Source of the DNA: Escherichia coli
Lineage (GTDB): Bacteria; Pseudomonadota; Gammaproteobacteria; Enterobacterales; Enterobacteriaceae
Assembly (NCBI RefSeq): GCF_041248615.1
Contig: NZ_CP158426.1
Strand: one strand, 5' to 3'
Length of the DNA: 64,000 bases
The notes beneath the pieces were generated by a model. It saw only the letters and a list, made by a program, of their open reading frames with translations. It was not told where the DNA came from and ran no database searches. Positions 1 to 64,000 of this stretch are shown here, piece after piece (the stretch's first letter is position 1; each line of letters opens with the position of its first letter). The translations under genes were made by a program, and so were the position numbers.

Positions 1-1075
1 TACCGCGCGCGGTTATCTCGATCAGGCCAAATCGCGCCCTAACCTGACCATTCGTACTCACGCCATGACCGATCATATCATTTTTGACGGCAAACGCGCG
101 GTGGGCGTCGAGTGGCTGGAAGGCGACAGCACCATTCCAACCCGCGCGACAGCGAATAAAGAGGTGCTGTTATGTGCAGGTGCGATCGCCTCTCCGCAGA
201 TCCTGCAACGTTCCGGCGTGGGTAGCGCTGAACTGCTGGCGGAGTTTGATATTCCGCTGGTGCATGATTTACCCGGCGTCGGCGAAAATCTTCAGGATCA
301 CCTGGAGATGTACCTGCAATATGAGTGCAAAGAACCGGTTTCCCTCTACCCTGCCCTGCAGTGGTGGAATCAGCCGAAAATCGGTGCGGAGTGGCTGTTT
401 GGCGGCACCGGCGTTGGTGCCAGCAACCACTTTGAAGCAGGCGGATTTATTCGCAGCCGTGAGGAATTTGCGTGGCCGAATATTCAGTACCATTTCCTGC
501 CAGTGGCGATTAACTATAACGGCTCGAACGCAGTGAAAGAGCACGGCTTCCAGTGCCACGTCGGATCGATGCGCTCGCCAAGCCGTGGGCATGTGCGGAT
601 TAAATCCCGCGACCCGCACCAGCATCCAGCGATTCTGTTTAACTACATGTCGCACGAGCAGGACTGGCAGGAGTTCCGCGACGCAATTCGCATCACCCGG
701 GAGATCATGCATCAACCGGCGCTGGATCAGTATCGTGGCCGCGAAATCAGCCCCGGTGTCGAATGCCAGACGGATGAGCAGCTCGATGAGTTCGTGCGTA
801 ACCACGCCGAAACCGCCTTCCACCCGTGCGGTACCTGCAAAATGGGTTATGACGAGATGGCAGTGGTTGACGCCGAAGGCCGCGTACACGGGCTGGAAGG
901 CCTGCGCGTGGTAGATGCGTCAATTATGCCGCAGATTATCACCGGCAATTTGAACGCCACGACTATTATGATTGGCGAGAAAATGGCGGATATGATTCGC
1001 GGGAAGGATGCGTTGCCGAGGAGCACGGCGGGATATTATGTGGCAAATGGGATGCCGGTGAGAGCGAAAAAATGA
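1..1075 (+). CDS. betA: Choline dehydrogenase (GMC oxidoreductase), 5'-partial; only the C-terminal ~337 aa lie in the window
   Basis: ORF 65..1075 translation has the GMC oxidoreductase C-terminal region (HPCGTCKMG...); the reading frame is open back to the window edge, so the true start is upstream of the window. Confidence 0.9.
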
Positions 1076-1110
1076 GTCGTGATGTGAACTGACTCAGGAA
1101 CCTATCAGAT

Positions 1111-1171
1111 TGAGAGTTACCGTTCTACTATGAGGACCGAATCCTTATATAAAACACTGAGGTAACTCTCA
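1111..1171. repeat. Perfect 11-bp inverted repeat (tgagagttacc / ggtaactctca) with a ~39-nt spacer, between betA and ykgH
   Basis: Read directly from the sequence; the arms are exact reverse complements. Function unknown. Confidence 0.5.
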
Positions 1172-1287
1172 TGCTTCATATCCAGTATTCATGATGCTGG
1201 CTTTTTGCTGATATTTACCCTGAACATTCCTGATACAGACTATTAATACAATCTTATCTGCGACAGATTTTATTTTCTGGATATATT

Positions 1288-1838
1288 ATGAGTGAACAAA
1301 TCAAACAGGATATCGATCTGATTGAGATTTTATTTTATCTGAAGAAAAAGATTCGTGTTATCCTTTTTATTATAGCTATCTGTATGGCAATGGTGCTGTT
1401 GTTTCTGTATATCAATAAAGATAATATAAAAGTGACTTACAGTCTAAAAATAAACCAAACAACACCAGGCATACTTGTTAGCTGTGATAGCAATAATAAC
1501 TTTGCCTGTCAGACCACAATGACTGAAGATGTTATTCAGCGAATTACTACATTTTTTCACACCAGCCCAGATGTCAAGAACAGAGAAATAAAACTGGAAT
1601 GGTCAGGAGATAAGAGAGATTTACCAACTGCTGTACAAAAATGATATACCTGACCAGGAACTGGTCATTGTATCCGAACGGTGATGGCTGTGTCACTATA
1701 AGCTCACCAGAAATAAAAAATAAATATCCTGCTGCCATTTGCCTGGCTCTGGGATTTTTTCTAAGCATTGTGATTTCTGTAATGTTTTGCCTTGTCAAAA
1801 AAATGGTAGATGAATACCAACAAAACTCTGGGCAGTAA
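1288..1838 (+). pseudogene. ykgH: ykgH-like membrane protein, apparently split by a +1 frameshift at an A5 run (about 1637..1641)
   Basis: ORFs 1288..1644 and 1641..1838 each contain one hydrophobic helix; adding one A to the A5 run fuses them into a single ~184-aa product (...TAVQK-MIYLTRNW...). Could be a real frameshift, a sequencing error, or two short overlapping genes. Confidence 0.5.
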
Positions 1839-2080
1839 TAAACAGCATTCTGATAGAGAGTGCCTGTATATAGCTGAAGTGACAATGACTGGGAAGGGAA
1901 CCCGTTTTCAGGAATGGATGCCTGTCTTTTTCACTGTAAATATCCTGGCATTACTAATGCCAGGATATTTAAAGAAGAGGAGCATAACCATGACAGAACG
2001 GGGTTAAGTCAGGTTGTCCTTAACGCTATTCACAACCTCGTATGCCGACTTCAGGTTTATGTCCAGACTTCATATCTCTC

Positions 2081-2776
2081 TCAGCAATCCTCAATAATCA
2101 GATACACCGCTTTCACCGGACCATGAACCCCAACGACTTTGATAAGCTCAATATCCGCCGTTGAACTAGGGCCGCTAATGATGTTAATGCAGGACGGCAT
2201 TCGTTCACCGGCCTGCGCTTTCTGATGCAATTTTTCTGCGAGTTGCGCTACACGCGGCAGGATTGTGCTTTTACGCAGGATAAAAAGAGAAGATTCCGGG
2301 AGCAGGCTCAATGAACGCCCGCGCCCGGCGGCGGAAAAAAGAACCACTCCTCCCGATTCGGTTAAACCATATTCAGCATACACTACGCCAACTTTAGCCT
2401 GCTCTGCTTGTGATATGTTCTCAATACCTTTCGCCGGATCCCAAACAACGGCATTGCATTCCTGCTGCAAACGTTCGCTAATCCCCAATTCCTCCAGCCT
2501 CGTGTCATCGCTAATCACGACCGACTGATCTCCCAGCTCTTTACACAGTCGTATTGCAGCTTCTGCCGCCTTCGCCTCGCTGGTCAGTTCACAGCGCGTC
2601 AACATAACATCGCTGGCAAACTGGATAAACGCGTCACAGCGCTGCTGTTGGTTAAGTGCGGTAAGCCGCTCGTTAGCATAGTTGTTAAGCGGCGCATCTT
2701 CTGCTTGCGGTTCAAGTCGCAGCGGGCGACCCAGTGCCTGAGCAACGTTATTCAAAAATTCGCTCCGATTATCCAT
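2081..2776 (-). CDS. ykgG: LutC-like protein of the ykgEFG (LutABC-type) lactate-utilisation cluster
   Basis: ORF 2081..2923 trimmed to the internal start MDNRSEF (231 aa); that start overlaps the ykgF stop by 8 nt, consistent with translational coupling. Confidence 0.85.
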   Translation of the reverse strand: MDNRSEFLNNVAQALGRPLRLEPQAEDAPLNNYANERLTALNQQQRCDAFIQFASDVMLTRCELTSEAKAAEAAIRLCKELGDQSVVISDDTRLEELGISERLQQECNAVVWDPAKGIENISQAEQAKVGVVYAEYGLTESGGVVLFSAAGRGRSLSLLPESSLFILRKSTILPRVAQLAEKLHQKAQAGERMPSCINIISGPSSTADIELIKVVGVHGPVKAVYLIIEDC

Positions 2777-4196
2777 TCTTTTTCTCCTGCGCCTGATGTT
2801 TCTTAAACCAACTACGGAAACTCTCTCCGTCAGCTTCAGGAAGATCGCGTGCTTCCATCCAGTCGCTAATCGCGCCAAATTTGAGTGGTGTTTTGCCGCC
2901 ATTGATAAACCAGCTTGCCGCATGAGCGCCGGCCATCATCCCGACTTTCCACAATCCTGGATGACTATTGGCATAAGCGAACATTTTTATCGCCCGTTGC
3001 TCTGCTTTTGCGGTGATCCCTTTTTCAGCCATCACCCGACGATGACGCAAAATCAGTTTTGACAGCGGAATACGCACCGGACACACGTTGTCACAAGCAG
3101 TGCATAAAGAGCAGGCGTAGGGTAAATCTTTAAAATCTTTATAGCCGCCAAGTAGCGGAGAAATCACCGCACCAATTGGCCCTGGATAAATAGAGCCATA
3201 TCCATGACCGCCAATATGGCGATATGCCGGACAAGTATTCATACAAGCCCCGCAGCGAATACAGCGCAGCACATCCCGAAATTCAGAGGCCAGCACCTCA
3301 GAACGCCCGTTATCGACAATAACCAGATGAAACTCTTCAGGACCATCAACGTGCCCCGCTTCGCGCGGTCCTGTCAGCCAGGTGTTGTATCCCGTCAAAC
3401 GTGCACCAACGGCACTGCGCGCCAGCATGGTGATCAATACATCTACCTCGGCAAACGTGGGGGCAATACGCTCCATTCCCATCACTGCAATATGCGTTTT
3501 AGGCAGCGTGGTACACATTCGCGCATTACCTTCATTGGTCACCAGGCATACCGAACCGGTCTCTGCCACCGCGAAATTACAGCCGGTAATACCTATTTCA
3601 GCACTGAGGAAATCTTCGCGGATTTTTTGCCGGATGAATAAGGTCATTGCTTCAGGCGTTTCCGACCCCTCATAGCCCAGACGTTCGTGTAGCACCCGAC
3701 GGATCTGATGGCGATCTTTATGAATTGCCGGGACCACAACATGAGAGGGCGGATCTTGATCCAGCTGGAGAATGTATTCACCCAGATCGGTTTCAATCAC
3801 CTGAATGCCAGCATCCTGCAACACATGATTGACACCAATCTCTTCGGTCACCATCGATTTAGATTTCACCACCTTCCGGGCATTTTTGCGTTGGGCAACC
3901 TGTAAAATGTAGCGAGTGGCGTCTTCTTTAGTTTTTGCAAAATAGACGTGACCGCCGTTTTGCGTCACTTTTTCTGAGAGCTGGTACAGATAAGCGTCGA
4001 GATTACTCAGAACATGATCACGTATCTGGGCGGCCCGATCGCGCCACTCCTCCCAGTGCCCCAATTCATCGACCATTTTTTGCCGATTTGCCCCGATACG
4101 CTGCTGCGCGTTTGCCACCGCTTTGCGCATGATCGGATCTTCAATTTGCTGACGGATGCGTGTCTTAAAATCTGTATTACTGGTTTTGATCGACAT
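2769..4196 (-). CDS. ykgF: LutB-like iron-sulfur protein (4Fe-4S ferredoxin-type Cys clusters)
   Basis: 475-aa ORF with CxxCxxCxxxCP motifs (CIRCGACMNTCP, CSLCTACDNVCP). Confidence 0.9.
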   Translation of the reverse strand: MSIKTSNTDFKTRIRQQIEDPIMRKAVANAQQRIGANRQKMVDELGHWEEWRDRAAQIRDHVLSNLDAYLYQLSEKVTQNGGHVYFAKTKEDATRYILQVAQRKNARKVVKSKSMVTEEIGVNHVLQDAGIQVIETDLGEYILQLDQDPPSHVVVPAIHKDRHQIRRVLHERLGYEGSETPEAMTLFIRQKIREDFLSAEIGITGCNFAVAETGSVCLVTNEGNARMCTTLPKTHIAVMGMERIAPTFAEVDVLITMLARSAVGARLTGYNTWLTGPREAGHVDGPEEFHLVIVDNGRSEVLASEFRDVLRCIRCGACMNTCPAYRHIGGHGYGSIYPGPIGAVISPLLGGYKDFKDLPYACSLCTACDNVCPVRIPLSKLILRHRRVMAEKGITAKAEQRAIKMFAYANSHPGLWKVGMMAGAHAASWFINGGKTPLKFGAISDWMEARDLPEADGESFRSWFKKHQAQEKKNG

Positions 4197-4206
4197 CTTT
4201 ATATCC

Positions 4207-4926
4207 TCAGCGGCTCATCAGCACTTCAGCAATATGCATTACTTTGACTTTCTGCCCTTCCCGTTGTAATCGCCCACTGATGTTCAGCAGGCAACTCACG
4301 TCAGCACCAATTAAATACTCAGGGCGGACTTCCATCAGGTGCGCAACCTTTTCTTTCACCATCTCGCCGGATATTTCGGCCATTTTGACCGAGAACGTGC
4401 CGCCAAATCCGCAGCAGGTATCCTGTTCAGCAAAGGTCAACAGCTCCAGTCCACGCACATTTTTCAGCAGCATAAGTGGCTCGTCCTTCACCCCCAGCTT
4501 ACGGGCCAGGCTACAAGATGGGTGATACACCGCTCTCCCTTGCAAACTGGCACCTACATCGACTACCCCTAATGTATTAACAATAAAAGAGGTGAGATCC
4601 TGCATACGCGCGGCAACCTTTTCGGCACGTGATGCCCATTCAGGCTCATCCGCCAGATACGTTGGGTAACTTTTTACGGCATAGGTACAGGAGCCAGCCG
4701 GTGAAATAATGGGATCGTCGTTATCCTCCAGTGCGGCGATCAGATTTTTCATCCCTGGAATCGCTTCTTTGATATAACCACTATTGATCGCAGGCTGACC
4801 GCAGCATCCCTGTTTCTCCGGGAAATTTACGCGACAGCCGAGTTTTTCCAGTAGCAGCACGGAGTCTCGTGCCATTCTTGATTTCAGGGCGTCACCAATA
4901 CAGGTGACAAAGAAATTGACATTCAC
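4207..4926 (-). CDS. ykgE: LutA-like cysteine-rich (CCG-domain) Fe-S oxidoreductase
   Basis: 239-aa ORF with CCG motifs (QGCCGQP, DTCCGFGG); first gene of the ykgEFG operon. Confidence 0.9.
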   Translation of the reverse strand: MNVNFFVTCIGDALKSRMARDSVLLLEKLGCRVNFPEKQGCCGQPAINSGYIKEAIPGMKNLIAALEDNDDPIISPAGSCTYAVKSYPTYLADEPEWASRAEKVAARMQDLTSFIVNTLGVVDVGASLQGRAVYHPSCSLARKLGVKDEPLMLLKNVRGLELLTFAEQDTCCGFGGTFSVKMAEISGEMVKEKVAHLMEVRPEYLIGADVSCLLNISGRLQREGQKVKVMHIAEVLMSR

Positions 4927-5453
4927 AACTAATACTCCATTACTTCATGCCCATTTATGCCCGATGGTTCCCCCCTTCCGGGGGATCAATCATCAATAAA
5001 TATGGCGTTCTTTTTTAATTGGCTAGCAACATACCACCCCTCATTTGTATGACAAATGATAATCTTTCATCCAAACTTCAAATGCAATAACTAATTTTAT
5101 TTCTTTCGGCATCGCTCACATTTTATAGGGAAATCGACGATCATTTTTGGCATAAGAAATCCATTTAAAAAGGCTACATCCCTTATACCTATTCAGTGCT
5201 ACTTATTCAGGGGTTATTGAGATATACACTGATGGTGTACAAACAAAATCACCAACAATAATTACGTATCAAGTAATAATCGGCATTTTATTTAATTGAA
5301 GCAATTTAGTTTGCATTTTTATTTAAAAACTGAGCTAGAGTCCATCAGAAAAAAATATATAAAGCCCAAACCACCGTTGGAAATAGAAATAGTTGAAAGG
5401 CTCACAACTCCCGGAATGCGGATTATCTTTGACCTGATTTCTGGCGGTTTTAT

Positions 5454-6308
5454 TCAGGGTGCAAGCTGTCTGACCCTTTCCCGATATTCTCCCGGAGTAC
5501 AACCAAACTCGCGGACAAACGCCTTGTGAAAAGATGATTCACTGGCATAGCCTACTGACTCAGCGATCACCACAACAGGGAGCATTTCCCGGGAAAACAT
5601 CTGGGCCGCTATTTGTAGACGCAACTTTGTTAATACAGCTAGCGGCGTGGTTCCGGAAACATCACGGAAAAGCTGGGCAAAACTTGCCCGGGACATGTGG
5701 GCGATGCTGGCCAGCGATTCGACGGTCCAGGCGTGTCCTGGCATTTCCAGCATTTGCTGTATTACCGCACCAAGACGTGGATGCAGAAGCAAACTGAGAA
5801 TGTTTTTCTCTGTATTAACCTGTGCAATCCACTCACGCACCGCGAGGGTAAAGAATGTAGCGCAGATCTGGCTACACAGAGCATCCACTCCCGGCATTGC
5901 CGATCTGGATTCCTGTTGTAAAAACGGGATCGCCTCCCTCAGCCAGTTATATTCCACGCTATGGTTCACTGGTGCTACAAACAGCGTTTCCGGCAAAGAC
6001 GTTAAAAAATAACGCGCCGAATGTTGCAGCCGAAGAGTGCCACAGACAATACAGGTCGATTCATTATCGACATGACTCAGGCGATGAGCTGAATTTTGTG
6101 GTAGCAGGACCACATTTCCCGGGCGTAATGTAAAAATCTCTCCCGTCGGCATTTCCAGCTTCGCCGCTCCTTGCGTTAACGCATGCCAACGAATAACCGA
6201 CAATTCCCCGGCACCATGTGGAAGTTGCCAGTCACTTCCTAACACGCAATTCTTATCGATCGTTCCTTGTGGAGCGTTAAGCATCAACAAACGGCTAAGA
6301 GCATCCAT
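5454..6308 (-). CDS. rclR: AraC-family, HOCl-responsive activator of rclABC
   Basis: ORF 5454..6359 trimmed to Met18 (MDALSRLL...), giving 284 aa; C-terminal AraC helix-turn-helix; transcribed divergently from rclA. Confidence 0.85.
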   Translation of the reverse strand: MDALSRLLMLNAPQGTIDKNCVLGSDWQLPHGAGELSVIRWHALTQGAAKLEMPTGEIFTLRPGNVVLLPQNSAHRLSHVDNESTCIVCGTLRLQHSARYFLTSLPETLFVAPVNHSVEYNWLREAIPFLQQESRSAMPGVDALCSQICATFFTLAVREWIAQVNTEKNILSLLLHPRLGAVIQQMLEMPGHAWTVESLASIAHMSRASFAQLFRDVSGTTPLAVLTKLRLQIAAQMFSREMLPVVVIAESVGYASESSFHKAFVREFGCTPGEYRERVRQLAP

Positions 6309-6534
6309 ATCAGACTCCTGAGTAGTTTTTTGATTACAAACACCAACTATCTTAGTCAATAATTAATCTAATACCATCAAATAGTTAATCATGATTTTTG
6401 TTTTATGATTCTGATTAAGAAAAAGAAAATACCAGACGATAAGACAAAATATCAAGCGTTGTGAAGAAATGTTATTTGCTCTTTTGCGTCTATAGTCATG
6501 ATGTCAAATGAACGCGTTTCGACAGGAAATCATC

Positions 6535-7860
6535 ATGAATAAATATCAGGCAGTTATTATTGGTTTTGGCAAGGCTGGAAAAACATTAGCCGTCACGCTG
6601 GCAAAAGCAGGTTGGCGTGTGGCTCTCATCGAACAATCAAATGCAATGTATGGCGGGACCTGTATTAATATCGGCTGTATCCCAACCAAAACATTGGTTC
6701 ATGACGCACAGCAGCACACAGATTTTGTCCGTGCCATACAGCGTAAAAATGAAGTGGTTAATTTTTTACGTAATAAGAATTTTCATAATCTTGCGGATAT
6801 GCCCAATATCGACGTGATCGACGGCCAGGCGGAGTTTATCAATAATCATAGCCTGCGTGTTCATCGGCCTGAGGGAAATCTGGAAATTCATGGCGAGAAA
6901 ATTTTTATTAATACCGGTGCACAAACCGTGGTTCCGCCAATTCCTGGAATTACCACCACGCCAGGAGTATATGACAGCACCGGATTACTTAATCTAAAAG
7001 AATTGCCTGGGCATTTAGGTATTTTAGGCGGCGGATATATTGGCGTTGAGTTCGCCTCTATGTTCGCTAATTTTGGCAGCAAGGTAACCATTTTAGAAGC
7101 AGCTTCGCTGTTTTTGCCTCGGGAAGATCGGGATATTGCTGATAATATCGCGACGATTTTACGCGATCAGGGCGTCGATATTATCCTCAATGCCCATGTG
7201 GAGCGAATCAGTCACCATGAAAATCAAGTGCAAGTGCATAGCGAGCACGCCCAACTGGCGGTGGATGCACTGTTAATAGCTTCCGGTCGTCAACCGGCTA
7301 CCGCTTCGTTACATCCAGAAAATGCCAGTATCGCAGTAAACGAGCGCGGGGCAATTGTCGTTGACAAGCGATTACATACCACCGCAGACAATATTTGGGC
7401 GATGGGAGATGTTACCGGCGGGCTGCAATTTACTTATATTTCACTGGATGATTACCGCATTGTACGTGATGAGTTACTGGGTGAAGGCAAACGTAGTACT
7501 GATGATCGGAAAAATGTGCCTTATTCCGTATTTATGACACCGCCCCTGTCCAGGGTTGGTATGACAGAAGAACAAGCCAGAGAGAGTGGTGCTGATATTC
7601 AGGTGGTGACATTGCCTGTAGCTGCAATTCCGCGTGCCAGAGTGATGAATGATACTCGTGGGGTATTAAAAGCGATTGTTGATAATAAAACCCAACGTAT
7701 ATTAGGGGCATCACTGCTGTGTGTTGACTCCCACGAGATGATTAATATAGTGAAAATGGTGATGGATGCCGGGCTGCCTTATAGCATATTACGCGATCAG
7801 ATATTTACTCATCCGTCGATGAGCGAATCACTCAATGATCTATTTTCATTAGTCAAATAA
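6535..7860 (+). CDS. rclA: Pyridine nucleotide-disulfide oxidoreductase of the reactive-chlorine resistance operon
   Basis: ORF 6508..7860 trimmed to Met10 (441 aa); FAD-binding GxGxxG motif (IIGFGKAG) and redox-active CINIGC motif; AGGA ribosome-binding site upstream of 6535. Confidence 0.9.
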   Translation: MNKYQAVIIGFGKAGKTLAVTLAKAGWRVALIEQSNAMYGGTCINIGCIPTKTLVHDAQQHTDFVRAIQRKNEVVNFLRNKNFHNLADMPNIDVIDGQAEFINNHSLRVHRPEGNLEIHGEKIFINTGAQTVVPPIPGITTTPGVYDSTGLLNLKELPGHLGILGGGYIGVEFASMFANFGSKVTILEAASLFLPREDRDIADNIATILRDQGVDIILNAHVERISHHENQVQVHSEHAQLAVDALLIASGRQPATASLHPENASIAVNERGAIVVDKRLHTTADNIWAMGDVTGGLQFTYISLDDYRIVRDELLGEGKRSTDDRKNVPYSVFMTPPLSRVGMTEEQARESGADIQVVTLPVAAIPRARVMNDTRGVLKAIVDNKTQRILGASLLCVDSHEMINIVKMVMDAGLPYSILRDQIFTHPSMSESLNDLFSLVK

Positions 7861-7956
7861 ACTCAAAATCAGACGCCAGAACAAATATTCTGGCGTCTCA
7901 GAGAAAAGAATCTTATTAATTCTCTGTAACTCTATAAACTCTTAATCACTTCATTG

Positions 7957-8205
7957 ATGGTATTTTATATATTTAAAAAATCCGTTTTATTTGCAACACT
8001 ATTATCTGGCGTTATGGCATTTTCCACCAATGCAGATGATAAAATAATTCTGAAACATATCAGCGTCTCGTCAGTATCAGCATCACCGACAGTTCTGGAG
8101 GATGCCATTGCTGATATAGCCAGAAAATATAATGCTTCATCCTGGAAAGTCACATCGATGCGAATTGATAATAATTCAACCGCAACAGCAGTATTGTATA
8201 AATAA
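7957..8205 (+). CDS. rclB: Small periplasmic protein with signal peptide (DUF1471-type)
   Basis: ORF 7954..8205; first ATG at 7957; N-terminal signal peptide ending ...AFSTNA; sits between rclA and rclC. Confidence 0.8.
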   Translation: MVFYIFKKSVLFATLLSGVMAFSTNADDKIILKHISVSSVSASPTVLEDAIADIARKYNASSWKVTSMRIDNNSTATAVLYK

Positions 8206-8216
8206 GGATGTTCACA

Positions 8217-8810
8217 ATGGAAAAATACCTGCATCTGTTAAGTCGGGGAGATAAAATTGGCCTGACATTGATTCGTCTGAGTATTGCGATTGTTTTTATG
8301 TGGATTGGGTTATTAAAGTTTGTCCCTTACGAGGCAGACAGCATTACACCATTCGTCGCAAACAGTCCACTAATGTCGTTCTTTTATGAACACCCGGAAG
8401 ACTATAAACAGTATCTGACTCACGAAGGCGAATACAAACCAGAAGCAAGGGCATGGCAATCGGCCAATAATACCTATGGTTTTTCCAACGGTCTTGGCGT
8501 CGTGGAGGTGATTATTGCTCTGCTGGTTTTGGCTAATCCTGTCAATCGCTGGTTAGGTTTATTGGGAGGGCTGATGGCATTTACCACACCGTTGGTAACA
8601 CTCTCATTTTTAATCACCACCCCGGAGGCATGGGTACCCGCATTGGGTGACGCTCATCATGGTTTCCCTTATTTATCCGGTGCTGGTCGCCTGGTATTGA
8701 AAGATACTCTGATGCTGGCAGGTGCTGTCATGATAATGGCAGATTCGGCGCGGGAAATTCTTAAACAACGCAGTAATGAATCCAGTTCAACGTTAAAAAC
8801 TGAATATTGA
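8217..8810 (+). CDS. rclC: Inner-membrane protein (DUF417-type) of the rcl operon
   Basis: ORF 8208..8810 trimmed to MEKYLHLL (197 aa); AGGA 9 nt upstream; multiple hydrophobic helices. Confidence 0.85.
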   Translation: MEKYLHLLSRGDKIGLTLIRLSIAIVFMWIGLLKFVPYEADSITPFVANSPLMSFFYEHPEDYKQYLTHEGEYKPEARAWQSANNTYGFSNGLGVVEVIIALLVLANPVNRWLGLLGGLMAFTTPLVTLSFLITTPEAWVPALGDAHHGFPYLSGAGRLVLKDTLMLAGAVMIMADSAREILKQRSNESSSTLKTEY

Positions 8811-8843
8811 TAATCCGAACACTGTCTGTTGTTCACTTTTTCA

Positions 8844-8881
8844 GGCGTCAGGCCCCCTTTCTGATGATGAAGCCTGACGCC
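8844..8881. terminator. Hairpin (ggcgtcaggc ... gcctgacgcc) between convergent rclC and the aldo-keto reductase; candidate bidirectional terminator
   Basis: 10-bp perfect inverted repeat read from the sequence, in a convergent intergenic gap. Confidence 0.5.
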
Positions 8882-8969
8882 ATATTACCGGAGATATGAC
8901 AGAGTGAAGATCAATATCACTCCCCTGTTAAAAGATTCTTGTCGTCTCAGGTAAAATACATGATTAATA

Positions 8970-9854
8970 TCAATCATGTATTTTTACAGCAAGACAACCA
9001 CGAACAAATTCAGGATTAAAATGTTTTACCGACTCCCCAACATAACCCAAATCAAGCGAACTAATTTGTGCCATTTCTTTCTCTGTCAGTGAGAAATCCC
9101 AGATAGCAAAATTTTCTTCGATACGCTGTTGATGTGTCGATTTCGGAATAACGACCACTCCCCGTTGAATATTCCAACGCAGAATGACTTGAGAAATCGA
9201 TTTTTGATGGGCATCTGCAATACTCTGAAGCAGATTATTTTCAAAGGGTTTATGTCGTCCACCACCTAACGGAGCCCATGCTTCAGGCTGCACGTTATAA
9301 TACTTCATGGTTGCCAGCGCCTCTGGTTGGGCAAAATAGGGATGCAACTCGACCTGGTTGACCATCGGTTTAACTCTTACCGTTTCACAAAAGTTCGCCA
9401 GAACATGAGGATAGAAATTGGAAACCCCAATTGCTTTTAATTTGCCCTCTTCATAGGCATCTTCGAGTGCACGCCACGCACTGAAATAATCGCGCATAGC
9501 CTGGTGCAATAAATAGAGGTCGAAGTATTCTAGTCCCGATTTTTTTAATGATGCTTCAATACCTGCTTTTGCCGTATCCTGATTCAACATATCCTGCACC
9601 CACAATTTAGACGTTATAAATAACTCATCTCGGGTACATAAACCTTCAGATATAGCTTCACGAACGGCTTCACCGACGGCATCTTCATTACCGTATACCG
9701 CTGCAGTGTCGATGAGTCGATAACCCGTGCGGATAGCATTCAACACTGACTGTTTGCACACGTCTTTATCGGTAACCTGAAAAACACCAAATCCCATCAT
9801 CGGCATTTTCAGATTGTTACTTAATACGGAAAATTCCACTGTCAGTCCCTCCAT
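8970..9854 (-). CDS. Aldo-keto reductase (2,5-diketo-D-gluconate reductase-like)
   Basis: 294-aa ORF with an AKR fold signature (LIDTAAVYGNE, IGVSNF); paralogous to the ORF at 17221..18072; the real start may be the GTG 15 nt downstream, which follows a GGAGG. Confidence 0.8.
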   Translation of the reverse strand: MEGLTVEFSVLSNNLKMPMMGFGVFQVTDKDVCKQSVLNAIRTGYRLIDTAAVYGNEDAVGEAVREAISEGLCTRDELFITSKLWVQDMLNQDTAKAGIEASLKKSGLEYFDLYLLHQAMRDYFSAWRALEDAYEEGKLKAIGVSNFYPHVLANFCETVRVKPMVNQVELHPYFAQPEALATMKYYNVQPEAWAPLGGGRHKPFENNLLQSIADAHQKSISQVILRWNIQRGVVVIPKSTHQQRIEENFAIWDFSLTEKEMAQISSLDLGYVGESVKHFNPEFVRGCLAVKIHD

Positions 9855-10462
9855 TAGGTATGAACAATGAGTCTACGTTAAAACGTAACCTCAAATTAGT
9901 ATGTGGATTTTGATATCACTTATGCAAAAAATTCATTAATAATGTAGGACTGAAACCTCTCTATTTTTGGGGCAATGAAGCAGACGCTATCAGTGCTTTT
10001 GCCTTGGGACTTGCTGTTTTTGATACACTTAAGGCCCAGGACATAACGAAAATGTGCGATATTACAAAGAATTAACGGAGAATGTGATGATCAGGCAGAA
10101 GATTCTACAGCAGCTCCTGGAGTGGATTGAGTGCAATCTTGAGCACCCTATTTCAATCGAAGATATCGCACAGAAATCTGGCTACAGCAGACGCAACATC
10201 CAGCTTCTGTTCCGAAATTTCATGCATGTGCCTTTGGGAGAATACATTCGCAAACGAAGGCTTTGTCGTGCCGCCATTCTTGTCCGACTCACCGCGAAAT
10301 CTATGCTTGATATTGCACTCTCTTTACATTTTGACTCACAGCAGTCATTCAGCCGCGAATTTAAAAAGTTATTCGGCTGCTCTCCCCGTGAATACCGCCA
10401 CCGTGATTATTGGGATCTCGCAAATATCTTCCCTTCTTTTTTAATACGTCAACAGCAAAAGA

Positions 10463-10467
10463 CGGAG
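10463..10467. repeat. 5-bp target-site duplication (CGGAG), left copy
   Basis: Identical 5-mer immediately flanks both ends of IS2. Confidence 0.7.
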
Positions 10468-10478
10468 TGGATTTGCCC

Positions 10479-11384
10479 CTATATTTCCAGACACCTGTTA
10501 TCACTTAACCCATTACTGGCCTGCTGCCGCAGATATTCCCGTGGCGAGCGATAACCCAGTGCACTATGCGGATGCCATTCGTTATAATGCTCGAACGCCT
10601 CTGCAAGGTTCTTTGCTGCCGTTAACCCGTCTGGTTTAGGCATGATACTGATGTAGTCACGCTTTATCGTTTTCACGAAGCTCTCTGCTATGCCGTTACT
10701 CTCCGGACTCCGCACCGCCGTGTTCTTCGGTTCAAGCCCCAATATCCGGGCAAACTGCCGTGTTTCATTAGCCCGGTAGCATGAACCATTATCCGTCAGC
10801 CACTCTACTGGAGACGCCGGAAGCTCGTTGCCGAAGCGGCGTTCCACCGCTCCCAGCATGACGTCCTGTACTGTTTCACTGTCGAAGCCGCCCGTAGTGA
10901 CTGCCCAGTGCAGTGCCTCACGGTCACAGCAGTCCAGCGCGAACGTGACTCGCAGTTTTTCTCCGTTATCACAGCGGAACTCGAACCCGTCAGAGCACCA
11001 TCGTTGATTGCTTTCTTTCACGGCCACTTTGCCAGTATGTGCCCGTTTCGATGGCGGTACAGCGGTTTTTCGCTCAAGCAACAGCGCATTCTGGCGCATG
11101 ATCCGGTAAACACGTTTGGCATTGATCGCAGGCGTACCATCAAGTTCGGCCTGTCTGCGAAGCAGCGCCCATACCCGACGATAACCATACGTGGGCAGCT
11201 CTCCGATAACATGGTGTATACGGAGAAGCACATCCGTATCATCTGAGTGACGGCTGCGGCGACCATCTTTCCAGTCATCGGTTCGTCTGAGAATTACGTG
11301 CAACTGCGCACGCGACACCCGGAGACAACGGCTGACTAAGCTTACTCCCCATCCCCGGGCAATAAGGGCGCGTGCGCTATCCAC
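10479..11384 (-). CDS. insD: IS2 OrfB (InsD), DDE transposase catalytic component
   Basis: 301-aa ORF starting [15 protein letters not shown]...; overlaps insC as expected for programmed -1 frameshifting in this family. Confidence 0.9.
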
Positions 11385-11707
11385 TTTTTTGCACGCCCGT
11401 ATTCAACGGCTTCTTTAAGGAGTTCATTTTCCATCGTTTTTTTGCCGAGCAGGCGCTGGAGTTCTTTAATCTGCTTCATGGCAGCAGCAAGTTCAGAGGC
11501 AGGAACGACCTGCTCTCCTGCGGCCACAGCAGTAAGACTTCCCTCCTGGTATTGCTTGCGCCAGAGAAATAACTGGCTGGCTGCCACACCGTGTTGCCGG
11601 GCAACAAGGGAGACCTTCATTCCCGGTTCAAAACTCTGCTGAACAATAGCGATCTTTTCCTGTGTAGTACGCCGTCTGCGTTTCTCCGGTCCTAAGACAT
11701 CAATCAT
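11342..11707 (-). CDS. insC: IS2 OrfA (InsC), helix-turn-helix transposase component
   Basis: ORF 11342..11752 trimmed to [13 protein letters not shown] (121 aa). Confidence 0.9.
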
Positions 11708-11798
11708 CTGCTCTCCAATGACTAGTCTAAAAACTAGTATTAAGACTATCACTTATTTAAGTGATATTGGTTGTCTGGAGATTCATGGGGCCAGTCTA

Positions 11799-11803
11799 CG
11801 GAG
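11799..11803. repeat. 5-bp target-site duplication (CGGAG), right copy
   Basis: Matches the left copy at 10463..10467. Confidence 0.7.
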
Positions 11804-12404
11804 TGTAGATTAGTCAACTTTCCTGAGACACCTATTTTTGGCAATTCATTTAAATATGATATTGAAGTATCGAATAAATCACCGGATGAAGAAGTCAAAC
11901 TGCGACGTCATCATTTAGCCAGATGTATGAAGAATTTTAAGACGGATATCTATTTCGTCTCCACATTCGAACCGTCAACAAAATCGGTCGATTTGCTCAC
12001 AGTTGAAACTTTTGCCGGTACGGTATGCAAACAAACCGATTCAGAGATGTCGAAAGAGTGGACAATTAACCGAGGACTGTATGCCTCTTTCCGCTATGAA
12101 GGTGAGTGGGAGCACTACCCTGAATGGGCGCGAAACCTCTATCTGATGGAATTACCTGCCAGGGGGTTAGCCAGAGTGAACGGCAGTGATATTGAGCGAT
12201 TTTATTACAATGAAAACTTCGTCGAAATTGATAGCAATAACATTGTTTGCGAAATTTTTATCCCCGTTCGCCCGGTTTAGCCTGTAAATCCATCACATAA
12301 GATTTACCCTACCCTGCCACCGTCTAATCGGTACCAGGGTAGGTATTCAGTAAATAATGGCACTGCGCATGTCAACGCCATTATTATTTATTACATCGTC
12401 GTTT

Positions 12405-15400
12405 TTATTTCTCCTCAGCACCTTCAGTATCTGCAGGAACGGCGTTAATTGTCACAGTCACTGGTTTCATTTCATACCCTCCATATGTCAAAGAGTTGAA
12501 TGTGAATGTGTATGTACCTGGCTTGTTGGTACTAAATGTACGCGTGATTTTCCCGCTCGCGAAATGGTCATTTTTCGACGGCAGGAACTGATAATCCGCC
12601 TCTGTCACCCCTTCCGGAGCCTCAATGTCGACCCACATGGTTCCTCCTACGGGGTTGACACCCGACATCAGAGTAACCGTCAGTGTTGCAGTAGTCTTCC
12701 CGTCCGCCACCAGAGAATCTACACGCTCTGGAGATGCAGCGAGCTCCGCGTTTTTATCATCCGCGACGAATTTAGATTCGGCAGTTTTCGTCGATTCCTG
12801 ACCGTCGGCCTGTTCCACTTTCGCCGTGAGTGTATATGTCGCTGCGACACTGGTCGTGGCGGTGAAAATAGCCTGTCCTTGCTCATTCGTTGTCGCCGTC
12901 CCATCGGGATCCAGAGCTAAATTTGCCGGGCTAGCAGTCAGCGTCACTTCGCTATCTTTCACCAAATTCTTATTGGCATCAGTCACCGTAACTTTATACG
13001 TTTGTTTGGCTTTGCCGTCCGCCAGTGCATAGTTGCCAATCACCTCAATACTGGAGACGGTTGCGGTAGCCTTATCGGCTACAAACGTTATAGTCTGCGT
13101 ATTCGAAGGCTGGCTATTCCCTGCCGATGCCGTGATCTCATACGTTCCGGCAGTCACTGAAACCACCTGCAACTCTGCTTTCCCCTCATCGTTGGCTTTC
13201 ACCCAGACATTATCGCCAGTAAGCGGCTTGACACCCCGGGGCAGATTAAAGGTCACCAGAGTTCCTGGAACAGGGTTACCGTTTTTATCCTCAACGGTCG
13301 CCGTCAGCGTAAAGGCATCTTTGCCGTTTGCCACTTTTTGAACGGCGGTGTCTACCTGCAGGTTTGCCTGACCGGTGCTGGCATCCGCGTTGAATTTCAC
13401 CGTGACCGTCTTCTGAGCACCATTCACCGAAGCGGAAATATAGTGTTCTCCCGCAACCGTTGACATAAGCTCAATGTCCACTTTACCTGCCGCATTGGTT
13501 GTTACTGTATTCCCCGTCTTGCTAGTCACACCCTGCGGTAAAGTCAGCGTAACTTCTTGTCCCTGCAACGGGTTACCATAGCTGTCCACGACGGTCAGGG
13601 TTACCTGGTTAGCAGACTGTCCATTTGCCAGTTGGTTATTCACCTTCACCGCCATATCACTGATCACTGCCCGGGAAGCGTCGCCTGCAACATTCAGCAC
13701 CAGTGGCTGAGCAACGGCATTTTGGCCGTTCACGCGTGGCATCACAGACAACTGACCTGCAGCCGATCCCAGCGTTAAGGTCGCCACGTAGACCCCATTA
13801 CCTTTCTCTGTCCAGTTTCCTGCTGAAGGACGCTCACTCCCCGTGCTGGCGGCACCGCTAAACACTGGTGCATCTGGCTTCAGCCCGGTGACCGGGTTCC
13901 CGTACGCATCCTTCACGGTGAAGGTGAGTTCCGTCGTCGTTTTGACGACCGGAGCCTTATTGTCCGCAACAAGCGTAGAGTTAGCTGATGACATCTCTCC
14001 AGCGATGACCGTCAACTGCGCGGCTTCGGTGGCTGCTGGCTGGCCATTGAAGAGAGGCATGACGCGAAGCTCGCCCGTCTTTCCGCCTGTGGTCAACGTA
14101 GCAACATAGGAACCGTCACCTTTTTCGGTCCAACTGGAAACGGTCGCCCCTTCAGAGGCGGTCCCCGTCAAACTTGCCGACAACGAAAGACCACTGATAG
14201 CGTTGCCATGTGCATCTTTTGCAATAAGCGTCACGGTTGTGCTTTCGCCGGCTTTTACGTGATCTTCTGCGACGGAGACTTTCGACTGGTTTGAAGATAA
14301 CGCATCAGCCACCACGGTTACTTTTGCCGCATTTGCTGCCGCATCCTGTCCATTTAGCTTCGGCATAACTTCTAATTCACCCGCCGTAGAGCCGAGAGTA
14401 ATTTGCGCAGTCCACGTCCCATCACCATTATTTGTCCAGCCCGATGCCGTAGAACCTACAGCAGCGGCACCCGCTAATGACGGCGCTTCCGGCGTGAGGC
14501 TGGTCACAGGGTTGTCATAGGCATCTTTTGCCGTCCAGATTGCCGTAACTGTACCGCCGACCACCGGTTTATCAGGATTCAGGGTGATGGACGAATGTGC
14601 TGCATCAAGCGGCCCGGCAACAAACTTCAGCGTTTGTTGTAATGTGCCCAGCTGATACTGCTCGCTGAAGGCACGCACAACAACGTTTCCGGCACGGGTC
14701 GAAGAAACCGTGGCGCTGTAAACCCCAGGTTTTATTTCCGAAATGGCACCAACGGTAACACCATTAGTGTCTTGCGGAACAAGTCGCAGGCGGCTGGCTT
14801 CTCCCGTCACCGGATTACCCTCGGAGTCCACCGCAGTCAGCGTCAGCGTGTAGGCTTGCTGACCATCAGCAACCACGTCACCTGACGGCTCGTTAGCACT
14901 CAGGGTGGAGTTTGCCACATCCATCATCGTGGCCCGCAGTTCTGCAGTGACGGTTTTGCTCATGCCATCAACGCTAACAGTAATCGTTGCCTCACCTGAC
15001 TGCGTTCCGGTAGTAAAGACAGACTGATACACCCCTGCTTCAGTTTCGGTGAACTCACCCAGTGTTGGCTTTGCCTGTGATTTAGTGGCCTTCAGAGAAC
15101 GAGTCACAATATTTCCAGCCGGTTTGAAAGTTAGTTCAGTCTTGATCTGATCTTTCATGCCCGTGACTGGCTGACCCTCGGCGTCGCGCAGAGACAGCAC
15201 CAGCGGCTTTTGCTCATTACCGTTAGCAAGCATTTGAATACGGCTCTGACCGTCAAGCGTTAACGCCGTACGATCGGCGCTCATACCAGCTCCGCTAATA
15301 ACCACTTCTGTCTGCACACGTTTCGAGGCATTGCCTTTGTTATCGTAGGCAATCGCTGAAACCGCATAATAATTGTCTTTGCCTGCCTGATAAGCCGGGA

Positions 15401-16655
15401 GCGTCACTTGCCACTGATTGCCCTGCCCCGTAATTTTTCCGCCTGCGGCCAGCAAAGACGGCGCTTCCCATTGCACATTTTTCAGACCGTGAGTTGCTTT
15501 GCTGACCACAAGCCCCAGGGAAACCGTCTGGCCGCCCTTGCCTTCAATACGCTCAGGCAGAGCAATACGGATCACTTCAGATTTGCGATACTCAAGAACG
15601 ATATTGTTATTACGCTCAACCAGGTCATAGCGGCTGCCTGCCAGCATTCGACGCTCGCGAATGCTGTCTGTATCGAGTTGTTTTTCCAGAGGTTCGCCAA
15701 TCCGATAATTAACTTCCAGGCCAAAGCGAGTGTCATTCTCACCACTCTTGCCCTGCTTATGCCCAGCACTCAGGGTCAGAAGAGGCACTGGCGTGTAATT
15801 CACTTCAGCGGTAATCGCATGTGGATCTTTCTGGCGTTTATCTTTACCAAACAGCCCGACTTCATCGCCATAATACTGTTCATACATCAGGCTTGCGCCA
15901 AGCTGCGGCCAGGCAGGTAAATAGCCCTCAGCACGAATATCCCAGCCATTCGCCGGGCGTTCCTGATAATCCTCAACATCCGGCGATTTTTTCCAGCCAG
16001 AAGCCCGGATATAACCATTGGCGCTCAGTTTCAAATAATCACGCCAGTATTCCGCACCAACACCAATGCGGGTATGACTACGGGATAAATCATGATCGAT
16101 AAAAGTATTCACCCCCGCCATCCAGTCATTTTCTGAAAAATGACGCCAGCCAAAACCAATATTTGACTGAGTACGATCGTCGGTACGATGTATTGCCCCC
16201 TGAGTGAATAACATATTTGTCGGTGTATCATAAATCGGATAAAGCATTTCCAGCGAAGAGTCCTTCAGCGAGAAATTTTTATCGACATTCAGTTTGACGC
16301 GCGCAGTACCATATTTCCCGAGCCACTCCTGAATTTCCTGGTTAGCTTTAGCGGTGGCCATTCCGGTAATAAAGTTACGTGTCGCATCGCTATCTGGCTG
16401 ACTGCTTAAAAATGTCCCGGCATTAGCGGCAAGCGACGCGACATTTTTCTCCACGTTATTATCAGCAGTTACCGTAGTATTTTCCATGCTCAACCGTGGC
16501 TGAACCGCATGCTGCGCACGTGCTGCCATTACTGGCGTAAAGGTGACAGCGAGTGGAAAAAGAACCTGAACAGAGATATTTGCCCACGCCACGCAGCGGG
16601 CCAGAACTGAATAACGAAATCGTGGTTGTTTATGACCTGTTTTATAACGTGACAT
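12405..16655 (-). CDS. eaeH: Intimin/invasin-family outer-membrane adhesin with a long array of Big domains; full length (1416 aa)
   Basis: Single uninterrupted 1416-aa ORF; N-terminal signal/beta-barrel region followed by repeated Ig-like segments. Confidence 0.9.
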   Translation of the reverse strand: MSRYKTGHKQPRFRYSVLARCVAWANISVQVLFPLAVTFTPVMAARAQHAVQPRLSMENTTVTADNNVEKNVASLAANAGTFLSSQPDSDATRNFITGMATAKANQEIQEWLGKYGTARVKLNVDKNFSLKDSSLEMLYPIYDTPTNMLFTQGAIHRTDDRTQSNIGFGWRHFSENDWMAGVNTFIDHDLSRSHTRIGVGAEYWRDYLKLSANGYIRASGWKKSPDVEDYQERPANGWDIRAEGYLPAWPQLGASLMYEQYYGDEVGLFGKDKRQKDPHAITAEVNYTPVPLLTLSAGHKQGKSGENDTRFGLEVNYRIGEPLEKQLDTDSIRERRMLAGSRYDLVERNNNIVLEYRKSEVIRIALPERIEGKGGQTVSLGLVVSKATHGLKNVQWEAPSLLAAGGKITGQGNQWQVTLPAYQAGKDNYYAVSAIAYDNKGNASKRVQTEVVISGAGMSADRTALTLDGQSRIQMLANGNEQKPLVLSLRDAEGQPVTGMKDQIKTELTFKPAGNIVTRSLKATKSQAKPTLGEFTETEAGVYQSVFTTGTQSGEATITVSVDGMSKTVTAELRATMMDVANSTLSANEPSGDVVADGQQAYTLTLTAVDSEGNPVTGEASRLRLVPQDTNGVTVGAISEIKPGVYSATVSSTRAGNVVVRAFSEQYQLGTLQQTLKFVAGPLDAAHSSITLNPDKPVVGGTVTAIWTAKDAYDNPVTSLTPEAPSLAGAAAVGSTASGWTNNGDGTWTAQITLGSTAGELEVMPKLNGQDAAANAAKVTVVADALSSNQSKVSVAEDHVKAGESTTVTLIAKDAHGNAISGLSLSASLTGTASEGATVSSWTEKGDGSYVATLTTGGKTGELRVMPLFNGQPAATEAAQLTVIAGEMSSANSTLVADNKAPVVKTTTELTFTVKDAYGNPVTGLKPDAPVFSGAASTGSERPSAGNWTEKGNGVYVATLTLGSAAGQLSVMPRVNGQNAVAQPLVLNVAGDASRAVISDMAVKVNNQLANGQSANQVTLTVVDSYGNPLQGQEVTLTLPQGVTSKTGNTVTTNAAGKVDIELMSTVAGEHYISASVNGAQKTVTVKFNADASTGQANLQVDTAVQKVANGKDAFTLTATVEDKNGNPVPGTLVTFNLPRGVKPLTGDNVWVKANDEGKAELQVVSVTAGTYEITASAGNSQPSNTQTITFVADKATATVSSIEVIGNYALADGKAKQTYKVTVTDANKNLVKDSEVTLTASPANLALDPDGTATTNEQGQAIFTATTSVAATYTLTAKVEQADGQESTKTAESKFVADDKNAELAASPERVDSLVADGKTTATLTVTLMSGVNPVGGTMWVDIEAPEGVTEADYQFLPSKNDHFASGKITRTFSTNKPGTYTFTFNSLTYGGYEMKPVTVTINAVPADTEGAEEK

Positions 16656-17205
16656 TGAGATAATTTCCTGATGAACGAATTAACGAACATAGGCAGACAC
16701 AAATAATGGCGTCTGCTTGTCAGAAAAACCGGGGATTTCCCGGTTTCCTTTTCCGCAGAAAAGGAAATACCTTTATGTAAGAAAGTACACCGCCACCTAA
16801 TATATCCAGTGTCTGTAGCCACTCATCAGGTGGTTGGGCGCGGGATTATATTTTTATTTATGGGTAAAAATTTAGCTTTTTGTGCAAGTTATTAAATAGA
16901 TACTTAAGTTATATTTCTTACTCTGCGGGCAGTGAATAATTCATTATTAAGAGTGAATAATAATGACCCGTCTTTAATTAACTGCTATTGGGAGTACGTC
17001 GAAGTGAGTATATACGCCAGGATAAACCAATATATTTTTTATGGACATTCATTTATATTCATCGGACTGTAAATTCCGGGGATATCGAACTTGCACTACT
17101 CATCGCAACACTCAAACAGATTTATGAATTTTGTTCATAACCCCTGACAAATCCTGCCGTCTAATCGAGCTTTTCCCTTTACGTTATGCTTCTCATGAAC
17201 GATAA

Positions 17206-20129
<2,924 letters not shown>

Positions 20130-20211
20130 CTAAACTTTCAGGAGATTTATTATGAATAAACGTATCCTCACGATTATGCCATTCTTCTTACCGATATTCT
20201 GACACACATCA

Positions 20212-21138
20212 TTAACTTTCTATTTTTACTCTTTTCTCCACCATAAAATCAATAAAAGCACGAACTTTAGAGGGCATTCTCACCCGTGATGAAACATATA
20301 TATAAAATCCAGGAAATGAAACGGCCCAATCCTCAAGAATCGGCTGTAACTTGCCCGCATTGATATGTTCAGCGATTGCAAAATCCAGATGTTGAATGAT
20401 ACCCGTTCCATTCAGCGCCATTCGTATCATGCTTTCGTCATCATTAGAAATATACTTACCTGAAACCTCTATTTCGAACTCTTCATTACCCCCCACAACA
20501 TTAGAAAACTCCCATGCAGAGAGTGCACCGCTACTTTTATGCCGCAACCGAAGGCAATTATGGTTACTCAGTTCCTGAGGCGTTTCAGGAATACCGTGTT
20601 CTTTTAAATAATCTGGCGATGCCACAGTAACCAGTTTAATAAGCGGAGAAACAGGAACGGCAGTCATATGCTCATCCAGTCCTTGCTCAAGACGTATGCC
20701 CACATCACAGCCGTCCGCAATAATGTTAGATAAACCGTCATCCATAATGAGTTCTATCTTTGTTTTGGGGTAACGAGTAAGAAACTCGCCAATATGAGGC
20801 TCAACAAGCATCCGTGCTGCAACACGGGAGGAATTTATTCTCAACAGGCCTGTAGGTTCAAGTTGGGTATCACCAACATCTTTCAAAGCATCATCAATTT
20901 GCCCCAAAGCCGACACCAGCACTTCATACAGACGCTGTCCTTCCTCAGTAAGCGACATATTGCGGGTCGTACGGTATATCAGCTTGGTGTTAAGACGTTC
21001 CTCAAGAGATTTTAAATTCTGGGACAATGCGGCCCGCGTAATACCCATTTCAGAAGCGGCTCTGGAAAAACTGCCGGCACGAACAATAAGCGCAAACCAG
21101 GCAAGAGAAGGCAAAATTGAAGGCTCTATTTTCATCAT
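20212..21138 (-). CDS. LysR-family transcriptional regulator, divergent from the hydrolase/oxidoreductase pair
   Basis: ORF 20212..21201 trimmed to MMKIEPSILPSL... (308 aa); LysR helix-turn-helix. Confidence 0.85.
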   Translation of the reverse strand: MMKIEPSILPSLAWFALIVRAGSFSRAASEMGITRAALSQNLKSLEERLNTKLIYRTTRNMSLTEEGQRLYEVLVSALGQIDDALKDVGDTQLEPTGLLRINSSRVAARMLVEPHIGEFLTRYPKTKIELIMDDGLSNIIADGCDVGIRLEQGLDEHMTAVPVSPLIKLVTVASPDYLKEHGIPETPQELSNHNCLRLRHKSSGALSAWEFSNVVGGNEEFEIEVSGKYISNDDESMIRMALNGTGIIQHLDFAIAEHINAGKLQPILEDWAVSFPGFYIYVSSRVRMPSKVRAFIDFMVEKRVKIES

Positions 21139-21294
21139 TGTAAACCTTAACTTAACACTGTGATAGATATTAGACCATTGATGATAACCAATACAAGTCA
21201 TACTATTACGCCGTTCTCGATATGAACACGAATGCCAGTTGCGGATAATAGAAATGATATTTAAATCTGTTTAGGCAAATCCCCGGAGCTTGAA

Positions 21295-22215
21295 ATGAAA
21301 ACTGTTTCGATAAAACATACTTACTGGGATATAGCTGCTGATATCTATTTCCCTGACGATTTTAATAGTGAAAAAAAGTATCCTGCCATTATCAGCGCCC
21401 ATCCAATTGGAAGCTGCAAAGAACAGACATCGGGTAGTGTGTATGGTGCCGCCCTGGCAAAAGCTGGCTTTATCGTCATTGCTTTTGATGCCAGTTTTCA
21501 GGGAAGCAGCGGTGGAGAACCGCGTTATCTGGAAGATCCAACAATGCGAGTAAAAGACTTCAGCATTGTCGTTGATTACCTTACCACCTTACCTTACGTT
21601 GATGCCGGGCGTATTGGTGTACTGGGTATTTGTGGTGGAGGTGGATATGCCATTAATGCCGCAATGACAGAACGTCGAATTAAAGCTATTGGTACTGTCA
21701 CGGGTGCAAACTACGGGCGTCTTATGCGTGAGGGATTTACAGCGTTTAATCCTATCGGAGCACTCGAAGCGATGGCGCAACAAAGAACAGACGAAGCTAA
21801 CGGCGCAAAACTTCGCGTAGATGATTTACTCCCCTCTTCTCCGGATGCAGCTCTTGAAGCGGGATTAACAGAAATAGACCTTTTTGAAGCCACAGAATAT
21901 TATCGTTCGCCACGAGGCTGTGCACCTAATGGGGTAAATCGTTCGCTATTCTCACATCAGACTGTTGCCGTGGGTTGGGATGCATTTCATCTTGCAGAAG
22001 TCCTGTTAACTCAACCAATAATGGTTGTGGTGGGCGATAGAGTGGGCGCATTTGGTGCCTACCGTGACGGCTGCGAAATTATTGGCCGCGCTGCCTCAAA
22101 ACATAAAGAGCTGGTCGTGGTTGAAGGTTATTCACATTACGACCTGTATGATAAGCCAGAACCTGTGAAACAGGCACTCGAAAAATTAATTCCTTTTTAT
22201 AAAACACATTTGTAA
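21295..22215 (+). CDS. Alpha/beta hydrolase with a Cys nucleophile elbow (dienelactone-hydrolase-like), cytoplasmic
   Basis: 306-aa ORF; GICGGGG in the position where serine hydrolases carry GxSxG; no signal peptide. Confidence 0.75.
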   Translation: MKTVSIKHTYWDIAADIYFPDDFNSEKKYPAIISAHPIGSCKEQTSGSVYGAALAKAGFIVIAFDASFQGSSGGEPRYLEDPTMRVKDFSIVVDYLTTLPYVDAGRIGVLGICGGGGYAINAAMTERRIKAIGTVTGANYGRLMREGFTAFNPIGALEAMAQQRTDEANGAKLRVDDLLPSSPDAALEAGLTEIDLFEATEYYRSPRGCAPNGVNRSLFSHQTVAVGWDAFHLAEVLLTQPIMVVVGDRVGAFGAYRDGCEIIGRAASKHKELVVVEGYSHYDLYDKPEPVKQALEKLIPFYKTHL

Positions 22216-22387
22216 TAATCTTACAGGGAGATTCCTTATCTCCCTGACATTTATCCTTTATTGACTACACAACAACAATAAAATTACTCAAAAAGAATTC
22301 TATTAAAGGAAAAAAGCATCAAAAAGTAGCAACTCAACTTATTAAGATTATACGCATTAAAATCAGATAAACATTTGAGGTATTGTT

Positions 22388-23530
22388 ATGACAAATAAAC
22401 ACCCATCATTGTTTTCTCCTTTTATGCTGACAGAAAAAATAAAGCTACGTAATCGTATCGTTATGGCCCCTATGACGACCTGGTCAGCGAATCCTGATGG
22501 AACCATCTCTGAGCAAGAACTCGAATTTTATAAACGCCGCTCACAAAATGTTGGTTTAGTAATAACAGGATGTACCTATGTCACGCCAAGCGGCATTGGG
22601 TTTACTCATGAATTTGCCGCGTATGACGACCGTTTCATTAACAGCCTTGAAAAGTTAGCAGCGGCAGCCAAAAGTGGCGGTGCTCCGGCTATTTTGCAGA
22701 TTTTCCACGCCGGTAATAAAGCCATCCCGGAGCTTGTACCAAATAACGATGTTATTAGTGCCAGCGCATCAAGCGTAAAATCTGGTGACTTTATGAAGAG
22801 AGTGGTACAAAGCAGGGAAATGACTGAAAACGAAATTCAGGAAACCATTAGAGCATTCGGAGATGTCACAAAAAGGGCGATTAAAGCAGGTTTTGATGGC
22901 ATTGAACTTCATGGTGCGCACGGATTCCTTCTACAGAATTTCTTCTCCCCTCTATTTAACCAGCGTAATGACCGATGGGGAGGAGATCTCGAAAGACGTA
23001 TGCGATTCCCGCTGGCCGTATTACAGGAAGTAAAAAATGTAGTCTATGAATATGCGACAAAGCCCTTTGCCATCGGTTACAGAATATCTCCTGAAGAATC
23101 TGCAACAGGGGGGCTGCGGATAGAGGATACTTATAAACTCCTTGATCGGCTCATTGCATCCGGTATTTCGTATATACATACCTCGCTGGTCAGTATTAAC
23201 GATAGCTACCCTGTTGAGTCGCCAAATGGCCCCCGAACTATTGAATTGATTTTAAATCATATTGCAGGCAGAGTGCCGGTAATCGCTGCAGGTAAAATAC
23301 GCACACCGTCTCAGGCTCAAGAAGCAATTTCCACTGGCCTGCCACTTGTTGCGATCGGTAAAGGGCTGGTGATAAATCCAGAATGGGTGACTTTAGCTGA
23401 ATCAGGTAGAAGCCATGAAATTCAAACAACCCTTAATCCACAACTTGTTCCTGAATTAACCATTCCGGATAAACTATGGGATCAAATTCAGGCATCGAAA
23501 GGAACTGGCTGGTTTCCGTTAATGGATTAA
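22388..23530 (+). CDS. Old Yellow Enzyme-family NADH:flavin oxidoreductase (ene-reductase)
   Basis: 380-aa ORF with a typical OYE N-terminus (...VMAPMTT...) and TIM-barrel flavoprotein length. Confidence 0.8.
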   Translation: MTNKHPSLFSPFMLTEKIKLRNRIVMAPMTTWSANPDGTISEQELEFYKRRSQNVGLVITGCTYVTPSGIGFTHEFAAYDDRFINSLEKLAAAAKSGGAPAILQIFHAGNKAIPELVPNNDVISASASSVKSGDFMKRVVQSREMTENEIQETIRAFGDVTKRAIKAGFDGIELHGAHGFLLQNFFSPLFNQRNDRWGGDLERRMRFPLAVLQEVKNVVYEYATKPFAIGYRISPEESATGGLRIEDTYKLLDRLIASGISYIHTSLVSINDSYPVESPNGPRTIELILNHIAGRVPVIAAGKIRTPSQAQEAISTGLPLVAIGKGLVINPEWVTLAESGRSHEIQTTLNPQLVPELTIPDKLWDQIQASKGTGWFPLMD

Positions 23531-24001
23531 ATATCTATTACTCTCCCGAGTGTAAAACTATCAAACCAATGAGTAACCGATACAGCCTCGCAAATTCTTT
23601 CAGATAATTAACCCGTCACTGCGGCACGTTCTCTCATAAGGCGTGCCTGCTGTGTAATCCAGTATGGATCCAGCATAGTTGACGGCTTAATAGACTCAAT
23701 TCCTTTCCCAGGTTACCAACAACGATATCTTGTATAACACCCCAGAAGATACGACATTATGATGAGATGAGGTATGCTCCTCAGCGCCAATCAACGCCAG
23801 GGCTGGGCCAGTTTTGAGATCAGACTCATTCCCGGACTGACTTCAGGCGACATATATCAATGACGTTGGGGCAATAAAAGATAGCCGATGTAATACATCT
23901 ATTCAAATTTGTGATACATGTCAAAAAATTGGTTGACCAAACTCGTTATTTATATAAGGGCACTTACGAAGTGCACTCTTTTTTAAAGCGAGGAAGTACC
24001 A

Positions 24002-24103
24002 ATGAAAGAGAATAAAGTACAACAAATCAGTCATAAACTGATTAATATCGTTGTTTTTGTCGCAATTGTAGAATACGCCTATTTATTTCTCCATTTCTAT
24101 TAA
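24002..24103 (+). CDS. ykgR: Small hydrophobic protein, 33 aa (MKENKVQQISHKLINIVVFVAIVEYAYLFLHFY)
   Basis: Short ORF below the ORF-track cutoff, preceded by aggaag; one predicted transmembrane helix; a degenerate copy lies at about 43320..43392. Confidence 0.6.
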   Translation: MKENKVQQISHKLINIVVFVAIVEYAYLFLHFY

Positions 24104-24429
24104 TAACGGCAATAAACTGTTCACTTCAGTGATATTAAAAAATATGCATCCTCTCCCTTTTTTGTAAGTAATTATTATATCCGTGGGAGAGGAATACACG
24201 CTGTCCGGCAATCAATCAAACTGCGATAAATCATCGGCCAGTAAAATGGAGATAGCCTCCATTCTCGAAAAATTCATACTCTCAGCGAAACCATCACTCA
24301 TCAAGGCGTTTATGGGAGCGTCGCCAATGGCTGCTAACAATGCCAGACTTCCCCGTTGCCGAAATTCCACATACCACAAATGGTCACAGGGATTGGGTGT
24401 TGAAATGATCCGGATGAGCATGTATCTTT

Positions 24430-24453
24430 ATGGTTATGTTATAACATAACAGG
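24430..24453. promoter_or_regulatory. Zur box overlapping the ykgM promoter (palindromic core ATGTTATAACAT)
   Basis: Perfect 12-bp palindrome in an AT-rich context immediately upstream of the ykgM start; matches the Zur operator architecture. Confidence 0.7.
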
Positions 24454-24461
24454 TAAAAATG

Positions 24462-24725
24462 ATGAAGCCCAATATCCATCCTGAGTATCGTACTGTGGTG
24501 TTCCACGACACCAGTGTTGATGAGTACTTTAAAATCGGCTCGACTATCAAAACAGACCGTGAGATTGAGCTGGATGGCGTAACGTATCCGTACGTGACAA
24601 TTGATGTCTCTTCTAAATCGCACCCGTTCTATACAGGGAAGCTGAGAACAGTGGCATCAGAAGGAAATGTTGCACGATTCACCCAACGTTTTGGTCGTTT
24701 TGTTAGCACGAAAAAGGGGGCATGA
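24462..24725 (+). CDS. ykgM: Zinc-independent paralog of ribosomal protein L31 (type B)
   Basis: ORF 24459..24725; protein [16 protein letters not shown]... lacks the CxxC zinc ribbon (87 aa from the second ATG). Confidence 0.9.
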
Positions 24726-24865
24726 TGAAAGTCCTTAACTCTCTGCGTACCGCAAAAGAACGCCATCCAGACTGTCAGATTGTGAAGCGAAAAGGACGGC
24801 TATATGTGATTTGTAAATCTAATCCACGTTTTAAGGCCGTTCAGGGTCGTAAGAAAAAACGTTGA
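24725..24865 (+). CDS. ykgO: Zinc-independent paralog of ribosomal protein L36 (46 aa)
   Basis: Short [49 protein letters not shown]; its start overlaps the ykgM stop (ATGA). Confidence 0.85.
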
Positions 24866-24915
24866 TTCAAAATTCGACGAATTAACGATATTTGTCTGAT
24901 TAATAATCAGACCGG

Positions 24916-24955
24916 ATTAATGTTGGTGTATTTATTACACCAGCATTAATTTTCC
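24916..24955 (+). terminator. Rho-independent terminator candidate after ykgMO (attaatgttggtgta ... tacaccagcattaat, then T-run)
   Basis: Inverted repeat followed by TTTT, read from the sequence. Confidence 0.55.
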
Positions 24956-25879
24956 TGAGGATGTATCTTCCTGTTCATTTAAGGTCAACTGCCTGACGTT
25001 TCTCTCCGAATATTCCATTATATTAATGTTGACTTGTTGACCAGGTGCGCCCTGTATGCTGGCATCAACTCTCTTTTAGACTGAACACGCCACTCAGTTT
25101 CCTCCCTTTGCGACGCAGCCTGCATTTACACTCAAACGGTTAAGATGATAAATGTGGTAAATCTGTTGGTACTGACATAAAAACGTTTACGCCACAGGAA
25201 CGGCCTGATCCACCGGTAACCCCATCGCCGACGTTCGAGTGCCAGTTAGAGTAACGCGCACAGATGACTGAATGCAGTGCCCTGGCAAAGAGGCCATCGT
25301 TCCTGTGACAACTGGCAGTCTTCGTTTAACTTCACTTAATTTGGCTCTTAGGGGGCTTACCGGACAGATGACGTACTTACACCTGTTTAATTTTTCATCA
25401 CTTATTGGGATGAACACCCATAACCATTTTGTGCGGCATGTTAATCCATTAAAACACCTTACTGATTGGCAAATCATCTTTAATTATGACTCATGATAGT
25501 TTTATATTCTATTTCTTATCATTTAAACTTGTTTTTTTACTAGTCCATTACACAACACATTAAGACTATTCCTAACACCTCAGGGCAAAGTTCCTGGCTA
25601 ATATAAAATGCAAGTAAGAATTGAACGTTATATTGCCAATAACCTTATGAAACTGAATGTCTTTTTCTTCTTATCAAAAAAGCAATATTTTCATTTTTTG
25701 TAAATATTGACTTAACCATGGAATTCCTTTTCTGTTCACATATTGACACTCATCAGGAAAAAAACATAAATTTAAACCTAATCGAAATAATTAAAACTTA
25801 ATCTCGTTTAACCTATATTGATATGTGCTACGTATCTTATTTACTTCCGATTTACTAAAGAAACTGAATGTACCTGTAA

Positions 25880-26491
<612 letters not shown>

Positions 26492-26565
26492 ACTCCAGGC
26501 AAGTTAGTTTTAAAAAATGACTCACAGGGACATCACGTCCTCAATTCAACTCGGGAAGAAAAGCA

Positions 26566-27153
26566 ATGAAAAAAAAGGTTCTGGCAATAGCTCTGGTAAC
26601 GGTGTTTACCGGTACAGGTGTGGCGCAGGCTGCTGACGTAACAGCTCAGGCTGTAGCGACCTGGTCAGCAACAGCCAAAAAAGACACCACCAGTAAGCTG
26701 GTTGTGACGCCACTCGGTAGCCTGGCGTTCCAGTATGCCGAAGGCATTAAAGGTTTTAACTCACAGAAAGGTCTATTTGACGTGGCTATCGAGGGTGACT
26801 CAACGGCTACCGCCTTTAAACTGACCTCACGTCTTATCACCAACACCTTAACCCAGTTGGATACCTCAGGTTCCACACTGAATGTGGGCGTGGATTATAA
26901 CGGCGCGGCAGTCGAAAAAACTGGCGATACCGTGATGATCGATACCGCCAACGGCGTACTGGGCGGCAACCTTAGCCCACTGGCTAACGGTTACAATGCC
27001 AGCAATCGTACCACCGCACAGGATGGTTTCACTTTCTCCATCATCAGCGGCACCACCAATGGTACCACCGCAGTAACCGATTACAGCACTCTACCGGAAG
27101 GCATCTGGAGCGGCGACGTTAGCGTACAGTTCGACGCGACCTGGACCAGTTAA
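26566..27153 (+). CDS. ecpA: E. coli common pilus major pilin
   Basis: 195-aa ORF with a signal peptide (...VAQA) and Thr/Ser-rich pilin-like sequence. Confidence 0.9.
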
Positions 27154-27210
27154 TCTCTCTGATGTACCAGCAGGGGTAGCCCCCCTGCTTTATTCCTGGA
27201 CGGAATTGTT

Positions 27211-27879
27211 ATGAAAAAGCACCTTCTGCCTCTCGCTCTGCTGTTTTCCGGAATATCTCCGGCCCAGGCGCTGGATGTCGGCGATATATCATCGTTTATG
27301 AACAGTGACAGCAGCACGCTGAGCAAAACGATCCAAAACAGTACCGACAGTGGCCGCCTCATCAATATCCGTCTCGAACGGCTCTCTTCACCGCTTGACG
27401 ACGGGCAGGTTATCGCAATGGACAAGCCGGATGAGTTGCTACTCACTCCCGCCAGCTTGCTGCTACCCGCCCAAGCCAGCGAAGTGATCCGCTTCTTCTA
27501 TAAGGGACCAGCAGATGAAAAAGAGCGCTACTACCGCATTGTCTGGTTTGATCAGGCCCTCAGTGATGCGCAGCGCGATAATGCCAACCGTAGCGCTGTG
27601 GCCACTGCTTCCGCCCGCATCGGCACCATTCTGGTCGTCGCCCCCCGCCAGGCGAACTACCACTTTCAGTACGCCAACGGCTCCCTGACAAATACAGGAA
27701 ATGCGACGCTGCGGATCCTCGCCTACGGCCCCTGCCTGAAAGCCGCCAATGGTAAGGAGTGTAAAGAGAATTACTACCTGATGCCGGGCAAGTCGCGTCG
27801 TTTTACCCGCGTGGACACGGCGGATAACAAAGGACGGGTTGCACTTTGGCAGGGTGATAAGTTCATTCCCGTGAAATAG
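27211..27879 (+). CDS. ecpB: Ecp periplasmic chaperone
   Basis: 222-aa ORF with signal peptide; position in the operon. Confidence 0.85.
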
Positions 27880-27904
27880 ATAGCTGTGCAGATGGATAAC
27901 GACA

Positions 27905-30430
27905 ATGCCTTTACGACGGTTCTCCCCAGGACTGAAAGCCCAGTTTGCCTTCGGCATGGTCTTTTTGTTCGTTCAGCCCGATGCCAGCGCTGCTGACATA
28001 AGTGCGCAGCAAATAGGTGGGGTGATTATTCCGCAGGCCTTCAGTCAGGCGCTCCAGGACGGCATGAGCGTCCCGCTTTATATTCATCTCGCCGGTAGCC
28101 AGGGTCGCCAGGACGATCAGCGAATCGGCAGCGCTTTTATCTGGCTGGATGATGGACAGCTACGCATCCGGAAAATACAGCTGGAAGAGAGTGAAGATAA
28201 CGCCAGTGTCAGCGAACAAACTCGACAGCAGCTGATGGCTCTGGCGAACGCCCCGTTCAATGAGGCCCTTACCATCCCCCTGACTGACAACGCGCAGCTG
28301 GATCTCAGCTTGCGCCAACTGCTGCTGCAGCTAGTGGTCAAGCGCGAAGCGCTGGGCACCGTACTACGCTCACGTAGCGAAGACATCGGGCAGTCCAGTG
28401 TTAACACCCTCAGCAGTAATCTGAGCTATAACTTCGGCGTCTATAACAACCAGTTGCGTAACGGCGGGAGCAACACATCCAGCTATCTGTCGCTGAATAA
28501 CGTTACTGCACTGCGCGAACATCACGTGGTGCTCGACGGCTCGCTGTACGGGATCGGTAGCGGTCAACAGGACAGTGAATTATATAAAGCGATGTATGAA
28601 CGCGATTTTGCCGGTCACCGATTTGCCGGTGGAATGCTCGACACCTGGAACTTGCAGTCCTTAGGGCCGATGACCGCCATTTCAGCAGGGAAGATTTACG
28701 GCCTTTCCTGGGGAAACCAGGCCAGCTCCACCATCTTCGACAGCAGCCAGTCAGCCACGCCAGTGATCGCCTTTTTACCGGCGGCGGGCGAAGTACATCT
28801 CACCCGTGATGGGCGGCTACTAAGCGTTCAGAACTTCACCATGGGCAATCATGAAGTGGATACCCGGGGTCTACCGTACGGTATTTACGATGTGGAAGTT
28901 GAGGTCATCGTTAACGGTCGCGTGATCAGCAAACGCACTCAACGGGTCAATAAGCTGTTTAGCCGGGGGCGCGGCGTCGGTGCACCACTGGCGTGGCAGA
29001 TATGGGGCGGTAGCTTTCATATGGATCGCTGGTCGGAAAACGGGAAAAAGACGCGACCAGCCAAAGAGAGTTGGCTGGCAGGTGCCTCGACCTCCGGCTC
29101 ACTGAGTACGCTTAGCTGGGCGGCAACGGGATATGGATACGATAATCAGGCCGTGGGTGAAACCCGTCTGACGCTGCCGCTTGGGGGGGCGATCAACGTT
29201 AACCTGCAAAATATGCTGGCCAGTGACAGCTCATGGAGCAGCATCGCCAGCATCAGCGCCACTCTACCGGGAGGCTTCAGTTCGCTGTGGGTTAATCAGG
29301 AAAAAACCCGCATTGGCAATCAATTGCGACGTAGCGATGCCGACAACCGTGCAATCGGCGGCACACTCAACCTGAACTCACTGTGGTCGAAGCTGGGCAC
29401 ATTCAGCATCAGCTACAATGATGACCGCCGTTACAACAGCCATTATTACACGGCAGATTACTATCAAAATGTCTACAGCGGTCCCTTTGGTTCGCTTGGC
29501 CTGCGGGCCGGTATTCAGCGCTATAACAACGGCGACAGCAACGCCAATACAGGGAAATATATCGCTCTCGATCTCTCGCTACCACTGGGCAACTGGTTTA
29601 GCGCAGGGATGACCCATCAAAACGGCTACACCATGGCAAACCTGTCAGCACGCAAACAGTTTGATGAAGGAACCATTCGCACTGTTGGTGCCAATCTGTC
29701 ACGAGCCATCTCCGGCGATACCGGTGATGACAAAACCCTCAGCGGTGGGGCGTATGCACAGTTCGACGCTCGTTACGCCAGCGGAACGCTGAACGTTAAT
29801 AGCGCGGCGGACGGCTACATCAATACCAATTTGACCGCCAACGGCAGCGTCGGCTGGCAGGGTAAAAACATCGCTGCCAGCGGGCGGACCGATGGCAACG
29901 CTGGGGTGATATTCGACACTGGCCTGGAGAACGATGGTCAGATCAGCGCCAAAATCAACGGGCGGATTTTCCCGCTTAACGGCAAGCGTAACTATCTCCC
30001 GCTCTCTCCCTATGGAAGATATGAGGTGGAGTTGCAGAACAGCAAAAACTCACTCGACAGTTACGATATCGTCAGCGGTCGCAAAAGTCATCTGACTCTC
30101 TATCCAGGCAATGTCGCTGTCATTGAGCCAGAGGTGAAGCAGATGGTTACCGTCTCCGGTCGTATCCGTGCGGAAGACGGCACACTGCTGGCTAACGCAC
30201 GGATTAACAACCATATCGGCCGAACCCGAACCGATGAAAACGGCGAGTTTGTCATGGACGTGGATAAGAAATACCCCACTATCGATTTTCGCTACAGTGG
30301 CAATAAAACCTGCGAAGTGGCACTGGAACTCAACCAGGCGCGCGGTGCCGTCTGGGTCGGTGATGTGGTCTGCAGCGGCCTCTCATCGTGGGCGGCGGTG
30401 ACGCAGACAGGAGAAGAGAATGAGAGTTAA
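27905..30430 (+). CDS. ecpC: Ecp outer-membrane usher
   Basis: 841-aa ORF with signal peptide; size and position typical of a pilus usher. Confidence 0.85.
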
Positions 30431-32063
30431 CCTACTGATAGCGATGATAATCTTTGCGCTAATCTGGCCTGCAACCGCGCTCAGAGCGGCAGTGAGCAAA
30501 ACAACCTGGGCGGATGCTCCGGCACGCGAGTTTGTGTTTGTCGAAAACAACTCAGACGACAACTTTTTCGTCACGCCTGGCGGGGCGCTGGATCCGCGCC
30601 TGACCGGTGCCAACCGCTGGACCGGTTTAAAATACACTGGCTCAGGAACCATCTATCAGCAAAGCCTCGGCTACATTGATAACGGTTACAACACCGGCCT
30701 TTATACCAACTGGAAGTTTGATATGTGGCTGGAAAATTCACCAGTTTCATCTCCTTTAACTGGCTTGCGCTGCATCAACTGGTACGCAGGGTGTAATATG
30801 ACCACCAGTCTTATCCTGCCGCAAACCACCGACGCCAGTGGATTTTATGGCGCGACGGTGACCAGCGGCGGCGCGAAGTGGATGCACGGCATGTTGTCAG
30901 ACGCGTTTTACCAGTATCTGCAACAAATGCCCGTCGGCAGCAGCTTTACAATGACCATCAATGCCTGCCAGACCTCTGTGAACTATGACGCCAGTAGCGG
31001 CGCACGCTGTAAGGATCAGGCCTCCGGCAACTGGTATGTTCGCAACGTCACCCATACGAAAGCAGCAAATCTGCGGTTGATAAATACCCACTCGCTGGCG
31101 GAAGTATTTATCAACAGCGACGGAGTACCGACTCTGGGCGAAGGGAACGCCGACTGCCGGACGCAAACCATCGGCAGCCGTTCAGGATTAAGTTGTAAGA
31201 TGGTTAACTATACCCTGCAAACAAACGGACTCAGCAACACCTCAATCCATATATTCCCGGCGATCGCCAACTCGTCGTTAGCCTCGGCCGTCGGGGTGTA
31301 CGATATGCAGTTCAGTCTGAATGGCAGTTCATGGAAACCGGTGAGCAATACTGCCTATTACTACACCTTCAACGAGATGAAGAGCGCAGACTCGATCTAT
31401 GTTTTCTTCTCGAGCAACTTCTTTAAACAGATGGTGAACCTCGGGATCAGCGATATCAACACCAAAGATCTATTCAACTTTCGCTTTCAGAACACCACAT
31501 CACCGGAGTCTGGCTGGTATGAATTTTCTACCTCCAACACGCTGATTATCAAACCCCGTGATTTCAGCATCAGTATTATCTCCGATGAATATACTCAGAC
31601 ACCGTCGCGGGAGGGATATGTTGGCAGCGGCGAGTCGGCACTCGATTTCGGCTATATCGTAACCACCAGCGGTAAAACAGCTGCCGACGAAGTGCTGATC
31701 AAGGTGACCGGACCCGCGCAGGTGATTGGCGGGCGCTCCTATTGTGTCTTCAGCTCCGATGATGGTAAGGCGAAAGTACCGTTCCCGGCGACGCTTTCCT
31801 TTATTACCCGCAGCGGAGCTACAAAAACCTACGATGCCGGGTGCGATGATAGCTGGCGGGATATGACCGATGCGCTGTGGCTGACCACACCGTGGACTGA
31901 TATCTCTGGCGAAGTGGGGCAGATGGATAAGACCACAGTCAAATTTTCGATTCCAATGGATAACGCCATTTCGCTGCGTACGGTAGATGATAACGGCTGG
32001 TTTGGCGAAGTCAGCGCTTCAGGAGAGATTCATGTTCAGGCGACGTGGCGTAACATTAACTAA
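30420..32063 (+). CDS. ecpD: Ecp tip adhesin / polymerised minor subunit
   Basis: 547-aa ORF overlapping the ecpC stop. Confidence 0.85.
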
Positions 32064-32742
32064 GGCCCTGCTGACAGTGGTCTGTATGCTGGCGGCACCT
32101 TTGACACAGGCGATTTCGGTCGGCAATCTGACTTTTTCACTGCCGTCCGAGACTGACTTTGTCAGCAAACGTGTAGTGAATAACAACAAAAGCGCACGGA
32201 TATACCGTATTGCCATCAGTGCTATCGATAGCCCGGGCAGCAGTGAATTGCGCACCCGACCGGTGGATGGTGAACTGCTTTTCGCCCCCCGCCAGCTGGC
32301 GTTGCAGGCTGGTGAGAGCGAGTATTTTAAATTTTACTATCATGGTCCACGGGATAACCGCGAGCGCTACTACCGGGTCTCATTTCGCGAGGTCCCCACT
32401 CGCAACCAGACAAGACGCAGCCCAACCGGCGGCGAGGTTAGCACGGAGCCGGTGGTGGTGATGGATACCATTCTGGTAGTACGACCACGTCAGGTTCAAT
32501 TTAAATGGTCCTTCGACCAGGTGACAGGAACGGTAAGTAACACTGGCAACACATGGTTTAAGCTACTGATTAAGCCAGGATGTGATTCGACCGAAGAGGA
32601 AGGCGATGCCTGGTACCTACGTCCGGGAGACGTTGTTCATCAGCCTGAGTTACGTCAGCCGGGGAATCATTATCTGGTCTATAACGACAAATTCATTAAG
32701 ATTAGCGATTCCTGTCCTGCTAAGCCCCCTTCGGCGGACTAA
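32032..32742 (+). CDS. ecpE: Ecp second chaperone
   Basis: ORF 31987..32742 trimmed to MFRRRGVTL... (236 aa); signal peptide; paralogous to EcpB. Confidence 0.8.
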
Positions 32743-33054
32743 GACTTATCCATCGGTCGAGGGAAGAACTCCACCTCAGAGCCCCAAAAATCGTTTAAAT
32801 GATGTGGAAGCGATCGTCAATATCACCTGTAACGATGGGCTTTCTCATATGCACACAATAGTGTTCAGGAGACACGGAAAGGTACCAGGCAGCCTGCTAA
32901 CGAGTGGTTTATTCACGAATTAGTACGTAAAATCGGTAACGGCTGGAAATCATTCAATACTCACACTATCGAAAGTTCCCCAGCCAACCGCGGTACGTTC
33001 TTACATACGATGTACCGCTGTTCTCTTTACGATTTATAGCTGTACTGGTGAATT

Positions 33055-33384
33055 ATGAGCAATCTGAATCCATGCATGACGTGTGGTGCCTGTTGTGCAT
33101 TTTTCCGCGTCTCTTTTTACTGGGCCGAAGCCGACGATGCTGGCGGTACCATTCCCGCCAGGCTCACTGAACAAATATCCCCTTTTCACCGATGCATGAG
33201 CGGTACCAATCAGAAAAACCCCCGATGTATTGCCCTTGCAGGAACACCGGGCAAAAATGCCTGCTGCACGATATATAAAAATCGATCGTCCACGTGCAGA
33301 GAATTCGCCATGTCTGGTGAGAACGGAGTCGTCAATGAGGCTTGCAATCGTGCAAGAGCTAAATACGGGCTGACACCGTTATAA
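33055..33384 (+). CDS. ykgJ: Cys-rich YkgJ-family putative zinc/iron-binding protein
   Basis: 109-aa ORF with clustered cysteines ([15 protein letters not shown]). Confidence 0.8.
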
Positions 33385-33632
33385 ATATGCAATAATTAAT
33401 TGCACTGCCCCGCCAGCTATAATCGCGGGGCTTCGTTTTTCAGGGATAACAAAACCCGAAACTTCTTCCATCTGCCAGCAACAATGCCTCTTCCTCTATA
33501 GTGTTCTCCGGATCTACAGCATCCTGAAGTAGCGCGATGTACTCACGGGCTATCTGCTTCAGAAAGTAAAAAGCAATGTTTTTAACCTATAAAAATGGCG
33601 CTGCATTTGCGCCATTTTTATTATTCAATGCA

Positions 33633-34247
33633 TTATCTGTTTGAGCCTAAAGGGATCTCAGGGTCTGGCTCATGAGTAATTCTGTTTCGTAAATCTCTGC
33701 GAATAATTTCAATGGACCAGAACCAGACTAAATGTCCAAAAATTTCAGAAACATTCTCATACCACGGGAGATCAAACAGAGGTGGCGTCAGTCCCATGAG
33801 AGGGAATGAAATCATATGAACAAAAAGTTGGGCTAAAGCACCTGCCAGTAAGCCCTGCCAGAGTTTAATTTTTGGAAATACTTCAGCGACCACACAATAA
33901 CCGACAGCAAACACTATCGAAAAGATAATATGCGTAACACCAACCCAGTTAAAGACATGCCCGGCAAAGGTATAAACAGCCGCATTGGGATCTGTCAGCC
34001 CCAACCAGTCTCGAAGAAAAATATACGGAGGATTGAGAAAATTACGGGAGCAATCAATTTGCCCAGCAGCCCTGATTAATGATTCCGGGCCACACGCTGC
34101 ATTAAACATATCCACCGGGCTACGTGGCGGCAATGGAACTTCAGCCCCCCACTTCACAAATGCGGAAACAACGCCAGCAATCAGCCCAATGAATGCAGCA
34201 AGACCATAACGTCTGCGGTTCGGTGGAGTTTGTTCAAATATATTCAT
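33633..34247 (-). CDS. yagU: Inner-membrane protein (DUF1440 family)
   Basis: 204-aa hydrophobic ORF. Confidence 0.85.
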
Positions 34248-34652
34248 ATCTACCCTGCTTGTACCATTATGTTATACACCTCTTCAGGAGTATTCATAAA
34301 ATAAGACAAATGTAAAGAACTGTATTGTTTTGTATAATGCAATGGTGACTAATCGCCAATGAATATAAGCACCATCATTTCTCCCTATTTTTATGTTAGA
34401 AGTGACAAAGATTTGCAGGGTGATGCTGAGCTGACAATCACAGGTTTCCTTATCGGTTTTTGCATCGCACAACTAAAGCAATAAACTAGCTCCCGTCATC
34501 GGCGAATATGAATTAATTAGCCGGGCTCATAGCTGCATTCGCGTTTTAAGAATAATCCTCCTGCTCTCACCGACTATGCTTAACGTTTAAAAAAGCATCA
34601 GCACTCTCGCAACGCACTCTTATTTTCCCCTTTAGAATACCGGAGGCCTGGT

Positions 34653-35342
34653 ATGAGCAACCAAGGCGAATACCCCGAAGATAATCGGGTTGGGAAGCAC
34701 GAGCCGCACGATTTTAGTTTGACCCGTCGCGATCTGATTAAAGTCAGCGCCGCAACGGCGGCGACCGCCGTGGTTTATCCTCATTCTACGCTTGCGGCAA
34801 GCGTTCCGGCAGCTACACCCGCGCCAGAGATAATGCCCCTGACACTTAAGGTGAACGGCAAAACCGAGCAGTTGGACGTTGATACCCGAACCACGCTACT
34901 GGACGCTTTGCGTGAAAATCTGCATCTGATCGGTACCAAGAAAGGTTGCGATCACGGACAGTGCGGAGCCTGTACCGTGCTGGTCAATGGTCGAAGGCTT
35001 AATGCCTGCCTGACGCTTGCAGTCATGCATCAGGGGGCCGAGATCACCACCATTGAAGGCCTGGGTTCACCAGACCATCTTCATCCTATGCAGGCGGCCT
35101 TTATCAGACATGATGGCTTCCAGTGCGGCTACTGCACCTCCGGGCAAATTTGCTCATCAGTAGCGGTGCTAAAAGAGATTCAGGACGGCATTCCCAGTCA
35201 CGTCACGGTCGATTTGGTTTCCCCTCCAGAAAGAACTGCCGATGAGATCCGTGAACGTATGAGCGGCAACATCTGTCGCTGTGGTGCATACGCTAACATC
35301 CTTGCCGCCATTGAAGACGCTGCGGGGGAGATAAAATCATGA
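34653..35342 (+). CDS. paoA: Periplasmic aldehyde oxidoreductase, 2Fe-2S/4Fe-4S subunit with Tat signal
   Basis: 229-aa ORF; twin-arginine motif (TRRDLIK) and ferredoxin Cys motifs. Confidence 0.9.
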
Positions 35343-36295
35343 AGGCGTTTACCTATGAACGTGTGAACACCCCTGCCGAGGCGGCACTTAGTGCTCAGCG
35401 CGTACCCGGCGCAAAATTTATCGCGGGCGGGACCAATCTGCTGGACCTGATGAAGCTGGAAATTGAAACGCCCACCCACCTTATCGATGTGAACGGGCTC
35501 GGGCTCGATAAGATTGAAGTGACCGACGCGGGTGGGCTGCGCATCGGCGCACTGGTACGGAACACCGACCTGGCGGCTCACGAGCGCGTGCGTCGTGATT
35601 ATGCGGTACTCTCCCGCGCCCTGCTCGCTGGCGCGTCTGGTCAGTTACGTAATCAGGCAACCACCGCAGGTAATCTGCTCCAGCGCACGCGCTGCCCCTA
35701 TTTTTACGACACCAATCAGCCCTGCAATAAGCGCCTGCCCGGGAGCGGCTGCGCGGCACTTGAAGGCTTTAGCCGTCAGCACGCGGTGGTAGGCGTAAGC
35801 GAAGCCTGCATTGCCACCCATCCGAGCGATATGGCGGTCGCAATGCGGTTGCTGGATGCGGTAGTGGAAACCATCACGCCGGAGGGAAAGACTCGCAGTA
35901 TCACACTGGCTGATTTTTATCACCCTCCGGGAAAAACGCCGCACATTGAAACCGCCCTGCTTCCCGGTGAGCTTATCGTTGCGGTGGCATTACCTCCGCC
36001 GCTCGGCGGAAAACATATCTACCGCAAGGTGCGCGATCGCGCCTCCTACGCCTTTGCCCTGGTATCGGTCGCGGCGATTATTCAGCCTGACGGCAGCGGG
36101 CGCGTCGCGCTGGGCGGAGTAGCACATAAGCCCTGGCGCATTGAGGCTGCGGATGCTCAGCTATCCCAGGGGGCGCAGGCCGTGTATGACGCGCTGTTCG
36201 CCAGCGCCCATCCCACCGCTGAAAACACCTTTAAACTCCTGTTGGCGAAGCGAACGCTTGCCTCCGTACTGGCTGAAGCGAGGGCACTGGCATGA
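35339..36295 (+). CDS. paoB: Aldehyde oxidoreductase FAD-binding subunit
   Basis: 318-aa ORF, translationally coupled to paoA. Confidence 0.9.
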
Positions 36296-38490
36296 AATTT
36301 GATAAACCCGCAGGGGAAAACCCGATCGATCAGCTGAAGGTTGTCGGTCGTCCCCATGACCGCATCGACGGACCGCTGAAAACTACCGGCACGGCACGCT
36401 ACGCCTACGAATGGCATGAAGAAGCCCCCAACGCCGCCTATGGTTATATCGTCAGTTCCGCCATTGCCAAAGGACGCCTCACCGCCCTTGATACGGACGC
36501 CGCGCAAAAAGCGCCGGGCGTACTGGCTGTCATTACCGCCAGTAACGCTGGGGCACTCGGCAAAGGCGACAAAAACACCGCCAGGCTGTTAGGCGGCCCC
36601 ACTATTGAGCACTATCATCAGGCCATTGCGCTGGTAGTGGCTGAGACCTTCGAACAGGCGCGAGCGGCGGCCTCGCTGGTGCAGGCGCACTATCGCCGTA
36701 ATAAAGGAGCTTACTCCCTGGCGGACGAGAAACAGGCCGTCAGTCAGCCGCCGGAAGACACGCCCGATAAAAATGTTGGTGACTTTGACGGGGCTTTCAC
36801 CTCCGCTGCGGTAAAGATTGATGCTACCTACACGACCCCGGACCAGAGCCATATGGCGATGGAGCCGCATGCCTCGATGGCCGTCTGGGATGGGAATAAG
36901 CTTACCCTCTGGACCTCAAATCAGATGATTGACTGGTGCCGCACCGATCTGGCAAAAACGCTGAAAGTGCCCGTGGAGAATGTGCGTATTATCTCCCCGT
37001 ATATCGGCGGAGGGTTTGGCGGCAAGCTGTTCCTGAGAAGCGATGCGCTGCTGGCGGCCCTCGCCGCCCGTGCGGTGAAACGTCCGGTTAAAGTGATGCT
37101 CCCCCGCCCCACTATTCCCAATAACACCACGCACCGCCCCGCCACCCTTCAGCACTTGCGTATCGGTACTGACCAGAGCGGGAAAATCACCGCTATCTCA
37201 CATGAAAGCTGGTCCGGAAACCTGCCCGGTGGCACGCCGGAAACGGCGGTACAGCAAAGCGAATTACTCTACGCAGGGGCAAACCGTCATACAGGCCTGC
37301 GGCTCGCCACGCTTGATTTGCCGGAAGGGAACGCCATGCGTGCGCCCGGCGAAGCCCCCGGTCTGATGGCGCTCGAAATCGCGATCGACGAACTGGCGGA
37401 AAAAGCGGGCATCGATCCCGTCGAGTTTCGCATCCTGAATGACACTCAGGTTGACCCCGCCGACCCGACGCGCCGCTTCTCTCGCCGTCAGCTTATCGAG
37501 TGCTTGCGCACCGGAGCGGATAAATTTGGCTGGAAGCAGCGCAACGCCACACCCGGACAGGTACGCGACGGGGAGTGGCTAGTCGGCCACGGTGTTGCGG
37601 CGGGCTTTCGCAATAATCTGCTGGAAAAATCGGGTGCGCGGGTTCACCTAGAACAAAACGGCACCGTTACCGTGGAAACGGACATGACCGATATTGGCAC
37701 TGGCAGCTACACCATTCTGGCCCAGACGGCAGCGGAAATGCTTGGCGTACCGCTGGAGCAGGTTGCGGTTCACCTCGGCGATTCCAGTTTCCCGGTTTCT
37801 GCGGGTTCTGGTGGACAATGGGGCGCGAATACCTCCACCTCCGGCGTTTACGCCGCCTGTGTGAAGCTTCGCGAAATGATTGCCTCGGCAGTCGGGTTTG
37901 ATCCTGAGCAGTCGCAGTTTGCCGACGGCAAGATTACCAACGGTACCCGAAGCGCCACGCTACGTGAGGCCACCGCAGGCGGTAGACTGACAGCGGAAGA
38001 GAGCATTGAATTCGGAACACTGAGCAAGGAGTACCAGCAATCGACCTTTGCCGGGCATTTTGTGGAGGTCAGCGTGCATAGCGCGACGGGAGAAGTTCGG
38101 GTCCGACGTATGCTCGCCGTGTGCGCAGCGGGGCGCATTCTGAATCCGAAAACCGCACGCAGCCAGGTCATTGGCGCAATGACTATGGGCATGGGCGCGG
38201 CACTGATGGAGGAGCTGGCGGTAGATGACCGTTTGGGCTACTTCGTTAATCACGATATGGCGGGGTATGAGGTGCCGGTTCATGCGGATATCCCAAAACA
38301 GGAGGTGATTTTCCTGGATGATACCGACCCCATCTCCTCCCCGATGAAGGCCAAAGGTGTCGGTGAGCTGGGCCTGTGCGGCGTGAGCGCGGCTATCGCC
38401 AACGCGGTGTATAACGCCACCGGTATTCGGGTACGGGATTATCCCATCACTCTGGATAAGCTGCTCGATAAACTGCCGGATGTGGTTTAA
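36292..38490 (+). CDS. paoC: Aldehyde oxidoreductase molybdopterin-binding catalytic subunit
   Basis: 732-aa ORF of the xanthine dehydrogenase family. Confidence 0.9.
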
Positions 38491-38499
38491 GGAGGAACA

Positions 38500-50344: not shown

Positions 50345-50604
50345 GTGAAGTGTCCCAGCCTGTTTATCTACGGCTTAAAAAGTGTTCGAGGGGAAAATAG
50401 GTTGCGCGAGATTATAGAGATCTGGCGCACTAAAAACCAGTATTTCACATGAGTCCGCGTCTTTTTACGCACTGCCTCTCCCTGACGCGGGATAAAGTGG
50501 TATTCTCAAACATATCTCGCAAGCCTGTCTTGTGTTGACAACATTTTCTGCTAACCCTGTGACCTGCAATACTGTTTTGCGGGTGATCGACAAGGAGACT
50601 TAAC

Positions 50605-52062
50605 GTGTCTGAACTGTCTCAATTATCTCCACAGCCGCTGTGGGATATTTTTGCCAAAATCTGTTCTATTCCTCACCCGTCCTATCATGAAGAGCAACTC
50701 GCTGAATACATTGTTGGTTGGGCAAAAGAGAAAGGTTTCCATGTCGAACGCGATCAGGTAGGTAATATCCTGATTCGTAAACCTGCTACCGCAGGTATGG
50801 AAAATCGTAAACCGGTCGTCTTGCAGGCCCACCTCGATATGGTGCCACAGAAAAATAACGACACCGTGCATGACTTCACTAAAGATCCTATCCAGCCTTA
50901 TATTGATGGCGAATGGGTTAAAGCGCGCGGCACCACGCTGGGTGCGGATAACGGCATTGGTATGGCGTCTGCGCTGGCGGTTCTGGCTGACGAAAACGTG
51001 GTTCACGGCCCGCTGGAAGTGCTGCTGACCATGACCGAAGAAGCCGGTATGGATGGTGCTTTTGGCTTACAGAGCAACTGGTTGCAGGCTGATATTCTGA
51101 TTAACACCGACTCCGAAGAGGAAGGTGAAATCTACATGGGTTGCGCGGGGGGTATCGACTTCACCTCCAACCTGCATTTAGATCGTGAAGCGGTTCCAGC
51201 TGGTTTTGAAACCTTCAAGTTAACCTTAAAAGGCCTGAAAGGCGGTCACTCCGGCGGTGAAATCCACGTTGGCCTGGGTAATGCCAACAAACTGCTGGTG
51301 CGCTTCCTGGCGGGTCATGCAGAAGAGCTGGACCTGCGCCTTATCGATTTCAACGGTGGCACACTGCGTAACGCCATCCCGCGTGAAGCCTTTGCGACCA
51401 TTGCTGTCGCAGCTGATAAAGTCGACGCCCTGAAATCTCTGGTGAATACCTATCAGGAGATCCTGAAAAACGAGCTGGCAGAGAAAGAGAAAAATCTGGC
51501 ATTGCTGCTGGACTCTGTTGCGAACGATAAAGCTGCCCTGATTGCGAAATCTCGCGATACCTTTATTCGTCTGCTGAACGCCACCCCGAACGGTGTGATC
51601 CGCAATTCCGATGTGGCAAAAGGTGTGGTGGAAACCTCCCTGAACGTCGGTGTGGTGACCATGACTGACAATAACGTAGAAATTCACTGCCTGATCCGTT
51701 CTCTGATCGACAGCGGTAAAGACTACGTGGTGAGCATGCTGGATTCGCTGGGTAAACTGGCTGGCGCGAAAACCGAAGCGAAAGGCGCATATCCTGGCTG
51801 GCAGCCGGACGCTAATTCTCCGGTGATGCATCTGGTACGTGAAACTTATCAGCGTCTGTTCAACAAGACGCCGAACATCCAGATTATCCACGCGGGCCTG
51901 GAATGTGGTCTGTTCAAAAAACCGTATCCGGAAATGGACATGGTTTCTATCGGGCCAACAATCACCGGTCCACACTCTCCGGATGAGCAAGTTCACATCG
52001 AAAGCGTAGGTCATTACTGGACACTGCTGACTGAGCTGCTGAAAGAAATTCCGGCGAAGTAA
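50605..52062 (+). CDS. pepD: Cytosolic non-specific dipeptidase (aminoacyl-histidine dipeptidase)
   Basis: 485-aa ORF of the M20 peptidase family. Confidence 0.95.
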   Translation: MSELSQLSPQPLWDIFAKICSIPHPSYHEEQLAEYIVGWAKEKGFHVERDQVGNILIRKPATAGMENRKPVVLQAHLDMVPQKNNDTVHDFTKDPIQPYIDGEWVKARGTTLGADNGIGMASALAVLADENVVHGPLEVLLTMTEEAGMDGAFGLQSNWLQADILINTDSEEEGEIYMGCAGGIDFTSNLHLDREAVPAGFETFKLTLKGLKGGHSGGEIHVGLGNANKLLVRFLAGHAEELDLRLIDFNGGTLRNAIPREAFATIAVAADKVDALKSLVNTYQEILKNELAEKEKNLALLLDSVANDKAALIAKSRDTFIRLLNATPNGVIRNSDVAKGVVETSLNVGVVTMTDNNVEIHCLIRSLIDSGKDYVVSMLDSLGKLAGAKTEAKGAYPGWQPDANSPVMHLVRETYQRLFNKTPNIQIIHAGLECGLFKKPYPEMDMVSIGPTITGPHSPDEQVHIESVGHYWTLLTELLKEIPAK

Positions 52063-52118
52063 TTATTTGATTTGCTGCCGGATGGCGTTTAATCGCCTTC
52101 CGGCAGTTTCATCCTTCA

Positions 52119-52673
52119 TTATCCTTCGATAAAAGCCATCCCTGTAAATGTCCGTCTCGGGTTGCCACGTTCAATCTGGTGATGGAACATTCGCCGCCGC
52201 GATTTCAGCACCGCGCTATTTTCCTGTTGCTGTTGTTCCAGCGTCCAGGCAATCAGCAATCGCGCCAGCCGCTTGTTAGCATGCCCAGAAACAAGTTTTT
52301 GCGCCCATGATGAGGCCGATACGGACTCGGACAAATCCACTGAATAGTGCCGCACCAACTTTCGCTTAATGCCCATGCGTTATCGCCATCCAGAGAAATC
52401 AGCGCCGAACGCAGCGTGTCAGAGTAGCGGCCCGTTTCTGTTTCCAGCACCGTTACCGCGACGTCTTGCCGGGTAAAAACGACCAACAGAGAATAACGCT
52501 GCGCCAATCGGGTAGCCGCGTCCGGGGTGTAAATCTGGCATCCCTACTACGCGCTGCATGTTGGGTAAATTTGCCGTGGTGTGTAATTGTTGAATCGCTA
52601 AACTCTCGATCCACAGGTCATCAGATGCGATGGTAAATACCGCATCGGATAAGGGACGAATATATTTGCCCAT
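52119..52673 (-). pseudogene. prfH: Decayed RtcB-like ligase / release-factor-H (prfH) module: an RtcB N-terminal stub followed by frame-disrupted prfH pieces
   Basis: ORF 52419..52673 begins like RtcB (MGKYIRPLSDAVF...[10 protein letters not shown]) then breaks off; ORFs 52253..52507 and 52119..52376 carry release-factor-like segments in two different frames. Confidence 0.6.
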
Positions 52674-52917
52674 GTATCATTCCATTTATACTCGTCATAC
52701 TTCAAGTTGCATGTACTGCGACTCGAATTATTTAGAGTATATAAATATAAAAATCAGGAAATGGCAGACGAATCCAGGGCAAGAAAAAAGAATTAATCCT
52801 GGAAAGGTCTGCAAAGAGTCATTGATAAAGGATTTGTCATGATTTACCTCCTTGCAGTTTGTGGAATAAGAAAACGCGCACATACCAGGCGGGCGTTATT
52901 TTCATTGCAAGCTGGAT

Positions 52918-53370
52918 TTAATGTTGCGGTTTATATCGCATAGAAAAATTAGTAAACCACGCTCCCCTGCATTCAACGCGCTGCTGCTTAACTGTCTGAA
53001 AACCATAACGTTCAAAAAAGGGTTTTGCGGTTATGCTGGCGTCCACTGTAAGTTCGGATTCAGACTTAATCAAAGGTTTTAACAAAGCGCTGGCAACCCC
53101 ACGGCGGGTGTATTCAGGGTCAACAAATAACATATCGATATAGTGTTCAACGCAGGTAATAAAGCCGACCAGTTTTGCATTAATGACTGCAACCCGCACT
53201 TGTGATTTCGCGAGTTTCTCCTTCCAGCGAGATTCGTCAATCTGCGCCCAGGCGGCAATTTGTTGTGGTGAATAATGCTGACTGGCGGTCATCGTAACCG
53301 CTCTAATGAAAATAGCGCATAGTTGCTGAAAATCGCCAGGCTGATAATCTCTTATTTGTATGTTATTCAT
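52918..53370 (-). CDS. yafP: GNAT-family acetyltransferase of the dinB operon
   Basis: 150-aa ORF. Confidence 0.85.
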   Translation of the reverse strand: MNNIQIRDYQPGDFQQLCAIFIRAVTMTASQHYSPQQIAAWAQIDESRWKEKLAKSQVRVAVINAKLVGFITCVEHYIDMLFVDPEYTRRGVASALLKPLIKSESELTVDASITAKPFFERYGFQTVKQQRVECRGAWFTNFSMRYKPQH

Positions 53371-53379
53371 AATATAAAT

Positions 53380-53778
53380 TCAAAAACGCATGCGAAACGC
53401 TTCTGCCATTTTTCCAATTTTATGCATTTGGTTGTTATCTCGAGCCAGTTTATGAGGTTCAGGCTTCAGAATGGCAATGAGCAACCATGCTTGCTCATCA
53501 AACGCCCCCTGACAATATACCAAATGCGCTTCGTCATTCGTTCTGCTGAATTGGCGCAACTGTGGCGGAAATGGATTATTCACATTTGCCAGATGAATAT
53601 GAGCAACTCGCTCAAATTTGATTAATGGCCAGGTAAACGAGTCGTCGTAGAGTGCATCGCGACCAAATATATCTGGCAAAATACCGTCACGCTTATAGGA
53701 AATAAAATCCGCCGTTAACGCATCAAGTTCCTCTGCTGTAAGTTGCAGGCGAATAAGTTTTGTTTTGAATACCCGCAT
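53380..53778 (-). CDS. yafO: Ribosome-dependent mRNA interferase toxin
   Basis: 132-aa ORF directly downstream of yafN. Confidence 0.85.
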   Translation of the reverse strand: MRVFKTKLIRLQLTAEELDALTADFISYKRDGILPDIFGRDALYDDSFTWPLIKFERVAHIHLANVNNPFPPQLRQFSRTNDEAHLVYCQGAFDEQAWLLIAILKPEPHKLARDNNQMHKIGKMAEAFRMRF

Positions 53779-53780
53779 CC

Positions 53781-54074
53781 TTATTCCTTAAAGTCATTGA
53801 AATCATCATCCGTCATATCATTAAGATATTGTTCAGCGCGGCGTGTAATTTCCTCTAATCTTGCAGCACTCGGACGGAAGCGCGCCTTTATGGGCTTTTT
53901 CTCCTCTTGTTCAGCAAGCATGTCCATTAACGCTTCGAATGCGCTGGCACTTAAGAGATATCCTGCGGGGCGATTATTAGAAAGAACCGCAACCGGTTGA
54001 TCAATAAAGTATTTAGCTGGGTTTTTACGTAACTCAGTGATATTGACCGATTTTTCAGCGAGAATTCGATGCAT
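53781..54074 (-). CDS. yafN: Antitoxin of the YafN-YafO pair (Phd/YefM-like)
   Basis: 97-aa ORF. Confidence 0.85.
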   Translation of the reverse strand: MHRILAEKSVNITELRKNPAKYFIDQPVAVLSNNRPAGYLLSASAFEALMDMLAEQEEKKPIKARFRPSAARLEEITRRAEQYLNDMTDDDFNDFKE

Positions 54075-54125
54075 ACAGTGATCCCCTCATAATAATGCAC
54101 ACCAGAATAGACATAATAGTATACA

Positions 54126-55181
54126 TCATAATCCCAGCACCAGTTGTCTTTCCATTTGAGGGTCAAGCAACGTCACATGCAGCCCCACCAGTCGCACACC
54201 GCGCCCGCCGCGGCGTTCATCCCAGGTTTTACGCGCGGTGGCGATTAGATCAGCTTTATTCAGCCGCGGCCAGACGTGCTCCTGAGTAGTTTGCTGAAAA
54301 TCGTCGAACTTTAATTTCACCCCCTGGCGAGCAATCAGTAAATCAGGTTTTACTTTTGCCAGACGACGTTCAAGTTCCGGATACAGCCGCTCGATAATCG
54401 CTTCACATTCAGACCAGTGATGAATATCTTCCGCCATCGTGCGTTCCACGCCGACAGATTTTCGCAACCGTTCGCTGTTAACGTCGCGCTCGTCAATCCC
54501 CTGACTACGCTCCCACAAAATGCGGCCAAATTTGCCAAAACGTTTGAGCAGAGTCACCAGATCACACTTTTGCACATCACCGCAGGTCCGCAGCCCCATC
54601 GCTTCCAGTTTTGCCGCCGAGACTTTGCCGACGCCGGGGATTTTTGCCAGCGGTAAGGTTTGTAAAAATGTCGGAACTTCTGCCGGCGTAATCACAAACT
54701 GGCCGTTGGGTTTATTCATGTCGGAGGCGATTTTGGCGAGAAACTTTACTGGTGCCACGCCCGCAGACGCCGTCAGTTGCAGCTCGTTGAAGATTGTCTG
54801 GCGGATTTCCTGGGCGATGAGGGTCGCAGAACCGTGGCAATGGACGCTATCAGTGACATCGAGATAGGCTTCATCCAGTGACAACGGTTCAATACGCGAG
54901 GTGTAGCGCGAGAAGATTTCACGGATATGATTTGAGGCTTCTTTGTAGGCGTCAAAGCGCCCCGGAAGCAAGGTGAGATGTGGGCATAATTTGAGCGCCA
55001 TCCCTGTCGGCATAGCGCTACGTACGCCAAATTTACGCGCGGGATAATTGGCGGTGCTGATCACCCCCCGACGTTCGCGGCTGCCGCCAATAGCAATAGG
55101 GATATCGCGCAGGGCGGGATTGTCGCGCATCTCCACTGCGGCGAAAAAGCAGTCCATATCCACATGAATGATTTTACGCAT
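54126..55181 (-). CDS. dinB: DNA polymerase IV (Y-family translesion polymerase)
   Basis: 351-aa ORF starting [17 protein letters not shown]. Confidence 0.95.
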
Positions 55182-55197
55182 TGCTCACCTCTCAACA

Positions 55198-55213
55198 CTG
55201 GTAAAGTATACAG
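55198..55213. promoter_or_regulatory. LexA box (CTG-N10-CAG: ctggtaaagtatacag) in the dinB promoter
   Basis: Palindromic SOS-box-like sequence about 17-32 bp upstream of the dinB start codon. Confidence 0.75.
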
Positions 55214-55251
55214 TGATTTCAGGGTTTGAGAAATGCGTAAAGATTCAGCAT

Positions 55252-56175
55252 CTAGCGCGTTCGCTGCGAAAGCACCTGCTGCTTATCCAGCTTTTGCACC
55301 AGCGGCTGCACCACTTTATCCCCATGCTGACCAAAGTATTGATACAGCGTATCGGACGCACTTTTGGTCAGCACCATAATCTCAATGCGTCGGTTGCCCG
55401 CGCTTTGCGGATTTTTGGCATCCAGCAGCATCTGGTCCGCCATTGCGCTTACCTGCATCACTTTATCTTCCGGCATTCCAGCCTCTTCCAGCACCCGACG
55501 GGCCGAAAGCGCGCGATCGCCCGAAAGGTTCCAGTTGTTGTAGATATTGTTTTTGTAGGCCATCGCATCGGTATGCCCGGTGATGATGATCTTATTGTCG
55601 AGCGAATCAAAAACCGGCGCTAACTCCACCAGCAAAGTTTTAAAGAACGGCATAATCTGCGCGCTGCCGCGTTCAAACATATTGCGGTTCTGGTCATCTT
55701 TAATCAGCACGCGCAGTCCCTGGGGAACAATCTCCATCTCCAGATTCGCTTCCATATGCGCATCACGGGCGATGGTGTTGATACTGGTTGCCAGCTCACC
55801 AAGCTCAGTAGCGGATTTCTTCTTCAGCAGCGCCGTTTTCTCATTGACGTCACGCGCTTTTTTCTCCGTCTCTTCCGGCACCGCCACGGTGGCAGGTTTT
55901 GGCGGATGAGACGGGCTGATTTTATTTAACGGCGACAACCCGCCGCCATTGAAAATCGACTGCCCGTGCAGCGCGGCGATAATGCTTTCACGCTCGGATT
56001 TACTGACGCTGTTGACAATCCACAGCGTCATAAACAGCGCCATCATTGCCAAAGTAAAGTCGGCGAACGCCACCTTCCACGCCCCGCCGTGGTGCCCGGC
56101 ATGATTCTTTTTGATCTGCCGCCGGACGATGGTGGTTTTTGCCCCACGCTCGCGGCGGTTGCCCGTCTTTCTCAT
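55252..56175 (-). CDS. lafU: Flag-2 lateral-flagellar stator protein, MotB-like
   Basis: ORF 55252..56208 trimmed to MRKTGNRRERG...; the start overlaps the lafT stop; MotB-like N-terminal helix and C-terminal OmpA-like domain. Confidence 0.8.
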   Translation of the reverse strand: MRKTGNRRERGAKTTIVRRQIKKNHAGHHGGAWKVAFADFTLAMMALFMTLWIVNSVSKSERESIIAALHGQSIFNGGGLSPLNKISPSHPPKPATVAVPEETEKKARDVNEKTALLKKKSATELGELATSINTIARDAHMEANLEMEIVPQGLRVLIKDDQNRNMFERGSAQIMPFFKTLLVELAPVFDSLDNKIIITGHTDAMAYKNNIYNNWNLSGDRALSARRVLEEAGMPEDKVMQVSAMADQMLLDAKNPQSAGNRRIEIMVLTKSASDTLYQYFGQHGDKVVQPLVQKLDKQQVLSQRTR

Positions 56176-56177
56176 GC

Positions 56178-57041
56178 TTATTCTTGCTCCAGCATCGCAT
56201 TCACCCACGCGTCGAGGTTGGCGAAGGTCGGTTTGGACGCCAGATGCAGCAGCTTACGCCCGGCGTCCACTGCCAGCAGCGTCGGTTTGCCGCCTGCCTG
56301 CGCCACCAGCACGGTGCGCACGCATTCCAGCAAAGAATGTTCTGCCCGCGCCTGTTGTTCCATGGCGTTGGCGAGCGGGTCCATCAGGCAGTAGCAGATA
56401 AAGACGCCTAAAAACGTCCCCACCAGCGCTGCCGCCACTTTCAGGCCAATCAGTGCGATAGAGCCGTCAATCGACTGCATGGTGATGATGATGCCCAACA
56501 CCGCCGCACAAATGCCAAACCCCGGCATCGCTTCGGCGGTACGTTGCAGCGAGCGCGACGGCGTTAGCAGCGACTCTTCCGCGGTGTCCAGTTCCTGATC
56601 GAGAATGCCTTCCAGTTCATGGGCGTCGATTTTACCCATCGCCATCAGGCGAAAGTTATCGGCAATAAAGGTCACCAGCCGCTTCTGGGTTAACACCAGC
56701 GGGTATTTCTGGAAAATGGTGCTCTCTTCCGGTTGCTCGATATGCTGATCCAGCATGCGCAGGCCGCCGTTTTGCACCATTTCGAGCAACTCATACAGGC
56801 ACATTAATAGCTGACGCTGAAACTCCGGCCCGAGCTGTTTTTTACTGATCACGCCTTTAATTTGATGAGCAATCTCTTTCAGCACATGTTTCGGATTACC
56901 AATAATCATCGCCCCGAAGCCCGCGCCTAAAATAATGATCATTTCCGCCGGTTGCCAGATAGCCACTAATTGCCCGCCCGCTTCAAAATAACCGCCAAAT
57001 ACGCAGCCGAGCACCACCAGTAAACCTAATATTTTTTGCAT
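56178..57041 (-). CDS. lafT: Flag-2 stator protein, MotA-like
   Basis: 287-aa four-helix membrane ORF. Confidence 0.8.
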   Translation of the reverse strand: MQKILGLLVVLGCVFGGYFEAGGQLVAIWQPAEMIIILGAGFGAMIIGNPKHVLKEIAHQIKGVISKKQLGPEFQRQLLMCLYELLEMVQNGGLRMLDQHIEQPEESTIFQKYPLVLTQKRLVTFIADNFRLMAMGKIDAHELEGILDQELDTAEESLLTPSRSLQRTAEAMPGFGICAAVLGIIITMQSIDGSIALIGLKVAAALVGTFLGVFICYCLMDPLANAMEQQARAEHSLLECVRTVLVAQAGGKPTLLAVDAGRKLLHLASKPTFANLDAWVNAMLEQE

Positions 57042-57053
57042 GATTTCTTCACT

Positions 57054-57773
57054 TTAATTCGGATAGACAAAATCACGAATTTTCTGCGCGATCTGTTTAT
57101 TCAGTTGACAAATACGGGCTTCGGTTAGCCCTAATACCAGCGCAATCTCTTTGAGATTCATCTCATGCTGGTAATACATGGAGAGGATCAGTTGCTCTTT
57201 TTCGCTTAATAGTGAAAGTGCGTGTTGCAGCATTTGCTGGGTGACAAACTGATCTTCCAGTTCCCTGCCAGCAAGTGGAATGCCTTGCCCTTCGCCGTTC
57301 AGCAGTTCGTCAAGGCTGGCGAGCGTTTCCGCCCCTTCCAGTTGCTGATATTCGAGATAATCTTCATGCGAGATCCCTTCCACGGCCAGTTCTGACCACT
57401 CAGGCTCGTGCCCCAGTTTTTTACGCGTTTCGCGAATCAGGTCTTTCATCTGATGATATTTCTGTCGCAGCTGGCGCGGTCGCCAGTCGAGAGCGCGCAG
57501 CTCATCCAGGATCGCGCCGCGAATACGGTGCACGGCATAGCCCGCAAAACCTTCGTCCGGCAGTCCGTAGCGGCGAATGGCATTAAGCAGCCCCATTAAC
57601 GCCGTTTGTTCCATATCCTGACGATCAATAATGCAATTACACTGCGGGGCAAGTTGCCGCACAACTTTACGCACCAGTGGTAAATAGGCCTGCAAGTAGT
57701 GGCTCTCCTGCTGCGGGGTTAATACCGGCGCGGCAGCAAATTCTTCTGACTCGAATAATACGTCCTGTAGCAT
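57054..57773 (-). CDS. lafS: Flag-2 flagellar sigma factor (FliA / sigma-28 family)
   Basis: 239-aa ORF with sigma-70-family regions 2 and 4. Confidence 0.8.
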   Translation of the reverse strand: MLQDVLFESEEFAAAPVLTPQQESHYLQAYLPLVRKVVRQLAPQCNCIIDRQDMEQTALMGLLNAIRRYGLPDEGFAGYAVHRIRGAILDELRALDWRPRQLRQKYHQMKDLIRETRKKLGHEPEWSELAVEGISHEDYLEYQQLEGAETLASLDELLNGEGQGIPLAGRELEDQFVTQQMLQHALSLLSEKEQLILSMYYQHEMNLKEIALVLGLTEARICQLNKQIAQKIRDFVYPN

Positions 57774-57792
57774 GTTTATATCCGCCTGGTGA

Positions 57793-58260
57793 TTACTGGA
57801 AGACCACTTTTTTCACCAGCAAATCCTTATATGGTGCGCTCATTTTGCGACGTTGAAGGTCTTTCTTTAACGCATCCGAAATCAGTTTGCGGATGGCAGA
57901 TATTTTCATGCCGCGCAAATCTTCAAATTTCATTTCCGTCAGGCATTCAACCGCAATACTTTGATACAGCGGCTCCTGATGTTTTATTTTTTCCGCTTCT
58001 TTGTCACTGGCGACCACCATCACTAATTCCGCCGACAAATAATGGTCCGCGCCGTTGTTGTCATGCAGCGTGACAATGGTTTCCGGCAACGTCACAAATA
58101 CGCTTTTGCTTTCATCCAGGGTTTCCACCGTTTCCGTCTGCGCGGCGGCAGTCGGTTTTCCTTTTCCGGCATAATGATGCCAGACACCCCATCCAGCTCC
58201 GGCCCCCACCACCAACGCCAGAACGGCGCTGACCACGCCCGCCACCACGATTTTCTTCAT
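57793..58260 (-). CDS. lafF: Flag-2 FliL-like basal-body-associated protein
   Basis: 155-aa ORF with a single N-terminal transmembrane helix. Confidence 0.7.
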   Translation of the reverse strand: MKKIVVAGVVSAVLALVVGAGAGWGVWHHYAGKGKPTAAAQTETVETLDESKSVFVTLPETIVTLHDNNGADHYLSAELVMVVASDKEAEKIKHQEPLYQSIAVECLTEMKFEDLRGMKISAIRKLISDALKKDLQRRKMSAPYKDLLVKKVVFQ

Positions 58261-58267
58261 ATTGCCT

Positions 58268-59329
58268 TTACACTTTGATCAAAACGGATTCGTTCTGTTG
58301 AAATTGAGGCGCATCATCAAGCTGTAAGGCGGCACTCACCTCTTCCTGCTGATGGCCCGACTGTTGTTGTTGCTGCGACTGCCCTTCGGAGGAAACCTGT
58401 ACGTTCACCTCCATAAAATTTTGCGCCGTCAGATGCTGGCGGAGATCGTCGCTAAACTGTTGTAACGCGCGGCAAACTTCACTTTGGTTCGCGCCGATGT
58501 GCACCATCAGTTTGCCGTTATCGAGTTGTACGACGATCTCGAGCTTGCCAAGCGACGGTGGATCGAGACGGATGGTGGAGATCTGCTGTTGTTTGTTGAG
58601 CTGAAAGTGGATCTGATCTTTCAACAGCGTCGTCAGTTTTTCGCCCAGTTCGTCCATTGAAAGCGTGGCTGGTTTGGCGACAATCTCCTGATGCTGGCTG
58701 ACCAGCTCCGGCGTCTTAACCTGCAACACCGCACGCGCAATAACCGGTTCGCTGTCCGGCACTTTTTCCGTTTTACGCTCGACCTGTGGGCGCGCGGTCA
58801 CACGGGTTAGTTCAGGTTTCGGGCGAGCGGGCTGTGTTGAGACGCGCGGCTGCGTCGGCGCAATGGCATGTAAATCTTCACTGGCGTAAGTCGCCAGCCT
58901 GGCCTGCTGTTCGGGTTTCGCCTGCGGCAACTGACCGATCAGCTCCTGCAACTGCGGCGGCAACGGCGTGAGTTCCTGCTGTTGCGTCGGGCGTTGCGGC
59001 GCTTTTTGCACCACCGCTTTCGTCACTTGCTGGATAACCGGCGATGTTGCGACGTTTCGCGGCTGCGGCGTGTCCTGATGCGGCGCGGTAGGTTGCGGAA
59101 GTAACAGCGCCATTAGCGCCTGCATCGCCACCGGATCGTTCTCCTGCGGGCGCGTCGCCTGTTGCTGACTGGTTTTAGCGCTATGAACGCGCTCCGCCAC
59201 CGCCGCGACCGCCATTTTCGGCAGGGTAAACGCGGGCGCGTTTTCACCGCTCACCGGCGGTAAAATACCCGTTTTCAGCGACGCCGTTTCCACAAGCGTT
59301 CCGAGCGTGGCAAGCAATGCCGGATTCAT
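58268..59329 (-). CDS. lafE: Flag-2 hook-length control protein (FliK-like)
   Basis: 353-aa Pro/Gln-rich ORF. Confidence 0.7.
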   Translation of the reverse strand: MNPALLATLGTLVETASLKTGILPPVSGENAPAFTLPKMAVAAVAERVHSAKTSQQQATRPQENDPVAMQALMALLLPQPTAPHQDTPQPRNVATSPVIQQVTKAVVQKAPQRPTQQQELTPLPPQLQELIGQLPQAKPEQQARLATYASEDLHAIAPTQPRVSTQPARPKPELTRVTARPQVERKTEKVPDSEPVIARAVLQVKTPELVSQHQEIVAKPATLSMDELGEKLTTLLKDQIHFQLNKQQQISTIRLDPPSLGKLEIVVQLDNGKLMVHIGANQSEVCRALQQFSDDLRQHLTAQNFMEVNVQVSSEGQSQQQQQSGHQQEEVSAALQLDDAPQFQQNESVLIKV

Positions 59330-59637
59330 GACTTCTCCGAAAGTAAATTAACAATTGAGTAGGCCAGTACGCCTTCCTGATGCCGCTGATGCTGTTCCAT
59401 ACGCGCCTTCAACACTTCTGCACGCTGCTCGCGCCGTTTAATCAGGGCATTAAACGCGCCGTACAGCTGCGCCTTCACCGCACACAACTGCGCCGCGTCG
59501 GTTTCCGCCGCCACGTAATCGTGAAACTGGCGCATCAACTGCTGATGCAGTGCCGGAAGCCGTCGCCAGCGTTGCTTGTCGAGGGCTTCGTTCATCGCCT
59601 CAACCAGTGCGAAAAGTTGCCTGCGTTGTTTTTCCAT
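59326..59637 (-). CDS. lafD: Flag-2 FliT-like export chaperone
   Basis: 103-aa helical ORF located between the FliS-like and FliK-like genes. Confidence 0.6.
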   Translation of the reverse strand: MEKQRRQLFALVEAMNEALDKQRWRRLPALHQQLMRQFHDYVAAETDAAQLCAVKAQLYGAFNALIKRREQRAEVLKARMEQHQRHQEGVLAYSIVNLLSEKS

Positions 59638-59641
59638 CGTC

Positions 59642-60034
59642 TTAACCCAGCTTGCCCGAAAGCCCTTCCCAGCCTTCGCGCAGGTTACTTAAGATCAGCA
59701 TCACTTCATCGATTTTCTCTGCCGACAGTTCGCCGCTGGCTTCATACAATCGGTAAACGCAGTGGTCATAGAGGCGCGAAAGGTTGACCACCAGCTCGCC
59801 GCCGGTTTCAAACTCCAGCGAACTGGTGAGCGCATTGAGAATGTCGATGCATTTATTGATGCTCTGGGCTTTCTTCTCGAAACGCCGCCCTTCAATATGG
59901 CTTTTGGCGCGTTCCAGCTCGTCCATCAGGCCAGAAAACAGCACCAGCACCAGTTCCAGAGGCGATGCCGCCGCGGTACGCGCCGCGAGATCGATCTCTT
60001 TATATTGCGAATAGCCGTCCTGTACATGGTACAT
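59642..60034 (-). CDS. lafC: Flag-2 flagellin-specific chaperone (FliS-like)
   Basis: 130-aa ORF. Confidence 0.8.
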   Translation of the reverse strand: MYHVQDGYSQYKEIDLAARTAAASPLELVLVLFSGLMDELERAKSHIEGRRFEKKAQSINKCIDILNALTSSLEFETGGELVVNLSRLYDHCVYRLYEASGELSAEKIDEVMLILSNLREGWEGLSGKLG

Positions 60035-60056
60035 CTTTAGGGATATTCCTTCTGAG

Positions 60057-64000: not shown

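Follow-up and report, generated by a model that had tools for sequence, protein, structure and literature searches.

The window analyzed here, a 64,000-nt stretch of Escherichia coli DNA, carries the decayed remnant of an rtcB2-prfH module at positions 52119-52673 on the minus strand, flanked by pepD (50605-52062, plus strand) and the GNAT gene yafP (52918-53370, minus strand). The gene order around the remnant is phoE, crl, frsA, gpt, pepD, remnant, yafP, yafO, yafN, dinB, and lafU. The minus strand of 52119-52673 contains three short open reading frames (ORFs) with partial matches to RtcB or release_prfH in Pfam and NCBIfam. Strain 503829 has an intact operon; as tblastn queries against the 64-kb window, its RtcB2 (379 aa) and PrfH (204 aa) matched the three pieces of the remnant at levels well outside those expected by chance, and no further significant match was found within the window. 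What is retained comprises RtcB2 codons 1-69 of 379, PrfH codons 31-93, and, in another frame, PrfH codons 150-204, amounting to 555 of the 1,751 nt of the intact module, spread over three frames. The synteny of pepD, prfH-rtcB, and yafP was identical in intact and decayed genomes. A 20-kb portion of the window (44082-64000) was 100% identical to the chromosome of E. coli NRZ14408 (NZ_LT599825.1). In this genome and in strain 7/2 (NZ_CP023820.1), PGAP annotates a prfH pseudogene ('frameshifted; incomplete; missing N-terminus') corresponding to window positions 52119-52471 and an 'RNA ligase RtcB family protein' pseudogene corresponding to 52467-52673. The preliminary description of this DNA, which placed an RtcB N-terminal stub and prfH pieces between pepD and yafP, was thus borne out by tblastn, NCBIfam, and the PGAP pseudogenes.

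The rtcB2 remnant, equivalent to ykfJ, spans 52467-52673 on the minus strand and corresponds to nt 1-207 of 1,140 (aa 1-69 of 379), with the start codon intact. In the tblastn search, RtcB2 aa 1-69 aligned to 52673-52467 in frame -3 with 67 of 69 residues identical (E 4e-40); this identity to the intact N-terminus, the position next to prfH, and the conserved synteny establish its descent from rtcB2. The ORF itself is 84 aa long (52419-52673), running for 15 out-of-frame codons through prfH DNA to a stop at 52419. Against full-length family models the stub scored below every cut-off: 106.2 bits on positions 1-69 of 379 of NF007153 (cut-off 407), 99.6 bits on TIGR03073 (271.8), and 23.4 on Pfam PF01139 (27), whereas the intact RtcB2 orthologue reached 636.4 bits on NF007153. 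By the standard of a full-length match above the curated cut-off, the stub is therefore not a member of the RtcB2 family. Nothing of rtcB2 is encoded past nt 207, and the catalytic H294 (the guanylylation site) is gone together with the rest of the active site.

Two pieces of prfH follow. Fragment 1 (52285-52473, minus strand) corresponds to prfH nt 92-280, codons 31-93, is read in a frame other than that of the stub, and lacks its own start codon; PrfH aa 26-95 aligned to 52489-52280 in frame -1 (E 7e-40), with true homology starting at aa 31. Fragment 2 (52119-52284, minus strand) corresponds to nt 450-615, codons 150-204 plus the TAA stop, and is frame-shifted relative to fragment 1; PrfH aa 149-204 aligned to 52289-52122 in frame -3 with 53 of 56 residues identical (E 4e-31). 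On TIGR03072 (release_prfH), for which the cut-off is 166.65 bits, fragment 1 scored 86.2 bits (positions 31-94 of 200) and fragment 2 scored 57.1 bits (positions 143-200 of 200), as against 329.7 bits for the intact orthologue, so that neither fragment qualifies as PrfH by a full-length match above the curated cut-off. The GGQ motif with its Q122 is absent, as aa 120-122 of the intact protein fall within a 169-nt deletion. Instead of a single PrfH frame coupled to rtcB2 by an overlapping ATGA, the window holds pieces in frames -1 and -3, the start and codons 1-30 having been deleted. In the table of variable sites, W91L in fragment 1 and K164T and Q179R in fragment 2 were private to the window, and F60L was common to the window remnant and one other allele.

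Alignment with intact rtcB-prfH loci, which had been proposed at the outset as a way to map the damage, revealed two nested deletions of 1,027 and 169 nt. The aligned pepD-yafP intervals measured 855 nt in the window, 2,052 nt in the intact strain 503829, 1,025 nt in FT130, and 1,097 nt in EC2641; the last of these is K-12's length, and EC2641 and FT130 represent intermediate states. Breakpoints were printed base by base for five intact alleles (503829, HM670, eco-241, EC11, and L1PEag1). The junction of the larger deletion, deletion 1, lies at 52467-52474 (minus strand), where a single ACCCGGCA is left of an imperfect 8-nt direct repeat; in four of the five intact alleles, the two copies are ACCCGGCA at rtcB2 nt 200-207 and ACCCGACA at prfH nt 91-98. 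Deletion 1 fuses rtcB2 nt 207 to prfH nt 99 and removes rtcB2 nt 208-1140 together with prfH nt 1-98 or, equivalently, nt 201-1140 together with nt 1-91. Lost with it are RtcB2 from codon 70 on, the stop/start overlap of both genes, and PrfH codons 1-30. The junction sequence in K-12 MG1655 was identical to that of the window. At the mismatched repeat position, the rtcB-side G was present in the window, K-12, 2014C-3338, and SCU-102, and the prfH-side A in EC2641 and FT130, reflecting either a later transition or, less likely, independent events. Over the 555 retained positions, the deleted alleles differed from one another about as much as intact alleles do, indicating that deletion 1 either is old or has been spread by recombination.

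Deletion 2 removed prfH nt 281-449 (codons 94-150) and left, at 52281-52284 on the minus strand, a single GCAT of a 4-nt direct repeat; GCAT was present at both breakpoints in four of the five intact alleles. The missing DNA encodes SSGPGGQHVNKT, which includes G120-G121-Q122, the GGQ motif with the catalytic Q122. Since 169 is not divisible by three, the C-terminal PrfH fragment is out of frame (+1). Thus, the view that the prfH pieces are frame-shifted holds insofar as they lie in different frames, but the cause is this internal deletion and not small indels. All four inspected genomes with deletion 2 (NRZ14408, 7/2, 2014C-3338, and SCU-102) also have deletion 1, indicating that deletion 2 is nested within the deletion-1 background. 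Among the text passages of the PrfH literature that were searched, there was no mention of a second prfH deletion, and the passages from the 2026 PrfH literature contained nothing on truncated E. coli alleles.

We determined how common these states are among 5,426 complete E. coli genomes. With a 300-nt probe, the deletion-1 junction was found as one contiguous match in 2,653 genomes (49%), and the interior 1,027 nt were present in 2,715 (50%). The interior DNA occupied 2,758 places, six of them on plasmids, with some genomes having two places. An 80-nt junction-1 probe at E <= 1e-20 detected 1,931 genomes, a figure that we treated as an undercount relative to the 2,672 obtained by a joined-place criterion. 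The deletion-2 junction was detected with an 80-nt probe, at an E-value beyond the reach of half-matches, in 323 genomes (6%), once per genome and on the chromosome in every case.

The closest well-known counterpart is in K-12 MG1655, where ykfJ (b0235) and prfH (b0236) are pseudogenes at the matching yafP-pepD position. K-12 and the window have the matching 1,027-nt deletion with the junction TTTTTACCCGGCAAGACG and the RtcB stub; they differ at 15 of the 555 retained positions, and only the window has the additional 169-nt prfH deletion, with loss of GGQ and a shifted frame. According to Baranov et al. (2006, PMC1586002), prfH and the gene upstream of it in K-12 are recognizable as pseudogenes with a deletion of ~1,000 nt, common to K-12 and O157:H7 and absent in CFT073, 042, and UTI89. 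The intact module, as in ATCC 25922, CFT073, and 042 and, here, in 503829, HM670, eco-241, EC11, and L1PEag1, occupies the orthologous locus with the same flanks; its 1,140-nt rtcB2 overlaps the 615-nt prfH by 4 nt, its products pass the NCBIfam equivalog cut-offs and have H294 and Q122, and the window's retained segments are 94-98% identical to these alleles at the DNA level. In eco-241 and EC11 (L012 and L013, locus positions 105-614), a metal-dependent hydrolase gene, and not pepD, follows the intact prfH and the final PrfH codons differ, which shows that the locus also varies at its downstream boundary. The doubly deleted allele in RefSeq (NRZ14408, 7/2, 2014C-3338, and SCU-102) has the same structure as the window, with 207-nt RtcB and 353-nt prfH pseudogenes, and NRZ14408 and 7/2 were 100% identical to the window across the whole locus. 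Between strain 7/2 and the window, there was not a single mismatch over ~4.5 kb (51000-55500, covering the 3′ part of pepD, the remnant, yafPON, and dinB; L007/L008 in our set); outside this block, the flanks differed by 1-1.4%, and gene content diverged after 56020. This pattern suggests a shared recombination block carrying the doubly deleted allele. The locus is, then, already known as a pseudogene: RefSeq annotates exactly this allele, and its K-12 counterpart ykfJ/prfH is in the literature. The only increments made here are the breakpoint microhomologies, the second deletion removing GGQ, and the species-wide frequencies.

The former 5′ region of the operon, 244 nt between the yafP stop and the rtcB2 start (52674-52917, minus strand), contains at ~52687-52741 the outer inverted-repeat arms of an ERIC/IRU-like palindrome. 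K-12-type alleles (K-12 and EC2641) have 72 extra nt in this spacer, which the window does not, including an ERIC core that we recognized by what we take to be the ERIC1R/ERIC2 primer sequences; this core pattern was not found anywhere in the 64-kb window. The spacer alignment also showed a T7-to-T6 change. In an Rfam search no family reached threshold: isrH matched at 52685-52751, on the ERIC-like arms, with a sub-threshold 26.8 bits (gathering score 45), and two other matches had E ~0.3. A consensus scan of 51950-53000 found no sigma-70-like promoter, and two terminator-like matches were at chance level. On the other side of the remnant, in the convergent pepD/prfH intergenic region, RNA folding predicted a strong hairpin at 52074-52107 (-27.1 kcal/mol, z -6.9, 0 of 200 shuffles as stable). 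In the alignment, this hairpin was unchanged between intact and decayed alleles, and it is probably a transcription terminator, either shared or belonging to pepD.

The preliminary description stated that the intact module is thought to repair or rescue damaged ribosomes; this activity has since been demonstrated both in vitro and in vivo (PMC9304027, PMC9223846), the substrate being ribosomes cleaved in their 16S rRNA by toxins of the colicin E3 type. When the cut lies between A1493 and G1494, PrfH binds in the ribosomal A site and frees the peptide via Q122, after which RtcB2, with the catalytic H294, religates the 16S rRNA (Tian et al. 2022, PMC9304027). According to the same study, Q122N and Q122E abolish PrfH function, H294 is needed in RtcB2, RtcB1 and other rescue factors cannot substitute for the module, and the K-12 operon is inactivated by its deletion of ~1,000 nt. 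In experiments with colicin E3, ATCC 25922, which has an intact operon, was resistant, whereas BW25113, with the truncated operon, was sensitive, and knockouts of the truncated BW25113 genes were reported to have no effect under colicin E3 (Maviza et al. 2022, PMC9223846).

The region is almost certainly what remains of the two-gene rtcB2-prfH operon after decay in two steps, a pseudogene with no function. The anatomy, junctions, and population frequencies of this decay were read directly from the genomes; the conclusion that function has been lost is based on the missing catalytic residues and on the published experiments with the K-12-type allele. The probable loss of rescue capacity put forward earlier is accordingly supported, with the catalytic centers of both RtcB2 and PrfH physically missing. 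In the first step, a deletion between ACCCGGCA and ACCCGACA would have joined codon 69 of rtcB2, out of frame, to codon 33 of prfH, with loss of the catalytic core of RtcB2, the stop/start overlap, and the N-terminus of PrfH, a state common to K-12, O157:H7, and about half of E. coli. In the second step, seen in ~6% of genomes, a GCAT-flanked deletion would have taken PrfH codons 94-150, among them those for the GGQ peptidyl-tRNA hydrolase motif, and put the remainder out of frame. Both deletions carry the signature of slipped-strand or microhomology-mediated events, a mechanism that we infer. Having the same deletion as K-12 plus the loss of GGQ, the window allele would not be expected to outperform the K-12 allele. 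With the two enzymes of the dedicated repair module both destroyed, an NRZ14408-like strain should match K-12 in its sensitivity to colicin E3 or to 16S rRNA cleavage of the CdiA-CT(ECL) type. The importance of this allele goes little beyond correct annotation.

The broken frames could in principle be a sequencing or assembly artefact in genes that are really continuous, an eventuality that the preliminary description had left to resequencing. Given that ~1.2 kb of coding DNA is absent, and not a base or two, that junction 2 is contiguous in 323 and junction 1 in 2,653 independent complete genomes, and that K-12 MG1655 shares the deletion-1 junction, we consider an artefact excluded for practical purposes. 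A full-length copy elsewhere had likewise been named as a finding that would overturn the loss. The locus itself could be dead and the capacity kept by an rtcB2-prfH copy on a plasmid or island, or by RtcB1 of rtcBA with other rescue factors; extra copies do occur rarely in the species, as the six plasmid-borne places among 2,758 and the genomes with two places attest. However, a 20-kb window query including the 555 nt of rtcB2/prfH matched one place only in NRZ14408, an 855-nt locus query matched one place only in strain 7/2, and there was no other match within the 64-kb window. These searches revealed no second rtcB2/prfH copy of at least ~85% nucleotide identity in NRZ14408 or strain 7/2, nor any near-identical one in the window. 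We regard this alternative as very unlikely.

It is likewise very unlikely that the remnant has been co-opted, with the 84-aa stub ORF, one of the PrfH fragments, or a locus-encoded RNA having acquired a new function that would explain its persistence in half of E. coli. In favor of co-option, the rtcB2 start codon is intact, as are the first 69 codons, which show 97% identity to those of functional alleles, the remnant is kept in 2,653 genomes, and a codon-position test gave no significant sign of relaxed constraint: the ratio of private changes at the first two codon positions to those at the third was 7:7 in deleted and 8:21 in intact alleles, a difference in the expected direction but not significant (Fisher p = 0.18). 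This comparison was made on explicit segment coordinates, as global MAFFT alignment placed the 200-nt stub wrongly across the large gap. Against such a function, the stub is without any catalytic residue and ends in 15 out-of-frame residues, the private changes W91L, K164T, and Q179R are non-synonymous, as is F60L, common to one other allele, and one lineage has tolerated the additional 169-nt loss. Neither a promoter-like site nor an Rfam family at threshold was detected at the locus. Moreover, the K-12 PrfH fragment went into inclusion bodies when expressed, according to a reviewer of Baranov et al. (2006, PMC1586002), and the BW25113 truncated-gene knockouts had no reported colicin E3 phenotype (PMC9223846).

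The proportions of 49% deleted, 50% interior-retaining, and 6% doubly deleted genomes offer a possible lineage marker or a starting point for studying a polymorphic defence. A further reading, which we regard as doubtful, is that rtcB2-prfH is a recurrently or selectively lost defence standing at about 50:50 presence and absence across E. coli. If this were true, the pattern would speak for a deletion hot spot, or for a module that costs fitness where colicin E3 producers are absent, and not for a single neutral accident; the G and A junctions could then have arisen in separate deletion events, each resolved on a different side of the repeat mismatch, and the 169-nt deletion would be continued erosion in one lineage.

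Other parts of the window also vary among strains. The yafN-yafO toxin-antitoxin pair (53380-54074) was present in the window, K-12, 7/2, and FT130 and absent in EC2641, 503829, 2014C-3338, and HM670, where yafP abuts or overlaps dinB; this presence/absence polymorphism adjoins that of rtcB2-prfH. Further along, 55252-64000 covers the first part of what appears to be an intact Flag-2 lateral-flagella cluster, with lafU (encoding a 318-aa MotB/OmpA-like protein), motA, a FliA-type sigma factor gene, fliL, fliK, fliS, fliD, the lateral flagellin gene lafA (61578-62558), and a winged-helix regulator gene (62927-63820). K-12-like genomes and strain 7/2 have, of Flag-2, just lafU fused to an flhA remnant. 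A 1.3-kb segment of the window (10469-11800) that is missing from 7/2 carries an IS3-family transposase gene (rve/HTH_21; ORF 10479-11384, minus strand). At the thrW (tRNA-Thr, ~44151-44226) integration site (window 43556-44226), strain 7/2 has an island of ~6.4 kb that the window is without (L007 19865-26245), encoding an integrase remnant, a 1,069-aa RNA-directed DNA polymerase, and an AbiEi/AbiEii pair.
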